Of a stretch of 64,000 nt of DNA, positions 1-64,000 are shown one piece after another (positions within the stretch are counted from its first letter, which is position 1; every line of letters begins with the position of its first letter). Both the position numbers and the translations under genes were made by a program. The stretch is from Epithemia pelagica (taxonomy: Eukaryota; Protista; Bacillariophyta): contig OX337231.1 of NCBI GenBank assembly GCA_946965045.2, positions 2,294,001-2,358,000 on the forward strand. The letters run 5' to 3'. Under the pieces are notes generated by a model, which ran no database searches, was not told the DNA's origin, and worked only from the letters and a program-made list of their open reading frames with translations.

Positions 1-372
1 TCGAGGTTGAGAGTTGAGATAAGTAATAACTACCGATGCGCTTCCTTTGAGCAGTCGCAAGTCGCAACTCGCGACATGATTCATCACCAAGATCAAAGCA
101 TTCCAAGCTTGACAGAGAAGTCTTCGGTGAGAGACAAGGACAAGGATGACCTTCTGATCTACTCATGCCATTATCGTTCTTCTCCTCTAGTAGTCCTAGC
201 TGTGGATAGGCTATTGACGTTGAGTCAAGAGTTTTGCTGTCTCGTATTTGCCGCAACATCGACTCCTTTCCCACCTTGCACGACTTGATGGATACATGCG
301 TTCAACCAAGACTTCTATGTCCAGGATTGTCAGCGGTTGAGACTTTTCATAAATCCTTTGGCGAAGAGACAT
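1..372 (-). CDS. Possible 5' part of a gene running off the left edge of the window
   Basis: ATG at 372 (MSLRQRIYEKSQPLTIL...). A second stop-free frame (LGLLEEKNDNG...YYLSQLSTS) runs from about 200 to base 1. I could not resolve a convincing splice junction between the two. Confidence 0.25.
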
Positions 373-1373
373 TGCCCTGGGCGTTGAACGGTCGATCTGG
401 TGATCGCCTCAATCCCCCAACAACCCCAGTTGCTGTTCATTTTCAGATTTGCAAATTTCCTATTCAAATGGTCAAAGTCGTGACAAGATTTTCAGGTAGC
501 AGCAAGAGGTGCACGCGCCAGGAGTTGTAGGAAGGACATTTTTACCCGGAACCCAACAGTCGAATAATTACGACTCTTGGATAACCTAAATTGGTGTCTT
601 TCCTAAACAGAGCTCGCTCGCGCGCCTTGTAATTAGGCTTGGTCAGTTGAGTTGTGTCTTGCATAGTTTCAAACGACCTGAATTTTGATCCCAATGCTCA
701 CAAAATAAGAGTACTAAAATTCGTATAGTGATTCTCATGCGACCATGTTTTAAGACTTGTCTCCCAGCGCGCCGCGAAATATTCTTCCACAGCTCGGATG
801 GTTCAGACCCGTGTATCTGACGGACTAGAAAAATGAATGCTCTCACGAACCTACATTTCGCGCGAGCGGAGGGGCGCGCTCTACGGGGACAGTGAGTCTT
901 TTAGTATCGGTCGTTACCCAACTCTTGCTCGCGCAAAAAACATAGGGTCATCCACGTGAAAAATGCAAAACTCCAACCAAGCCATGCCAGGCATGCTCGA
1001 TTGGTTGCCAAGGTAAAAGACCCCGCGCGGAAACATCGCATTTACAAAGACTTGCCACCCTTTGAACTGTGCGATTCCCGTCAAAAATAATCGAACGACC
1101 TGAGTTAGAGTCAAGGATTCATTTCTATTGTGTTTGCTTCTTGTTTCAAACGGACAGAACGGCGGCTGTTCGAGAATAAGCGTCGAAGAAGCGTCACATC
1201 AAATCGTCGATCAGTGGAAAGCTGCTTTTTTTGGTTTTCGTGGAACTCGTCGCTGCCTTTATTGGGCTTGGAGCTTGTTTCCTGAGATTGTCGCTGCGAT
1301 TGCCAATTCGCACCGGCGAAACTAGAATCGTATCCATTTCTCCAAACTACTCAGCTCTGATTTTTTGTGAACC

Positions 1374-4300
1374 ATGAAGCGGTCACATAGCATTGTGTAT
1401 CTCGGAATCGGCTGTCTTGGTGCGCTCGCCTTCACTCAGTCAACGTCAGTCTCACCGGGTTTAATCAATCCCCGCGAATGCTGGGACGTGATGATAAAGG
1501 CTGACACCCCACCCGACGGCAACGGCGACTTTTGCTTGAACGAAGAGGAATTTTTCAGTTTCACGAAAGACTACGATCCTTGGAATACTTATCAAAATGT
1601 ACTCACTGTCAGTGACGCCCCTCAGGCTTGGAAGACCGCTTGGGCAGACCTGATAACCGTTTGCACGCAAGACGTGAACTTGAGAACCTGTGGAGCTGAA
1701 AATGTTGATGCCGAAGGTAATGGATGTATCCCGGTTCGTACGGAGAGACCTCCGGTTGAGATCTCCAATCCTACAGAGTTACATGTGTTTTATGTGTGCT
1801 ACATAACGAGAGAAACCCTGCTCTTCTCGTTAAATTCGGCTGCACCAACACACGCGCCTACGGTCTCAAGTCCACCTTCTACTAATCCTTCATCCTCACC
1901 ATCGGATGAACCAACGGCCTCACCATCTCAATCACCAACAGTCTCAACGGCGCCATCCTTGGCACCGTCTACTTCTCCATCTTCGGTGCCGTCTTCAGTA
2001 CCTTCATCTTCACCATCGGCTCAACCAACGACCTCACCATCTCAATCACCAACTGTTTCTCTAAAGCCGTCCTTGGCACCGTCTACTTCTCCATCTTCGG
2101 TGCCGTCTTCAGTACCTTCCAGCCAGCCGTCGCTGTCTCCCATTATTCTGAAAGAAACAGCCAATGTACGGTTTGCCTTTGTGAGTCAAAGTGAAACGTT
2201 TCTACAGGATGTTCAAAACTTAAGCGTCAGTTTGACGGACTGGTACTCGGATACAAGCGCGGGGATGGCTACGCTATGGCAACAAAACGTTCACGGAGAA
2301 GAAGATTTTCGAAGACTACGAGCTTTGAAACAAAACGCGTTAGCTTGTATATTGGAAAATGCGACTACTACTCGTAAGTGCCCGTTTTGCATGCCCGGTA
2401 CACTCAGCTCTGAAATCTCACTCTTGGGCGTTTAATTGCGATGTCCAGCATGTCCCCAAGACACGGCTGCTTCCACAACTGTTTGCGCTGACACGCAGTA
2501 TGCCTGCGAAATGGAACTGACCGGCCCGGACGTAACCAGGTCAGATGATATTTCTGAACTTGTGGCAGCAGAATGGATATCTGAAATCACTGGAGGAGCT
2601 TATAAAACGATTCTGGATGGTGTCAGAAGTGGCCCGTCCGGTACTATTAATGTACTTACCGGTTCTTCTTTCAGCTCCGTTGAAGGAGCCACACAAACGG
2701 AAAACTTGAGTGCAGGGCTGACTGGTGCGGTGGTAGCAGCTGGAATTTTGGTTGTCATGTTGCCCTTCATGCTCCTGTTGTTCCGGAGGTCACGTTCTCA
2801 AGGAAACCAAAAGCAGAAGGTCTTTTACGAGCCTTATGAAGCAAATGACGACATTGCCAATGAGTTGGAGCCTGAATCAGAACCGACAATTTTTGTAAAT
2901 CACAGCATGACAGGTCGGAGTAATCCGATGCTTGGAGCCACAAAGCCCAGCTATGTTGCGAAGTCTTCATCAACGCAAAAGTTCCTCGACGACGTTGAAC
3001 GTGTTGAGCGCGGGGAAGACATTCTTGCCGAGCCAGAGCTTGATGCAGAGAGAGATTCATCATCAAACGCAGGAAGTTCGGGCTGGTCTTCTTCAGCTGG
3101 ATACTCTAGCTACAACACTGGTTCTATGGACGATTCCATGGACAGAGCCTTGGCACCAGGTACAACTCTGGCGGCAATCGGCGTGACAAGTTCCCTCTCT
3201 AATCAAATGAATGAAAGCCGAATGAGCGATGGTCCCACTTCCACGAGTGTCGTTAGCTCCAGCTCTGCATCTGTAAGCCGTGATCAACTCGACTCGTACA
3301 TTGAAGCAGGCGACTGGGCCGCGGTGGGTGCCACTGCGGCCTTGTTGGCGGCCCAGTCAGAATCACATTCCGCAAGTTCAAACAGCAGGAGTCGAAGAAG
3401 TCGTACTAGCAGCTATGGTTCCGACTCAATGGAAGCGGCCAGGGCCGCAGAACTTGACCACCTGGTGGATGCAGGAGATTGGGAGGGCGTTGTCCTGGCG
3501 GCTGCTCGTTTCGAGGCTGCCGAAATGACTGTTAGCAGTAGAGGCAGTCGGACTGCGTCTTCTGTAGATTCAACTGGATCGCACACACACACTGACGACG
3601 ATGGTGGAGCAACCGGAAGTTCTCCTTCTCAGTCAGAGAGTGCCTCTGGAACAGATTCTCATGCCCTAAGTCGTGCGAGACAACGGAAAGAAATTCGAGC
3701 AGAGGTTGAGGCACTTGTTCGTAGGGTCGTCCCAGAAGAAATTGACAATGTGGACGAAATGATGAACCAATTTAAGGGTCGAGAAGAAGAATTGGTCGAA
3801 ACTCTTAGAACAATGCAAGAGAGAGCAATTGCTCAAAAAGCACGGTCAGCCGGCCACAAAACGGCTAAGCTAGAGGCAAGGAAGAATGTCAAGCGTGGTG
3901 TTGTTCCAGGTGCCCCACCATCAGCCTCTACGCGACTTCAACAAGCTGAATCGCAACCGCCAACTCGAGAGTTATCACCACCGCCTGTTGGCGTTCAAGC
4001 CGTCCCAGTAAAGTCAGAATCAGCAGAAAAAGAGCAACCCACTAATGCGCCAAAAATATCCTCCAGTGGTACTGTCAGTGATAGCAACGAGTCGAGCACT
4101 CTGGGTTCATTGCAGGAAACAAGAAGGTCTCTTGATCGTGCCATTGATGCAGGGGACTGGGAAGCTGTGGGGCAAGTGGCAGCGTTTTTGAGTGACGGAT
4201 CAGTGGCAACCAATGATACGGGAGGAGGGGAAATTGAACGAACAGCTCAATCAAAAATATCGCCATTGTCGGGTGGTACACACACACGGCAAACGAAAGA

Positions 4301-4631
4301 CTCCGAGACAGCTGTACGAGCAGCCGAATTAGATGAAATGATCGATAAAGGTGACTGGAATGGAGTGGTTGCAGCTGCCAAACGCTTTTCTCAGATTGAT
4401 AAATCGTCCAAGCCTGATCTGGGTAGAACTGCTGAAGAAGAAGAAGCGTTGGCACAGGCTGAGTTTTGGACAAACATTGCCAACCAGAAAAAAGCTGAGG
4501 GTGCCAATGATGTTGGTGCCAGTGATGCTGCTGAGTGGGCGATTCAAAGAAGCCTGTCGCAAATGAAGGAAGCCGATCGGAGAAAGGACGTTTCCAGTCC
4601 AAAGAAACAAGCTGAAGAAGATGAGGTATGA
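1374..4631 (+). CDS. Single-pass type I membrane protein: signal peptide, Cys-rich domain, Ser/Pro stalk, TM helix, long cytoplasmic tail with repeated GDW motifs
   Basis: ORFs 1374-2435 and 2436-4631 join in frame through a 75-bp phase-1 intron 2374-2448 (GTAAGT...TCCAG; C+CA=Pro). Hydrophobic N-terminus. TM segment AGLTGAVVAAGILVVMLPFMLLLF is followed by RRSR. Confidence 0.8.
1911..2119 (+). repeat. Coding tandem duplication, 114-bp (38-aa) period, in the Ser/Pro/Thr stalk
   Basis: Copies start at 1911 and 2025 (PT[A/T]SPSQSPTVS..PSLAPSTSPSSVPSSVPSS). The 3' half is nearly identical at DNA level. Confidence 0.9.
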
Positions 4632-4925
4632 CGTTGATCATGCCCCTTTCAGCCGTATTCCAGGCTAGTATCGTGTTTGTTTTATAATAGTCTTTCGTAC
4701 TCCTATTCATCTTGTGTCAAGCGCTTCTTCCCATAGCTCTTTGTCTTGGGCGAACATTTTGCGGGACCTAACAACAGCAGCTCACGGTTCCACATCGGGT
4801 CGACTGACGGACGAGAAAAAGAGGCTAAACTCTCTCTTGCTAAAATCGCGCCATTTTATTGTTCTGTCGCACAACACATCGGATACTCAAACTATTCAAA
4901 TTGCGGGTTGGAAACTTATTCAGTG

Positions 4926-6326
4926 ATGGAACCCGACCAAATCGGTGATCACCATGGATTACCCCCAGCTAATGAAACAGACGCTGACCCACATACTGAA
5001 TTGAAAGGTTCCGAATGGAAGAAAGCTTCTTCAGGAAAGAAAGATGATTCTACTGTTGATTCCGAGGAAGAAAGTGGAGAAAACGACCAGAAAGGGAATG
5101 GAAGAAAGAAGTTACCCGGTTTTGCGGACAGAACCACATTGCGCTTGGTCGAGAGTTACTTGGACAAAGAGTTTGGTGCTGCGACTCTTCGTCGTAACAA
5201 GGGCACAGTCGGTTCAAAAGCACACGGTAGTTGCGACGAAGATGGAATTGCTTCGTTCATGGCCCGCGTTCACAGACAAGCTGAGATTCAAACCGAGTTC
5301 CTGGAGCAAACTAATTTCCTCCTTCATCATCAAATAGATGTCGTATCCAGTGAAGACGCTCAGTCACGTGCTGGATCAGGCTCTCACCCAAATGACAAGA
5401 GAAGTCGGATTCTTGATGACTTTATTGAGCTTGAAGAGGAACAAGCCTTGGTGCGCGACATATTTCATTCCATGACCCACAGCATTGAGCATTCTAACAG
5501 CGGAACCAAAGATGAGACTGACACAGCCAATAGAAGGGGAGTGCTTGACAAACGAACTGTGACTTGGCTTCGCAAGGCTTCGGGTCTACGGTCTGGAAGT
5601 GATGTTTCTTCTGCAAATCATCACCATCCCGCAATTAAGAGTATCGTTGAGAGTGAAGGGCGTCGCCTTACGCGAGGAATGGCGCGCCAGCATATTGACA
5701 AGCAACAGCAAGCAAGTTCGAAGCTTGAAAAGACAAACTCAAGTAAAGGTTCGACCGATGGTTTGGAGGCGCTAGTCTGGGCGTTGGATGACTTGGAGGC
5801 GGACAGTCGCAGGGATAAGGAAGCATCTTCGCGAAATAGTACTACGCGAAAACGTCAGATTGCCACTCCTACAGCAAGAGTTCTCCGACCACGAACGGGG
5901 ACTAGCTTTGCTCCAGTTGGGGACTTGTCGTTGCAACCACATCATCAGTCATCGACACGATCAAGTGTTTCTGCCCGTCCATCCTCAAGACATTCCAAAG
6001 TAGGGAATCTAGGGAAGGCAATTGGCCGAAAGACTTCGCGCTTGAAAGATAATCAATCTTCGTTGGAAAAGGTGACGGCCAAATCGACGACTGCACTCTT
6101 CCGATCCACAAGCCAAGCAGCTGGTCGCCTGCCAAACACACGCAGTCCGTCGAGACGTACCCGGTTAAGACATTCGTCATCCTTGGAAACATCCACTGCG
6201 AAAGCCACAACGGGTGCGAAGAGCAAAGCAAAGCGGAAAGTAAAAAGCGCGTTTCCTGCCACGAGGCGACCTCTTCGACAGACCTACACCCGGTTGACCA
6301 ATGGACGGTCCTCGTCATTCCTATGA
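4926..6326 (+). CDS. Hypothetical low-complexity, basic Ser/Arg/Lys-rich protein
   Basis: Long ORF (4746-6326), first in-frame ATG at 4926. No recognisable domain. Confidence 0.6.
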   Translation: MEPDQIGDHHGLPPANETDADPHTELKGSEWKKASSGKKDDSTVDSEEESGENDQKGNGRKKLPGFADRTTLRLVESYLDKEFGAATLRRNKGTVGSKAHGSCDEDGIASFMARVHRQAEIQTEFLEQTNFLLHHQIDVVSSEDAQSRAGSGSHPNDKRSRILDDFIELEEEQALVRDIFHSMTHSIEHSNSGTKDETDTANRRGVLDKRTVTWLRKASGLRSGSDVSSANHHHPAIKSIVESEGRRLTRGMARQHIDKQQQASSKLEKTNSSKGSTDGLEALVWALDDLEADSRRDKEASSRNSTTRKRQIATPTARVLRPRTGTSFAPVGDLSLQPHHQSSTRSSVSARPSSRHSKVGNLGKAIGRKTSRLKDNQSSLEKVTAKSTTALFRSTSQAAGRLPNTRSPSRRTRLRHSSSLETSTAKATTGAKSKAKRKVKSAFPATRRPLRQTYTRLTNGRSSSFL

Positions 6327-6764
6327 CTACCGTTCTGACCTATCATGAAGCTATTTTTCATGTCGGTCTACCCTTGCACCATTATCTTGCAAGGTCTATT
6401 GGAGATTGATTCCTAAATCAATGGCATTGTATCGCCAGAAACCAGTCGCAAGACTGGTCTTGGTACATTTTTAATTTTGTTTTGTTTCGCAAGAGCCTGT
6501 ATGCTTCAGGGGGTGAACCATCATAGAATATTAGAAGACAGATGATTCTTTCATATTTCTAGATCAAGACTGCAACTGCTGGAGCCTCTTGAGTCTACCC
6601 ATAGGAGTAGGAAGACATAGTGAATCTAGTCCTTCCCGCGCGTCGCGCGACGGACAACGATTTATCATTTCCAGATCCCGAATAGGGAACAACAAATTCT
6701 TCCCTCCACTGCTTCTCACCATACCGTGACAACCTGTTGACGGAAACAAGAAAACGACACAACC

Positions 6765-9069
6765 ATGCCTGGATTAGCTCGATTTGCCAAAAAGCCTCCG
6801 TCATTGACGGCAAGAGACACGGCAGAGGGTGGCGGCGCCGTGGAAGGAAATGCTCCGCCAAAATCTTCAGTACAAGAATCAGAGCATGCTGCCGCTTCTT
6901 CCACTCACGTATCTTTTGCCGAAGGAACAAAGCCTGCCGCTTTCTTGGCATCTCCTCAGCCCAACACATTCTTTGAGGGATTTGGTTTTCCGGACGAGGC
7001 CGAAACGAACAATGATGGATTCATGACGGGATTCAACCTTCCCTCTGAGACAGGGTTTGGTGGTTCTTCCACCGATTTCAGTGCACCATCAAGCTTCCAT
7101 TGCGAACCACCAGTGGTAAGTTCAGCATCTGATCTCAGCTTTGACTCGTTCCATCAATTGTGAATGATCTCACGTATGTGGATACATTGGTGACAAAGAA
7201 AAACGATGCAACGAAACCAAGAGGCATTGGCGGGATTGCTCTCTTTCGAGGAAAGAAACCACAGGAAGGAGATAACAACCCGGGAACACTGTCTTCCAGT
7301 GCTGTAAACCAGTCTACTTCTGTCGAAATGGGTGAATCCGTGGTACGTAGAAGAAAGAAAACCTTCTGGAATATAGTACCTTCTAACGAAACTCGTTTTC
7401 CCAGACTTCGGAAGGACTGTCGTTGCCACAAGCACTTGGAGCTGCGAGCCTATCCAATTTGACTAGTCCTCCCAGTCTCTCTAAAGGATCTGAGACTCAA
7501 ACGGCGACCAATTTTCGGGTTGACCAAGCATCATCACAAGAATCGCAGTCGACAGGTACACTTCCACATATCAATGAAAAATCTGCGAGGACCAGTGAAG
7601 TGGACACATCGTTCTTTGGTGCAAGCAAAGTTCAAACCGAGGCGTCTATTGTTCACGAGGAACAGCCTTCTGATAGGACTAACTTCATGCACCAACAAAG
7701 TGAACTACATGTCGCAACTTCTGAACCAAAGTCGACAGTTGAGACCACGAAAAGTCAGCTCGCGAATCCGAGCTCCTCGATCGCTCCGAGTGGTACCTCA
7801 AGTTCTCATCATCCATCAACAAACACCGCACATCTCTCGGCTGCTGCAGCCTCTCAAAATCGTCACGGAATGGTTGTACCACAAGTCTCAAAAACGCCTC
7901 CACGAGGCCCTCATCAGGGAATGGTTGCACCACAAGTCTCAAAAACGCCCCCACAAGGCGGTCTGAACCCTCCCCCAGTACAAGCCCCGTTCTTTCAGCG
8001 CAAGGTCACTGGAATAGAGCGCCAGACACAACGTTTGGTCCGCCCAGGTCCGGAGACTTCCGAATCACTGCCAAGGGGTATAACCTCTCATCCTCAAAGT
8101 CGCCCAGGAGCCATCATGGAATCAAGAAGACAAACTACCACACCAAGCGTCCCCATGGGTACTGGGATCTTCAAGTCTCGTACGGTATCTGGACCGACCG
8201 AAGCAGGTAAACAGATTCCTGGAAAAGGGCCTCCACGAGTATTGGCGAACCTGTCCAATGGACTCCGAGCATCTACGCGCCAGGGCAACGCCACGCGTAT
8301 TCCCAGTATCTTGGGAAATCGAAAGTCCCAAAACCTGGAACAAAGACCTGCCGGTCAATCAATGGCGCCCATTGCCACATTGAAGCAAGCACCGACACGA
8401 GCGTTGAATAGACCCACGGAACAATTCGAAGCAGATGGGACTCAGCAGGCGCCTCGTTCTACATCCATGGAATCGCATCGGATTGCGCAGCCGAAAACGC
8501 CTGCAGGACAATCTCGTGCCCAAATGCAATCTAACCAAACCATGGCACCGAAAACACCGGCCACCCAACCGCAACAGGAGCAAAACCGTGCAGGTCTTCG
8601 AATGGTCACTCCTGGAACTACAAACACTCCCAAATCTAACCATCAAAACGGAATCGAGAAATTCAATCTTTCGAATAGTTCCACGGACAGTCCCTTCCAT
8701 CATACGGATACAGACGATCTCGTCGGGGGACAAGGCCCGGACAATGCGATTGCAGCACATTCGGCCAAATTTGATGACCAGCAACAACTGCATCTTCAGT
8801 TGCAACGAGAGTTTGGTGACTTGATGGAAGTTTTCAATGAGAAGTCATTAGGTGCTCAAGTCAAACTTCAAGAGAGACACGCTGAGATGCTTTGCCTCCT
8901 TGATGACATGACTGACGTGCAAACAGAACTAGACAACGTCGAAGATATGGTCATGGAGGCCATGGAAGCCGTTCGTCGAGTCTTGCCCATAAAAGAGTTT
9001 GAGGAGCAACAATCGTCCAACAGTCAGGAGATTCCCAAGTCAAATGAGTCAATGGGCCTTCAAAAGTGA
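6765..9069 (+). CDS. Hypothetical disordered S/T/Q/P-rich protein with C-terminal coiled coil (3 exons)
   Basis: Three ORFs join in frame through phase-0 introns 7116-7198 (GTAAGT..AAAG) and 7343-7404 (GTACGT..branch CTAAC..CCCAG). Heptad-like C-terminus (LQLQREFGDLMEVF...LDNVEDMV). Confidence 0.7.
7867..7954 (+). repeat. 51-bp (17-aa) coding tandem repeat GMV[V/A]PQVSKTPP
   Basis: Two copies start at 7867 and 7918. Confidence 0.85.
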
Positions 9070-9517
9070 AAGTGATGGGTTCATCATGATGGTGAAGAAA
9101 ACCAGTCTTGCGATGGTATGGCGACGACGTGACAAGCCTGGTTGTGGCCTCTTTGACACGAATATCAAAATAGTTCAGATTTTCCCATTGTGCTTCGAAC
9201 AGTAGACCCCCCAAAAGTATTCCTAAGAAGATCCTTTTTATCGATGTGCTGTTTCGGTGCCACAAACGATTGTCGTTGTCGATTCAGAGACCGTCATCAC
9301 CCATCAGATCCAGATCGCTTTTCTCATTCCCAAATCAAAACCGACAAAGATTTTGGTTTTTGACATGGGTAGCAAGGGGTGGGTCGCTGATGAGACGCGT
9401 TACAAAGAGCGACTGTAACACGATTCAGTTCTCAACTTTTCTCTTTCTTGTGGGTTCGATTGACCATGGCGCTGACGGGTACTGTACCTGGAGAGCAAAG
9501 ACGACGCAATAACAACC

Positions 9518-11548
9518 ATGGTACCAATGACAAATACAATCCGGAGAAACAGGATTCGAACCAACGTTATTGTCATGTCGGATGCTGGGAAGCCAGTGTT
9601 TGCTCGATATGGCAGAGAAAGTGAAATTGCTCGAATCTGTGGGTTGGTCCAGGCCTTGCGAGGGTCCATCTTGTACCATCCAACACCTCTCGTAGCCGGG
9701 ATGACTCACATTCATACAAGTCCCAATACCAAAACCGGTCCTGGCACAGCCTCTGCCCCGTCTCATGGCAATGGGGACGAAACGGGTACTTCCCTGGGTG
9801 AGATTCAATCCATTCAAACCAATTCCAGTTTGTTAGTGTTTTCGCATGTGGGTGCCATGACACTGGTGGCTGTGGTGGCCAGTCTGGATGGGAAAAACAA
9901 GGGGAAAACGACAAGAACGACGAGAACGGCGGTCGCTGCCGTGGAAGCTCAAGTTCGTCTGCAATTGGAGTATCTGTATAGTCAGCTTGTCTTTCGATTT
10001 ACCGATCAAATTCAACAAGCCTTTGCTCACAATACCAGCTTTGACGTACAAAGCCTCCTTGTGGGTACTGACGAAGGATGGATCCATGCTATTTTGAACG
10101 ATTCCTTCCTCGATACAACGACTCCCTCGACTGCTGAAATCCGACCGAATGATAACCAACACCATCCTCTACATGAAGAACAGCAACACACAAGAGTTCC
10201 CTTGTTTTTGTGTGCCAATCCATCCTTGGCTCCCCTCTCCACTGCCACTCGCCGAAGAATCTCTCATGTATTGCAACAAATCGGTCAGCAAACGGAAAAC
10301 ACCTTGTTTGCCATTCTGTTTGTTGATACGCAATTGGTGTGTTTGGTCCAACCCGACTATGGACCCCATTTGATGCGATGTACCGATCTGCACATGCTAT
10401 TGCACTTTATCGGACAACGACGAGAACGTTTTTATAGTGACTTGTGGTTGCCGGTCTGTCTTCCACGGCTTCATTCCTCGGGATTCTTGCATTGTTATAC
10501 CCGATGTTTGCATCGATTGTCTACTGGCAATGGAAACGACGGCCTCTTGTTGGCACTCCTCAGTCCACTGGGAACTACGGCCCAATTTGAAGCCTTTCGA
10601 CAAGCGGCCAACAATGTTGCCCAGCAATTGGAGTTGCCCTCTTCTTGTGCAGGAGACAATATCAACACAGAGACGCGACACAATCATTTGGTTTCGCCTC
10701 GTTCTCAAGAAATAGAAGACGACGACGAAGAGGCTGTCAATAGCGATGACGATTATGTGGATGCATCCGGAGAAGGAGACCAAATGATACCCTATGCTTC
10801 TATATCGTCCACGACAGCAACACCATGTAGTATTTTGGTAGAAGAATTGGAAACGGCCATGGATCCGATTGCGTCGGAAAAAATGTATCGTTCCCTATTG
10901 GACACGCTGGATCCTCATGCGATTCATTTTTGTTATCGCTACAATGCACCTGTCCGTACCAACCCCCAACAACGAACCCCCAAACTTGGATCGCCACGAC
11001 CAAGACGACGACGGCATCAGGAACCAGCACCAATCATTGGATACCTGACCCAATGCCTCTCATCGTCCATGACGAGTGGTACAAATCATGACACGACGAC
11101 AACAACAACCCCTATTGGTCTTCATTTCCTTTGGAGTATGTACCACAAACTGAGCTTGAGATTGCGTCTGGGTTCAGCCAGCAATGAATCCGTTCACGAT
11201 GCCATGACCATGATTGCTCGCGAAACAAAACAGGACCATGACAAGGACAATCCTCCTCCCGGTGTCGGTCGGTATTGTCCCATGACGGGATTGTTTGAAT
11301 CCTCACCCAACTTTACCGGCATGGCTATGGAATACCATGCCATCAAAGAAAACGATCACAATGACAGTCACGACGAGGGCATTACCTACTTTGGTATGAA
11401 TGGTGCAGAATTTGAATTGTACTATGCATGCCGTGGCAAACTCCAAACGCAACAAGCCGCCAGAGCGGGTGCACGATTGGTTCGACGACTCCAATCCCAA
11501 CAAGATGCACTCTTTCAAACCCATCCACCCACGTGGATCGAACACTAA
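9518..11548 (+). CDS. MON1: Vacuolar fusion protein MON1/SAND (Rab7 GEF subunit, longin domains)
   Basis: Motifs VIVMSDAGKPVFARYG, QLEYLYSQL, TDLHMLLHFI and WLPVCLPRLHSSGFLHCY match Mon1 signatures. Confidence 0.85.
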   Translation: MVPMTNTIRRNRIRTNVIVMSDAGKPVFARYGRESEIARICGLVQALRGSILYHPTPLVAGMTHIHTSPNTKTGPGTASAPSHGNGDETGTSLGEIQSIQTNSSLLVFSHVGAMTLVAVVASLDGKNKGKTTRTTRTAVAAVEAQVRLQLEYLYSQLVFRFTDQIQQAFAHNTSFDVQSLLVGTDEGWIHAILNDSFLDTTTPSTAEIRPNDNQHHPLHEEQQHTRVPLFLCANPSLAPLSTATRRRISHVLQQIGQQTENTLFAILFVDTQLVCLVQPDYGPHLMRCTDLHMLLHFIGQRRERFYSDLWLPVCLPRLHSSGFLHCYTRCLHRLSTGNGNDGLLLALLSPLGTTAQFEAFRQAANNVAQQLELPSSCAGDNINTETRHNHLVSPRSQEIEDDDEEAVNSDDDYVDASGEGDQMIPYASISSTTATPCSILVEELETAMDPIASEKMYRSLLDTLDPHAIHFCYRYNAPVRTNPQQRTPKLGSPRPRRRRHQEPAPIIGYLTQCLSSSMTSGTNHDTTTTTTPIGLHFLWSMYHKLSLRLRLGSASNESVHDAMTMIARETKQDHDKDNPPPGVGRYCPMTGLFESSPNFTGMAMEYHAIKENDHNDSHDEGITYFGMNGAEFELYYACRGKLQTQQAARAGARLVRRLQSQQDALFQTHPPTWIEH

Positions 11549-12103
11549 ATAACCACACAGATCGATTTTTTGTAGTCCAGCGCAAAGAAAGAACGAGTCC
11601 AGATCTCGTTTGGAGTTCCCAAAAAACCTTCTTGGGACTGGAAAACACAAGCCCTCATTGGCAATCACAATGCATCATTGGTTATTTCCTGAGATTGATG
11701 CAGTTGGAAAGAGCATATGCGCAAAGAAAGTGCATCCTAGATTTTCACTCCTCATTTGGAGACGAGAGCGCAATGCAAATACCTTTCGACGTGATCGATA
11801 TTGACGGAATGAGAAGATGATTGATATCCAGTTAACATAGTCTAATACAGTAACAAAATTATCGAGATTGTGCTGATTCTTTTGCTTCATTCTGTCACTT
11901 CACGAGAATTTGATCTTTGACAGCAATGAGAAACATCAACACGTTTCAGCCTTGCTCTATCACTATACAAAAAGAAACTCCTTCGCTTTCGATTGTTGGT
12001 TCGTTGTCCCAGCAAATAACCCCAGATGTGCTTGCACTGACTTTTGACCTGCGGCTAGATACCACGGCTCTTGGTGCAGCGAACTTTGGTATGTCCCATT
12101 CCT

Positions 12104-15100
12104 TTAAGTGAAAGAAGTCGAGCCTTCGTCCCGGAATGATTCGGATAACGAAAACGAACTGTCTGTGATGGACGACCGGGATATGGTTCCAAGACGTTTG
12201 TGCTCAATGTCGTTCGAGTTTGAAGAAATCAGTGGATTGGGATTGTTAGTCGGAGATGTGGACATTTTTGTCGGAGCAGTATTTTGTGAAATTCGTGGAG
12301 CATCATTTCTCATCTGTACAGGTGAAACAGATGCATCGTTTTGTGTCAGCAATGACGGAACTTCATCCTTGGGAGTTTGGTCGGAAGCCGCGTTTGTGCC
12401 ATGACTAGGTTTTGGGGTTTGGGATTCACCATCTCTGCAAGATAAGTTTTCTTCGTTTGCATGCTCTCTCTTTATGGCGTCCGCTTCCCAAAGCCCGTCG
12501 CTTGGTGGAGCTACATCATCCGTAGTTCCATCCGGTGTGTCCTCCTCTTCAATCACCGTCATTGGTTCCAGACGGTGGTCTGTCTGATCCTCTGAAATAT
12601 CCGTTGGCGAAGGAGGAGGCGTGGTGGTTCCGGCTTCGGCTTCTCCACTGTTTTTACTACCACTTTGCGTCCGGGCCACTTGATCGGCAAACATCTTCAT
12701 GTCACCACCCACACCGGAAATTCTAGTCTTGCCCAAATCAGTGAGCGAAAAACGACGAAAGGAATTGGATCGGTGGACGGAATCATTTGCGGAGGAAAGG
12801 GAATCCTGACGGAGTTCTCGAGATCGTACTTCACTGGTTAAGCGTTGTTCGGCACGTCGTTGTTGCACCAAAATGGGAACAAAAATAAGCAACAACATGG
12901 ACATGCAAACGGCAAATGTCAAACCGGCTGTAATGAAATATCGTGCCGATGGATTGTCCTTGTCAATGAGAAACAAGACGGGTATGCCGATAAGAAAGAG
13001 CTGGACCCAACTGAACAGGGCCACGCCCAGGTTTCGGCTTTCGCTAAATTCATCGCTGACATCTCGGGCACGGTAGGCTTGATAGCACACAACCAAAAAG
13101 GCGGACAAGTTTACGATGCCCACGACGCAAATCATGGCGACGGAAACGGGACCGTCGGCTGCACGGCAAGCTCCATAACTTTGATTGACTTGTCCTTCAA
13201 TTTCGTTGCGTTCCCATTGTAAGGGATCCACCAGGGTCCACGTCACCAGAGCCCAAAAATTGATGATAAACAAAATGGCAAAGGGTGCAATCACATCCTT
13301 TTCCTTGACTCGTATTCTGCGAAGCTGTGAGTTTTGAAAGAGTTTGTTGATTCTCCACAATTTGGAAAAGAGGGCCGACATGGCAATGGTAAAGCCCATA
13401 CTGACGAGCCACGGTACGGCCATGCAAGCCTTGCCGGCTGCGTCGGGCGAGACGATCTCATCGTCAAAACCCATTGGAATCAAGGCCATACCCATGACCA
13501 AGACACCCACGGCAATCATGGCCAAAAAGAGAGGTTGCAAGGTTCGAACAATTCGTGTGTTACGATGCTGGATAACCCAAACCAACAAAAAGAGGGCCGT
13601 GGCAATCACAATGCCCGAGGCTACCCATCCCACAACACGGACTGGTCCCAATTGATTCAAATCTTGATCGGGAATAATCCGGGCAATCAAATCAAAGGTA
13701 GAATCGGGACGGGTGCATCCCGGATATTGATCTTCATTGATAATTCCAAAAATGGCGGCCCCCGTGGCTGTTCCGGGTTCCAAGGCATCGATTTCCACGG
13801 TGACCATTAAGGTAACTTGCTCTCCTGCCACGAGATTTTCAAACAAGAGTTTCTTTTTGTTGGTGCCGTCGTCCTCATCGGACGCTTCGGACGATGGGTC
13901 TTGGCCTTGACGAGGGAGTGCTTGAACCTGAATCCAAAAGGGCAAGGATCGAACCACAAAGGTCACATTGTAGGGCAACGTATTGACAAAGGATATGCTC
14001 ATGTTCAACGACGACGAAGACGTCAATGACAGTGGCGATTGACCCAGTTCTCCTTCAAATTCCAACACATCCTTGAGAAAGACGACTCCCGGAGTTTCCG
14101 GACACGACCAACAGGTAAATTCTTGGGCATTCCAAAACTCGTTCCCCGCACAGGAATCGGCCGTTTGCACGAGATTCAACACTTGCCGGGCCGGGCTGGT
14201 GGTATCATTGACCATGCGTCCTTCCACGGTAGGAATATAGGTGGTATTGGAATACAGGGTTTTCAAATACTCGGCCACGATTTCTTGTTGAATGATTGAG
14301 CCATCCAGCTGTCCCGCTTGTTCGCCCGGAAAGACCAAACGACTATTCAAATAGGGGACAAAGTCATCAAATCCAGTACACACAAAACTGTCTGTGGCAA
14401 ACTTGTACAATTGCAAACGTTCCACGGGCACATAGTCGTTTCGAGTATCATCCCAAATATCCAACGCAAACAATCGAGATCCGGTCAGTTGGGTGTTGTA
14501 CGTTAATCGCAATCCAGACACTTGCAACAAATAGCCACCGAGATTGGTATTGTGTCCTTCAAAGGTCGCTTGTGACAGAGAATAATTGAAGAGTTGAAAG
14601 AGCGACACCCCACTCATGACACCCTTACACACATTGTTGGCAAAGGGCAACAAATCCCACAAATTGGAAATGTGAACGGGTCCTTCGGGCCATCCATCGC
14701 CACGAAAACCACCACTCGTGGCAAAGGCCAGTTCCGCCCCCGTATACCATCGGAGGGCATCGACAAAGAGAGATCCGGATTCACATTGTCCACCCTTGCA
14801 GCGTCGATAATTGCCTTCTCGTTGGAGAGGCATGGCGATACTGTGGGGTGCCACAACGGGGTCATTGTCCCGTGCTTCCGCGGCCAATTCGGCCAAGGCC
14901 ACCAGTGTGGCATTATATTGATCGTCTCGCACTTGGGGAGGAATTTCCGGCAAGGAAAAGTTCAAATCGTGAACCTTGACTTGAACGTCTTGAATCGAAG
15001 TGGAACTCAATGTCAAGACATGATGTTGATAGCGTTCATCGCGCAATCCAATACTGACCAACCACGTGGACGGTCCCACTTTGCGTGGTTCATTCAAGGG

Positions 15101-15928
15101 TGGTGCGTTTTCAAACACATCCAAAATCAAGGCCGGAGGATGGGCATGCTGCAAGACGGCTTGAATCAATTGTTCCAATTTCTCCTTGACATCGGCAAAA
15201 ATAAGAATGGGAATCCAACAAAAGGGATCGTCGTCGATTGTCGGAGGGTTGTTGTCTGTAGTACTAGTAGGGGGTTTCGGAAATCGACTCGTGTATTCGC
15301 CATAACAACCGGCTTGTTGGTTGATGCGAGCGATATAATCCAGTCCCCCCAACACGGTATCCAGTTGCGGTGTATTCATGGGTTCATTGGAATTGACAAT
15401 CGACATGCACGCCAATCGTGTTTCGGCATGTTGCAACAGGGCTGTATGATAGGAATGCCAGGAATTGCCCAAGGGGACTTGGACATTGGACAATAAGAGA
15501 GGCAAATCCTGCGATTGCAAATCGGAAATATCGCGTTGCGAGACATTGGAATCCACCTTGTTTTGTTGCAAAATGGAGGGTGCCGTCAAAAAGGCGGACG
15601 CATTGCACCAATATTCATAAATCAATCGATTGACACTCCAACCCAGGGGACTCATTTGAACAAAGGGACTTTCGCGATCCAAAAAGGGCAAAAACAATCG
15701 TGGTTCCGTGCCACTGTACGCTCGCGTCAAGGCGGCCGCCGCGGCGACACCTCCAAAACAAGTGGGGTCGTCGGGACCGGTGCATTGCGTCAAGGAACCA
15801 CTCAACAACGGAGCTGGACTCGCAACCAAATGAACGCGTTGCTCGACTGACGACAGGACACAATCCGTGGCCCCCAGGAGGAGAAAGAATCCAAATGAAA
15901 ACCAATGAAAGGAGCGCGAGCTTCTCAT
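12104..15928 (-). CDS. Class C (GABA-B-like 7tm_3) GPCR with 5'-nucleotidase-fold ectodomain
   Basis: Signal peptide. CD73/UshA-like motifs CxxxxxxxCFGGVA, LLLSNV, ESGSLFVDA, TSGGFRG, LLPFAN, LQVSGLRLTY, YKFATDSF, PTVEGR. Then a Cys-rich linker and a beta-rich domain. The 7TM region has RIVRTLQPLFL, CMAVPWLVSMGF, ALFSKLWRINKLF, FSESRNLG. Disordered C-tail. Confidence 0.85.
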   Translation of the reverse strand: MRSSRSFHWFSFGFFLLLGATDCVLSSVEQRVHLVASPAPLLSGSLTQCTGPDDPTCFGGVAAAAALTRAYSGTEPRLFLPFLDRESPFVQMSPLGWSVNRLIYEYWCNASAFLTAPSILQQNKVDSNVSQRDISDLQSQDLPLLLSNVQVPLGNSWHSYHTALLQHAETRLACMSIVNSNEPMNTPQLDTVLGGLDYIARINQQAGCYGEYTSRFPKPPTSTTDNNPPTIDDDPFCWIPILIFADVKEKLEQLIQAVLQHAHPPALILDVFENAPPLNEPRKVGPSTWLVSIGLRDERYQHHVLTLSSTSIQDVQVKVHDLNFSLPEIPPQVRDDQYNATLVALAELAAEARDNDPVVAPHSIAMPLQREGNYRRCKGGQCESGSLFVDALRWYTGAELAFATSGGFRGDGWPEGPVHISNLWDLLPFANNVCKGVMSGVSLFQLFNYSLSQATFEGHNTNLGGYLLQVSGLRLTYNTQLTGSRLFALDIWDDTRNDYVPVERLQLYKFATDSFVCTGFDDFVPYLNSRLVFPGEQAGQLDGSIIQQEIVAEYLKTLYSNTTYIPTVEGRMVNDTTSPARQVLNLVQTADSCAGNEFWNAQEFTCWSCPETPGVVFLKDVLEFEGELGQSPLSLTSSSSLNMSISFVNTLPYNVTFVVRSLPFWIQVQALPRQGQDPSSEASDEDDGTNKKKLLFENLVAGEQVTLMVTVEIDALEPGTATGAAIFGIINEDQYPGCTRPDSTFDLIARIIPDQDLNQLGPVRVVGWVASGIVIATALFLLVWVIQHRNTRIVRTLQPLFLAMIAVGVLVMGMALIPMGFDDEIVSPDAAGKACMAVPWLVSMGFTIAMSALFSKLWRINKLFQNSQLRRIRVKEKDVIAPFAILFIINFWALVTWTLVDPLQWERNEIEGQVNQSYGACRAADGPVSVAMICVVGIVNLSAFLVVCYQAYRARDVSDEFSESRNLGVALFSWVQLFLIGIPVLFLIDKDNPSARYFITAGLTFAVCMSMLLLIFVPILVQQRRAEQRLTSEVRSRELRQDSLSSANDSVHRSNSFRRFSLTDLGKTRISGVGGDMKMFADQVARTQSGSKNSGEAEAGTTTPPPSPTDISEDQTDHRLEPMTVIEEEDTPDGTTDDVAPPSDGLWEADAIKREHANEENLSCRDGESQTPKPSHGTNAASDQTPKDEVPSLLTQNDASVSPVQMRNDAPRISQNTAPTKMSTSPTNNPNPLISSNSNDIEHKRLGTISRSSITDSSFSLSESFRDEGSTSFT

Positions 15929-16668
15929 CTTGTTTGTTTGTTTATTTCAATAGGAGAATCTTCTTGATGTTTTGTTGATTCGAGTTGGACTGGCAGATTT
16001 CAATGATAATATAACAACAACACAAGAAGAAGAAGACGAGACAGAATCGGATCGAGTCCGTGCTTCTGTTGTTCCTCTTTCGTCTATTTGTTTCCTTGCT
16101 TGGATCAGAATGGAGCGAGAGACCCCGAATGAGAATTTTCCACTTTGCTTGTACTGGAGGGAAAGATTCCAATGATGGCGGTCGTGACGATGAGAACAAC
16201 TCCAACAAAAGACAGCGAATGGAGAGGAGATGCAGTCGACGTGAGAGATTTTGCACAAAGATTCGATTCACTCTCTAATACATCATCCGCCCTTGTCCCT
16301 TGTGTCTTCGCGTTTGTTTGGCGTGTATGTGTTTGTTCGCCTTGATGCGTCGGCCAATTTTTATTACAGGGTTGGAAGCAAGCTACGATTACATAACAAG
16401 GTGGAGTGAATGAGAAAATCAGGGAATAAAAACAAATTGGGAATAGATTGATGACTGCACGACGATAGTCCTGAGATTTGCGGTGGTGTGGCCAACATGC
16501 AATACATTGTACTCGTAGAGAGATGATGCGCCGATCTTTTCGATCTTTTTGTCCCTTCTGAACGCGAATCTCCCTCCAACTGGGAACCAACTTGACTGAG
16601 ATATGCATACACGAATCTACGATGAGAACAATACCTCCGGGTCATGAGAATGAGAAAGCGGCGCAGAT

Positions 16669-16827
16669 TGTCGTGTTCCAGTCGATACCTTATTCAACGT
16701 GCAAATTAAAGATATTATATAAGGCTAAACCGCTAATGTAAGGATCCCCAAAATAGTAACCATGTAAACAGTAAAACCCTCAAAGATTTCCCATATCCGG
16801 GTTTGTTCCCACGACCCGAATAAGACA
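16669..16827 (-). repeat. 3' LTR of element A (159 bp)
   Basis: Differs from 32833-32989 by 3 substitutions and one 2-bp indel. Confidence 0.95.
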
Positions 16828-16858
16828 GTCCCCGCAAAGTGTAGCTCACCCCGTGGAT

Positions 16859-18490
16859 TCACTTTGTTGCCCCCCGCGATTGTGAGGGAGCACCCCGGTC
16901 CCCAAATGCCGATGAATATGTGAACTGTGAGATCAAGTTATTTCTTCGACTCTGGGGAAGCATCTTGGTAAACAAGTCAGCAATGTTGGTCTCCGTGTCT
17001 TCCTTGCCGACTCTGACGATTCCTGCGGCTGCCGCTTCGCGGACCGAATGATAGTTGATGGCGTTGTGTCGCTTGCTCAGGATGGATGAAGGTATGCTGG
17101 TATTCTTGACAACGCCTCGATTGTCACAGAGAATATTGGCCGGACCGACAACCGGAACACCGAACATTCGCAACTTATACCGCATTCCAACAATCAACTC
17201 TTTGGCGATTCTCATCGCCACGAATTCGCTCCCGAAACTGGATGTTTCCACGGTATTTTGGCGTTTCGAGAACCAAAGGATCGGAGCGTTCTGCAAGAAC
17301 ACCAATATGCCTGTGTGGGATTGACGCGTGACGACATTCCCAGCATGATCTGCGTCCACGAAGCACGTGATTTCCACCGGATTCCCAAGTGGTGTTGGCA
17401 TGTCTGCTGGTACTTCTTCCGCTACGTCCCCGTAAAACTCTTTCCACTCTTCGATTGGTGTCTGCGCGAAACAACTCTTGTCTAGCTTCACTGAGACAGG
17501 GTCGAATACCATCTTGAGCTTCGGGTGAGATTTGAGGAATGAAAACACGCAATACACAGCTTCAAGATGTCCCTTCCGCGGATTTGCTAGGTACTGTGAC
17601 ATGATCGAAACTTCCAAATAGATATCCACGCGGCCAATCTCGACCGCCCATCTCAGCACACCAATCAGCTGTTGGTACCGAGCTCTCATCTTATCATCAA
17701 GCTCCTCAGAAGTATCAAGCTCGGGCTTGTACGAAGTTTCGATTGGTACCCGCGCCGTTGTTTTGAGATGTTTTCCGTCCCCGTCTTCCAGCAACAATTG
17801 CTCCACCACTTTGATCGCGTTATTTACGTACTTCTCGCTGGACATACCCCATGCCATTCCCCCTGTGGGCAGGTTATGTTGGTACACCTGCGCCCCCAGG
17901 TACGTGGTCGGTGGTCCGATACTCCCTTTCTTTATCTTGTAATGGCAGTCTATCTCCTCAAACACTGGTTCAGGCTTGTGGCTGACAAGCAAGATGTCAT
18001 CAACGTAAACTAAAATCAGCTCATAGTACGGTTCCCCATTGTCACGCTTTCGTTCCCGTCGTAGGACACATGGATCCGCCTTGGTATCAACATATCCCAT
18101 GTCATAGAGAGTGCCCACCAGCGTCGCTCGCCAACTGGCTCCCGAGGATTTTAGCCCGTAAAGCGCTCTTGTCATCACGCACACCTTCCCTTGAAACTCT
18201 GAACCCACTTCCGCTCCACCTAGGAACCAAATCTTCTCGCGACATGGCGCATTAAGGTAGGCATTTCCAATGTCACAAGCCAGTACGTCTAGGTCATTCA
18301 AGGCTGCGATTAGAAACGCTATCCGAATTGAATCGCGACTCACAACGCTCGAATAAGTAAGACTTGACGGGGCATCTGTCATGTGCCCACCAGCCACCAG
18401 TCTGGCTTTTCTCCTCAGGTCCATCTTCACATCGAAAACCATGTGGCACTTGATTTCCGTATACCCTATTAGCTGTCGCCCTGCTCGCAC
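16859..18490 (-). pseudogene. Element A pol, RT and RNase H part (separated from the upstream pol by element B)
   Basis: KCHMVFDVKMDLRRKARLVAGGH, ALYGLKSSG, LVYVDD, CFVDADHAG, SEFVA, CDN, ADLFTK. Confidence 0.95.
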
Positions 18491-18869
18491 AGTCAAAGTA
18501 CACAGGGTACTCTGTAGTAGCTAGGGGCAGTACCTATATTGGCGTGGAGGTGATCAAGTCTCCACGACAATACACTAGAGAAGTTGTTTCACAACTTTCT
18601 GTTTGTTGATACTATAAGCTCTAGGTTTAGGAACTACATTCGATTCCTCATTTGATTCCTCATGAGGAATCAATTCCTCGTTTACTCATGGAGGTTAGCT
18701 TGGAACCATTGATGCCAATGGCTAGAGCTTGGTTACTATGCGACGGGCAATGCCTTCTCTAGTAGTAAGGCATTGCTCTTGGATACATAGTGGGGACACG
18801 ATTCTATGTCTCACAGATTCGAATCGTGACTGCCATATCGCCTGTCCGTCACACTGATTAACCGCGACT
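18491..18869 (-). repeat. 3' LTR of element B
   Basis: Same sequence as 28129-28507. Termini AGTC...GACT. Confidence 0.97.
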
Positions 18870-18910
18870 CTCCCTCTTGACAAGGGCGATATCTTTTCAA
18901 ACACAGTCAG

Positions 18911-21076
18911 TCACCAACCTTGATTCAGTTTCCGAATCCTCTCAAAAACATCACGGCAGAGTCCTTTGGTAAGATAGTCCGCTCGTTGCATCATTGTTTT
19001 GATCTTGGAGATTCTAACTGTTGCATTCGTCCCTTTCACAGCTTCCCAGAACCAGTGGTATTTGTTGTTGAGGGACCTGGAACGGGACGAGAGGCGCTGG
19101 TTGTTGGCAAGAAGATACGCGCTGTTGTTGTCCTCATGGACTTCAGCAAAGATGGTTGGGGAGTCGGTGCCGAGGTCAAGGTGGTGGTTGATCTCGAACA
19201 AGATGTCTTGGAGCCACACAACAACACGCATGCTTTGCGAAAGCGCGACGTATTCGGCGTGGAAGGTGCTGGTGGCGATCTCACTTTGGAGCTGAGATTT
19301 CCAGACCAAGGGACAGCCGCCAAAATGGATGATGTATCCAGTGCGTGATTTGGCACTGATCGGTTCGTCCTCGGATTCACGGCCATAGAGGCCCATGAAA
19401 TCCGCATCCACATAGCAATCAACCTTGAAGGCGGTTGTTGGCCGAAAAATTGTTCCGCAATCTACAGTTCTCCAGAGGTATCTGACAATCATTTTGATGG
19501 CTTGGGCATGGGATTGTTTCGGGTTGGTTGAAAAGCGAGCGACTTGGGAGACGGCAAAACTGATATCTGGCCGTGTGTTGGTGGAAAGGTAAAGGAGCAT
19601 GCCAACGATGGAACGGTAGTTCCATTTTTCTTTCATCGGTGGTCCATCAGGGTCACTGCCAAGGCACACTTGGGAGGCTGGCACAAAGTTGCCATTGCAA
19701 TTTGTCATGCCTGTGGCCTCAACGATCTTCTTAATGAGCCCTGGTTGGGTCATTGTAATTGTTCCATCTTTCCGAGTGAAGTGGATGCCCAAGTACTCAG
19801 CAAAATCGCTGTCCACGGAGAGCTCGAATCCTCGAGCCTTGAGTCGTTTCACAAATTCGTTGATTGCGTCCATCGTCGGAGCGATAATACCACAATCATC
19901 CACCCAGAGAAACACCATCATGTTTTCTTTGAGGAAGACACATTCGTCGAACTTGCTCTGGGTGAAGCCATCGTTGAGCAAGGCTTGTCGGAGACGTTGG
20001 TACCATAACCGAGGTGCAACTGAGAGTCCATAAAGGCTCTTGTGGAGTCGGAGACAGGTTTTGGTGGTCTTGGTGGAGGAGAAACCGCGCGGGATATGGA
20101 TCCAGACAGGATCTTTCAACTCGGCCTGAACGAAGGCATTGTTGAAATCGATGCAAACCATTGCCCAATTGCGAGCCAGGGCAAGTACCAAAGCGATACG
20201 AATCGAGGCCCAGTTGACGACGGGTGAGTAGGTGTCGAAATCACCTTCTTGAAGATCGCCGCGGACACAATATCTGGCCTTGTATTTCTTGATGGTTCCG
20301 TCTGGGTGGCGCTTGCGCTTGAAGACCCAGGTACCAGGGATGATTCTTGATGTTGCTTCTTCCTCTGGAACCTCAGTCCATGTACCCTTGTTAGTTAGTT
20401 CTTCAATTTCTACTCTAGCCGCTTCTCTCCAATGGTCGATATCCTTGTCTTGTCTTGCTTGTTCGTAGGACAGAGTGTCTGGATCTGAAATGGCAACCTT
20501 GAATCCACTGATGTCATCAAATTCGGCTTGATTGGCGACATAGGATTGTTGGGCGGCGTCCATATTCTCGATGAGACGACTTGGTGAACGACGGACACGG
20601 TTGGATCGTCGAGCAGATGGTGCGTCGGAAGGAGGATCGCTTGGTAGCTCCCTCTGAGAAGGCGGCTCCCTCTGAGAGGAGGGCTGTCTTGAGGAGAGAG
20701 ACTCCCTCTGATGAGAAGAGGGATTGGAGGCTGGTGCCATGCGGAGAGGCGACAGTGGTGCTGGATTCTCCCTCTGTTCCGAGTGCACGGGGACAGGAGA
20801 CGACGGGGAAGGCAAAACGAGCGGTTCCGAGAAGGAAACAGCAGGTTGTGGCCTTGAAGGTGTCGCCGCGCGCGGAGGGACATCGCGCACTGGCGTGTTG
20901 GGAGGTGGCACGGGAGGCGGAGAAGGGAGTGGGTCACTAACCGACGGGGCAAGGCGAGACGAATCAATCGTGGAGGGCTGGGTGGTGGGGGTGGCTGGGG
21001 GAGTTCTGGGGACAGGGACGGCTGGCGTGTCAACAGAAAGAGGTACAGACGGAACAGTTTGTTCCATAGACGTAAA
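18911..21076 (-). pseudogene. Element B RT and RNase H part of pol
   Basis: GTWVFKRKR, YKARYCVRGD, SLYGL, LWVDD, DCYVDADF, EDNNSA, ADYLTKGL. Confidence 0.95.
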
Positions 21077-21079
21077 GGG

Positions 21080-22019
21080 TGCGATTGGGGGGGTACCTTT
21101 GTTCGTCCGTCATCCGAATGGAAAAAAATTGTCTCGTATTTTTTCCCAAAGCGCCTGCCGGGTGATATCGCCAGCCTCCCTTCGATCGCTCGAAATCGAC
21201 GCGCCGGTCACGCCTTGTATTGCTGGCACATGGGCCAAGAATCGTCTCACTTTTCGAGCAACACCACAAAAGACGACCATGAGCAGTGAGCACACCAAAA
21301 ACCAAAAGAAAACCACCCAGCCGGACGAACGACCAAAGTGACAACTTTATGGTCAAAACCATCCACCTAGATCACAAGTGAAGGTGGAATGCATCAAAGG
21401 AAGGATGACAACATGAAACATGACAATCCACCAGTGCAATGAACAATCAACCAGTGCACTGGTTGACAGCGTCATCGTGGGGTATGTAAGCCCAGGAAGC
21501 AGGAAGCCTAAACTAGTAGTGGACTATGCTTTTATCTTTCCCATAGACAAAGTGCCAGGAGCTTGTTTTGATACTCCTCTAGAGGTGCATTGCACCATGT
21601 GTGTATATTTCATGGTTTGGTGTGTGTGTGTGTGATGATTCCGTGAAGCTAGATCCACTACTGCGTAAAGAGTACTCGCTTCTGAAACAATAGACTATTG
21701 AGCATAAAATGGGCTTGTAGATTTCTTTGTCCATGTCTCGTCAAGTCTCACGGCTCACAATCATGCATGAGCGCAAGCGGCTACGGGGTCCGGGGGACGA
21801 AAAATTCCACCACGATAGATAATACTACGCTGTCACGGTGGAATTTTTCGTCCCCCGGAGCCCATACACAATAGGGCGAAGCCAGTTATTACAGTTGGCT
21901 TGGACGTTATAATAATGTGCTAAATCGAAAGAAATTTGACAGAAATAATTTTAACATTTTTTAGGAAAATTTGAGAATAACCGTATGGACAGCAGACGGG
22001 AGGTACCCCCGCAATCGGA
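21080..22019. mobile_element. 940-bp non-autonomous TIR element (MITE-like, superfamily unassigned) inserted in the pol of element B
   Basis: 19-bp TIRs, 17/19 matched (TGCGATTGGGGGGGTACCT / AGGTACCCCCGCAATCGGA), flanked by GGG (AGGG if the right end is one base shorter). Excision restores the frame ..HRSEDP|FTSMEQ.. between the integrase and RT ORFs. Confidence 0.85.
21790..21858. repeat. Perfect 22-bp inverted repeat with a 25-bp spacer inside the TIR element
   Basis: CCGGGGGACGAAAAATTCCACC (21790-21811) and GGTGGAATTTTTCGTCCCCCGG (21837-21858). Confidence 0.95.
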
Positions 22020-22022
22020 GGG

Positions 22023-25000
22023 ATCTTCAGAACGATGGTTGACAGCAGCAAGTGGTGCACTGGTGACAGCGTCGTCCACACAGTCATTGTTGTCATACCC
22101 CGGTGAGTGCAGATGATTGGTCATGTCGCCAAAGACACTGTCAAGTCTTGAGATGTCTTCTGTGTTGTTGGTGTCTGCTGGAGTCGGCACCGTTGCAAAC
22201 CAATCGTCGAAGACGACATGGTACTGCGGTGTGATGGCGCCCGTGGAAAGATTCAAGACGAGTGGTGCTGTGGTGGCATGGTTGGGAGAAAGTCCCATGT
22301 TCATCCCTCGTTGTGATCTTGGTTTCCATCTTGGCAGTTTCTTACCGTCTGCAATTCGTTTTTCCAGGACGTACACTGGTGCTCCCCAGACATGAAGATC
22401 GTGTAGCCGTTTTTGGGGCCATCTCGTTCTTGAAAAGATATCGTGGGGTGAGACGCCAGTGGACGGATTGGGAACGTGGTTGAAGACAAAGACGGCGTGA
22501 GAGACCGCCATGGGCCAGAGGGTGGGATCCGCTGTCTCAGGCCAGTGGATGCTGGCGTGGAGCATCATCGTCCGAGCCATCGACATGATGGTTTGGATGG
22601 CTCGTTTGGCGACGCCATTCTGGTGATGGGCGCCTACTCCAGCGTAGGACCGAATCTGGGCAAAGGTTTCGAGTTGCCTGGTGTAGTCTTGTGCAGTGAA
22701 ACAGCTGCCGTTGTCAGTGTGGTATCGTTGGGGAACGACACCCACATCCTTGCAACGTTGCTCGAAGGTGAGTTTGGCATTCAAAGTCTCGTGAGTGTTG
22801 AGATGCGCCTGAAAGACCACATCGATGTGGCCGCTGGCGTGATCAACAAAGATGCATCCTCCGCAAAACATTTTCTCATCTTTTGTCTTTCCTTTCGACG
22901 TAAACAATCTACCTTTCGTGGAGCAAATAAAGTGGTCCACCGACACACTTTGGCCCGGAAACAGGTCGTTGTTTTTGAGGGCACCGTCACGGTCGAGAAC
23001 TTCGGTGACTGTTTGTCCTGGTGTTGACCGTTGTCGTTGCTTGCCGTATTGACAGGCGGCACACATGGGCGGACTCCGTAGTTTGCAGATGGCTGTGTGC
23101 AACTGACGGTTTGACGCAGAACGTGACAATACACCGGATTTAAAAAGGAATTGGATGGTTCGAAAGTTCATGTGGCAAAGTCGTTGGTGCCACCGAAGCC
23201 ATTCCTTCTGTGGTTCGGTCAAGTTCAAGTTTCGTTCGTGGACGACGGTGACAGTGGTCACGAGTGCTCGGATGGACCGGTGGATTCCATCTTTTCCATA
23301 GCCATAGCAGGTGGGAAGGTTGTTGGTCGGATTGATGGTGGCAAAGACCGGGGTCCGAGTAGAGTCGTCTTGTATCCCGCTGAGAGTCAATCCGCAGTCT
23401 TGAAGGGTGATGGTTTCTCCGGGGTATTGTTGGAGGAGATGTGTTGTGCTCAACAATCTACAATTGGCCGATGGGATGAACAAGGCCAAGCGTTTGAGGG
23501 TGCGGAGATTGCCTCTGGTGTCCATGACGGACCAGTGGACGGTGCCGAGTCCGTTGACTGGGACGCCTTGGGCAACACCTTTGAGTTGCAGGTCTGGTCG
23601 TACTTTTCGGATCAATCCAACAAAATCGGACTTGGTGTTTGACACAGCAATACTCGCTCCAGAGTCCCAGATGATGGGGAAACTGGATGAGTTTTGGTTT
23701 TCCATGGCGGATCTGAATTTGGCTGGAGCTTGGAGGGCCATTTTCAAGGCTTCACTTTCTCCGAGTTGGTTAATGAGGGCGCAAAGTTGAGGTTCGGAGA
23801 TGGAGTCTTGATGGGATGGTCCATGGGTGTGCTGGTGGTTGCCTCGTCGTTGGCGTCGTCGGTGTCGATTGGAACGGTTTGGATGGCGTGCCCTCTGTGC
23901 AGCACCATTGTTTGGTGGACTCTCTCCCTCTGGTGTGGAGCAGAGGTTGGGGTAGTGGTGGATCCACCATGTACGAAACGACGCAACAAACCAGTCGGCC
24001 AGAGAAGAGCATGCACGTGATGAAGCATGGCTCATCATTGGGTGTGCCCAAGGGTGCGGGCGAGGACGGAGATGGTGTTTGGAGCAGGGAAGGAGCCGAT
24101 GTGTGAGGAGAAATTCACCAATCCACGAGAGGGTCAGGGGAATACAGCAGCCATAATACCACAGATGGTGGAAAAGGACGGTTGGTTGGAGCCATGAAAG
24201 AGAAACCACGATAAGAGCAGAAAACGAAACAATCAAACTGAATTGGGAAGCCAAGGGATCTTGGTGCCAATTCCGAGGATGTCTTGGTCGGGAGACAGGG
24301 GAACGCCTCGACGGTGGTTGTTTGGTTGGTTGGTTGGTTGGTTGAACACATGCTAGGTTGGCATGAGGTTCGAACTTAATTCGTTTGCTCGGGGGTGTAT
24401 CTGGGATGCACGTGTTTTCACACTGCATTTGGGTGGCCGTGTAGTGGGGATTGGTGGCCATTTCCCAGGCGAAGGTGTACTGGATGCTCAAGGGAGGATC
24501 GAGGGCACCGAGCCTGGAGTTGGGGACGGATTCATCATGGCGGAGAGTCTCGAGATGGAAGCGGACACTTGTTCGGGCTTGCTCGAGTTGGTCTCGGAGA
24601 GGAGAGAGCTGGGAAAGGTCTTCTTCCTTGTTGATGGCCGTGTGCACGTGGATGAGTCGTTCGACGGCTCGTTCCATGCATTTGATGCGGACTGCTGGAT
24701 CGTCGGTGTCGAAGGTACGACGGGGACGGGTCGTGTGAGACGGAGGTGAAGATGGCACAGCAGTTGGCTCGACCGGCGAGTAAAGACCAAGGGCATTCGT
24801 GCGAGGGGTGGTTGGCTCGGCTGGCGCTGCAACAGCTGTTCGCCACGCGTCAGGATGGCGGTTGAACGGAGTTGGAGGGCGGGCCGGTGGTGCACGTGGG
24901 GGAGTTCGGTCTTGGGGAGTACTGATGTCAGCAGAGTCGGTGGTCACACTAATACTACTTATAACAGATACAGTAGATGAATCCAAATTTTCGGCTGGTG

Positions 25001-27953
25001 TAGAACCAGTGGCTTCGTCGGTGTCAGAAGCCAAAAGATCGTAGGATGAGTCGTCGTCATTCGAAGGTGGATTCGAAGATTCGGTTGGTTCCCCATTGTT
25101 GTTGCTGGTAACAGCAGCATCAAATGGAGTATCGGTGGTGGTCTGGGAGGTTGGTGCACCATTGGAGTCATCATCACGATCGGCATCGTAGTTTGGGTCG
25201 TGGTCGTCGTCGGGAGGAGGACCATGGGAGTCGTCATCGTCGATGGTGTCGTCGTCATCTTCATCATTTCCATCGTCGTCGTCGTTGCCATCAACATCGT
25301 CGTCATCTCCACCGACGTTGTTGTCATCGGCCGGAGGAAGGGAGATGATCATGGCCAAGGGAGAGGGGACGGGCAACGACACTTCGGTGGCGGTCGTGAC
25401 GGCGGTTTCGTTGGCCGTGGTGGCCGTGGTGGAGCTGACACCGCTGTCGACGGTGTATTCGTCGAAGGAAGAGGAGGTATCATCATGATGGTGGTCAGGG
25501 GGGACGACGTCTTCGGGGTCAGTTGAGGCGATGTCTTCCCCTAGGAATGGAAAGTTGATGCATTCCAGGGGAAGACTGCCATAGTCGAATTCTAATGTCA
25601 TGGCCGATGGATGGCCGAAGGGACGACTAAAGGGAACGAAGGGACGGTTGTACGACGCGGTGGGGTGCGGCGTAGTGGGGATGTGACGGAAGGCAGCTTC
25701 GAAATTGGCTTCGCGTCGGTGGTCCGTTGAAGTGGGAGTGTTGTGCACTCGAGTGGGGACGGAAGTGATGGACGAGTCGTTGGTGGTGTTGGCTTGTCGG
25801 TCAAGACAAGGGGAACGGCCATGGGGAGCTGTGGACAAGGACAAGTTGGAGATGTCGATGTCCAGGGCGTCGATGTTGCCTGGAGTGGGAGGCAGAAGGA
25901 TGCTGCGAGTGGAAGATGCAACAGAGGTTTGGTCATGGTGTTCGTCGTCGTCGTTGTTGTTGTCGTCTTCCGCAAAGGGTTTGCCGTCTTCACTCGAATC
26001 ATCAGCAAGGCCAAAATAACAATCAACGGTGTCGGAGTGATCACCAAAACAATCAACGACAGTGTCGGGTTCAATCCACAGGGGAGCATCGGCACTTGGA
26101 GAGGAGTTGGTGCTCGGTGGTTTGGAGGACGACGAAAGGGAGACGGCGTCATCGTCGTCTTCTTTGTCGGTGGGGGAAAACTCATCCCAGAAGGAGTCAG
26201 GGATGGAGTTGGAAGAGTTTTCGTCGTTTGCGGAAGGAGGAGACGCGTTCTCGTTTTCGGTTTCGTCTTGGTCGCTGCATTCGACGCAAACGAGCTCGTC
26301 CATGTCGATGACCGCAGCCCAGGCGGAGGGGTCAAAGTCGACGGCCAGGGTGTGGGCTTGGGCTTGGCGGTTGTTTCGATTGTTGTTGTTGTTGCGGCGC
26401 CTGTTGGGAACGGGGCCATTGTGGGTGTCGGTGGTGTGGGTGGGCGTCCAACGTTCGCAGATACCACACCAGTTGTATGTTTTGCCATCGCTCTGTTTTG
26501 GGGTTGGTTGGTCGCTGGTGGGTGCGATTTTCTTCCAGTTCGTGGAGGAGGAGCTGTTGTTGCTGCGGTTGTTGTTGTTGCGAGCATTTCGTCCGCCTTG
26601 GTTGCCTCTTCCATCACGGCCGCCACGGTTGGATCGTTGCTGGGAGTTGGATTGGAAGTTGGAGCGACGGTTGGAGTTTTGCCCGGAGTTCTGCTTGGAG
26701 GAACGCTGGGGGCAATCTTTGGCCCAGTGATCTTGGGCGCCACAAATCAAACAGGCTCCTTTTGTGAAAGCACCACCCATGTGCTGTCGGAGGGCCATTG
26801 CCTGGACTTCAGTGAGTTTGCCGAAGACTTCGGGAGGAACCTTTGTATCTTTGTTGTTGCTCGACGGTGGCCAGGAGCCACGGTTGATTGCATCAGAGTA
26901 CAAGGAGTCGGCCTTGTCGCAGATGTCTTTGAATGACAATTCGGCGGCTTCGAGATCGGCTTGTTGGTCCTGGTCCGATTTGTAACGGACTTCAAGAATC
27001 TTGGCTTGGATGAGCGGTTGGAGACTCAACAATCCAAGGTTGTAGAGGCTGTCTCCATTCGCAAGAGAGAACGCTTCTAAGATGCCAAGGGTCAAGGTTT
27101 GTTTGTAAAATCCGGAGGCAAACAAGTCTTCGCAATCTGCTTTCATGTCGGCCGCCATTTCCGTGATGTTTTGGCCGGCGTACATGAATGGGGTCCTGGA
27201 GGCGATCTTGGCGGCGAGTTGGTCATACTTGGTGACTGAATCAGACTGAAGAATGCTGATGAAAGTCATCCAGGTAAGGCAGAACGAGTCGTTGGAGGAT
27301 GTCTTGGTTTCAATTCGCTGGCGGAGCTTGAGGTCGACGGATTCCAAAAGGCACAGACGAGCAGCCGTGTCGTTTTTGGCGTCATATGTGTCAAACTGTT
27401 GACAATGGGCCGCTGCGTTCTATTGGACATGGCGCAGGGTGAAGCGAGTGTGCTCCTTCACAATATGGCGCATGCGGGTGTTGTCAGCGGGGTCAAGCAT
27501 GTAGGCAATGGTGTCCATGCCGCGGAGAATGAGTGTCTTGTCGAGACGCTTCATGAACTAGTGGAGGTTGTCTCCTTGGCGGAAACGATTCGACAATCCA
27601 CCACAGCGGGTTTCGAAACCCGTGATGTCCTTCCCGAAACGACGTTGGTGAGGGGTACGGGGAAAGGGGGTGGTTCCATTGAATGCGGTTGAATCCAGGC
27701 CTTTCCAATCCGCTAGGGGCTTGCCACCAGTCCAGGCAGCCCATTTATACTCATCGAGTTGGACTAAACCGCCCATTCGAGGGCTTGGAGGCTTGAACGG
27801 GACGCGTTCGGTTGGTGCAGGGGCTGGAGGAGCAGTGGGAGGCATGGTTCCTTGGGTGGAGGAGTCGTCGGCACTTGGCTCAGCGGATGGATCGCTGGTG
27901 GTTTCTTCTTCACTGTCCGAGAGGAATTGGATTTCCTCTTCGATGGGGAGCAA
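22023..27953 (-). pseudogene. Element B gag-protease-integrase, with two in-frame TAG stops in gag
   Basis: ORF 27558-27953 is in frame with ORF 21951-27347. TAG at 27558-60 and 27420-22. Zn knuckle CLICGAQDHWAKDC, WCGICERWTPTH motif, protease IIWDSGAS, integrase HQRLCH..CAAC, VSVDHF, TDNGS, NGVAKR. Confidence 0.93.
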
Positions 27954-28128
27954 GCTGAAGCTTCCTAGGGAACGGGGAGAGTCGTCTTCACGTGGGGAGG
28001 ACGACAGCTTGCAAGGGAGGGGGCGGCCAGAGGGGAGATTCAGGCGGCGAGAGGGTTCGAACGGGAAAGCAAGAGCTTAAAGGGCAAAGGATGCGTAAGC
28101 GGGTAAGGCAGAAAAGGGCGTAATAACC

Positions 28129-28507
28129 AGTCAAAGTACACAGGGTACTCTGTAGTAGCTAGGGGCAGTACCTATATTGGCGTGGAGGTGATCAAGTCTC
28201 CACGACAATACACTAGAGAAGTTGTTTCACAACTTTCTGTTTGTTGATACTATAAGCTCTAGGTTTAGGAACTACATTCGATTCCTCATTTGATTCCTCA
28301 TGAGGAATCAATTCCTCGTTTACTCATGGAGGTTAGCTTGGAACCATTGATGCCAATGGCTAGAGCTTGGTTACTATGCGACGGGCAATGCCTTCTCTAG
28401 TAGTAAGGCATTGCTCTTGGATACATAGTGGGGACACGATTCTATGTCTCACAGATTCGAATCGTGACTGCCATATCGCCTGTCCGTCACACTGATTAAC
28501 CGCGACT
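28129..28507 (-). repeat. 5' LTR of element B
   Basis: Same sequence as 18491-18869. The adjacent internal sequence GGTTATTACGCCC lies at the PBS position. Confidence 0.97.
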
Positions 28508-31059
28508 CGCACCTCCGCAAGCACGAGATCATTGCGAGCCTCCCAGGCCACCTTCACGACTCCTAGTTCCTTCGCGATCGCGTCCCGCCAGAATGTCGTC
28601 CCCGTCTCTTTGTCAAACTGTAACGCCTCTTCCACGGAATGTGGCAGTCGCACCCCATACTTGTGTGTCAGTTTCCAATATTTTTTCTGCTTCTTCTTTT
28701 TCCCAATGACCTTGTTTATGATCCTTTGCTTGTGATTCATGACACGTGGCACCCACCAGTGGAATGCCGGTTCCTGCTCTAACCCTTGTGCGACTATATA
28801 TTCTGCTAACTCTATGGGGTATCCGTCCTTTGCTTCCCGAAGCGGTATCCATGACTGACTCCCATCCTTCCATTCAATCGCGATTTCCCACCCTTTCGTC
28901 GTTCTTCTTGGTACCTTGTTCCCATTCTTGGACACTATGAAACCGTCGTCCTTCCCAACGGCGTCCCCGTTTTTCCTGTGCCCAATGATCTCGCTCATGA
29001 TTGCGAACTGTCGACCTTGATCATCCAGCTGCGAATACAGCGACTCCGCAATGACATTGGCGGTGTATTCCTGGATGACACCTCCAGGGAAACTCACATC
29101 GTAAGCTCTACTGTCAAAGAGTGGATTCTTGTGCCTCGTTCCGATTGGTTTGCCATCTAACCCTTTCTTTCTCTTCACTACCGTCCCGAGCAACGTTTTG
29201 CCGCCAACGTCTAACTGGATTTGCGCCCCCAAGTAGTTGTCATACTTCTTGCCAAGGTCGTCCGCTTCTGGCTTCGGTTCCTGGATCATCTTCCCGTATT
29301 CTTCATCCGTCGGAATTACACCTTTTACTTGAGTGTCGTCCTCGACCGGTTCCTCTACGTCCTCCAAAAATCCTGGTCCCTTGCTCTCCCAATCCACGAA
29401 ATTCCTATCGTCGAGGCGCTGCTCAACAATCAACCGGAACCGGAACTCTTGAATCTTTGCCACGATGGCCGGTTCTGCCTGTTCCTGCTCTGTCACATGT
29501 TGCACGGTTGTCCTTGCCAACACTTTTCCTGCTTTAGTGAGAATCCAATAACAAAGGTCGCTGCCAATTCGATGCGCTATCCCCAGCCAGAACCCAAGAT
29601 GACGATGTTCATCCGACGTATCGGCGTTGGTGTTGTCATGATACCAGACAATATCAAAAAACTGGAAATCGATCCACTCCGAGATGTCGGGTGTCTCGCC
29701 TGTAAGTCGTTCTATACCGCTACGTCTGTCATGTCCCAGGGCGACGCGACTAAGTACACCCGACACCCGACTCATGAACCAACCCATAATCCCACAGACG
29801 ACGAGGAACCCGACAATCAACCATGTGGCGATGCCATCGTTGTTTGAGGAGCCCGATCTCTCGCTCGGCACGATGGTTCTGCTTACTCGTGCCCTTTTCG
29901 GCCCATTTGAGGTCGATTCGGTGGAAACGGCTTAATTTCGTGAACTGCGTGGCGGCCCCCGTTTGCTCGCCGGCCAAATCCACTGTCAGACCATCCGGAA
30001 CCCCAACTTCATCAATAAAACGGGCCAATGCCTGGCCGACATGTGCCTTGGAAGCGAGTGGGTAAACGGCCGTGTACTGTCCATCCGTGAATACTTGCGC
30101 ACACTTGTGTCCCGAAAGTGATGTCGTCCGAGAAAAAAGCGTATCCGTATAGAACCGACTATTCAATCTATTCCGATGCAATGCCGATGCAATGCCAAGT
30201 TGTCAACACGATATCGTCGCGTTATAGGCGTGACAGCTGTCCGGATACCCTGTTGGGTGGTGACGCGGAGGGTTTTCCGCGCGGTTTCCAACCCAATCTT
30301 CCATTTCTTGCTGAGATTTTCCGGTGAAACGATCGAGCGACGGTCCGAGCCGAGACCGCCGACCGATCTGAGACTGTCGAGTCGCTGCCCCACGGCCACA
30401 GGATCGCATGCGCTAGAAACCGCGCCAATTTCGAGTGAGATCTCTTCACGTGCATCATCCAGCGGGCTACGATTGGGTAAGCTTAAATCCACACTTTTTG
30501 GGTCCCATAACTCTTGACGCGTCAAAGTCACCGCAGGTAAAGTCTCAATTTCGTGCTTGGTAGGCGCGCGGGACTCAAAGTAGATAGTCGTCCCCTGTAT
30601 CTCGAAGGGGATATATAACCCGTCGGCCGTGATGCCAAATCCTTCGTCCTCCTTCCTTGTGGGGTCATCGCAAACCACATGCCCACAATACCGAATTTGA
30701 TTTTGATTCAAGAGAGTCTTCTTTAATGCACTACCAAACCACAACATTTGGTGGCCGATTAAGATGTGTTCTACTCCTGTACTTTTCTCTCGGATGCATG
30801 TTGCACATGTCGCTATCGGTACGTATCGACCTCCTACCTGTTGTCCCATAAAGTCACTAACCTTGCATTCCATTCCTGTTGTTTCCATGAGTGTCCAATT
30901 GACACCAGCGCAGGAGGTGTCTGCCATCGTATCCATTTCGTTGCATGCAACATCATTCCCATTCCCAGTGCTGATTCCCATGTTTCCTATGCTACAATCC
31001 ACCGTTGTGTCTTTCATCTTGTCAGTGGTCACCTCACGCCTGGCCCCACAAGTAACCAC
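28508..31059 (-). pseudogene. Element A pol, protease-integrase part, frameshifted by two short tandem duplications
   Basis: Protease EMDTMADTSCAG. Integrase FYTDTLF / LTVD / AEREIG, then GETPDISEW and KYWKLTHKYG. Frameshifts at 30173-30194 and 29757-29770. Confidence 0.93.
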
Positions 31060-32776
31060 TGATGCCTGGCGTCACGGTCGTTGCTACCGGGATTCTCGGT
31101 TCCCGCCGCACTACCAGCGGCGTGTCCATTGGTACCTCCGCCGACAGACGGGTCTGTGATGACCGATGGTGGCTCATTATTTCCATTCACGTCGACGTTG
31201 CCGATGCCGCGTCCACTAGCAGCAGAACCGCGCCCCCAATCACCACGTCCCCGCCCGTAGCCACGGCCGCGGCCGCCACCACGGCCGCCACGATCACCTG
31301 AGCCGCGGAGCCGAGCTCGTTCCTGATGGATGTACGCCTGTCCGGCGGGCCCGAGAGTGGCCATCTCCTGGGAAGTGAATCGGCGGCTAACGTCCGTGAC
31401 GTCGACGCCGTAAAAGGTGAAAATACCGTTGTGCTGTTGGAGACCCGCAAAATTCCGTGGACGGGAAGCGGGTGACTGTTCGCCAGTGTGTGTTTCCGAG
31501 ATAAACCGGCCGTTGCAATTCGGATGTTGTCCAGCAAGATCTTGACCTGATTTGCATTCGAGCGTCGATTAGGGGTCTCTTCGAGCGTGCGGAATGCACG
31601 TAGAAGCTTGGTAGAATAAGAGTCGAAGCTAAACGCCCTCTCGTTATGATAAAATACGGAACTAAGGATAGCTTCAGCCTTGTTGATACGTTTCTCTTTC
31701 TGGCCGCCGCCATCGTAGTGTGCTACCAAGGCTAACCGTGCCGCTCGACCATTCTGGGATGCCTGGTAGGGTTGAATCCACGTTGCGGGTTGGTCGCGTA
31801 CACGGTCACTAAGCAACCGGTACACTACCTTGTTGTCTTCGTGAAAGAATGGTCCAGTCAGAGGGTAAGTGTACAATTCTTGCTCTCGGAGAGTTTGAAA
31901 GACGTGTCCAGGTTGAATTTCAGGCCTAATTACATAGTCAAGTGGGGCTTGTTGCTTCCCAATTATGTGGGACAAATAGGTAGGGAATTCACGAGACCAA
32001 TCTTCCCAGATCTCTTCCTTGAGGATTTCGGGCTTAATTTCCGGTGCCTTGTCAGTTTCTGCTTTAATTTCCATCTCGTCGAGGGCATCCGAGAGTACCA
32101 CTTGGTCGAAATCGGCGGCAGTGATGTCACGCCTCTGTCTACGGGCCTTGGAAGCCCAAAAACACAGCCCTTGAAGATTCTTCACGACGCTTGTTGGAAG
32201 ACTTATATTGTTCGGTTCAGGGCGTTTCTCCAACCTTGAAGCTAAGGACGTGACATCATCCTTACTCATTCGTCCGAAGGCGTGTAACGAATTAAGACGT
32301 TCTATGTTTTCAAGTACTTGAATTTCATTCGCGTTTGCCCCGCACACGGTCAACACCAGCCCAACTTGCAAAAGCGCGGGTGGTGGTCCTGCAGGCGGGC
32401 GTGGGATCGGGGGAGGTGGTGCACCACCATCGCCATCACCGCCGTGTCCACCACCACCACCGCCTCCTCCGGCGCTGCCGTCTCCTCCGTCTCCGCCGCC
32501 AGCGGGTGCACCTCCAGCGGTTTCGTCCCGTGTCGGCACGCTTCTTGTTCCTCTCGTTCCACTACTTGAACTCCCGGCTCTATTACTAGAGCCGCCAGTA
32601 CTTCCACCAGTGCCACCACCACTGGGGTTCCGTTCCGTTCCTGTTTTCCTCGCGGGCATCTTTCTACTACCCGTATCCGTACTGGCTCCCCCCGCTGGGA
32701 TAGCGGTTCCCGTTCCTTGCCCTTCAGGGCTTGTTTCCGGTGGATTCTTCGTCGTAGCTCTAGTATTCGTTACCAT
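31029..32776 (-). pseudogene. Element A gag, frameshifted near 31515
   Basis: Gly-rich N-terminus, then APLDYVIR, YDGGGQ, FSFDSYSTKL. After NIRIA the gag-like text (FTFYGVDVTDVSRRFTSQE, RGG-rich tail) continues in another frame. Confidence 0.85.
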
Positions 32777-32832
32777 ATTCGTGTAGTTCACTTCTTTTAC
32801 TTCTTCTCAATACCGCACTGGGTCTGATAAAC

Positions 32833-32989
32833 TGTCTTGTTCCAGTCGATACCTTATTCAACGTGCAAATTAAAGATATTATAAGGCTAAACCACTAATG
32901 TAAGGATCCCCAAAATAGTAACCATGTAAACAGTAAAACCCCCAAAGATTTCCCATATCCGGGTTTGTTCCCACGACCCGAATAAGACA
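32833..32989 (-). repeat. 5' LTR of element A (157 bp)
   Basis: TGTCTT...AAGACA perfect terminal inverted hexamer. Pairs with 16669-16827. Confidence 0.95.
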
Positions 32990-33883
32990 AGATGACATCG
33001 AATCCCAGTTCGGACAGCAGAATAGAATAAGAATATTTATAGGGACTACTTCTTCAGTCACAGTTCAATTTGAGTGTAGGGCCAGAAGAAGAAGAAGGTT
33101 CTACTGTTTCTGGTAGAGTCGGCTCCTCTAACCTTTTTCGTCGAGAGACTCGTTTTCAGAAAATGCATTCTTTTCCTAGAACTGAAGGACCTACCCACAG
33201 TCGTCGGTCGTCGGTACTTTCTTCACACGCATTTACTATGTAGAGTTGCCCTTTTTCTCAGAGGCACGCAACAAGTTTGAAGCAACAACAACAAAGCTTC
33301 TATCCAGCTAGATTGAGACCCATGTCCGTCAACTATTTGGATCAATGTTCAGATCTCGAAACAGAAAACAAGTGATCATTCTTCCTGGAAAACGTCAAAG
33401 TTAGAGATCTTCTTTCGGCGGGATAGCAAATAAGATAGAACAAGTAGAACTTGGTGGGGTGTGCGATTGGTCAACTGTCCCCCACCAAATTGAGACTACT
33501 AGCAGTATTCTAATCTTACTTTGGTCTAGGAGGAGGATTTAAATACATACTCCTACTCCTACCTAGGAGTAGTATCTTTCACGGCGTTTATTTGGTATCG
33601 CATCCTACCTCCTCTCCGATCAAGATGGACTTTTTTATTCACGAGATAACAACATAATCCTGGTCTAATCGTTTCTGAGTCCTCCACTGAAACTATATCG
33701 GACTCGGCCGCTCCTCTGTCCGCCAAGGGGACATCTACATTATTTCTTGACGGCAATGTATCTCATCTTTGGATTCGGAGACTCGCCGACTATTGGACCG
33801 TGCCCCGACCCCAAACGTCACTACGACCTCGATAGGACGTAGAGGTCATCTATTTAGTTCCTCTAAAGTTTCGGAGTGGGGTG

Positions 33884-35809
33884 TCATGACACGGTATCAT
33901 GTTCCGTCATATCTTTCTTGTCGCCAAGGATTCCCTTACACAATAGAATATGGTCCTTGAGATTCAACTGCTGTTGGGACCCAAACTTGCGTTCATTGAC
34001 CGAGATCAATTGTTGATTGGACTCGAGAAATGTTTTCCAGGAGGCAATGGCCCAGGATGGGGACAAGCTGTGTTGTACCAGTAGCAAACTGTTGTCATGG
34101 TCGTCGTCGTCGTTGTCCTGGTCCAATGGTGTGTCGTGGTTGGTACTCGTCATTTGCGCCGCCGCCGCCATGTCCCACGACGTCCATGGGTGCCAGTGGA
34201 TGGGTGAATTCCCGACACTCTTGGTGGCGCTGATTGTTGGTTCTTTGGTTGGGTGGTGGTGGTGCGAAGAATCGGCATTGGTATTGGCGGTTGTGATCGT
34301 TTTGCGGTCCTTGTCACTTGCTTTGGTTCGTGTGAATTTTGTGGGAGCCAGCATGCCCACGACAATTCCATAGTGAGCACCCTGTCCTTTCAGTTGCGAC
34401 GGTTGTTTGGTGCAGGGATTGGAATCGTAGGGGAGAATCCACAGGGACCCGTGGTGTACCAGTTGGTGATAGAGGGTACGGACCCACACGTGGTCGTCGT
34501 TTCGAGTGGAGTACAATTCACACTCCAATCCACACACGTCGCGTGCCAAGGTTTGCAAGTGACGGATATCAAAGACTTCTCCATCCTGGGTATAGCCCCG
34601 GTCACGGGCCACGGTCAACAAGGACGGGCATGGCACATTGTCTGGTTCCGAAGTAGTACTCGTTGGAGGATTGAAAGGTCTGCCATTGTTGTTTTGTGGG
34701 TGGTGGTGGTGGTGTACGAAATAGTCTCGCACCATGCGCAAGGCAGCCAATCCACACGAAGGACCAATTTGGGCTTGCCAGGGCACGGAATGGAACTGAT
34801 AGCACCAGTCGACAACCCTACTACTACCACCATTCTGGAACAAAAAAGAAGAAGCAGCAGCAGCAGCATGGTCCCGCCGCCACCACCGCATGGTTGGAAT
34901 GGCGTGTTCCAGTTCTTGGAACCGCGTTTCGACTGGAACCTGTAGGGACGACCCCGTTTCTTCCACCAAGCGTTTGCACAACCATACATCGGTTTCTTGT
35001 TGTTCTTGCGGTTGCTCATCGTTTGATTCGCCAGAGGACGACAAGAGTGGAATGACTTCCTGTACCGGTCGTTGCGATTGTGCTGGTTCTGTTAAAGCGG
35101 TTGTGGCTTTTCGGGATGATATCGGTTGCGATTTTTGTCGAATCATGTCTTCCAAAGATTGGACTTGATGGGTGTGCAAGGATTTGAGACAGGTTCGTTT
35201 CAGCGAGACTCGGTGACTGGGTTGATATCCCAAGTGTCGACGATAAAAGTCCACGGCGGTTGTCGTCCACAAGTACAGGTACTGGTATCCGAGCCGTTGC
35301 GCTTCCTCTTGCAACACGGTCATGAGAATACGTCCCCATCCCCGTCGTCGATGAGCCGCATGAATCACCACAAAGGTAACGGCGGCCGCAGTGCCTCCGG
35401 CACTGGTAAAACAGTCCGTCAAACGACCATGTCCAATGACTTGACACGGTTCATGGGTACTGTCATGGCACAGCATGAGTTGGTAACTACAGGGGAGGCC
35501 TCCTTCGGAATGGTGGTGTGGGGTCACAATCTTGTTCTCAAATCCATTCGCAGCAGCACCACCACCAGAATTTGCCGTCGTTGAAGGAGGCGGAACCGTT
35601 TGGGGCCATTGTTGATGAAGCATTTCGACCGTTTGTGTCACCCACTCGTGGTTGGCTTGGACCAACCCTCCAGTGTCATTACGAGTATTGGTGTCATCCG
35701 TGTCTGGATGCGGCTCGTCGGAAACAAATTGAACCAGTCGATAGGATTGGTCGTCATGTTTCTGGTTGTGTGTGGATCCAACCGGTTTGTAATACAATCG
35801 GGAGGACAT
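33884..35809 (-). CDS. Fusion of an NAA80-like GNAT acetyltransferase and an ACTMAP (C19orf54/UPF0692)-like cysteine protease
   Basis: One intron-free ORF (ATG at 35809, open from 35941). GNAT part: MLHQQWP, VIGHGRL, RRRGWGRILM, LYLWT, DFYRRHLGY, DVWLCKRL. Protease part: QIGPSCGLAAL, RGYTQDGEVF, ILPYD, KGQGAHYG, ESNQQL. Confidence 0.85.
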   Translation of the reverse strand: MSSRLYYKPVGSTHNQKHDDQSYRLVQFVSDEPHPDTDDTNTRNDTGGLVQANHEWVTQTVEMLHQQWPQTVPPPSTTANSGGGAAANGFENKIVTPHHHSEGGLPCSYQLMLCHDSTHEPCQVIGHGRLTDCFTSAGGTAAAVTFVVIHAAHRRRGWGRILMTVLQEEAQRLGYQYLYLWTTTAVDFYRRHLGYQPSHRVSLKRTCLKSLHTHQVQSLEDMIRQKSQPISSRKATTALTEPAQSQRPVQEVIPLLSSSGESNDEQPQEQQETDVWLCKRLVEETGSSLQVPVETRFQELEHAIPTMRWWRRDHAAAAASSFLFQNGGSSRVVDWCYQFHSVPWQAQIGPSCGLAALRMVRDYFVHHHHHPQNNNGRPFNPPTSTTSEPDNVPCPSLLTVARDRGYTQDGEVFDIRHLQTLARDVCGLECELYSTRNDDHVWVRTLYHQLVHHGSLWILPYDSNPCTKQPSQLKGQGAHYGIVVGMLAPTKFTRTKASDKDRKTITTANTNADSSHHHHPTKEPTISATKSVGNSPIHWHPWTSWDMAAAAQMTSTNHDTPLDQDNDDDDHDNSLLLVQHSLSPSWAIASWKTFLESNQQLISVNERKFGSQQQLNLKDHILLCKGILGDKKDMTEHDTVS

Positions 35810-36632
35810 GTTGTCTCTCCACAAACAAGACACAAGAAGAAGGATGACAATGGGTGTTGGTATGTTCTCTGTGTTCGGTGGATCGGATTGATTGTGTGTG
35901 GAGCGAGTGTGATTGTTTGGGCGCATTTGGAGCATGGCCAATCCAGTCGCTTGGAGGGGGATTCGGGGGGTATCGGTCGCCTTAACACACGCACATGAGA
36001 CGCGGATTCCTTATTCCTTCCATTCCCCCAGCAGAAACGCGAAGCCATCTCCCATGACGTGGATTCCCTTTTTGGATGACGTAGGACAAATCATACTGTC
36101 GACTGAAAAGTAGTTGGAGAGAATCCATCGCGAAACGCGGGATGGTCCTTTTCCGTGTCTGTGTCTCACCATCATCTTTCTCATTCAACCAACCTTGTGG
36201 TCGGTCTTGGACTTTCTGGACGCGATATAGTATATCCCAGTTCGATTGGATTCGACACAATTGCATCCCGTAATCAAAGAGTTTCCCACTACTACCAAAC
36301 CCAGTCTGTTTTACCATGTCTGCCGCCGCAACAAGCAATGCCATTCGTTCCGCTGTGGTCAAAGGATCCAAATCATGGCCGCATCAAAGTCCTGCCTTGA
36401 CGGTACGTTTGTTGGTTTGGTTCGGTTGCGCTGACACCACCCAAGATTCGGTCGACGAATCCACGACGACGGAGACATGTGTGTGTGTGCCGTAAATCAG
36501 GATGGGTGTCGTCCTGTATGTTGTCGCGAGTTGCGTGTCTCATTCCAATTCCTTCTATTCTTTCTTTTTCTTGTGCAATCCTCCCTACACATTAACACTT
36601 GTTCGAATTGGCACATGTGAGCGCAGAAGGCG

Positions 36633-38024
36633 GTGGACAATGTCTCGAAATTGCAATTGTCACCCGAGCACGAACAACCCATGGGAAGTTGGTCGTCGGA
36701 GCAAATTCGCGAGGCCACCTCCGAGTCGGTCATGCTGACCTGGGCACCGGGCAAGGTTCGGCACAACACACCCATTATCACCCATGGCGAAGGCGTCTAT
36801 TTGTTTGACGACAAGGGCAACAAGTTTTTGGATTGGACCTCCCAGGCCGTGTGTTCCAATACCGGGTATACCTTGCCCCAGTCTGTCATTGATGCCACGA
36901 CCAAGCAACTGCAAGACTTACCATTTGTCTATGGTGGATTGGGCATTACCGAAGTGCGGGCCCGATTGAGCAAACTCATGTCGGACATTTTGCCCGGCGA
37001 CTTGCAAGGCATGGTCTTTCCCTCGTCGGGGTCGGAAGCCAACGAGGCGGCCATTATGATGGCCCGTCGTCATACGGGAAAATTCAAGGTGATCAACTGG
37101 TATCGGAGTTACCACGGTGGAACCACCAATTCACAACAGGCCACCGGTGACTTTCGTCGATGGTTTGGTGGCGATCACGTGCCCGGCTTTGTCAAGGCCT
37201 TTCACCCCTTTCCCCTCTTTTGGGATTTGGCCGGCGAAACCGAAGAAGAACGCACCCAAATGGCCCTCAACATGTTGGAAGAACAAGTCCTCAACGAAGG
37301 CCCCGATACCGTGGCCATGATCCAATTTGAATCCGTGATTGGGGGCGGGGGCGTCTTGATACCGCCGCCGGGATATATGCAAGGCGTTCGGGCCATTTGC
37401 GACAAGTACAACATTGTCCTGCACTGCGACGAAGTCATGGTTGGATTTGGACGGACCGGAGAATTGTTTGGTTTTCAAAATTATGAGGGCGTCCTCCCCG
37501 ACATTGTCACGGCCGCCAAGGGCATCACCTCGGGAACCCTCCCCCTCTCCATGACGGCATGTCGCAAGCACATTATGGAAAGCTTTGAAGACAAGGCCTT
37601 GGGATGGGGATCCACCTACCAGGCCCACCCCGTCGCCATGGCCTGTGCCTACGAAAATGTCAAGTACTTGATCCAAAATGACGTACTCGGTCATGTGCAA
37701 CGATTGGCGCCCACCTTTGAACGGGAAATGAAACGCTTGGCCGAAAATCATCCCTCCATCAAGCAATATCGTTCCGTCGGTTTGTTTGGATGTTTGGATG
37801 CCCACAATCCGGATGGATCCAATCCTCAATTGCAACATACGGCCGTCGACCAAGCCTTTGTCCAGTACAAAAAGGCGGTCGCCGAAAATGGATTGATTGG
37901 CTTGTTGCGTCCTCCCCACATGCATGTGGCACCTCCATTGGTCATTCAAGAAGACGAACTGTTGGATGGATTTGAACGACAAGACAAGGCCCTCTATGCC
38001 TTGGATGAAGGTTTGGGATTTTAA
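36633..38024 (+). CDS. Class III PLP-dependent aminotransferase (omega-amino acid/taurine/GABA-type); 5' end uncertain
   Basis: GEGVYLFDDKGNKFLDW, SYHG, CDEVMVGFGRTG, PDIVTAAKG (PLP Lys), GSTYQAHP. The listed start is GTG. The true start is probably ATG 36375 with intron(s) (GTACGT donor at 36403). Confidence 0.9.
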   Translation: MDNVSKLQLSPEHEQPMGSWSSEQIREATSESVMLTWAPGKVRHNTPIITHGEGVYLFDDKGNKFLDWTSQAVCSNTGYTLPQSVIDATTKQLQDLPFVYGGLGITEVRARLSKLMSDILPGDLQGMVFPSSGSEANEAAIMMARRHTGKFKVINWYRSYHGGTTNSQQATGDFRRWFGGDHVPGFVKAFHPFPLFWDLAGETEEERTQMALNMLEEQVLNEGPDTVAMIQFESVIGGGGVLIPPPGYMQGVRAICDKYNIVLHCDEVMVGFGRTGELFGFQNYEGVLPDIVTAAKGITSGTLPLSMTACRKHIMESFEDKALGWGSTYQAHPVAMACAYENVKYLIQNDVLGHVQRLAPTFEREMKRLAENHPSIKQYRSVGLFGCLDAHNPDGSNPQLQHTAVDQAFVQYKKAVAENGLIGLLRPPHMHVAPPLVIQEDELLDGFERQDKALYALDEGLGF

Positions 38025-38768
38025 GTGTTGTAGAGAATGGAAGCCATTGAACCACTCGTGACGGATCAACCACAAGACGGAAAATGACTTGTTACGTTTT
38101 GCATGCTTTGCTAGAAGTATAATTACTTACACATGTTACATACAGCAGATTCTACTTGACCGATACCACGTAACCGTTGGCATTCTCGAATCCGTATCGG
38201 GTTGTCATGTCATAGATACGACGTAAGGGGCTTAAAAGAAAGGATCCTACCCTTCGAGAAATGCATTCCCATACACTATCTTCATGTGGAGATTGGTTGT
38301 GTATCAAGAAAGACTCGTCTCGCCCATGATTCAAAGTAGCCCATGAACTTGTACGGGCAATACGAGCCATTGGCAACGGCGGCACCATTGCATCCACAAC
38401 GTGAGCAGCACCAGTGGTGGTAGCCGTACAAGGACAAGCACCAATACGGCCGATCATGTCTTGGCGGCCGTGTTGGAAGTAAGTCGTCGAATCTCCAAAC
38501 GGTTTGACTTGCTTGTCGCACGGATTGGGTGGTATGTGGGTCATGGCACCATCGCACAGCATGGAACAGTATATCGGACCGTCCTTTGATCACGAAATCC
38601 TGGATTCATGACGACGGATACTGTTTGACATTCGCCATAAGCTTGTTGTTTCATCCGATTGATAACAATGTTTGGATAGAGGGAGATTTGTCTTTTTTCT
38701 TTGTGTCCAGCGTGATTGGTAGACTGGGATTTTGGACTTGGCCATGGTCACGTCCAAGGATGATTCGG

Positions 38769-39734
38769 CTAGAGAGCTTCTTCTTTTTCTTGTCCTACTG
38801 GTTCGGGTTGCTTTGGTGCTGCTGCACCTTGAACGGAACGACTAGCCATGGACCGAACCCAGCCGCCATAGCAACAACAACAACAACAGGAAGAAGAAAG
38901 CCAGTGACAGGCTTGGTTCCACAGGGATGGTTGTGGATAGAGTGAAAGTTGAATGTAGCCTCCCTTTTGGCGGTGTTGTTGTTGTTTTGGATCGGGTACC
39001 ATTGATGAAATGTCGTCCCCTTTTGATTCCGGTGGTGACACCCATGGAATCCATGCCTTGTCGTAGGATTCGGGTGGAGAAGTAGTAGCGTCGTTGGGGA
39101 GATTTGCATGGGCCGCATCCTTTGATTGACGCGTTTGTAGTCGTCCCGGAAGAGTCAGAGTCAAGGGAACTGTCCCTAACAAGACCATGTTGTCCGCATG
39201 ATTGTTGGCATTGTTGTCGTCGTTCCTTTCATTCGTATTGATTGACGTTGTCCAATCCAGTTGCCACACCAGCAATTCCAGTGACACATGCTTCTCATTG
39301 TCCTTGTTGTGGTTGTTACTATTGTCGTCGTCTAGCAACAACAAAGCAGAAGAAGAAACGAGTTCTACCGTCAAGACTTGCTCAAAGTGGGGATGGAGGC
39401 TGACAAAGCCCAGATCACGAAATTGTGTGGACGGAAGAGTCGTTTGGCTCGAGTTGGTTACAGAACGGTTGCTTGTTGTAGCCAACACTTGCCGAACTTC
39501 CACAAATGGATACTGCAAGGCATCTGGATCCCAGGACGACAAGGAAACGAGCCAAGCAGAAGAGGAGGTATTGGAGGTTGAAATGGACGAAAACGGAAGG
39601 GAGGAAGAACCGGAATTGGAAGAGGAAGGATCCGTACCAGTTCTGGAAGATTTGGTACGGCGTTTGTCTGCCGGTGGATGGTGCAGCGGCACGCCTCGAA
39701 TCGTATGCACAATCAATGTGTACGGGACGCTCAT
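38769..39734 (-). CDS. Divergent C2-domain-like protein with low-complexity insertions
   Basis: Beta-strand pattern YTLIVHTIRG / YPFVEV / PHFEQVLTV / LELLVW / LLGTVPL / GYIQLSL resembles a C2 fold. First ATG at 39734. The 3' end may be incomplete. Confidence 0.45.
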   Translation of the reverse strand: MSVPYTLIVHTIRGVPLHHPPADKRRTKSSRTGTDPSSSNSGSSSLPFSSISTSNTSSSAWLVSLSSWDPDALQYPFVEVRQVLATTSNRSVTNSSQTTLPSTQFRDLGFVSLHPHFEQVLTVELVSSSALLLLDDDNSNNHNKDNEKHVSLELLVWQLDWTTSINTNERNDDNNANNHADNMVLLGTVPLTLTLPGRLQTRQSKDAAHANLPNDATTSPPESYDKAWIPWVSPPESKGDDISSMVPDPKQQQHRQKGGYIQLSLYPQPSLWNQACHWLSSSCCCCCCYGGWVRSMASRSVQGAAAPKQPEPVGQEKEEAL

Positions 39735-40040
39735 TATTTCCGCCTGGACTTGTGTTTGTCGTTTGGTTCCATCCAAGAGAATAAGGACTACGGGGGGGGG
39801 GACTTGCTGTTGTCCCTTTTGCTAGCAAATCTTTAACTCTTTTGGGACGGCGACCTCTACTTTTGACCACCGGTCATTTCACATTTTTAGTGACCCATTT
39901 CGCCACTTAACAAAATGGACAAAAAATCTCTTGGGGATTCCAAACCACGTAAGAATAATCTATAGGGAATATTGTTACAGGACTCGAATCCAAAAGCAAT
40001 AACTGTGCTTCATTAGTGTCGTCCTTACGACCTTTGCACC

Positions 40041-40781
40041 ATGGACTCTCCTTCCAAACACTCGAAACGGTACAAGCCAAGTACTCCAACATCTGAATCA
40101 CAGACGATTTACATAGACGAAGAGGATCCCGCTACGTACAAGCATGTTTGCAAAGCATCGTCGTCCCCTCTCTTCCTAAGTCCGTTGGGTGGTGAATTGT
40201 TACAACAAGCACAACAAGAGAACAAGAAAATCGATCTTCAAGCAATCAACCAGCAGATCATCGATTCCGACGTGAAGGCAATGATCAAGAAAGATGAAGA
40301 CAAGGAACGGACCAAAGAAGTTAACACCGAAACTGAAGGAGACAAACAAGACAAGGAGGACAAAGCCGAAGACTCTAAACCAACAGCAGTTGTCTCTTCT
40401 TTTATACAAAACAACAACGACCTTCTTTGCGACCAATGTGGACTTTCCCCCTGTGATGGCGTGACTTATGAAATTGCCCTTCAAACCGCAGGTCTTGAAG
40501 CCCATAAACGAAACAACGGGCACAATTGCGCCACACGCCATCACCTCTACAAGTTCTATATCGCGTCCAAGTATGGATCATTGGGCCGTTGGAACCGAGT
40601 TTGGATTCCACAGTGTATTGAGCTAATCATTCACAAAATGTACCCCGATCCAAATGGCGACTACGTTGGATTCCGTAATTCCGGTGCTCCATTCGACGCC
40701 GATTCGTCCCTCAAAGAAGGGGCTACCAACCACGAAGATAGTGATGACAATTCGGCCTCCTCTACAGATGACAGCGTATAA
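40041..40781 (+). CDS. Transposon accessory protein with P2X7-ballast-like (KolX-like) Zn/guanine-nucleotide-binding domain
   Basis: CDQC...C, then NCATRHHLYKFYIASKYGSLG...IPQCIELIIHKMYPDPNGDYVGF. Acidic, disordered N- and C-termini. Confidence 0.75.
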   Translation: MDSPSKHSKRYKPSTPTSESQTIYIDEEDPATYKHVCKASSSPLFLSPLGGELLQQAQQENKKIDLQAINQQIIDSDVKAMIKKDEDKERTKEVNTETEGDKQDKEDKAEDSKPTAVVSSFIQNNNDLLCDQCGLSPCDGVTYEIALQTAGLEAHKRNNGHNCATRHHLYKFYIASKYGSLGRWNRVWIPQCIELIIHKMYPDPNGDYVGFRNSGAPFDADSSLKEGATNHEDSDDNSASSTDDSV

Positions 40782-40851
40782 TAAACCTCATTACTAAATT
40801 ATTGAATATCTTATCGTGTACCTAGTTTTCAATGAATCAAATCTCTCACTC

Positions 40852-43371
40852 TTATTCTCCAAATTTGCGAATGTCTTCTTCTTTCGCACAAATTCCCTTC
40901 TTGCCTTGTTGAATCTCGTACTCTTCCACATCTTCCTTTGTTGGTGTATCTTCGCCTTCCATGTTGTATTCGAGGACATGGGGATTCGCAGTCCAGAAAC
41001 CCTCTAACAGATCGCGAATCTCTTTACAACGATCGTTGCAAAAGGCCACCTTCCAACTGTTGTGATAGAGTGAAAAACACTCGGGATGGAAGCACCGTTG
41101 ACATTGCACACATCCATAGCTCGTAACTGGATGTGTGCCGCCAGTGCCGATGATACTACACAAGTAGCATGTGCTTCTGTGTCGGCGTCCATGATTGACT
41201 GGGTTGGGTTGAAGAATGTGATGAGACAAATTGGTCTCAAAACGAAGTGGCTGGACAGTCTTGTCTGTTTCTGTTGAAGCTTCGGAGGCTTTGGTTACCT
41301 CGCTTGCACCACCAGGAGTATCCGCTTCCAGGTCGACTTCAAAACGGGCACTCTTCCTTGTCGAAGACGTAGAACGTCTTAGTTTTCTTGTTCGGACCGG
41401 CGGTGTCTTGTATCGTGCTGGGGGACGAGGTGGCAATTTGACTTGAATGCTCTCAGCCGACGCAACCTGTGGACCGGCTTTGCTATTTGTTTTCTTCGTG
41501 GCATTGTAAGTTTCTGCATACGGCATGCACAATGACACACAGACCTGCCTCTTGAACTCCCTCAAAGGCATCTCTTTGGTCATTCGAATCTCTTCCTCTT
41601 CTGTGCCTTGCTTTTTAGCGTAGTACATGTCGATCAATTGTGAATTCCGAAGTTTCAGGTACACTTGGAACGCATTCAGAATACAGAGATCCACGACAAA
41701 ATGCCAGATTGTCATATGGAGATGCTTCTCCTTGCGTCGACAAGCATTCGTCGATCGCATCTGGTCCGCCCGATCAACCCCATTCATGAACAAATTGTAT
41801 GCCACTACAGGGGCTGGGACCTTGAATGATTGCTTGGCGTGATACGAGTCCCCCGTCCACCGAAACAACGTGGCAAGACCATGTACGCATCTTACGGCAT
41901 GCTCGTCACTCTTGTCACCGAACAAAGTTTGGGGAGTATCCGCCAGATCATTCGTATAGAAAACGACGAGCTTTTTATCATGAAAGACAATGAACCCGCA
42001 TTGTTTCGCAACAATACAGTATTCATTTACGACCTCGAGTATATCGGACTCGTTAAAGCCGACTTTCGCTCTTGGTAACGACTTAGAATGACCGTCCTTT
42101 TTTTCTTTCTCTTTTTGTATTTTACTGTCCGGATGAATCACGGCCGTGTAGACCTGGACCAAAATCCAGGAACCACGAGGAAGTTTTTCTAAATCTTTCG
42201 TTGCCTGGATCACAGATGGTTTGTTCACCTTGTCAACAAGGTTCATCTTGACGGTACCGGTCACTTTCATGGAATTGTCTGTGAATTCTGAACAAGCCCG
42301 GGCCAATGCATGTCGTGTATAGTAATTATCCATATACACGACAGTATGGACTTGGGAATCGTTGCTGCGGCGATGAGAAGCAGCTCCTGCTATCGACCTG
42401 TATAGCAATCCAATCATTAGCACCCAAAGCATTGATGCGCTGTCAAATGCTACTGGACAAGCGTTGCGCATCCGACTTTTGCACGCTTGTGAAAACTGAT
42501 TGAAGGACGACCAAAGTTCACCGAAGACCTTCATAAAGCGTTCGGAAGGCGTTTGGTTGAGTGCATTACCGGTGCCATTATCCCACAAGGCGAACGTATA
42601 AACACTCTTCCAACCAACAAGAGCGTAAAAACGGATGGCAAATTTATCTGGTTTAGACGGAAGGTAGGACGACGCTTTGGTCCTTGCTTTGGTCGGACAA
42701 CTCGCCTCGTCAAGCGCAACCGGCCCAACAACGTAACCAACAGAAGCGAAATTTCGGAGAACGTGACCAAGAAGCGGTCGGACTTGCCACAGCGGGTCTT
42801 CCATGTTGCCACATGTCGAGTTCGAATACACCTTCAACGAACCACGGACGGTAGTGAAGGTGTCTCTGGCCATAGAATTGGAGAATGACAGAGAGCTGAG
42901 AAACATTTTAGAGCTCCACAGTTCCTTGATGGAGGTACTGTTGCAAAGAGATAATGCGATATCTAATCCAATGACACACCGAAAAAGCTTTGGTGTAAGG
43001 ACAATCTTCTTGCCAGAGTTGCCATCCTTGGAGGCCAATTCGTCTTGTGTGGCCTTGAGCATGAAGCGATCAATGAATCCTTGCGGGATGAACTGGAAGA
43101 ATAGTCCAAGTGGGCCGTCGTCTTTGTAAGCCTGAGCACAAGCCACCGGGTTGAATAGAACCAGGTCCGACGCAGCCATCTGTTCATCAAAAATGTACTT
43201 GTTTTCCGATCTCCAAACACTAATTTGTTCTTCGGTGGGAGTATGAGCAGAAATCAAAGGGACAGAGGTTTCTTCGTTATCTTCGTCATCATCAGAGTCA
43301 GGATGTCTAAAGTCAAGTTCCCTCGCAGCCGAAGGAGGCTTGTCGGTGTCTTGGGTTGACCGATCTGCCAT
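40852..43371 (-). CDS. piggyBac transposase (DDE_Tnp_1_7-type) with C-terminal Cys-rich domain, apparently intact
   Basis: ALDEAS, PSKPDKFAIRFY, YMDNYYT, YNLFMNGVDRADQ give three catalytic Asp. C-terminal CYLC...GCVQCQRCFHPECFSLYH. No stops. ATG at 43371. Confidence 0.93.
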   Translation of the reverse strand: MADRSTQDTDKPPSAARELDFRHPDSDDDEDNEETSVPLISAHTPTEEQISVWRSENKYIFDEQMAASDLVLFNPVACAQAYKDDGPLGLFFQFIPQGFIDRFMLKATQDELASKDGNSGKKIVLTPKLFRCVIGLDIALSLCNSTSIKELWSSKMFLSSLSFSNSMARDTFTTVRGSLKVYSNSTCGNMEDPLWQVRPLLGHVLRNFASVGYVVGPVALDEASCPTKARTKASSYLPSKPDKFAIRFYALVGWKSVYTFALWDNGTGNALNQTPSERFMKVFGELWSSFNQFSQACKSRMRNACPVAFDSASMLWVLMIGLLYRSIAGAASHRRSNDSQVHTVVYMDNYYTRHALARACSEFTDNSMKVTGTVKMNLVDKVNKPSVIQATKDLEKLPRGSWILVQVYTAVIHPDSKIQKEKEKKDGHSKSLPRAKVGFNESDILEVVNEYCIVAKQCGFIVFHDKKLVVFYTNDLADTPQTLFGDKSDEHAVRCVHGLATLFRWTGDSYHAKQSFKVPAPVVAYNLFMNGVDRADQMRSTNACRRKEKHLHMTIWHFVVDLCILNAFQVYLKLRNSQLIDMYYAKKQGTEEEEIRMTKEMPLREFKRQVCVSLCMPYAETYNATKKTNSKAGPQVASAESIQVKLPPRPPARYKTPPVRTRKLRRSTSSTRKSARFEVDLEADTPGGASEVTKASEASTETDKTVQPLRFETNLSHHILQPNPVNHGRRHRSTCYLCSIIGTGGTHPVTSYGCVQCQRCFHPECFSLYHNSWKVAFCNDRCKEIRDLLEGFWTANPHVLEYNMEGEDTPTKEDVEEYEIQQGKKGICAKEEDIRKFGE

Positions 43372-43876
43372 GGTGAAGGTCGTAGACGAAGGAGGTACAA
43401 CAAAAATGAGGGTACGAAATACTCCCAAAATTGCTCGTACGCAAGAACTACCGGTCGGAATTCGGCATTTGGACCAGCTACTGAAAGCTTGTAACAAATG
43501 GAAGAATATGTATGAAGGAGTAATGACCAAATGGTTTGGTTGTTGAGTTACATTAACGACAAAGTCTCGATTTTCGGAATTGTCCTTATGGTCAATGGTT
43601 TTTGAATCACGAGTTGGGAGTCATCGCTTACGTGGGGAATCCTATAAGTGATCGGTGATTTTGTTAAGTAAAAATTTTAACCAAATGGTCAATGACCGGA
43701 GTAAAAAATTTGCCGAGTTAAGAGAAATGAGAGGAAGATTCTGGATTCTGGGGCTTGGGCGGGGCGCGCCCGCGCCGGTCGACGTGTAATAGCTGGTACG
43801 CGCGGGCGCAGCAGCGTCAAAAGGCAAAATAGACGGTATCGTTTTTTTGATATTCCTTCTTAGTATCTTTGCCATC

Positions 43877-45541
43877 ATGGTCGAATCGATCGATGTCTTG
43901 GAGAATGATTCGGCATTATCTTCCTATTCCCTTGACTATATGAAAACGATTTCGACCTTCTTGGCTTTCCTGTGGATGATTTTGTGTCTTGTCTGGATCT
44001 GCTCCAAGATACCTTCGTTCTCGCATACACACACGCAGCCTTGTTGGTTGGATGATCCTCGAGACCCCAGAGAGGATTCGGTGGAAGGTTGGACCAAACC
44101 TCTCCATGATTCTGGCAGAATCGAAAAAATGCCCTTTGTGGTCTTACAGGAACCTCAATGGAAATTGTTGCGAACCCTCATTTCGGAATATCGACGAGAC
44201 TATCAATCCACCCTCGAAACTCTAAGCAAGTCGTTGGAAATGGCTCTTTTGGTGGAAGGGAAAAGGGTACACAATCCAAACGGTCGAGATTACATTTCCA
44301 GTCAGATTCAAGATCGAATCCAGCGGTTGTCCGCATTATTTGAAGAGCAAGAGCGTTTGCTGGAAAACGAGATTCTTGTGCCATTTGACAGTACCTTGAC
44401 ACTCTCGGGTCCCCACAGCATCAAGTCCAAGGACGACACTGAACATGCTGCTACTGATTCCTTGAACGACGCCGACAGTTTAGGATACTTTATGAATATG
44501 GTTCGTGCCAGAACCGGACTGGCATTCCACAATGCGTCAACCATGCCGGTTTTGAATGGTACTACATCCACAGAGTTGGAGGACAACTATAACCCATCTG
44601 TTTCGTTGCGCAACACTGGCTTGGATGACGACGAAACCAGCGAGAATCTGAATACTGGTTCCACCACGAATACCACCACCAAGAAGAGTGCCCCAGCATC
44701 GTACGATTCGGCGGCACAGGTTGTGGCACATTTGGTTCGTGATTGGTCCGACTGGGGTGCTCCGATACGAAGTTCACTCTACGACTGGTGCCGCGATGCA
44801 CTTGCCCAATACAACGGCCATGCCACACAAACCGACTCTTTCCGGGCAACGACAAGGACAAAACAATCATCCGTGTTGGTTCCAGGTGCTGGTTTGGGTC
44901 GTTTGGCGTGGGAGTTGGCCGTATTGGATGGTCATGTCGTCCAAGCCGTGGAACCGTCCTTGGGAATGGCAGCGGCAGCTTCCTTTGTGTTGCAGCACAC
45001 ACCAAGGAAACCCGTGAAACTCTATCCCTACCTTCATGATGGATTCCAAAATCAAGTCCATTCGGATGATCGGTACGAGAGTGTCCTTGTGCCCGATACT
45101 GCAATAAATCGTTGGAGGAGGGAGACCAAAGCAAGCCATCAAACGTCGGGCAGTTTATCCTATACAGTTTCTACCTTTGAAGCCCTTCGCCTGATACCAG
45201 ACAACAAAGGAGCCTTTGACGTTGTAATTACCTGCTTCTTTCTGGATACCGCCACCAACCTTTATCAATATTTGGATGTGATGCGATATGTTCTCCCAAC
45301 CAATGGCCTATGGATCAATGTCGGCCCCTTGCAATGGCATGGCAATGCCTTGTTGCCAGGATTGGCCGCCAATGAACTACGTCACTTGTTGGAAGTCGAC
45401 TATACCGTTTTGCATTGGAGCGTCGATCAGAAGCCCATGGAATATCGCAATCCGACCGAAACCCTCAATCGTCGTCGGGTTTCCACAGCCTTTCAAGGAT
45501 ATTGTCCTTTGCGATTTGTCTTGCGCCGAACGAACCGTTGA
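43877..45541 (+). CDS. CARNMT1: Carnosine/protein-histidine N-methyltransferase-like (N2227 family) with N-terminal hydrophobic anchor
   Basis: HLVRDWS, VLVPGAGLGRLA, FDVVITCFFLDTA, GLWINVGPLQWH. Confidence 0.85.
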   Translation: MVESIDVLENDSALSSYSLDYMKTISTFLAFLWMILCLVWICSKIPSFSHTHTQPCWLDDPRDPREDSVEGWTKPLHDSGRIEKMPFVVLQEPQWKLLRTLISEYRRDYQSTLETLSKSLEMALLVEGKRVHNPNGRDYISSQIQDRIQRLSALFEEQERLLENEILVPFDSTLTLSGPHSIKSKDDTEHAATDSLNDADSLGYFMNMVRARTGLAFHNASTMPVLNGTTSTELEDNYNPSVSLRNTGLDDDETSENLNTGSTTNTTTKKSAPASYDSAAQVVAHLVRDWSDWGAPIRSSLYDWCRDALAQYNGHATQTDSFRATTRTKQSSVLVPGAGLGRLAWELAVLDGHVVQAVEPSLGMAAAASFVLQHTPRKPVKLYPYLHDGFQNQVHSDDRYESVLVPDTAINRWRRETKASHQTSGSLSYTVSTFEALRLIPDNKGAFDVVITCFFLDTATNLYQYLDVMRYVLPTNGLWINVGPLQWHGNALLPGLAANELRHLLEVDYTVLHWSVDQKPMEYRNPTETLNRRRVSTAFQGYCPLRFVLRRTNR

Positions 45542-45992
45542 TACAAGTCGATTTCAAGACGACAAGAACGAGAGATGGAAGGAACGCCTCCTCCAAGTCC
45601 GCTTCCGTTCACGCCATTACGACACTCTCGTCGGATGAACACGAGAGAGTGTCAATCCTAGGGTATCAACTACCATTCCTCAATGTTACGGGAAAGGCTG
45701 GTCCATGTCAGACATTTTGACATGTACGTGGATTCCATCCTATCAAAGTAGGTCTCACCTATGACGGCTACACCAACAGTCCTGTCCTTGTGAAGGAGTA
45801 GAACATCAACGGCGGTATTGAAGACGTTAGCTATTAGTCATCCAACCAGGTACAGTCCGTCTCTTTTCGCCTAGGACCAAGTCATTCTTGCCGAGCAAGA
45901 CATGACACAGGCGGAACTCCCCACAATCATATGATCTGTCAATCACGAGTGTGTGGTCTAAAATGGGTTTTACTAATAGGTAGTTCTCCTGT

Positions 45993-46456
45993 TTAATGGC
46001 CACCTTGACGGGCACGTTGTTGGTTGTACAAGTTCTTGATATCTTCACGCTTGGCCAAGGCACGTTTGTGCGAACCCAAACGACGCTTGGCAAATTTGTA
46101 GACACGCTTATCGGCCGAACTTCCACCCGTAATAATCATATCCCGAATACGACGTTCGTAGGGAGCAAAACCCGCCACTTCCCGGGCAATTTGTCGGCAC
46201 ATGTCGGTTCGCTTGGACAATTTCTGTAAACGAATGAAAAAAAGAGGAAAAGACAGTAAGAAACAATAGAGGAAAACCAATAGAGAAGAAATGATATACA
46301 TGGACACTCCACCAAGACGAAATGCAAGAGGGAAGGGATCGGAGCGGCAATTACACAGAGGCCTCCACTTACACCTTTGACGGGCCCCGCCTTTGGTTTT
46401 CTTTGATCTGTTACATGTCCTGAGCTAATGCCCTGTGCATATCCGGTTCGTGCCAT
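45993..46456 (-). CDS. RPL36: 60S ribosomal protein eL36 (2 exons)
   Basis: Exon 1 46456-46373, phase-0 intron 46372-46224 (GTAAGT..TTTACAG), exon 2 with REVAGFAPYERR and KRRLGSHKRA. Confidence 0.95.
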
Positions 46457-46933
46457 GATGACAATAGTATACTTCTCTCTCGCAAGAAGCAGGAACGAAA
46501 TCAACAACACAAAGTCTGTTGCGAGGTGTGCTGGGAGGACTCCGGGTTTACCTTTTACCGCTTTACTATTTTCTGTGTTTCGTGGTCTGTTGTGCGCTCC
46601 GTGCCCCTACCACCAACATCAAAGACGACGGCCCACACGGTTGTTTCTGTTGTCCTAATAACCTTGTCCTTTGATCCTGTGGTAAGAAGAAAGCCTCCGG
46701 AAGTGAAATTCAATTGAATTCTATCATCAATGTTGGCCATTTTATGTTTGAGATTCCGTTACGTGCTTTTGCTGTTCAAAAGTTGGGTGTCTAACCATCG
46801 CCTTCTCTCATTCTCTCGCCGTTTCCTTTTCTTTGTTGCATTTGCTGGCTCCTACAACAGAGGAAAGAGTGATATTTGCTCACACCGTCAGCTCTGTTTG
46901 ATTGTATTTGAAGAATATTGAATAAAAGTCATC
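46457..46933. promoter_or_regulatory. Putative bidirectional promoter region shared by RPL36 and RPL34
   Basis: Head-to-head ATGs 477 bp apart. A possible 5'-UTR intron on + spans 46682-46860 (GTAAGA..CTAAC..poly-Y..ACAG). Confidence 0.5.
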
Positions 46934-47278
46934 ATGCCGGACAATCGTTGGACGCGTCAAGGTGTACGCCATTCGTACAATACTCGCACCCACCAATTTA
47001 AACCGGTCCGAACACCGGGAGGCAAATTGGTGGGCCACCGCGTGTACAAAAAGACGAAAATCCCAAAGTGCTCCGATTGCTCGAAGCCTTTGCCTGGTAT
47101 CCGATCATATAAATTGTCGGAAATTCATCGTACCAAGAAGCGAGAACGAACCGTGAGCCGTGCCTATGGTGGAGCCGTCTGTCATTCCTGCCTCAAGCAA
47201 CGTATTGTAAGAGCCTTTTTGTTGGAAGAACAAAAGGCAGTGAAAAAGGTGTTGGCTGAACGATCTGGGAAGAAATAG
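46934..47278 (+). CDS. RPL34: 60S ribosomal protein eL34
   Basis: SYNT, RTPGGKL, PKCSDC, TVSRAYGG..C..C, RIVRAFLLEEQK. Confidence 0.95.
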   Translation: MPDNRWTRQGVRHSYNTRTHQFKPVRTPGGKLVGHRVYKKTKIPKCSDCSKPLPGIRSYKLSEIHRTKKRERTVSRAYGGAVCHSCLKQRIVRAFLLEEQKAVKKVLAERSGKK

Positions 47279-47986
47279 ACGCACAGTTTAAAATCGCAAC
47301 CTACCTACACAAACTCATCAGGTGGCCTATTGGGGTACATGGCTTCTGGAAAAGCCGTCCATCTATTCCTATCAAATCATGTCCCAGCATTTGTAGGAGT
47401 ATTTAGCCTCTGCACTTAACACTTTTCTAATCGACTTTTTGGATTCTCCACTGGCTGTAGAGCAGAGATGAAAGTTGATGGGAAACTGCCTGTAGGATCG
47501 TGAGCATGCACAGGTTTGTGAAAAGCTCACCTGTTCCCCGGTGCAAAACATCAATGTTTGTCATGTGCACAATCCAATGTTGCTTTATTGTTTTATCTCT
47601 CTCTCTCTAGATTGATCGCTATACTGCATTATCGCACTATCGCTCATCAAGTTTTCCTAGCGTGACAGAGAGAGATCCAAAGAGACAGTCCACGCCAAGT
47701 TCACCTTTGATGGGTGGAACAGGAGTGAGTCCTTGAGTGTCGTCAAGGGACGTTCGACTCGCAGGTTATGATTGTGTATCCTCCGTTTCTTGTTCTATTG
47801 CCTTCTCGTTCGTCATAGTTTCAAATTTCGACCGAGTGGCAGGAAATAACGAGAAAGACCATAGTCCATGCCAGAGGGGGGAACCTGAGGGTGAACCTGG
47901 AATGCGTCTTTGATTGTACATAGACATTGCACTCCCACACAATAATCACACATGTTCTTGTGCTTCTTGTCTAGGTAGGATATTCC

Positions 47987-49822
47987 TCATCCTCCAATCA
48001 AGGTCATGGGTTGATTGGAATCGGCATGAGCCGCGACAGAGATGGGACTGGCATGTCCACCGAGTTTCCACTGCTTTTGTTGAAGGGCGGCATGGACCAC
48101 TTTGGACACTTCGTATTCCGTACATCCGGCCCGCAGGGCATCCCGCAAACTAAATTCCGTCGTCCCATCAAACAAACACACCTTGAGGGTCCCATCGGCT
48201 GTCAATCGCAATCGATTGCAACTCCCACAAAAGTGGTCCGTCATGCTCGTAATGAACCCAATGCGACCGGCTGTTGTCTTTGTCGTTGTCGTCGATGTCG
48301 TATCCCAGGGAGTCGTATACCATTTTGTGGTATCGCTTGGATCGTCCGAGGGCACGGGTGTCAAGTCAATGCCATGGTCGTGGGCCAAGGTGGTGAGCAA
48401 TTCTTGATACGGCACTAATTTGGTCGTATTCCATCCATTTTGGGTAAAGGGCATGTATTCAATAAATCGAATCGACGCGTGGGGAAAGGTGGTTTGGGTC
48501 AAGCGCACAAAATCGGCAATTTCACTGGTATTGACATGACGCATGACGACACAATTGAGTTTCAAGCCATGACCGGGTCGATTCGACAAGAGGTCGTGAC
48601 ACGCCTCCAAGGATTCCCACACCTTGGTCAAATAGCTTCCTGGTCGTCGTGTGAGGGTGGCAAATTTGTCGGCTTGCAAGGTATCCAAGGATACATTGAC
48701 ATGCGTCAAGCCGGCCTCCATCAAGGCTGGCAACTGCGAGGCCAAGACAAGGCCATTGGTCGTCATGCCAATGTGTCGCTTCGTCGTCTTGTTGTTGTTG
48801 TTGTTGTTGTACAAGGCGGCCAATCCGTGAACAATGTCCACCACATCGCGCCGCAACGTCGGTTCCCCACCCGTGAGACGAAATTTGGTCACCCCATGGT
48901 GGGCAAATGTGCCGGCCAAGTGCAAGAGTTCCGGCGTTTGCAGCAAGTGGTGTGGGGGTTGCAAGGGGACCCCGTGTTCGGGCATGCAATAGGTACACCG
49001 CAAATTGCATCGTTCCGTCAAGGACAAGCGTAGGTAGGTATGCCGACGATGAAACCGATCCGTGAGAACCATGGAATGCTGGTCGTCGTCCAAGTTGGTG
49101 TTGTTGGAGGGATGGGAAATGTCGGGCAATTGTTGAATCCAGCGACGCAATTCCTCCACTGTTTTGGGATTCGAAGGTGACGAAGATTTGGTCACTTCCT
49201 GGGTAGGTTTGGTGGGATGTAGTGTTGGTGGTGGAGGGGGAGGACTGCTTTGGGTCACGAGGGGCGGCGGCCGGGAGGTACTATTCTTGGGTGGTGGTCG
49301 TGCTTCGGTTTGTAACAAGTGCCGGAGTGCCCGCAATCGTGGTCTCGAGCGTTCTGTCTTTTTCCGTGCATCAACGGTGTTGGTGTCAGTTGTGCAAGTC
49401 CGGAACGGATTGGAATGGTCGTCGTCCCGGTCGTCATCCGGTTGGTCCTGTTCGGGTTCCGGAAGAATGGTTGCCACGGTGGAGAAGGACGCACACCCTT
49501 GGATTCGAGTAAAGGTTGATGTGGTTCCAACCACCAAGAGCCCGGAATGAAATAAGCGTTTCCATGGTCTCCAAGAACGACTGCTGTTTGGTGGAGCTCT
49601 GCTTGGTGGGCCGGAAGGATGAACCAACAAACGTGGTTGCAAGAATGGGTGTGGGAGGCGTCGCTGTTCCATCCGGGTACTACTGGAATCGTTTCCTGGA
49701 TACGACCCTCCCAAGGATCCTCCATGACAACGACGACACACCGTCTGCACCAGCCTCATGACGTCGTGGTGAAGTGGTGGGAGAATCCTCCTCCTGTTGC
49801 CACCAACCGAGGCACTCGCCAT
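47987..49822 (-). CDS. CNX2: GTP 3',8-cyclase (radical SAM, molybdenum cofactor biosynthesis; MoaA/CNX2/MOCS1A) with long N-terminal extension
   Basis: LTDRFHRRHTYLRLSLTERCNLRCTYCMP, RLTGGEPTLR, FCGSCNRLRLTADG, C-terminal MTLIGG. Start codon uncertain (49822 or 49759). Confidence 0.93.
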   Translation of the reverse strand: MASASVGGNRRRILPPLHHDVMRLVQTVCRRCHGGSLGGSYPGNDSSSTRMEQRRLPHPFLQPRLLVHPSGPPSRAPPNSSRSWRPWKRLFHSGLLVVGTTSTFTRIQGCASFSTVATILPEPEQDQPDDDRDDDHSNPFRTCTTDTNTVDARKKTERSRPRLRALRHLLQTEARPPPKNSTSRPPPLVTQSSPPPPPPTLHPTKPTQEVTKSSSPSNPKTVEELRRWIQQLPDISHPSNNTNLDDDQHSMVLTDRFHRRHTYLRLSLTERCNLRCTYCMPEHGVPLQPPHHLLQTPELLHLAGTFAHHGVTKFRLTGGEPTLRRDVVDIVHGLAALYNNNNNNKTTKRHIGMTTNGLVLASQLPALMEAGLTHVNVSLDTLQADKFATLTRRPGSYLTKVWESLEACHDLLSNRPGHGLKLNCVVMRHVNTSEIADFVRLTQTTFPHASIRFIEYMPFTQNGWNTTKLVPYQELLTTLAHDHGIDLTPVPSDDPSDTTKWYTTPWDTTSTTTTKTTAGRIGFITSMTDHFCGSCNRLRLTADGTLKVCLFDGTTEFSLRDALRAGCTEYEVSKVVHAALQQKQWKLGGHASPISVAAHADSNQPMTLIGG

Positions 49823-50275
49823 GCTCTCCAATCTGTGGTGATGATCCAAACACAAGCCCACTTCTCCCTCTCTCTTGTCGTTCTCGTAGAGCAGCAGTCT
49901 GTTGAAAAGATGAAGGATAGATAGCCCCAAAGAGGTCTTTTTTTAGGCCATGAGCCATGAACCACAAAGAATGTGTTGTTTGTCTCGAGAAACGCGACGT
50001 TTGTCGGAACGAAGCCATCTGTCCCCGGCACGCAACTTTTGCGCGATCGTACAAGGTCGCGCTTAGATCGCTCGCAGATCGAATGGCGTACGTGGGTGAC
50101 ATCTTTTTTCTCTCAAAACGGCAAAACAGATTTTTTGGATAGATCCAAGATCCAAGACAATCAGGACGGCGACGACAGCTTTGTGTGTCTACGATTGTAG
50201 TTTATGTCGAGAGGAAGAATGCCCCATCCGATTCGTTACTCCACCACCACCAAGACAACAACAACGAATAGAACA

Positions 50276-53200
50276 ATGGTGGTTGTGCTTGTCGTGGTGT
50301 GTTTGATCGTAACAACATGCCTGACAACTACGACACAGTACTACTGGACCACCACGGCCTTTGTCCTGGCTCCTCCGGTGGTCCATCCAAGGGGGCCGCA
50401 ACACACAATGTCATGGGGACGACGCCAACAAAGAACACGTAGTATCCATGAGTCCCTTGTGCTGTCAGCTCATTCACGACGTACCAAAGTTGTTCAAGTG
50501 TTGGACGAGGTGGGCAGTGGATCCTATGGGACGGTCCATACCGTACGACTGGTCCAACCAAACCACGGCAAACCCTCCCACAACAATCAAAACCATCCAA
50601 ACCAGAATGACGACAATGACGACGACGGCACGGTGTATATTGGAAAACGGGCCTGGACACTGCAAGAGTTGCAATACTTGTTGCCCCAACATGAGGAGGA
50701 TACCGAGTATTTGAAGGAAAAGAGTCGTCGCTGTCAATCCTACTTGGAGATTGAAGCCCATTGTTTTCAAAAGTTGCAGCAACAACCACAAAAGGAGGAG
50801 GAACCCCGGATCAATGTACCATATTTTCGGGGCACCTTTCGAGACGAAGAGAGCCGTGAATGGATGGTCTTTGACTTGATTGCCCAAACCACTCCGGATT
50901 CTTTTTCTCCCCAACCGGCCCTGTCACTGGCCGACGCCATGGAGATGGATCGACTCGCCAATCAAGAGCGTCCCTCGCAACGAATTCATTCGCTGTCGCA
51001 TGTGGCCCAGGCGTTGGGCCTGAATCATTCTTCCTTGGTCCTCGACGACGACAACGACGAGAAGGATGAGGATGATGCCGACTCGGTGGCGACGGCCGCC
51101 TCCCTCGTGGCCGAAACAGTCGTCGATGTCTTGTTGCCACAACTCTTGCAACTCCTTTCCCGGTTGCATGCGCACAAGATTGTCCATCGCGACATTAAAC
51201 CAGCCAATCTGCTCTTGTCCCCAACAGACGGCCACGTGTATTTGATTGATTTTGGATCGGCCGCCGATTTGGATACGGCCGGAGGTCTGCTGCGCAAAAA
51301 CATTGGCTTGTCGGAACGCGTGGCCATTTCTCCCATTTATGCCGCCCCCGAAATATTCATTAATGCCCAATACAAGAACTCGGCCCTGACCTTTGATTGT
51401 TTTTCCGTGGCCCTCCTCGTGTGTCAATTATTGTTTCAATACCTCGATGAACGGACCGATGCCGGTTTTCATCAACAATTCCAGGCGGCCGGTTGGAAGT
51501 TGAATACTTGGTTGGCAACCGAATTGGGTGGCACGGTCCGACCGGGTGGATTGGATGTCGCCCTTCAAGTCTTGGCGCAACGACCCGGATTGTGGACCTT
51601 GCTCCAAGACTTGTTGCAACCGGATCCCTGGGACCGAGTCACGGCGGCCACCGCCCTCCAACGATTGGAGAAATTGCACTGGAATCCACAACGACAATCA
51701 GAACCACCAGACGCCACTTTGGACGATGCGGTCGACTACTACCAACTAGTAGCCGAACGCGACGGAGAATTTTTGGCTCGTGTCTTGGAATCCATGGACT
51801 ATTGTCCCATTCCCGATACAACTCCTCTGGAGGAGGCAATCACCACCACGACCACCACAACCACCCTACCCTTGGTTCGACCCTTGCAATTTGTCGCCAC
51901 CTTTGAACGAGACCAATCGTTGGGCTTGTTGTTGGCCGAAGTCGATTCGGTCAATCCCGACACGGACTTTGAGACGGACCACGATCGTCGGGCCTGGCAG
52001 TTGGCGACGGCTCAGGCCGTACCCGGTCAAGTCTACGTGACGGGCGTTGTACCGGGTGGCCAAGCACAAGCCTTGGGCATTATGGAAATTGGTGATCGAC
52101 TCGATGGAGTGGGAGAATTGCCCGTGGCCGAACAAGGCTTTGAACATGTCGTACAAATGATTGTTCAGGCCAATACCGTTGTCTCACCCGATCCCAAACA
52201 TATTACCCTTCATTTTGTTCGACAACGATTGTCGCCCAATGCCGCGGCGGCGGCCGCAATGGTGCCATCCGAAGCGTCGTCGTCGTCGTTTGCGGCGGCG
52301 GCGACCTCCTTTCCGATCGAGACGACGGACAACGCTCCAGTGTATGAAAGTGATACGGCCGTGGCCACACTTTCCTCAGTCCTGACAGACAATAACCACC
52401 AACACACATTTGTGTCGGACAGTTTGGTGCAAGTGGTAGATCAAGCGGCCTGGTCGAGTCGAGGACGACGGCAATCGCAAGAAGACCGGTACATTTTGCA
52501 CGAAGTGGTCCTCGATCAATCCACGGTGCTCCTAGCCGGAGTCTTGGATGGACACTTGGGTACCGCCGCAGCCCAGACGGTTCAAGAACAACTTCCCATG
52601 ATGCTGACACAAGAACTCCTTCAACCATCCTCGTCCTCCTGGTCGTCGTCATTGTCGTCCAACCGTGATTGGGGCAACACGCAGCAATCCTCTTCTTCTC
52701 CTACGATTGAGACTGTGTTAGAGTCGGCCTGGCACAAGGTGTGTGACTTTTATCGGAGCGAATGTGGTTTGGACAATGGGGAATGCCGGGTGGCGGATTA
52801 CGACGCGGCCGAAGGTATTTTGGATGCCAATACCGGCTCGAGCCAAGTGGTGGCAGGGACGACGGCCAACCTGGTGGCCTTGGACAAGGCCACGGGACGC
52901 CTGGCCTTGTTGAATTGCGGAGATTCTCGAAGCGTCGTTCTGAATCAAAAGGGTGACATTGTTTTTGAATCGGTCGACCACAAACCATCACGAGAACTGG
53001 AACGGTTCAAGCAGCACATGAAGGACAATGAGGATTCGTTATACTCCATGCCTCGATGTTACTCATCCAGATGGTTTGTCGTTGTGGGAGATTATGAATA
53101 CAATCTGTCACGATCCTTGGAGGGACCCTTCGCCACAGCTCGTGGGATTATAAGTGAACCAACTGTTCACATGATTGCTGCCGAACCCGACATGACCATT

Positions 53201-53380
53201 GTCATTGCCACGGATGGCTTGTGGGAAGTCATGGATACAGCACAAGTCTCTCGGATTGTTCGAACCATGCGAAAGACGGACAAGAAGAGTGCGGGAGACA
53301 TTGCCAAAACCCTTTGTTCCATGGCTATTGAACAGGGATCCTTTGATAATGTCAGTGCTGTCATTATCTTTTTGGATTAA
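50276..53380 (+). CDS. Predicted plastid Ser/Thr kinase (STN7/STN8-like) - PDZ - PP2C phosphatase fusion
   Basis: Signal peptide ending TTA|FVLAP. Kinase: GSGSYG, HRDIKPAN, IDFGSAADL, SPIYAAPE. PDZ: SLGLLL..VYVTGVVPGGQA..GDRL. PP2C: RQSQED, LDGH, NCGDSR, ATDGLW, DNVS. Upstream ATG at 50204 is possible. Confidence 0.88.
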   Translation: MVVVLVVVCLIVTTCLTTTTQYYWTTTAFVLAPPVVHPRGPQHTMSWGRRQQRTRSIHESLVLSAHSRRTKVVQVLDEVGSGSYGTVHTVRLVQPNHGKPSHNNQNHPNQNDDNDDDGTVYIGKRAWTLQELQYLLPQHEEDTEYLKEKSRRCQSYLEIEAHCFQKLQQQPQKEEEPRINVPYFRGTFRDEESREWMVFDLIAQTTPDSFSPQPALSLADAMEMDRLANQERPSQRIHSLSHVAQALGLNHSSLVLDDDNDEKDEDDADSVATAASLVAETVVDVLLPQLLQLLSRLHAHKIVHRDIKPANLLLSPTDGHVYLIDFGSAADLDTAGGLLRKNIGLSERVAISPIYAAPEIFINAQYKNSALTFDCFSVALLVCQLLFQYLDERTDAGFHQQFQAAGWKLNTWLATELGGTVRPGGLDVALQVLAQRPGLWTLLQDLLQPDPWDRVTAATALQRLEKLHWNPQRQSEPPDATLDDAVDYYQLVAERDGEFLARVLESMDYCPIPDTTPLEEAITTTTTTTTLPLVRPLQFVATFERDQSLGLLLAEVDSVNPDTDFETDHDRRAWQLATAQAVPGQVYVTGVVPGGQAQALGIMEIGDRLDGVGELPVAEQGFEHVVQMIVQANTVVSPDPKHITLHFVRQRLSPNAAAAAAMVPSEASSSSFAAAATSFPIETTDNAPVYESDTAVATLSSVLTDNNHQHTFVSDSLVQVVDQAAWSSRGRRQSQEDRYILHEVVLDQSTVLLAGVLDGHLGTAAAQTVQEQLPMMLTQELLQPSSSSWSSSLSSNRDWGNTQQSSSSPTIETVLESAWHKVCDFYRSECGLDNGECRVADYDAAEGILDANTGSSQVVAGTTANLVALDKATGRLALLNCGDSRSVVLNQKGDIVFESVDHKPSRELERFKQHMKDNEDSLYSMPRCYSSRWFVVVGDYEYNLSRSLEGPFATARGIISEPTVHMIAAEPDMTIVIATDGLWEVMDTAQVSRIVRTMRKTDKKSAGDIAKTLCSMAIEQGSFDNVSAVIIFLD

Positions 53381-53831
53381 CTCATGCACCGAATTGGTAC
53401 AGCTACGCTAGAAAACTGCTGTTATATAGTACTGTTTTGTATTGTTATCAAGAGTCTCTTTCTCGTATCCGCTTTGGTAAGTTTCATTTCTCAAGCCTTC
53501 TTGGAATCAAGAGGCGGCATTCGATCTTCAGCTTTTCTGGTACAATTTCACGGTGACACAACAAGCACCTCTTTCGACAACACGAATTCCCACTGTCGAG
53601 TAGGGAAAGAGGACCATGGCACTGATTAACTCGACACTAATAGGCAATTTACATGTTGTAGTATAAAGAGAGTTGAGGAAACGGAAAGTTCGATGAGAAC
53701 AACCCCCAAACGTTGTCCTCAGCTTGGCATTCCCCCGGAATCCATAGCAAATGGATGACTTTGCTCGTACAGTACAATGAAAAACATAGAACAAGAAAGA
53801 AATATCAGCCCGGGATGGCGCAACCGCAGTC

Positions 53832-56333
53832 TCACACATCCTCTTCTGTGTTCAAACTGTCGTTGGTGATTCGTAACGAATCATTTGGACGGCAGCAGTA
53901 GTTGTTTCTGCGGCGAGTGCTGCCGCAAGGACAGTGCGACAATAGGACGGCCATCAAGGTGAGAGTACAGGAGAGTGCCAAACAAGTTTGGTATCCCCAC
54001 AGTTCCATACTGTATCCTCCCACCAAGGCCAGGCAGGACCACGCGCTGTCGCGGAGAATGAAACAGTGTGGGGCACCACCACACGAGAAGGACGACGACA
54101 GTATGACGGAACTTTCATGGTCACAGTGTTGTTGTTGTGGTTGATGTGGTGACTGCAGTCGTTGGATTGCGGCCTGTGCCAAGCCACTTTGCAAGATGGA
54201 CAACAAGAGGACCGCCCACGAATGACGACGCCACAGATCCGAGTCGACCAGGGCCACGACCCATCCACAGACGACCGATACCACGAGAATCATCCAAATT
54301 ACAGAACTAGACTGTTGTTGTGGTTGTTGTCGTTGGAACCAGGATCTCGTTCGGTGTCGGTCCCATCGAGGTCGTCGACGCCGAGCATGAGACGATTGCC
54401 CACAGAACAAGACGAGAGCACCACTGACCACCGGTACCAATTGAACGTGCAACGGCGACAAGTGACAGTCATTTCGTAAAAAGAGGGGCAAAAACAAGGC
54501 GGACAAGCCCGAGGCGGCATGTGCCAGAACATGACACGTCACCTGCCAACAAGCTTGTCGGTCTCGGGTGGGTCTCGTGACAGTGTGAGAAACCACAAGA
54601 CTGGAAGCTGGGTGGTTGTTCCCTTCCCTTGCCCTGTTGTTGGTATTGTTGTTGTGCTCCGGGTGTGTCGTTTCCCTATCCTTTCCATGAAATGTGGGTT
54701 GCAAGGATTGTTGAAAATCCCAGGTATCTTGCGATTCGACAATGAGCAAATCCTGGTCTGGAAATCCTGGATTGCCGTCGTCATCGTGATGACGTTGTTG
54801 CTGCTGAGGGGAGGAGGACGGAGACGCGTCACGATTCCATTGTTCTTCGGCCAAGAGATCAAACAACAATTGTCGCGGATGATCTTCTTCTAATTTTTGC
54901 ATCATGGCTTCGGTCCACTGGATCGTTGGTTTATCGATTGTGGCGGATTTTGTGGTCGTGTCCTCCTTGGGAGTGTGTGGTTGGCATGGTTGATTTTCCT
55001 TGTCTTCTTCTTCTTCACCAGTGTCAGTATTGGTATCATCCTGTGCACCACCACCACCAGGCCATGGGTTGGTGGGGCTAAAGGAAAAGAGAGGAGAGGG
55101 GGTTGGCCTGGTACTAGTAGCAGTCTTGAGATTCATCTTTTGAATATTGTCGTCGTCGTGATGATGCAATGACAGTGGCGATTCCAAGGACGACGGCGTA
55201 TCCATCGTGGTGGTCCAGTGTCGGGGATGGGAGAGGGTGGTTAAAGTGGTTCCCGAATCGGTGGGACTAAACAAAAACAGGTTGGCGGCGGCGGCGGAAT
55301 CGTCGTGATTGCCAGGAGACGCTGGTTCCCATTCGTGCGTAACATTGTTGGCGTCTGACTCCTCCTCCTCCTCCTCTCCAGTACGACTGTCCTGGTCATG
55401 AGGAGTAGTGGCAGACGGGGTCAACCTCCAAGAACGGAACCACCACAAGACCCACAATCGCATCATTACCGTCATGTGCAACCCGCCTTCCAACCCAAAC
55501 CCAGTGTAGAGAATGGCTTGTAGCGTGGACGTGGTCCAGTGATTGCCCGTCCACGCAAACATCACCATGGTCAGTACGGGTCCAACCGTACGGGCCAGGA
55601 CATGGCGACTCTGAAGCTTGGAGAATTTGGTGGTTCGCACAAGTGGTATTGTTGTGGTTGTTGTTGGAACAGCAGCAGCTTCCGTAGAAGTGGTTGCCAC
55701 ATTGGTGGACCCAGTCGTGGTTAAAATTCCTAAAACGCCCCTGCGCATACCCCAAACGAGGACAAACGCCATCCAAGCCTCGGTGGCATGCCAGGACACA
55801 ATGATTCCCATTGTGGCAAGGCCTTGAAGTACAAATGTGGCAATCATCAGAATCCAAGCCACCAAAAGCCAGGAGTGGGACGACCCGAAACCAATGTGGC
55901 ACGACACTGAACCACCGTAACCGAATGACACGGTCAAGAGCAGCCACACAACCATCATGGCCCCACCCTGGAGGGCTTGCAACCCTCCCACGAATGCCGG
56001 AGTAGTGGACCAAGTACCATCATTGTCGTCGTCGTCCTGGAAGGAACCAAGGTAGAGGACCCAAATGGCACCACCCCACAACGACTCGGAACAGGATTGT
56101 CCCAACGAGAGCCACTGCCACCCAAGGCCACCCTGATCTATCCAATAACCAGACTCCTGAGGCGGTTCGATGGGTGGGTCATTGTCATGATCGCTGCTCG
56201 TGTGGCCTTGATCATTTTCGTGGTGGGTGTCATGTTCTTCTTCTCCTTCTTCTTCGTGGATTGTCACCGACAAGAGCGGTTCTCTTAAGGTATCCTCGAG
56301 GAGGGAAGGGGTGATATTTTGGCTGTCCATCAT
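53832..56333 (-). CDS. Multi-pass membrane protein, probably a divergent MFS transporter with a large acidic/disordered central loop
   Basis: Two clusters of hydrophobic helices (e.g. SESLWGGAIWVLYL, FVGGLQALQG; ASGLSALFLPLF, GGYSMELWGY) separated by about 250 aa of low-complexity sequence. Confidence 0.55.
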   Translation of the reverse strand: MMDSQNITPSLLEDTLREPLLSVTIHEEEGEEEHDTHHENDQGHTSSDHDNDPPIEPPQESGYWIDQGGLGWQWLSLGQSCSESLWGGAIWVLYLGSFQDDDDNDGTWSTTPAFVGGLQALQGGAMMVVWLLLTVSFGYGGSVSCHIGFGSSHSWLLVAWILMIATFVLQGLATMGIIVSWHATEAWMAFVLVWGMRRGVLGILTTTGSTNVATTSTEAAAVPTTTTTIPLVRTTKFSKLQSRHVLARTVGPVLTMVMFAWTGNHWTTSTLQAILYTGFGLEGGLHMTVMMRLWVLWWFRSWRLTPSATTPHDQDSRTGEEEEEESDANNVTHEWEPASPGNHDDSAAAANLFLFSPTDSGTTLTTLSHPRHWTTTMDTPSSLESPLSLHHHDDDNIQKMNLKTATSTRPTPSPLFSFSPTNPWPGGGGAQDDTNTDTGEEEEDKENQPCQPHTPKEDTTTKSATIDKPTIQWTEAMMQKLEEDHPRQLLFDLLAEEQWNRDASPSSSPQQQQRHHDDDGNPGFPDQDLLIVESQDTWDFQQSLQPTFHGKDRETTHPEHNNNTNNRAREGNNHPASSLVVSHTVTRPTRDRQACWQVTCHVLAHAASGLSALFLPLFLRNDCHLSPLHVQLVPVVSGALVLFCGQSSHARRRRPRWDRHRTRSWFQRQQPQQQSSSVIWMILVVSVVCGWVVALVDSDLWRRHSWAVLLLSILQSGLAQAAIQRLQSPHQPQQQHCDHESSVILSSSFSCGGAPHCFILRDSAWSCLALVGGYSMELWGYQTCLALSCTLTLMAVLLSHCPCGSTRRRNNYCCRPNDSLRITNDSLNTEEDV

Positions 56334-56930
56334 TTTGTTCTTGTTGTCGTCGCGTTCCTCCTTTGCATTGACGCCAGAAATGGACCCTTTACACAGTCCA
56401 GACACAACACAGAAAACCACACACTACGTTTTCTTCTCTTTTTCTGTCCAGCCAACAAGCCACACCACACGCAAATGGGCTCAACCCTCTTATCCTTCTT
56501 GTTCTTGAATCCTCGTCTCGTAAGAAGGTGTATTCTCTTGGAGGTTGGTTACGATTTACGATCCTGGAAAGAGAGATTCGCACTTGTCGCTTGTGAACAA
56601 AACACGGCACAATTATTGAAAAATTGAAAACGAGAGATCAAAAAGTCAGGGTACGGACGGCGCGCCCAACTGTAAACATGTCCGGCGCGGAGACAGCGGA
56701 CCATTTTACGCGGGACTGACAGATCACGAAGTATGGCCCCTCTTGAATTCGGGGGTACGCGTTTCTGTCTCGCTGCGTCAGGTCAGCTTCAGAGTTTGGT
56801 CCACCGCACCGCCATTCACTGCGTGCGTGTAATTTTGGATATGGATGATTGTTCATCGTCTCTCTCTCTCTCTTGACTTGTCGATCGGTGTCGAGTGGAC
56901 GATAGAAATCCTTGCCGAAGAAACGCAAAC

Positions 56931-58211
56931 ATGAAGCCGTCGTCGTCTTCGTCATTGTCTCTGCTGAATCGAATTTGTCGCACAATTGTGGCATCGTCTT
57001 CTTCTTCTTCTTCTTCTTCGTTTTGTACTCGACGGAGACCCGCAGCGGGGTACTACCGATCATCCTCCATATTCGTTCGGTCGTTTGCGTCGTCGGACCA
57101 AAGTGCAACCAATGCGTTTGATCGAGACGTGAAACGACAACAACGAGACAATGCGGCTCGCGCTCATCAAGCGTGGAGAAATCATGCCCTTCAACAACAA
57201 CAACAACAACAACAACAACAAGAGGCACAACACTCTTCCAGTGCTGGTCGTCGACGACGACCAGAGCCGGTGGTTTCCTACGATTATATTCGAGAAGAAA
57301 TTGCCGTCCGTCTGGTAGATCGTTTGGATGACATTCAGCGAGAGGAAGGTTTTCCGTTGGCCTTGGATGTGGGAGCGGGCGCCGGCTATGTCCATCGAGC
57401 CATTTGTGCCGAAGCCGCCTTGCAGGAGGGAGGAGGCGGTATTGGAGGGGTCAAGAAATTGGTCCAATTGGATTCTTCTCATGGCATGCTCCATCGGGAT
57501 GCCGACATTCCCGTCAAGGGCGGAGATCTTTGTGATTCCTATCGTCTCGAACTGGATGAGGAAGCCAAATTGCCCTTTCCTTCGGGAACCTTTGATTTAG
57601 TCACGAGTTGCGCCTCGCTGCATTGGGTCAACAATCTTCCGGGAGTCTTGTCGGAAATCCAGCGCGTTTTGAAACCCGACGGATGTTTCATGTGGGCCAT
57701 GATTGGTGGTACCACCTTACCGGAACTCCGCGTCGCCCTCCTCATGGCGGAATTGGAACGCGAAGGCGGTGTGAGTCCCCATGTGGGACCCTTTGTCGAC
57801 ATGGCCGATGTGGGCGGACTCTTGCAACGTGCCGGCTTTACCTTGCCCACGATTGATGTGGACACCTTTCAGGTATCCTTTCCCAATGCCGCCATTCTCA
57901 TGGAACATTTGCAACGCATGGGAGAAAACAGTGCCGGCATTCAACGCAAACCCACCCGGACCGGTCGCGATACCTTTTTGGCCGCCACGTGTATTTACGA
58001 CGAATTGTATGGAGTGGACCTGGAACCAAACAACAACAACAACTCAACTAGCAATTCCTCGGAACATCCACCGGTCCAGACGGAAATTGAAGCCACTGTC
58101 AATGTCATTTATGCCATTGGATGGACGCCGCATGAATCACAGCAAAAACCCTTGGAGCGAGGATCGGCCACGCATCGAATACAAGATCATGTTGGACACG
58201 AACCCAAATGA
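56931..58211 (+). CDS. NDUFAF5: Mitochondrial complex I assembly factor NDUFAF5 (SAM-dependent)
   Basis: AFDRDVKRQQRD, YDYIREEIAVRLVDRL, ALDVGAG, LHWVNNLPG, GGTTLPELR, EREGGVSPHV. Ser/Arg-rich presequence. Confidence 0.92.
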   Translation: MKPSSSSSLSLLNRICRTIVASSSSSSSSSFCTRRRPAAGYYRSSSIFVRSFASSDQSATNAFDRDVKRQQRDNAARAHQAWRNHALQQQQQQQQQQEAQHSSSAGRRRRPEPVVSYDYIREEIAVRLVDRLDDIQREEGFPLALDVGAGAGYVHRAICAEAALQEGGGGIGGVKKLVQLDSSHGMLHRDADIPVKGGDLCDSYRLELDEEAKLPFPSGTFDLVTSCASLHWVNNLPGVLSEIQRVLKPDGCFMWAMIGGTTLPELRVALLMAELEREGGVSPHVGPFVDMADVGGLLQRAGFTLPTIDVDTFQVSFPNAAILMEHLQRMGENSAGIQRKPTRTGRDTFLAATCIYDELYGVDLEPNNNNNSTSNSSEHPPVQTEIEATVNVIYAIGWTPHESQQKPLERGSATHRIQDHVGHEPK

Positions 58212-58711
58212 AGGAATTGGCGTGTGTCGTGTTGTAGGATTCATTCTATGGCATCCAAAAGGCTGCAACATGGTGGATCGACCGAACCCCGTCGAAGTTG
58301 TACCATTCCGTTCCATGTACTAACGAGGCATTGCAAACGGAAAGACACTTGACCAAAATCGGTGGCTAAGCATCGATGATCAAGGACCAAGGATGTTGCT
58401 AGCGCCGTGTTCTAACAAATCACCACCGTATCGAGACGAGAAAACAAAACGAATGTAGTAGTTGCTAAAGCAGGAGACCAGAAAAGAAACAAGTATAGTG
58501 GCCAACAAGAGACGTTTAGTGTTCTTCTTTTACTCACAATCCAGCGTAATTACGACCAGTGAATGTGCTAAAATTAAGCTGTAAAGTAGCGAGAAGGCTG
58601 GCTGTCGGAAACGGTCACTGGCACCCACCGTGGTCTTTGATACACAAAGACTTGTTCTCTCGGTAGCGCAATGTTCCAGTTGCCCAACAGTTCCACACAC
58701 ACACTCTCTCT

Positions 58712-60506
58712 CTACACCAAAAGAGGAGTGCTTTCTCCCGCTGTCAGGTCGCTGCTGTCTGGCATTTGTCCAGTTGCCATGCGCGCAATACTTTCTCGAA
58801 CCTTAATGGCGTGTTTGTCCCAGTCGAGCAACAGGTATCCCATAGCCAAGACCACTTGCAAAAAGGTATAGCAAATTCCCAGTACTTTCCATTGCACCAG
58901 CAGTCCCCCATGTTGGAACACGGCAAAGTAAAAGACGGATGGCATGGTAACGCAATAGAGAGCAGTCGAAATGATTGCTGCGGCTCGCCATTGCATTCCC
59001 AACGCTCGGAGTATGGCCGCGGATATCCCCATAATGTAAATCAAAAACTCGTAGTAGGACAAAGTGGGCCAAATCCCCAGAGCCAGCTCTGTCGCAGTGT
59101 CATCGTTGGTAAAGGACCCAATAATCTCGTACCGAAAGAAATGAAGCATGACGGCAATGATCGCGCCGATCAATGCAATAAACGCCATGCAGCTAGTCGC
59201 AATCAGACGAGCCTTTTGCGGATTGATACCAATCACACTTCCCATACGAACGGACAACCCGATGCCCACACCCAAGGGCAACATGAAAAGCAATGGGACT
59301 GTGTTGACAATGAGTGAAAAGTGAGTCACGGAGTCTACATCCGCTGTAGATTGTGTCTACTTTTTTCTACGTACCGAGATTGTAGGCGATGGTATGGGCA
59401 TCGAGGGATTCCACACCAAAACTTCCTGCAATAAAGCACTATGGGAAACGACGAGAAATGCAAAAGATGAGTCAGAAACCCCTCAAGAGTTCCGTACAAT
59501 ATAGGCAACAGGGTTTCGGCGTACCATGATTTCAAAAAACCACCACTCATTCACACTGAGAATACCGCCCAAGGCTAGTCGCAGGTAACGCCACGTGCCA
59601 TCCAATTCACAGGCCCCCACAAGAAACTTCCACGATATGCCAGGCCATGTTTCAGGCTTGTGAACTGGTCTCCACCACAAGAGAGCCAAGAGTAAGAGAA
59701 GCGTTGCCCATTGTACCAAGGCAATGGAGAGCGCCGAGCCCTCGAGTCCAAGACGAGGGACAAAATATGCCAAAAGGAACGGATGCATCACAAGAGTTGG
59801 AATTAAAGAAGCAATGACCAGCATCCATGGTTTGTTTTGTGACAACAGAAAGCGCATAAAGACTCGAAAAATCAAGTTGGGCGCGGCGCCAATAAAGTAC
59901 ATTCGGATCCATGATTGCGCCAAGGAACTGGCTTCTTCATCCTGCCCGAGTGCTTGTAATATCCGGCTACTAAACAAGCAGAGAGGCAGGACGGGAATGG
60001 ACAACAAAAAGAACCCAACCACTGTGGCACGGATAGCCAGACGACCAACCTCCTCGTACCGATGTGCCCCGAATGCACGAGGCATGAGAGTGTCCGCACT
60101 GAAAAGACTGCCTTCCATAATAGACAAACATGTCAGGTTTCCAACCAAGGCTCCTAACGAGAATCCCCCGAGTGCGACTCTGTGAATTCAGATTTCAGAT
60201 ACAAGCGAGTTCCATTATGGTCGACGGCACGTTTTGTCAGAACTTTCGATTTCTCAATGATACAAGGGCGTGAATCAAAACTTACGGTCCAAGCTGTCGA
60301 CCAACAACAGATGCCGAAAGAGGGAAAATAAAGTACAATGCAAACTGCATCAGCACACTTGGGAGGCTTATCTGAAATAACCGACAAGATTCTTTCCATA
60401 ATCGGAACGGGCCATCGTCCAGGCCTGCGGTCGAAAAGGACGACGTCCGATGCTTCTCGGAATCATCCTTATGGTCGTCCTTGTGTCCACTTCCATTGGG
60501 AGCCAT
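58712..60506 (-). CDS. MATE family efflux transporter (4 exons)
   Basis: Exons 60506-60286, 60179-59525, 59438-59375 and 59298-58712 splice in frame with GT-AG introns. Motifs DTLMPRAFGA, EWWFFEI, AHTIAYNL, SVRMGSVIG. Confidence 0.92.
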
Positions 60507-61145
60507 TTATGGCAATGGGTTTCTGAAATGGTTTACTTGAGGCTGGGAATGGGAATTGGGAATAGAACTTTTGAGGTGAAGTTGAATGACAGCACAATGT
60601 CCATTGTGGTCGAAGGAATCGTGGAATGAATTTCGAATTTTGAGACCACGACGGGTGTCGGTGTCCGTGACACTGATGTCATCGGCACACTCATTAATTC
60701 TTGAGCGCTCCTATATCTTACAACTAAAAAATATATTATAGAATCGAATCTTCGACGTACTCTGAGGTGTGATCTCATTCACTCAATCGCAGAAATAATA
60801 CATGCCAACCATATACGGGTAGTCTCACGCCTACCTACCTTCAGTAATGCTCCTCTAGATGTTGCCATGTCGAATGTCGATGTCGACATATACTCTTCCC
60901 TACAAAAGGCTACGAGTATGTTCATCTAGCACTACTCCTACTCCGGGATGAGTTAAAGAAAAGACAGGCACTGATGCTGAACAAAAGACTGAGACTCAAA
61001 GGTTACAACTCGGAAAACAGTTTTTATCAAGAAGACATCTCAGTTTGCCCACAGAGTTCAGAACATGACACTTTCTTGGAACCGATATAACAGACGTTGG
61101 AATAGGGTGGATGTCGTACAATCATCACATTTCAAATTGTTGATA

Positions 61146-62041
61146 CTACCATTCTAAATCTTCGGGTCTCACTGGATGATCCAATGGAACTATACTCTCC
61201 TTGTTGACATCTCTGGAGAATCCAGCAAGCGACAGCATCAAAAGACCAAAACACGTATACACGAGTTACTGAGACAATCGAGCAATCGAATCTTTCAAAT
61301 GGAGGATCGTGCACAAACTTACCGAGGGAGAGCTTTTCGCATATCCAAGGCATCTTCTGGTAGTTCTCCCGAATAGTATCCCAACACTCGGCGATACGTC
61401 ACATATCCAAACTTGTTGTACATGCTAATGGCCAAATGATTACTCCTGTTGCAAAATGATGTGAGTGAATGAAGCTGGAGATGTGTATAGGTAGCCCCTT
61501 GTTTCACGGTGCAGAAACTTACGCTCGCACAAAAAGATCCACGAAGTAAGCATTGTAGGTATGGATCGAAACATCTTCAAAGTATTGCATTAGTGTTTTG
61601 GCCAAACCCAAACGTCGATACATTGGTGCAACGGTTACGGCAGAGACATGACCATGCCACAAATTCCCATCACCTTCTGCTTTCCCAAGCACATACCCCA
61701 TTATCTGTCCATTGGAGGACTCCGCAACTGTACGGACAAGCGAAAAACAAAGACGAGAAAATTAGTGCAAAGATCGTTCAACACCTCATCATCTCTCCAT
61801 TATCATCCATGAAGGCTTCAATGCACCTTACCAAGAAAGGACTCTGGCCACCTCGAAAGATATGACATGTAAAAAGCTCCTAAAAGTGATGAAAGAGAAT
61901 ATTGAGTGTGTCAGGGGCACCAAGGAAGATCACCCACTATGGTTTCTATCCCATACCATTGTAAGTTTCTGTCAAGATATCGAGGTTCACGTTGTTAAAC
62001 TTGAGGAGATCATCCATCCGGAATTGGCGAAGTGTCGTCAT
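61146..62041 (-). CDS. NAA20: N-terminal acetyltransferase B catalytic subunit (5 exons)
   Basis: Spliced product MTTLRQFRMDDLLKFNNVNLDILTETYN / FYMSYLSRWPE / MGYVLGKAEG..WHGHVSAVTVAP / FVDLFVRASN / YRRVLGYY / RDVNKESIVPLDHPVRPEDLEW. All junctions are GT-AG and in phase. Confidence 0.95.
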
Positions 62042-62229
62042 GGTTGCAGAGTGCAGAGACACAGAATTTGGCAAATCGATTTTTGAAAATGATTACTGAG
62101 ACCGAAAGACTACCAAAACGCGACTAACCTTATCTTCTCTTTTTTCGACAGTCGTATTTTTTATTGATCAAAGTGCGCTTCTGACCATGGTAGAACTACG
62201 ACCGGGCAACCTATGCTGAACCCGTAACA

Positions 62230-64000
62230 ATGGAAGATGACTGCTTTTCAATAGCGGACTCAAGCATAACCTCGGTTTCTCTCAATCCTACGTATTCAGA
62301 AGAAGATCGGGAGGGTATTTCATTGTTGCGGCAAATTTTTACGGACGAACCTGTTGAAGAACTGCGAAGAATTCATCAGTCTCGCTTACAGCGTGTATCC
62401 ACCAGTCAAGATGAAATGTCGACTGACCAAGCTTCAGCGGATGAGGAAAGAAAAGGACGAGGGGCGATGAACATTGAAAGATTTGATTTGCCAGATGATT
62501 TCTTGAGATTGCCTTCGTCTGTTGCTGTTCTTCGATACCAAGGTGAGACAAGGAACGGCGTCAGCAAGCAATCCGTTTACCGTTACGAATCGCTCTCTGT
62601 TATGCAGCAACGCATTATGCAACAAATCAACTCCAAAAGCTATCCGAATCATCTCGGTGAAATTGCTGGTTTGAGTGAGAGGCTGTTTCTGTCTCGTCCG
62701 GAAGCTCAAGTATTCACGAGGGCTGTGGTTCGCAATGCCCAGATTGGTCTGGGAATGACCCTGCATTATGAGAATAACGTCGTCAAGGTACACTCTGTTG
62801 CAGCAACGATTGGTGATTCAGATTCTTTTGCACGGTCGGAAACTCAAGTTGGTCCAGCCATGCACGCTGGTATCAACCCTGACGATATTGTTCTTGGTTT
62901 CAACGGCAACATCTTGACCAGCTACATAAATCGACAGGAGATTAGCGGAGATGATGTGCTGATAAATGTGGTTGAGGTAATTCGGAGCTCTCCAGATCCA
63001 GTCGTCGTTCATGTTTGCAGAATTCCTGTGAAGGAAAAGCACACGCAACCTGGCATTAACTTTTCGGGTGCTTCATTGCTGGATGAGACTGTACTGGACT
63101 CTTCTACAGATGATATCGACACAAAACCGAATATGGCGAGGGGCCGTCCAGAGCACCCACCAATATGGTCCACTCCCTCTTTTGGACAGAATGGAGAGCC
63201 TCAGATTCACGGACTCATCAATCTCTTGTCGTCCCGAGGCTTGGTCCCTTCTAGCGAAGAGGCCTTGGATCTGAGTGCGGCAATGGCCAGATTCAATGAG
63301 CGTGCGTGGGAAATGGAATCTTTCTCCTCGCTTCGGCTGAATCACGGGCGATCTGGGAAGATCAATGATACATTGATCCCTTTGGTTGGCGTTCGAAAGG
63401 CTCTCAGTGTACGAATTGTCAACTACTTTACAGAAGGCAATCGAACGGCCTATACAATATGGGTCTATGACGTTGAATCCGGACAGGAATGGTACGCCCC
63501 CGTTCGCTACTTTGAAGACTTTGCCGACCTTCGACATGCTGCGGCAGGTCTGATTCCACGGTTTGGGAAGCTGCCCTTTCCTCGACAGACCAAGTCGATT
63601 TTTGGCAGTCCTCGCTCCAATACACCCGCCTTGTTGGAAAGTCGATGCTGGCAACTCGAAAAGTTTCTCCGTGCTCTGTGCAGCTCCCTTTATGATCATG
63701 AACTCCATGCTTCCACGGGCGAAGTCGCGATACATGTCCAATCATTCTTGGGTTGCGAGACCGTGAAATTCCATCCTGTTGTCGGATACGAGTCCCGGGA
63801 CGAGACGACTTCCAACCTTGATCTAAGCATGAAGAATGCCTTGAAACGAAGTTTTCAGTTCTACACTTATCGCGTATTCCTGCTAAAGCCATTGGCGTAT
63901 ATTGTGGATGATTTTGTGGAGAACATGCGGCAGAAATGTCCGTCACTTCAAGATCTTGAAGGCATTGAGTCTCAAGGAGTAGCTACCCTCCAGCAAATGG
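62230..64000 (+). CDS. PDZ and PX domain protein (sorting-nexin-like), truncated by the window end
   Basis: Frame opens at ATG 62230 and appears to stay open to the window end. PDZ: IGLGMTL..GPAMHAGINPDDIVLGFNG. PX: TAYTIWVYD..VRYFEDFADLR..LPFP..SRCWQLEKFL. Confidence 0.8.
   Translation, partial: MEDDCFSIADSSITSVSLNPTYSEEDREGISLLRQIFTDEPVEELRRIHQSRLQRVSTSQDEMSTDQASADEERKGRGAMNIERFDLPDDFLRLPSSVAVLRYQGETRNGVSKQSVYRYESLSVMQQRIMQQINSKSYPNHLGEIAGLSERLFLSRPEAQVFTRAVVRNAQIGLGMTLHYENNVVKVHSVAATIGDSDSFARSETQVGPAMHAGINPDDIVLGFNGNILTSYINRQEISGDDVLINVVEVIRSSPDPVVVHVCRIPVKEKHTQPGINFSGASLLDETVLDSSTDDIDTKPNMARGRPEHPPIWSTPSFGQNGEPQIHGLINLLSSRGLVPSSEEALDLSAAMARFNERAWEMESFSSLRLNHGRSGKINDTLIPLVGVRKALSVRIVNYFTEGNRTAYTIWVYDVESGQEWYAPVRYFEDFADLRHAAAGLIPRFGKLPFPRQTKSIFGSPRSNTPALLESRCWQLEKFLRALCSSLYDHELHASTGEVAIHVQSFLGCETVKFHPVVGYESRDETTSNLDLSMKNALKRSFQFYTYRVFLLKPLAYIVDDFVENMRQKCPSLQDLEGIESQGVATLQQM

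Follow-up and report, generated by a model that had tools for sequence, protein, structure and literature searches.

The analysed window, a 64,000-nucleotide stretch of Epithemia pelagica DNA (GCA_946965045.2 OX337231.1:2294001-2358000), carries on its minus strand an open reading frame for a 1274-residue protein at 12104..15928. The frame opens with ATG and extends over 3.8 kb as a single frame without an internal stop. The locus is spanned by DNA contigs from several runs with no joints seen, and expression of this exact gene is represented by one 254-nt marine metatranscriptome contig, identical to 12158-12411 in the tail region. The protein consists, in order, of a signal peptide, a two-lobed ectodomain with the CD73/UshA fold, a Cys-knot, a PapD/ASH-like Ig sandwich, a class C 7TM domain and a disordered tail. 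The region following the signal peptide is Cys-rich and contains nine N-x-S/T sequons. The features are as follows.

12104..15928, minus strand: complete single-exon CDS, 1274 amino acids plus stop codon (12104-12106), from the ORF list and translation
15848..15928, minus strand: signal peptide, residues 1-27 (N-terminal hydrophobic span 10-28)
14894..15847, minus strand: N-lobe, residues 28-345, metallophosphoesterase fold without catalytic motifs (pseudoenzyme lobe), from VIA-align, Pfam and profiles
14822..14893, minus strand: inter-lobe hinge, residues 346-369, between the two aligned lobes, of low model confidence (pLDDT <50 at model 331-352)
14204..14821, minus strand: C-lobe, residues 370-575, 5'-nucleotidase C-terminal (substrate-binding) domain, from PF02872 and HMM/hhalign against venom 5'-nucleotidase and UshA
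14702-14704, 14642-14644, 14384-14386 and 14366-14368, minus strand: pocket codons for R409, F429, F515 and D521, respectively
14093..14173, minus strand: Cys-knot linker, residues 586-612 (C593, C606, C609), from conserved Cys columns
13679..14092, minus strand: Ig-like beta-sandwich of PapD/ASH/MSP type, residues 613-750, from a separate AlphaFold model (pLDDT 85.3)
12854..13651, minus strand: class C (GABA-B-like) 7TM domain, residues 760-1025, from Pfam 7tm_3, the GABA-B2 match and hydrophobic spans
12107..12853, minus strand: cytoplasmic tail, residues 1026-1274, rich in Ser/Thr/Asp/Glu/Pro and unconserved (composition; 18% mean identity to relatives)

Membrane domain and spacer

The Pfam family 7tm_3 matched residues 762-1018 with an E-value of 9.9e-39 and 133.9 bits (cut-off 33.5), covering profile positions 6-250 of 251, and seven hydrophobic spans were found at 765-1021. 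The top PDB sequence matches of the protein were the GABA-B2 7TM domain (E 3e-24) and a Thermus 5'-nucleotidase (E 4.5e-11); class A entries among the matches were few, with E > 0.03. The proposal made in a first-pass annotation of this DNA, of a GABA-B-like class C 7TM domain unrelated to animal P1/P2Y receptors, is thus borne out. Class C hallmark features, as listed in PMC3727952, recur across the family in a register taken from the GABA-B2 alignment: the Cys residues at the top of TM3 and in ECL2 (C835, 136/136; C921, 124/124), K856 and R859 at the cytoplasmic end of TM3 (131 of 132 and 125 of 132), and E963 at the cytoplasmic end of TM6 (119 of 123). In the TM7 'PK' motif, Pro1018 is present in all 119 sequences, and the next position is I/L/M/V in the family, with Lys in only 7 of the 119.

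The domain preceding the 7TM had been described as beta-rich; more exactly, it is a PapD/ASH/MSP-like Ig sandwich. A wide VIA-align search with its model gave Z 12.6 for 9ijj_C, 12.4 for 2qsv and 11.8 for HYDIN PapD-like (rmsd ~2 Å, ~100 residues), and Foldseek matched OCRL ASH, CEP192 PapD-like and FimC. The Cys-knot, modelled as two short hairpins, lies where two relatives (P0102 and P0128) match PF07699 (Ephrin_rec_like).

Ectodomain fold, pocket and family

Pfam placed 5_nucleotid_C (PF02872) at residues 370-523 (E 1.7e-22). Metallophos had no Pfam match in the 1274-residue protein even at E <= 1, and neither did a Venus flytrap (ANF_receptor/PBP1) or NCD3G domain in the Pfam scan. Residues 25-752 were modelled with AlphaFold (mean pLDDT 74). 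Foldseek matched this model to the whole of CD73 with an E-value of 5e-22, and VIA-align superposed model residues 5-551 (protein 29-575) on CD73 26-549 with a Z-score of 19.4 over ~445 aligned residues. The N-lobe alone resembled the calcineurin-like phosphoesterase domains 3jyf, 3gve and 5eqv (VIA-align Z 16.9, rmsd 3.8 Å, 266 residues), and profile comparison found no signal between its sequence and the UshA N-domain. The first-pass annotation had proposed a CD73/UshA two-domain fold over residues ~30-575 and the substitution of such an ectodomain for the flytrap; the fold is confirmed and the substitution supported.

All motif strings quoted in that annotation occur, displaced by at most one or two residues from where it had placed them. 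At the places of DxH, GD, GNHE, H and GHxH, the N-lobe reads VASPAP (35-40), FLDRES (82-87), FLTAPS (113-118), FADV (244-247) and DVFEN (270-274); C49-x7-C57-FGGVA and LLLSNV (144-149) are also found. The claim that every dimetal or catalytic motif is missing holds for DxH, GNHE (including its Asn), H and GHxH; it fails for the Asp of GD, which survives as D84 by an equivalence that rests on strand-end register, with no residue-level superposition. By the same register, the position of the catalytic His is occupied by P117, and Pro is found there in 55 of 71 GPCR-type proteins. With DxH, GNHE, H and GHxH gone and Pro at the catalytic His position, the ectodomain is a CD73/UshA homologue that is almost certainly not an enzyme. 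Polar N-lobe columns are nevertheless kept in the family, namely D54, D84, a His at 93 (Ser in the Epithemia protein), N100, D133, N148, D246, D270 and D335. D84, D246 and D270, together with position 272 (E/D in most members), sit at former metal-ligand positions by strand-end register, and the old dimetal site appears to have become a patch of carboxylates (D84, D246, D270). As a speculation, such a patch could bind a hard cation and grip a phosphate without hydrolysis.

The C-lobe contains the strings RRCK (375-378), SGGFRG (405-410), LPFAN (427-431), DSFVCTGFDD (513-522) and PTVEGR (566-571). HMM and hhalign alignments confirm the correspondence to CD73 pocket residues proposed in the first-pass annotation, as follows: R409 corresponds to CD73 R395 and UshA R410, F429 to F417 and F429, F515 to F500 and F498, D521 to D506 and D504, and K378 to CD73 R354. 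Conservation of this set among orthologues, which the first-pass annotation had made a test of its proposal, is mixed. R409 is kept in 109 of 126 GPCR-type and 25 of 25 cyclase-type proteins, position 429 is F/Y in 124/128 and 25/25, position 515 is Y/F/W in 133/144 and 25/25, and N431, the equivalent of UshA N431, is kept in both types (n ~125-145 and n = 25). Position 521 is acidic in only 79 of 144 GPCR-type and 6 of 24 cyclase-type proteins, position 378 is basic in well under half of the family, and the CD73 N390 equivalent is variable. According to these alignments and tallies, the best-kept pocket residues are the base-stacking and phosphate-binding ones of real 5'-nucleotidases. The aromatic clamp is flanked by a near-invariant, family-specific Cys pair, C434 and C517, which may reshape the pocket. 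Folding, and not binding, could also be the reason why the clamp, the Arg and the GG motif are conserved.

The family comprises 229 cluster representatives (50% identity) at E <= 1e-30. The proteins retrieved include at least 149 of GPCR type and 25 of cyclase type, and none that is both. All named GPCR-type members are diatoms, and the named cyclase-type members are Neobodo designis and Euglena gracilis; the searches for relatives reached only diatoms and Euglenozoa. Two paralogues each were found in the genomes of Cylindrotheca, Seminavis and Fistulifera. Mean identity to P0001 was 54% for the C-lobe, 55% for the 7TM, 42% for the N-lobe, 32% for the Ig sandwich and 18% for the tail, which puts the C-lobe on a par with the 7TM. 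Cyclase-type proteins consist of a signal peptide, the ectodomain, one TM segment and a cyclase, without the Ig sandwich. They are related to the Epithemia gene by the ectodomain only, none is encoded in the window, and they form one clade in the C-lobe tree, with a single change of output. One module is thus found on two outputs, 7TM and cyclase, which argues for a sensor role. The sequence comparisons support the view that the pseudo-5'-nucleotidase ectodomain is a conserved, transferable sensor module, the ligand of which is possibly extracellular nucleotides.

Proposed function and competing readings

We consider it probable that the protein is a receptor with a pseudoenzyme as its sensor. 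We also lean towards the fuller reading that 12104..15928 (minus strand) encodes, as an intact gene, a class C (GABA-B-like) GPCR of the cell surface with a dead CD73/UshA homologue as its ligand-sensing head. More tentatively, the ligand might be a nucleotide, a nucleoside or a closely related phospho-aromatic compound. The ectodomain would then act as the sensor, with the ligand held in the C-lobe between F429 and F515, beside R409, R375 and N431, at what is the base and phosphate site of 5'-nucleotidases. Binding would rearrange the two lobes relative to each other or alter the dimer geometry; the change would pass through the Cys-knot and Ig spacer to the 7TM, and the 7TM would signal via the heterotrimeric G proteins present in diatoms.

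In CD73, the membrane-proximal C-lobes make the dimer and the N-lobe swings. Such a swing would have to cross the Ig spacer to reach the 7TM, and the cyclase-type relatives have no Ig spacer; both points weigh against the fuller reading. In its favour, diatoms encode G-alpha and G-beta (PMC3727952), lack P2X receptors (PMC11085791) and scavenge extracellular nucleotides (PMC5825098). Speaking against a nucleotide ligand, D521 and K378 (CD73 D506 and R354) are unconserved, which makes two of the five CD73 contacts named in the first-pass annotation.

A more specific form of the nucleotide-sensing reading, which we regard as doubtful, sees the dead 5'-nucleotidase as a 'substrate-trap' sensor: the C-lobe clamp and Arg would capture a nucleotide or phosphoester, and the N-lobe, with its Zn/Mn site rebuilt from carboxylates, would close without hydrolysis. 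If this is true, these proteins would be the first metabotropic purinergic-type receptors outside animals. The module would be the protist counterpart of the ANF/Venus-flytrap domain, on GPCRs in diatoms and on receptor cyclases in Euglenozoa, and possibly on Capsaspora and choanoflagellate GPCRs too.

Among the competing readings, the strongest, although still unlikely, is a sensor for something other than a nucleotide: a planar or anionic small molecule (a pheromone, a bacterial metabolite or a dissolved organic phosphorus compound), inorganic phosphate or polyphosphate, or a divalent cation bound where the N-lobe has its remodelled acidic patch. The loss of conservation at the ribose-binding Asp, one phosphate-binding Arg and the N390 equivalent fits this reading. 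The Cys434/Cys517 pair beside the clamp suggests a re-tooled pocket, the number of polar N-lobe columns kept is unexpected for a lobe without a job, and ~229 representatives with several paralogues per genome suggest diversified specificities. However, the best-kept pocket residues match the base-stacking and phosphate-binding ones of 5'-nucleotidases, and nothing positive favours any other ligand.

It is improbable that the ectodomain is instead a structural, dimerising or adhesive scaffold that keeps the obligate class C dimer together via CD73-like C-lobe contacts, in a receptor that would be constitutive, mechanically gated or regulated by partners. Class C GPCRs act as dimers and CD73 dimerises via its C-lobes; a PapD/ASH Ig sandwich, a fold common in protein-protein contacts, adjoins the membrane, and a conserved surface could mark an interface and not a pocket. 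Yet the presence of the module on an Ig-less receptor cyclase better fits a self-contained sensor than a scaffold tailored to the 7TM, and the conserved residues would correspond to ligand contacts of the enzyme and not to its dimer interface.

We give very little credence to an ectodomain that is still an enzyme, that is, a phosphoesterase with an unconventional carboxylate metal site, the product of which the receptor senses. The acidic residues D84, D246, D270 and E/D272 at former metal-ligand positions (by strand-end register) and the substrate-binding residues of the C-lobe would suit such an enzyme, but the unmatched Metallophos profile, the near-invariant Pro (P117) in place of the catalytic His, the loss of both DxH and the GNHE Asn, and an N-lobe sequence without any signal to an enzyme N-domain all oppose it. 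Finally, an artefactual fusion, by an ORF call reading through two adjacent genes or by misassembly, is negligible: the general point that an ORF call does not prove a gene and the minimal RNA support at the locus are set against the uninterrupted frame, the coverage by DNA contigs of several runs and more than 140 relatives with the same domain order, including complete fused ORFs on MMETSP transcriptome contigs of Entomoneis, Odontella and Amphora, where ectodomain and 7TM share one transcript and are not split.

Comparison with known systems

The ectodomain resembles CD73, UshA and NadN in its whole two-lobe fold (Z ~19). It shares with CD73 two disulfide positions (C49-C57 and C377-C382) and an extracellular placement with the C-lobe nearest the membrane, and with CD73/UshA the base-stacking aromatic pair, the Arg of SGGxR and UshA Asn431. 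It differs from CD73/UshA in the loss of DxH, GNHE, H and GHxH, in the unconserved ribose-binding Asp, in the additional Cys434/Cys517 and in its 7TM anchor, where the enzymes are GPI-anchored or periplasmic.

With GABA-B, mGluR, CaSR and T1R receptors the protein shares the 7TM, the TM3/ECL2 Cys, the TM3 Lys/Arg, the TM6 acidic residue, the TM7 Pro and a large N-terminal ectodomain. In contrast to these receptors, it has no Venus flytrap and no NCD3G, but a dead phosphoesterase as the candidate sensor, its spacer is a Cys-knot with an Ig sandwich, and a hydrophobic residue stands in place of the Lys in the TM7 'PK' motif. Sensor swapping in class C has a precedent in GPR158 (the metabotropic glycine receptor) and GPR179, where a Cache sensor takes the place of the flytrap; GPR158 is an accepted class C member without a Venus flytrap. 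Their 7TM domains gave weak sequence matches to the Epithemia protein, whereas their ectodomain fold is different, and to our knowledge they occur only in animals.

The use of one ectodomain type on both GPCRs and single-pass cyclases follows the same logic as in natriuretic peptide receptors and kinetoplastid receptor adenylate cyclases; in animals, the ANF_receptor ectodomain is found on class C GPCRs as well as on single-pass cyclases. The ectodomain fold of receptor guanylyl cyclases and kinetoplastid receptor adenylate cyclases differs from the one described here. With P1, P2Y and P2X receptors there is at most a possible shared function in extracellular purine sensing, and no homology, as only 7tm_3 was matched here. 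P1 and P2Y are class A 7TM receptors and P2X are trimeric channels, and their ligands bind inside the membrane domain or where subunits meet.

A pairing of 5_nucleotid_C with a Glutamate-family GPCR was catalogued in Capsaspora in 2012 (PMC3251606), and in choanoflagellates and other close animal relatives in 2025 (bioRxiv 10.1101/2025.04.15.649019). The bare 5_nucleotid_C plus 7tm_3 architecture is therefore not new, and its novelty had been overstated in the first-pass annotation. These GPCRs share the Pfam domain pair with the diatom family, and Ephrin_rec_like, which corresponds to the Cys-knot in relatives here, is reported there as well; they are known only as domain-catalogue entries, in which N-lobe, ligand site and function are left aside. 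What is new is the diatom receptor family, its dead N-lobe and its link to euglenozoan cyclases.

Gene, locus and transcription evidence

A single frame, 1274 codons long and beginning at an ATG, encodes the receptor, and every motif string quoted in the first-pass annotation, which was made from the sequence alone, is present in the translated protein. The frame and its neighbours are as follows.

12104-15928, minus strand: receptor, a class C GPCR with a pseudo-5'-nucleotidase ectodomain (ORF translation)
9518-11548, plus strand: MON1/FUZ-type longin gene, 676 aa, with two longin domains of the FUZ/MON1/HPS1 family, convergent with the receptor
16859-18496, minus strand: Ty1/copia reverse transcriptase (RVT_2, E 1.7e-19), about 0.9 kb upstream of the receptor start codon
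18911-21067, minus strand: further long ORF, listed together with the reverse transcriptase

The longin gene, whose 3' end lies about 0.55 kb from the receptor stop codon, looks like an ordinary trafficking gene, and the Ty1/copia element is probably a retrotransposon remnant adjoining the receptor promoter region. DNA contigs of several public runs cross the receptor frame without joints. A gene-fusion artefact is rejected on the basis of the unbroken frame, these spanning contigs, the identical domain order in over 140 relatives and the complete fused ORFs in the transcriptomes of relatives. The runs containing the receptor stretch behave as DNA assemblies; among RNA libraries, exactly this gene was matched only by one contig, 254 nt long, in a marine metatranscriptome of 2016, which is identical to 12158-12411 in the tail-coding part and may be DNA carry-over. 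One run carries a 9-nt in-frame insertion after 15264, in a Thr/Asp/Pro-rich and poorly modelled loop of the N-lobe (around residue 222). Paired contigs with 4-6 differences at 14669-14801 and 15371-15497 look like alleles.

Fold of the ectodomain and state of its two sites

The first-pass reading of a two-domain CD73/UshA fold joined to a class C 7TM domain is borne out by Pfam, Foldseek and VIA-align. In Pfam, residues 370-523 match 5_nucleotid_C (E 1.7e-22) and residues 762-1018 match 7tm_3 (E 9.9e-39), with no match in the first 340 residues. Among solved structures, GABA-B2 is nearest in sequence to the membrane part (E 3e-24), and the Thermus 5'-nucleotidase to the C-lobe (E 4.5e-11). 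Residues 25-752 were modelled with AlphaFold on 24 relatives (mean pLDDT 74). In Foldseek the model aligns along the entire length of CD73, of snake-venom and bacterial 5'-nucleotidases, and of NadN and UshA (E about 5e-22), and VIA-align superposes residues 29-575 on CD73 26-549 with Z 19.4 and about 445 residues aligned. The rmsd of the whole ectodomain against 5'-nucleotidases is 8-13 Å because of the angle between the lobes; the isolated N-lobe fits calcineurin-like phosphoesterase domains with Z 16.9 and rmsd 3.8 Å over 266 residues (VIA-align).

The segment from the C-lobe to the membrane, modelled separately with 70 sequences (pLDDT 85), starts with a short Cys-knot, named Ephrin_rec_like by Pfam in two relatives, and continues with a PapD/ASH/MSP-type Ig sandwich (Z 10-12.6, rmsd about 2 Å over about 100 residues). 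The hydropathy profile shows a signal peptide and precisely seven transmembrane segments. The 7TM domain retains the class C hallmark residues: the cysteines of TM3 and ECL2, Lys and Arg in TM3, Glu in TM6 and Pro in TM7. The 'PK' motif of TM7 does not keep its Lys in the family. The cytoplasmic tail of 250 residues is rich in Ser, Thr and acidic residues and is not conserved.

Conservation by module, computed on 24 close relatives (mean identity to this protein; share of columns at 90% or more)
C-lobe (370-575): 54%; 26%
7TM (760-1025): 55%; 27%
N-lobe (28-345): 42%; 17%
Ig sandwich (613-750): 32%; 11%
Tail (1026-1274): 18%; 1%

The claim that the enzyme is dead also holds. The N-lobe has no Pfam match to Metallophos even at E <= 1, hhalign paired the family with UshA over the C-lobe only, and a forced global profile-profile alignment of the N-lobe to the UshA N-domain gave no signal (E 0.8). 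UshA relatives from a genome scan were 86-100% orthologues only, too alike for a profile. We therefore infer the N-lobe motif equivalences from the ends of predicted strands, compared with E. coli UshA.

N-lobe motifs in the strand-end register
DxH: gone in the receptor family
GD: Asp alone retained, D84 (D/E in 169/174)
GNH, Asn position: variable, T/P/S in the family, A116 in this protein
GNH, His position: near-invariant Pro117
Former His217: Asp246
Former His252: Phe in this protein, Glu/Asp in most relatives

In this predicted register, all canonical His/Asn ligands and the catalytic His are lost from the N-lobe. Position 93, which is His in 156 of 175 proteins (FVQMHPLGW), is not a canonical metal-ligand position, and the argument for a dead enzyme rests on the loss of the canonical motifs and not on the absence of every His. 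Codon 93 (15650-15652) specifies Ser in this protein and its nearest relatives (FVQMSPLGW). D54, D84, N100, D133, N148, D246, D270 and D335 are well-conserved N-lobe columns, and the former metal site looks like a rebuilt acidic patch rather than a decayed one.

Equivalences in the C-lobe were fixed by HMM and hhalign alignments to the venom 5'-nucleotidase and UshA, and residues were tallied over 149 relatives combining the ectodomain with a class C 7TM domain (GPCR-type) and 25 combining it with one membrane span and a cyclase (cyclase-type).

C-lobe ligand-site residues
R409 (CD73 R395 / UshA R410): GPCR-type 109/126; cyclase-type 25/25
F429 (CD73 F417 / UshA F429): GPCR-type F/Y 124/128; cyclase-type 25/25
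N431 (UshA N431): GPCR-type 116/128; cyclase-type N21, D4
F515 (CD73 F500 / UshA F498): GPCR-type Y/F/W 133/144; cyclase-type 25/25
R375 (enzyme equivalent not fixed): GPCR-type 107/121; cyclase-type 18/24
D521 (CD73 D506 / UshA D504): GPCR-type acidic 79/144; cyclase-type 6/24
K378 (CD73 R354): GPCR-type K 48/124; cyclase-type 1/25

The equivalent of CD73 N390 is variable in the family. By these alignments, the predicted core for base stacking and phosphate binding is kept, but the ribose contacts are not. A nucleotide ligand, as first proposed, is thus plausible but unproven, since the site retains three core contacts but lacks two. Two near-invariant, family-specific cysteines, C434 (14627-14629) and C517 (14378-14380), flank the clamp residues F429 and F515; a disulfide may join them and so alter the shape of the former substrate pocket.

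One ectodomain on two signalling outputs

An exhaustive profile search returned 229 cluster representatives at E <= 1e-30. All GPCR-type members that carry a name are from diatoms: Epithemia, Entomoneis, Odontella, Cylindrotheca (two), Fistulifera (two), Seminavis (two), Amphora and a Bacillariaceae MAG. Several of them are complete ORFs from transcriptomes, and the fusion of ectodomain and 7TM domain is therefore transcribed as one unit. At least 25 relatives of about 1000 aa have the ectodomain and Cys-knot but no Ig sandwich; one strongly hydrophobic span leads from these to an adenylate/guanylate cyclase domain. Named members of this type come from Neobodo designis (P0058, P0081, P0090, P0097, P0102, P0123 and P0183 in the family set) and Euglena gracilis (P0094), and their ectodomains are 32-39% identical to those of the diatom GPCRs, across two eukaryotic supergroups.

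In a C-lobe phylogeny that takes UshA and CpdB of E. coli as its root, in which the outgroup branch is long and most rows are without a taxon, the cyclase-type rows form one clade (SH-aLRT 92) that requires one output change and is nested among GPCR-type rows. This nesting suggests that the module may have moved to cyclases from a receptor of the diatom kind, at a support below 95 and with MMETSP cross-contamination possible. Three further relatives placed within the cyclase clade (P0121, P0128 and P0161) also begin with this ectodomain, after which come three to five hydrophobic spans; neither the class C 7TM nor the cyclase HMM matches them, and Pfam identifies no other output domain. Either a third type of output or broken gene models may account for them. 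The strongest argument that the ectodomain is a self-contained sensor, the role first assigned to it, is the occurrence of one module on two unrelated signalling outputs.

Novelty and significance

The first-pass annotation overstated the novelty of the architecture, as the pair of 5_nucleotid_C and class C domains is already catalogued in opisthokont protists: on a Glutamate-family receptor of Capsaspora (Krishnan et al. 2012, PMC3251606) and, in a 2025 preprint, on such receptors in choanoflagellates and other close animal relatives, along with Ephrin_rec-like domains (bioRxiv 10.1101/2025.04.15.649019). The sole survey devoted to diatom GPCRs, by Port et al. 2013, described N-termini ranging from 40 to 730 aa, with a PBP1 domain on seven of the sequences; it left this ectodomain unrecognised and never mentioned a nucleotidase domain (PMC3727952). 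None of these three studies analysed the N-lobe, ligand site or function. Word and Atlas searches aimed at the receptors of Capsaspora and choanoflagellates returned entries for diatoms, euglenozoans or bacterial enzymes only. No publication on either the diatom family or the euglenozoan cyclases turned up in our literature search, and the Seminavis orthologue IDs Sro2_g001080 and Sro3175_g344780 occur in no searchable paper; automatic database names of the diatom proteins are 'GPCR family 3 profile domain-containing' and 'GABA B receptor'. New here are the large diatom family, the demonstration by modelling of a whole CD73 fold with a catalytic lobe predicted to be disabled yet constrained, the Cys-knot and Ig spacer, and the ectodomain module common to diatom receptors and euglenozoan receptor cyclases.

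Diatoms account for a large share of ocean primary production, and their surface receptors are almost uncharacterised. They live on and scavenge dissolved nucleotides, which matter to them extracellularly as a phosphorus source (PMC5825098), and P2X channels are absent from them (PMC11085791). This makes a receptor with a nucleotide-binding scaffold a concrete candidate nucleotide sensor, with a possible role in perceiving lysed neighbours, grazing, viral lysis or organic phosphorus.

The receptor is probably a case in which a pseudoenzyme has assumed the role of sensor in class C GPCRs, with the same module reused on a cyclase in another eukaryotic supergroup. In animals, the ANF-receptor domain is found on class C GPCRs as well as on receptor guanylyl cyclases. 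The pseudo-5'-nucleotidase module is likewise shared by class C GPCRs and receptor cyclases, and its reuse in diatoms and euglenozoans offers a natural experiment in receptor modularity parallel to that of the animal domain.

Follow-up and report, generated by a model that had tools for sequence, protein, structure and literature searches.

A diatom gene fusing an NAA80-like acetyltransferase to an ACTMAP-like protease: a putative two-step enzyme of protein N-terminal maturation

Identification of the fusion gene

In a stretch of 64,000 nucleotides of the genome of the diatom Epithemia pelagica (contig OX337231.1, positions 2,294,001 to 2,358,000; hereafter the window), a gene was distinguished whose single product joins two enzyme families: a GNAT domain related to the acetyltransferase NAA80 and, C-terminal to it, a papain-fold cysteine protease domain related to ACTMAP. 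The identities of both domains and the conservation of their active sites were established, and the fusion was found in diatoms, a haptophyte, a dinoflagellate and Toxoplasma. In animals, ACTMAP takes off the acetylated first residue of actin and NAA80 then acetylates the new acidic N-terminus, the two enzymes being encoded by separate genes. On balance, we lean toward the view that the fused protein may be a bifunctional enzyme that trims and then acetylates a protein N-terminus, with actin or an actin-family protein as the most likely substrate. The original prediction of one ORF containing a GNAT and then a papain-like domain was confirmed, since the ORF is uninterrupted and both domains are matched by Pfam; all of the motifs that it quoted were located at the residues given for them, including the catalytic Cys codon (34754-34756). 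Taken together, the motif, Pfam and PDB matches greatly exceed what chance would produce.

Gene structure and genomic neighborhood

The complete coding sequence (33884-35809, minus strand; ORF list and translation) is a single exon specifying 641 aa, followed by a stop codon (33884-33886). The uninterrupted minus-strand ORF extends further (33884..35941). The ATG at position 35809 is the likely start codon, because the stretch upstream of it contains in-frame stops and indels of 4, 5 and 24 bases in a 94%-identical relative (L003), while the coding part aligns with this relative without frame breaks. Moreover, a Y-[RK]-K-V-G motif placed just downstream of this ATG is conserved in several relatives. 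A longer protein, starting at upstream in-frame ATGs and carrying an extra hydrophobic segment, was ruled out by the same stops and frame-breaking indels. No signal or transit peptide was detected at the N-terminus of the fusion protein, which points to a cytosolic location.

Contigs from four public runs, whose library types are not on record, are free of splice joints within the ORF, and those of run X2 are transcript-like, covering positions 33689-35735 only, with the flanks absent. These contigs give modest support to an expressed, intron-free transcript. The Ka/Ks ratio against the 94%-identical relative (~0.35-0.6) is underpowered at Ks ~0.05, and it was not used as evidence.

Several further features of the locus were recorded. 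Some 340 bases past the stop codon, 57 bases (33486-33544) are skipped in the contigs of three runs; the gap could be an indel between alleles or could belong to a neighboring transcript as a small intron. The divergently oriented neighbor (36633-38024, plus strand) is a class-III aminotransferase gene (PF00202 in the relative, L003 1781-3124), and this neighborhood is conserved. In L003, a gene whose product combines 5'-nucleotidase C-terminal and 7tm_3 domains is located ~1.9 kb downstream of the fusion gene, much nearer to it than a similar gene in the window (12104-15928).

The acetyltransferase domain

The GNAT domain (aa 52-292; 34934..35656, minus strand) was identified by PDB profile searches, Foldseek and an AlphaFold model built with 74 sequences (pLDDT 79.5), which has GNAT topology. 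It is matched by Pfam Acetyltransf_1 (E 1.9e-9), and NCBIfam returned generic GNAT matches only. The top two matches of the single sequence in the PDB are human NAA80 (5.4e-7) and fly NAA80 (0.0019). A profile of 30 family members retrieved NAA80 of the fly (7.7e-17) and of human (1.7e-15), followed by a Bacteroides GNAT (2e-8) and GCN5 (~4e-5). In Foldseek, the best matches of the model were human and fly NAA80 in the PDB and mouse and human NAA80 in Swiss-Prot; the margin over NAA10/11 was small, as expected for GNATs. No other GNAT family ranked ahead in any of these searches, in agreement with the earlier assignment to NAA80.

The motifs of this half include: (i) QQWPQ of the alpha1-alpha2 loop (aa 66-70; 35600..35614, minus strand), placed by aligning it with NAA80 of fly and human in HMMER; (ii) IGHGRL (aa 125-130); (iii) the acetyl-CoA motif RRRGWGR, of the form R-x-x-G-x-G (aa 154-160; 35330..35350, minus strand), which was read directly and aligns with RHRGQGFGK of fly and LRGRGFGR of human NAA80; and (iv) DFYRRHLGY (aa 187-195). 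The domain also shows the expected NAA80 architecture, with a long loop of low confidence leading into a last strand that is predicted confidently (DVWLCK, pLDDT ~89). The low-complexity loop (aa 206-273; 34991..35194, minus strand; pLDDT ~50-75) is poorly conserved among relatives, and the strand after it (DVWLCKRL, aa 274-281; 34967..34990, minus strand) has its W, K, R and L invariant or nearly so. The predicted strand occupies residues 224-229 of the modeled piece, and the NAA80 Foldseek alignments reach piece residue 229.

Thus, NAA80/NatH (human Q93015, PDB 6nas; Drosophila CG8481, PDB 5wjd/5wje) is the best match in both sequence and fold, sharing with the diatom domain the acetyl-CoA motif, the [EQ]WP motif and the invariant Trp in it, a basic residue in the GH[GA]RL strand and, ahead of the last strand, a long and variable loop. 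The diatom domain differs from NAA80 in being fused to a protease, and no polyproline (profilin-binding) stretch is conserved in the fused protein. Judged by these comparisons, the GNAT half is NAA80-like in descent and architecture.

The protease domain

The ACTMAP-like papain-fold cysteine protease domain (aa 330-628; 33926..34822, minus strand) was identified by Pfam and Foldseek. It matches ACTMAP-like_C (PF21646) with E 1.8e-19 and 70.7 bits against a cut-off of 27, the relatives scoring 45-78 bits. Its model (pLDDT 78.9) retrieved all six reviewed animal ACTMAPs from Swiss-Prot as the best fold matches (E 1e-12 to 3e-14, TM ~0.55), so that the proposed likeness to ACTMAP held in both sequence and fold; the next family was UfSP2 at 6e-3, a gap of ~11 orders of magnitude. 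The top ESM Atlas cluster for this half was a chordate 'Actin maturation protease' (TM 0.62). A solved ACTMAP structure was not found in the PDB, either by sequence search with the protease profile or by fold search.

The motifs of this half are QIGPSCG (aa 347-353), RGYTQDGEVF (aa 404-413), LPYDS (aa 459-463), GAHYG (aa 477-481) and ESNQQL (aa 596-601). Six residues show no variation among 76 diverse relatives: Gln347, Cys352, Glu411, Asp462, His479 and Ser597. Within the active-site stretch QIGPSC (34754..34771, minus strand), Gln347 (34769-34771) is likely to form the oxyanion hole and Cys352 (34754-34756) is the putative nucleophile. The latter appears equivalent to C132 of human ACTMAP, a match which holds if the 19 residues after the start of the Foldseek alignment (query 4 = human 113) are ungapped; C132 was shown experimentally to be the catalytic nucleophile of the human enzyme (PMC13367750). 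The PYD...AHY stretch (34373..34426, minus strand) contains Asp462 (34424-34426) and His479 (34373-34375), which are conserved also in stand-alone ACTMAP-type proteins sharing the same blocks.

Human ACTMAP (C19orf54, Q5BKX5) thus belongs to the same Pfam family and has the same fold, with the common blocks Q-x-G-P-x-C-G, G-[YM]-[ST]-x-x-G-E-x-F, P-Y-D, A-H-[YW] and S-N-x-x-L. In contrast to it, the diatom protease is placed C-terminal to a GNAT domain, has two long low-complexity insertions and lacks the proline-rich N-terminal extension. The His/Thr/Asp-rich insertion (aa 496-572; 34094..34324, minus strand; pLDDT <50) is species-specific and is absent from, or different in, relatives. In the regions 34094-34324 and 34700-34715, which encode species-specific His-rich and other low-complexity insertions, runs of G-to-T changes distinguish the allelic contigs, and the His/Gln tract may accordingly be polymorphic in length or sequence.

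The searches also bear on a different reading, according to which the protein combines a generic C39-like or papain-like peptidase, cleaving leader peptides or ubiquitin-like modifiers, with a GNAT acting on lysines or small molecules, and has no role in N-terminal maturation. The weak non-ACTMAP fold matches (UfSP2, phytochelatin-synthase-like proteins and C39 peptidases) and the generic NCBIfam hits are compatible with it, as is a lead from bacteria: large families of proteins annotated as 'GNAT family N-acetyltransferase/peptidase C39 family protein' (PF00583 and DUF3335), mostly from Pseudomonadota, have the same domain order. Only language-model features link these bacterial proteins to the diatom one (133 of them shared; score 0.92, short of the stated reliability level), and a specific kinship with them was rejected, as it finds no support in Pfam. 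Their protease domain is DUF3335, whereas that of the diatom protein is assigned to PF21646 and neither to DUF3335 nor to C39; the bacterial proteins are probably an independent, analogous fusion. Given also the lead of ACTMAP over all other fold matches and that of NAA80, by 8 orders of magnitude, in the profile search, we consider the generic reading improbable. A myxobacterial ESM Atlas cluster was observed to bear ACTMAP-like_C as well.

Substrate-binding residues and the putative substrate

In fly NAA80, the essential W36 orients the substrate, while R38 and the essential R43 bind its acidic residues (PMC5924903). Some of the functional positions are retained in the Epithemia protein: Trp36 corresponds to Trp68, which is invariant in 74 relatives, Lys73 corresponds to Arg129 of the GH[GA]RL strand, a conserved basic residue, and the acetyl-CoA motif (RRRGWGR) is intact. 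In contrast, both substrate-holding arginines of the fly enzyme are absent. Arg38 is replaced by Gln70 (Arg in 31 of the 74 relatives) and Arg43 by Phe90, in a column that is our own reading, as the HMMER alignment of this loop has a gap; here the diatom clade has Tyr, and Arg is present in 28 of the 74, all of them non-diatom (haptophyte, dinoflagellate and others). Two further replacements are Phe146 for Ser88 (Tyr or Phe in relatives) and Trp181 for Ser124 of the residue-1 pocket (Trp in at least 90% of the 74). As judged from these alignments, the substrate pocket of the GNAT half is unlike that of animal NAA80, most of all in diatoms, and the change of the acidic-substrate residues in the diatom clade implies that the recognized N-terminus may differ.

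The loss of both arginines (Gln70 and Phe90) could also be taken to mean that the GNAT half has little or no catalytic activity and mainly serves as a docking module that brings the protease to its target, leaving in effect only a protease; the Ka/Ks value given above, underpowered as it is, goes in the same direction. We regard such a loss of function as very improbable, because the protein keeps the RRRGWGR motif, the GHGRL strand and a YLWT motif intact, and the family as a whole conserves them.

For the favored two-step enzyme, the following course may be proposed. The protease domain (Gln347/Cys352/His479) would take the blocked first residue off a folded substrate, after which the GNAT domain of the same chain would acetylate the freshly exposed amino group, both steps thereby being coupled within one polypeptide. 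We infer these activities, their order and the substrate from homology; the coupling follows Rosetta-stone logic, as homologues of two consecutive pathway enzymes are fused. To our knowledge, both animal homologues act on actin only, and it is for this reason that actin is favored as the substrate.

Data on actin N-termini from related organisms point in both directions. Actin of the rhizarian Paulinella was reported to be acetylated at Glu3 (PMC9237673), which indicates that processing of this kind exists in SAR (stramenopiles, alveolates and Rhizaria). The single diatom N-terminome considered here is that of Thalassiosira pseudonana, a species not established as a carrier of the fusion. Its actin (JGI 25772) was detected only as Ac-ADEEDIAAL..., starting from position 2, with 10 acetylated spectra and 0 free ones (PMC3774753, Table S5), and an Asp3 form of actin was absent from this N-terminome. 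Across the whole table, comprising 939 proteins, no N-terminus that starts at position 2 or 3 has Asp or Glu as its first residue, and proteins with Met-Asp and Met-Glu starts retain acetyl-Met (PMC3774753). There is thus no trace of animal-type processing in T. pseudonana. The supplements of two Toxoplasma N-terminome papers contained no actin N-terminal peptide.

These data, together with the remodeled pocket, make actin a leading but unproven substrate: the claim of actin processing is weakened by the T. pseudonana N-terminome and the lost arginines, but not refuted. The original prediction had described a Rosetta-stone fusion and concluded from it that a stramenopile processes its actin in the animal manner. 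That both enzyme families are fused is real, whereas the conclusion is not yet supported, given the Ac-Ala2 actin of T. pseudonana and the loss of the essential Arg in the diatom clade. The same observations are consistent with a two-step diatom enzyme retargeted to a non-actin substrate (an actin-related or unrelated protein), with conventional actin keeping its NatA-type Ac-Ala2. Retention of Ac-Ala2 in T. pseudonana (with the above limit on this species), the change of the Arg43 equivalent to Tyr or Phe in diatoms, the additional loss of the Arg38 equivalent in Epithemia and the Trp in the residue-1 pocket of nearly the whole fused family all agree with this alternative. However, no other substrate is known for either enzyme family, and T. 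pseudonana, not an established carrier, lacks any Asp or Glu N-terminus at positions 2 or 3, so we hold retargeting to be plausible but unlikely. The conflict with T. pseudonana makes the question of the substrate concrete and testable.

A comparable logic is known from plants, in which the Rubisco large subunit is processed by the aminopeptidase AMPP2 and then by the acetyltransferase GNAT7 (PMC13557074): as in the proposed scheme, a dedicated aminopeptidase is followed by a dedicated acetyltransferase, both serving one abundant protein. The plant enzymes are separate and unrelated and act in the plastid on another substrate, whereas the diatom fusion protein carries no targeting peptide, and a plastid (Rubisco-type) role was dropped on this ground.

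Distribution and evolution of the fusion

A search with the whole protein yielded 86 relatives, nearly all of them with both domains, and searching exhaustively with a profile of the protease half yielded 1193 proteins at E 0.001 or better. Both domain profiles were matched in 193 of the 226 relatives fetched, a distribution wider than was known when a search for this architecture in other stramenopile proteomes and transcriptomes was first suggested. The carriers include Epithemia, Pseudo-nitzschia multistriata, Cylindrotheca, Nitzschia sp. Nitz4 and a Bacillariaceae MAG, all of these diatoms being raphid pennates, as well as the haptophyte Prymnesium parvum, the dinoflagellate Polykrikos kofoidii and Toxoplasma gondii. 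The T. gondii fusion (P0189, 779 aa) carries no annotation beyond 'acetyltransferase, GNAT family protein'. Some of the fused relatives are complete ORFs from transcript assemblies (MMETSP, EukProt), which supports a single mRNA. Several apparently stand-alone proteases start with the last GNAT strand, which identifies them as truncated gene models.

This distribution decides against an artefact, i.e., adjacent genes joined by misassembly or read-through. Although no run contig spans the whole Epithemia gene in one piece, the ORF is uninterrupted, the same architecture recurs in ~190 independent proteins, including the complete transcript-derived ORFs, and even the truncated models begin with the GNAT strand. 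The artefact reading is thus close to refuted, and the observation of an NAA80-like/ACTMAP-like fusion is confirmed.

In the unrooted protease-domain tree, the diatom-type proteins form one well-supported clade, and three stand-alone proteins form a clade of their own, nested among the fused ones. As this tree has no root, fusion and fission are not separable from its branching. It contains no animal sequences, since the domain-profile searches of the protein database reached only fused kin or generic GNATs, and no animal ACTMAP or NAA80.

According to reviews, only animals mature their actin by means of ACTMAP and NAA80 (PMC11735805, PMC13557074), and an NAA80 orthologue was reported in some Amoebozoa by Drazic et al. 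(PMC5924898). The fusion had been presented as previously undescribed and, accordingly, no description of it turned up in the literature searched, i.e., papers on both enzymes or on NAA80 together with diatoms or Toxoplasma, with few subscription journals covered. A more far-reaching reading would regard the one-polypeptide ACTMAP-NAA80 as an ancestral or ancient form of actin maturation in SAR and haptophytes, including Toxoplasma. The supposedly 'animal-only' pathway would then be old, the animal genes may have arisen by fission, and the diatom pocket would have been remodeled later (Arg to Tyr), changing the accepted N-terminus. We put this scenario forward tentatively and consider it rather doubtful.

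If the fused protein does act as proposed, the origin of the actin-maturation machinery would be pushed far back in eukaryote evolution, the functional coupling of both enzymes would gain independent genomic support, and tractable organisms (Toxoplasma and diatoms) would be available in which one knockout removes both steps. T. gondii, whose gliding motility is driven by actin, would be a tractable organism for testing the function of the fusion.

Variant architectures were also observed. In one protein (P0083), an endonuclease/exonuclease/phosphatase domain is followed by the GNAT and ACTMAP domains, and in two others (P0077 and P0148) a PDZ domain precedes the ACTMAP domain.
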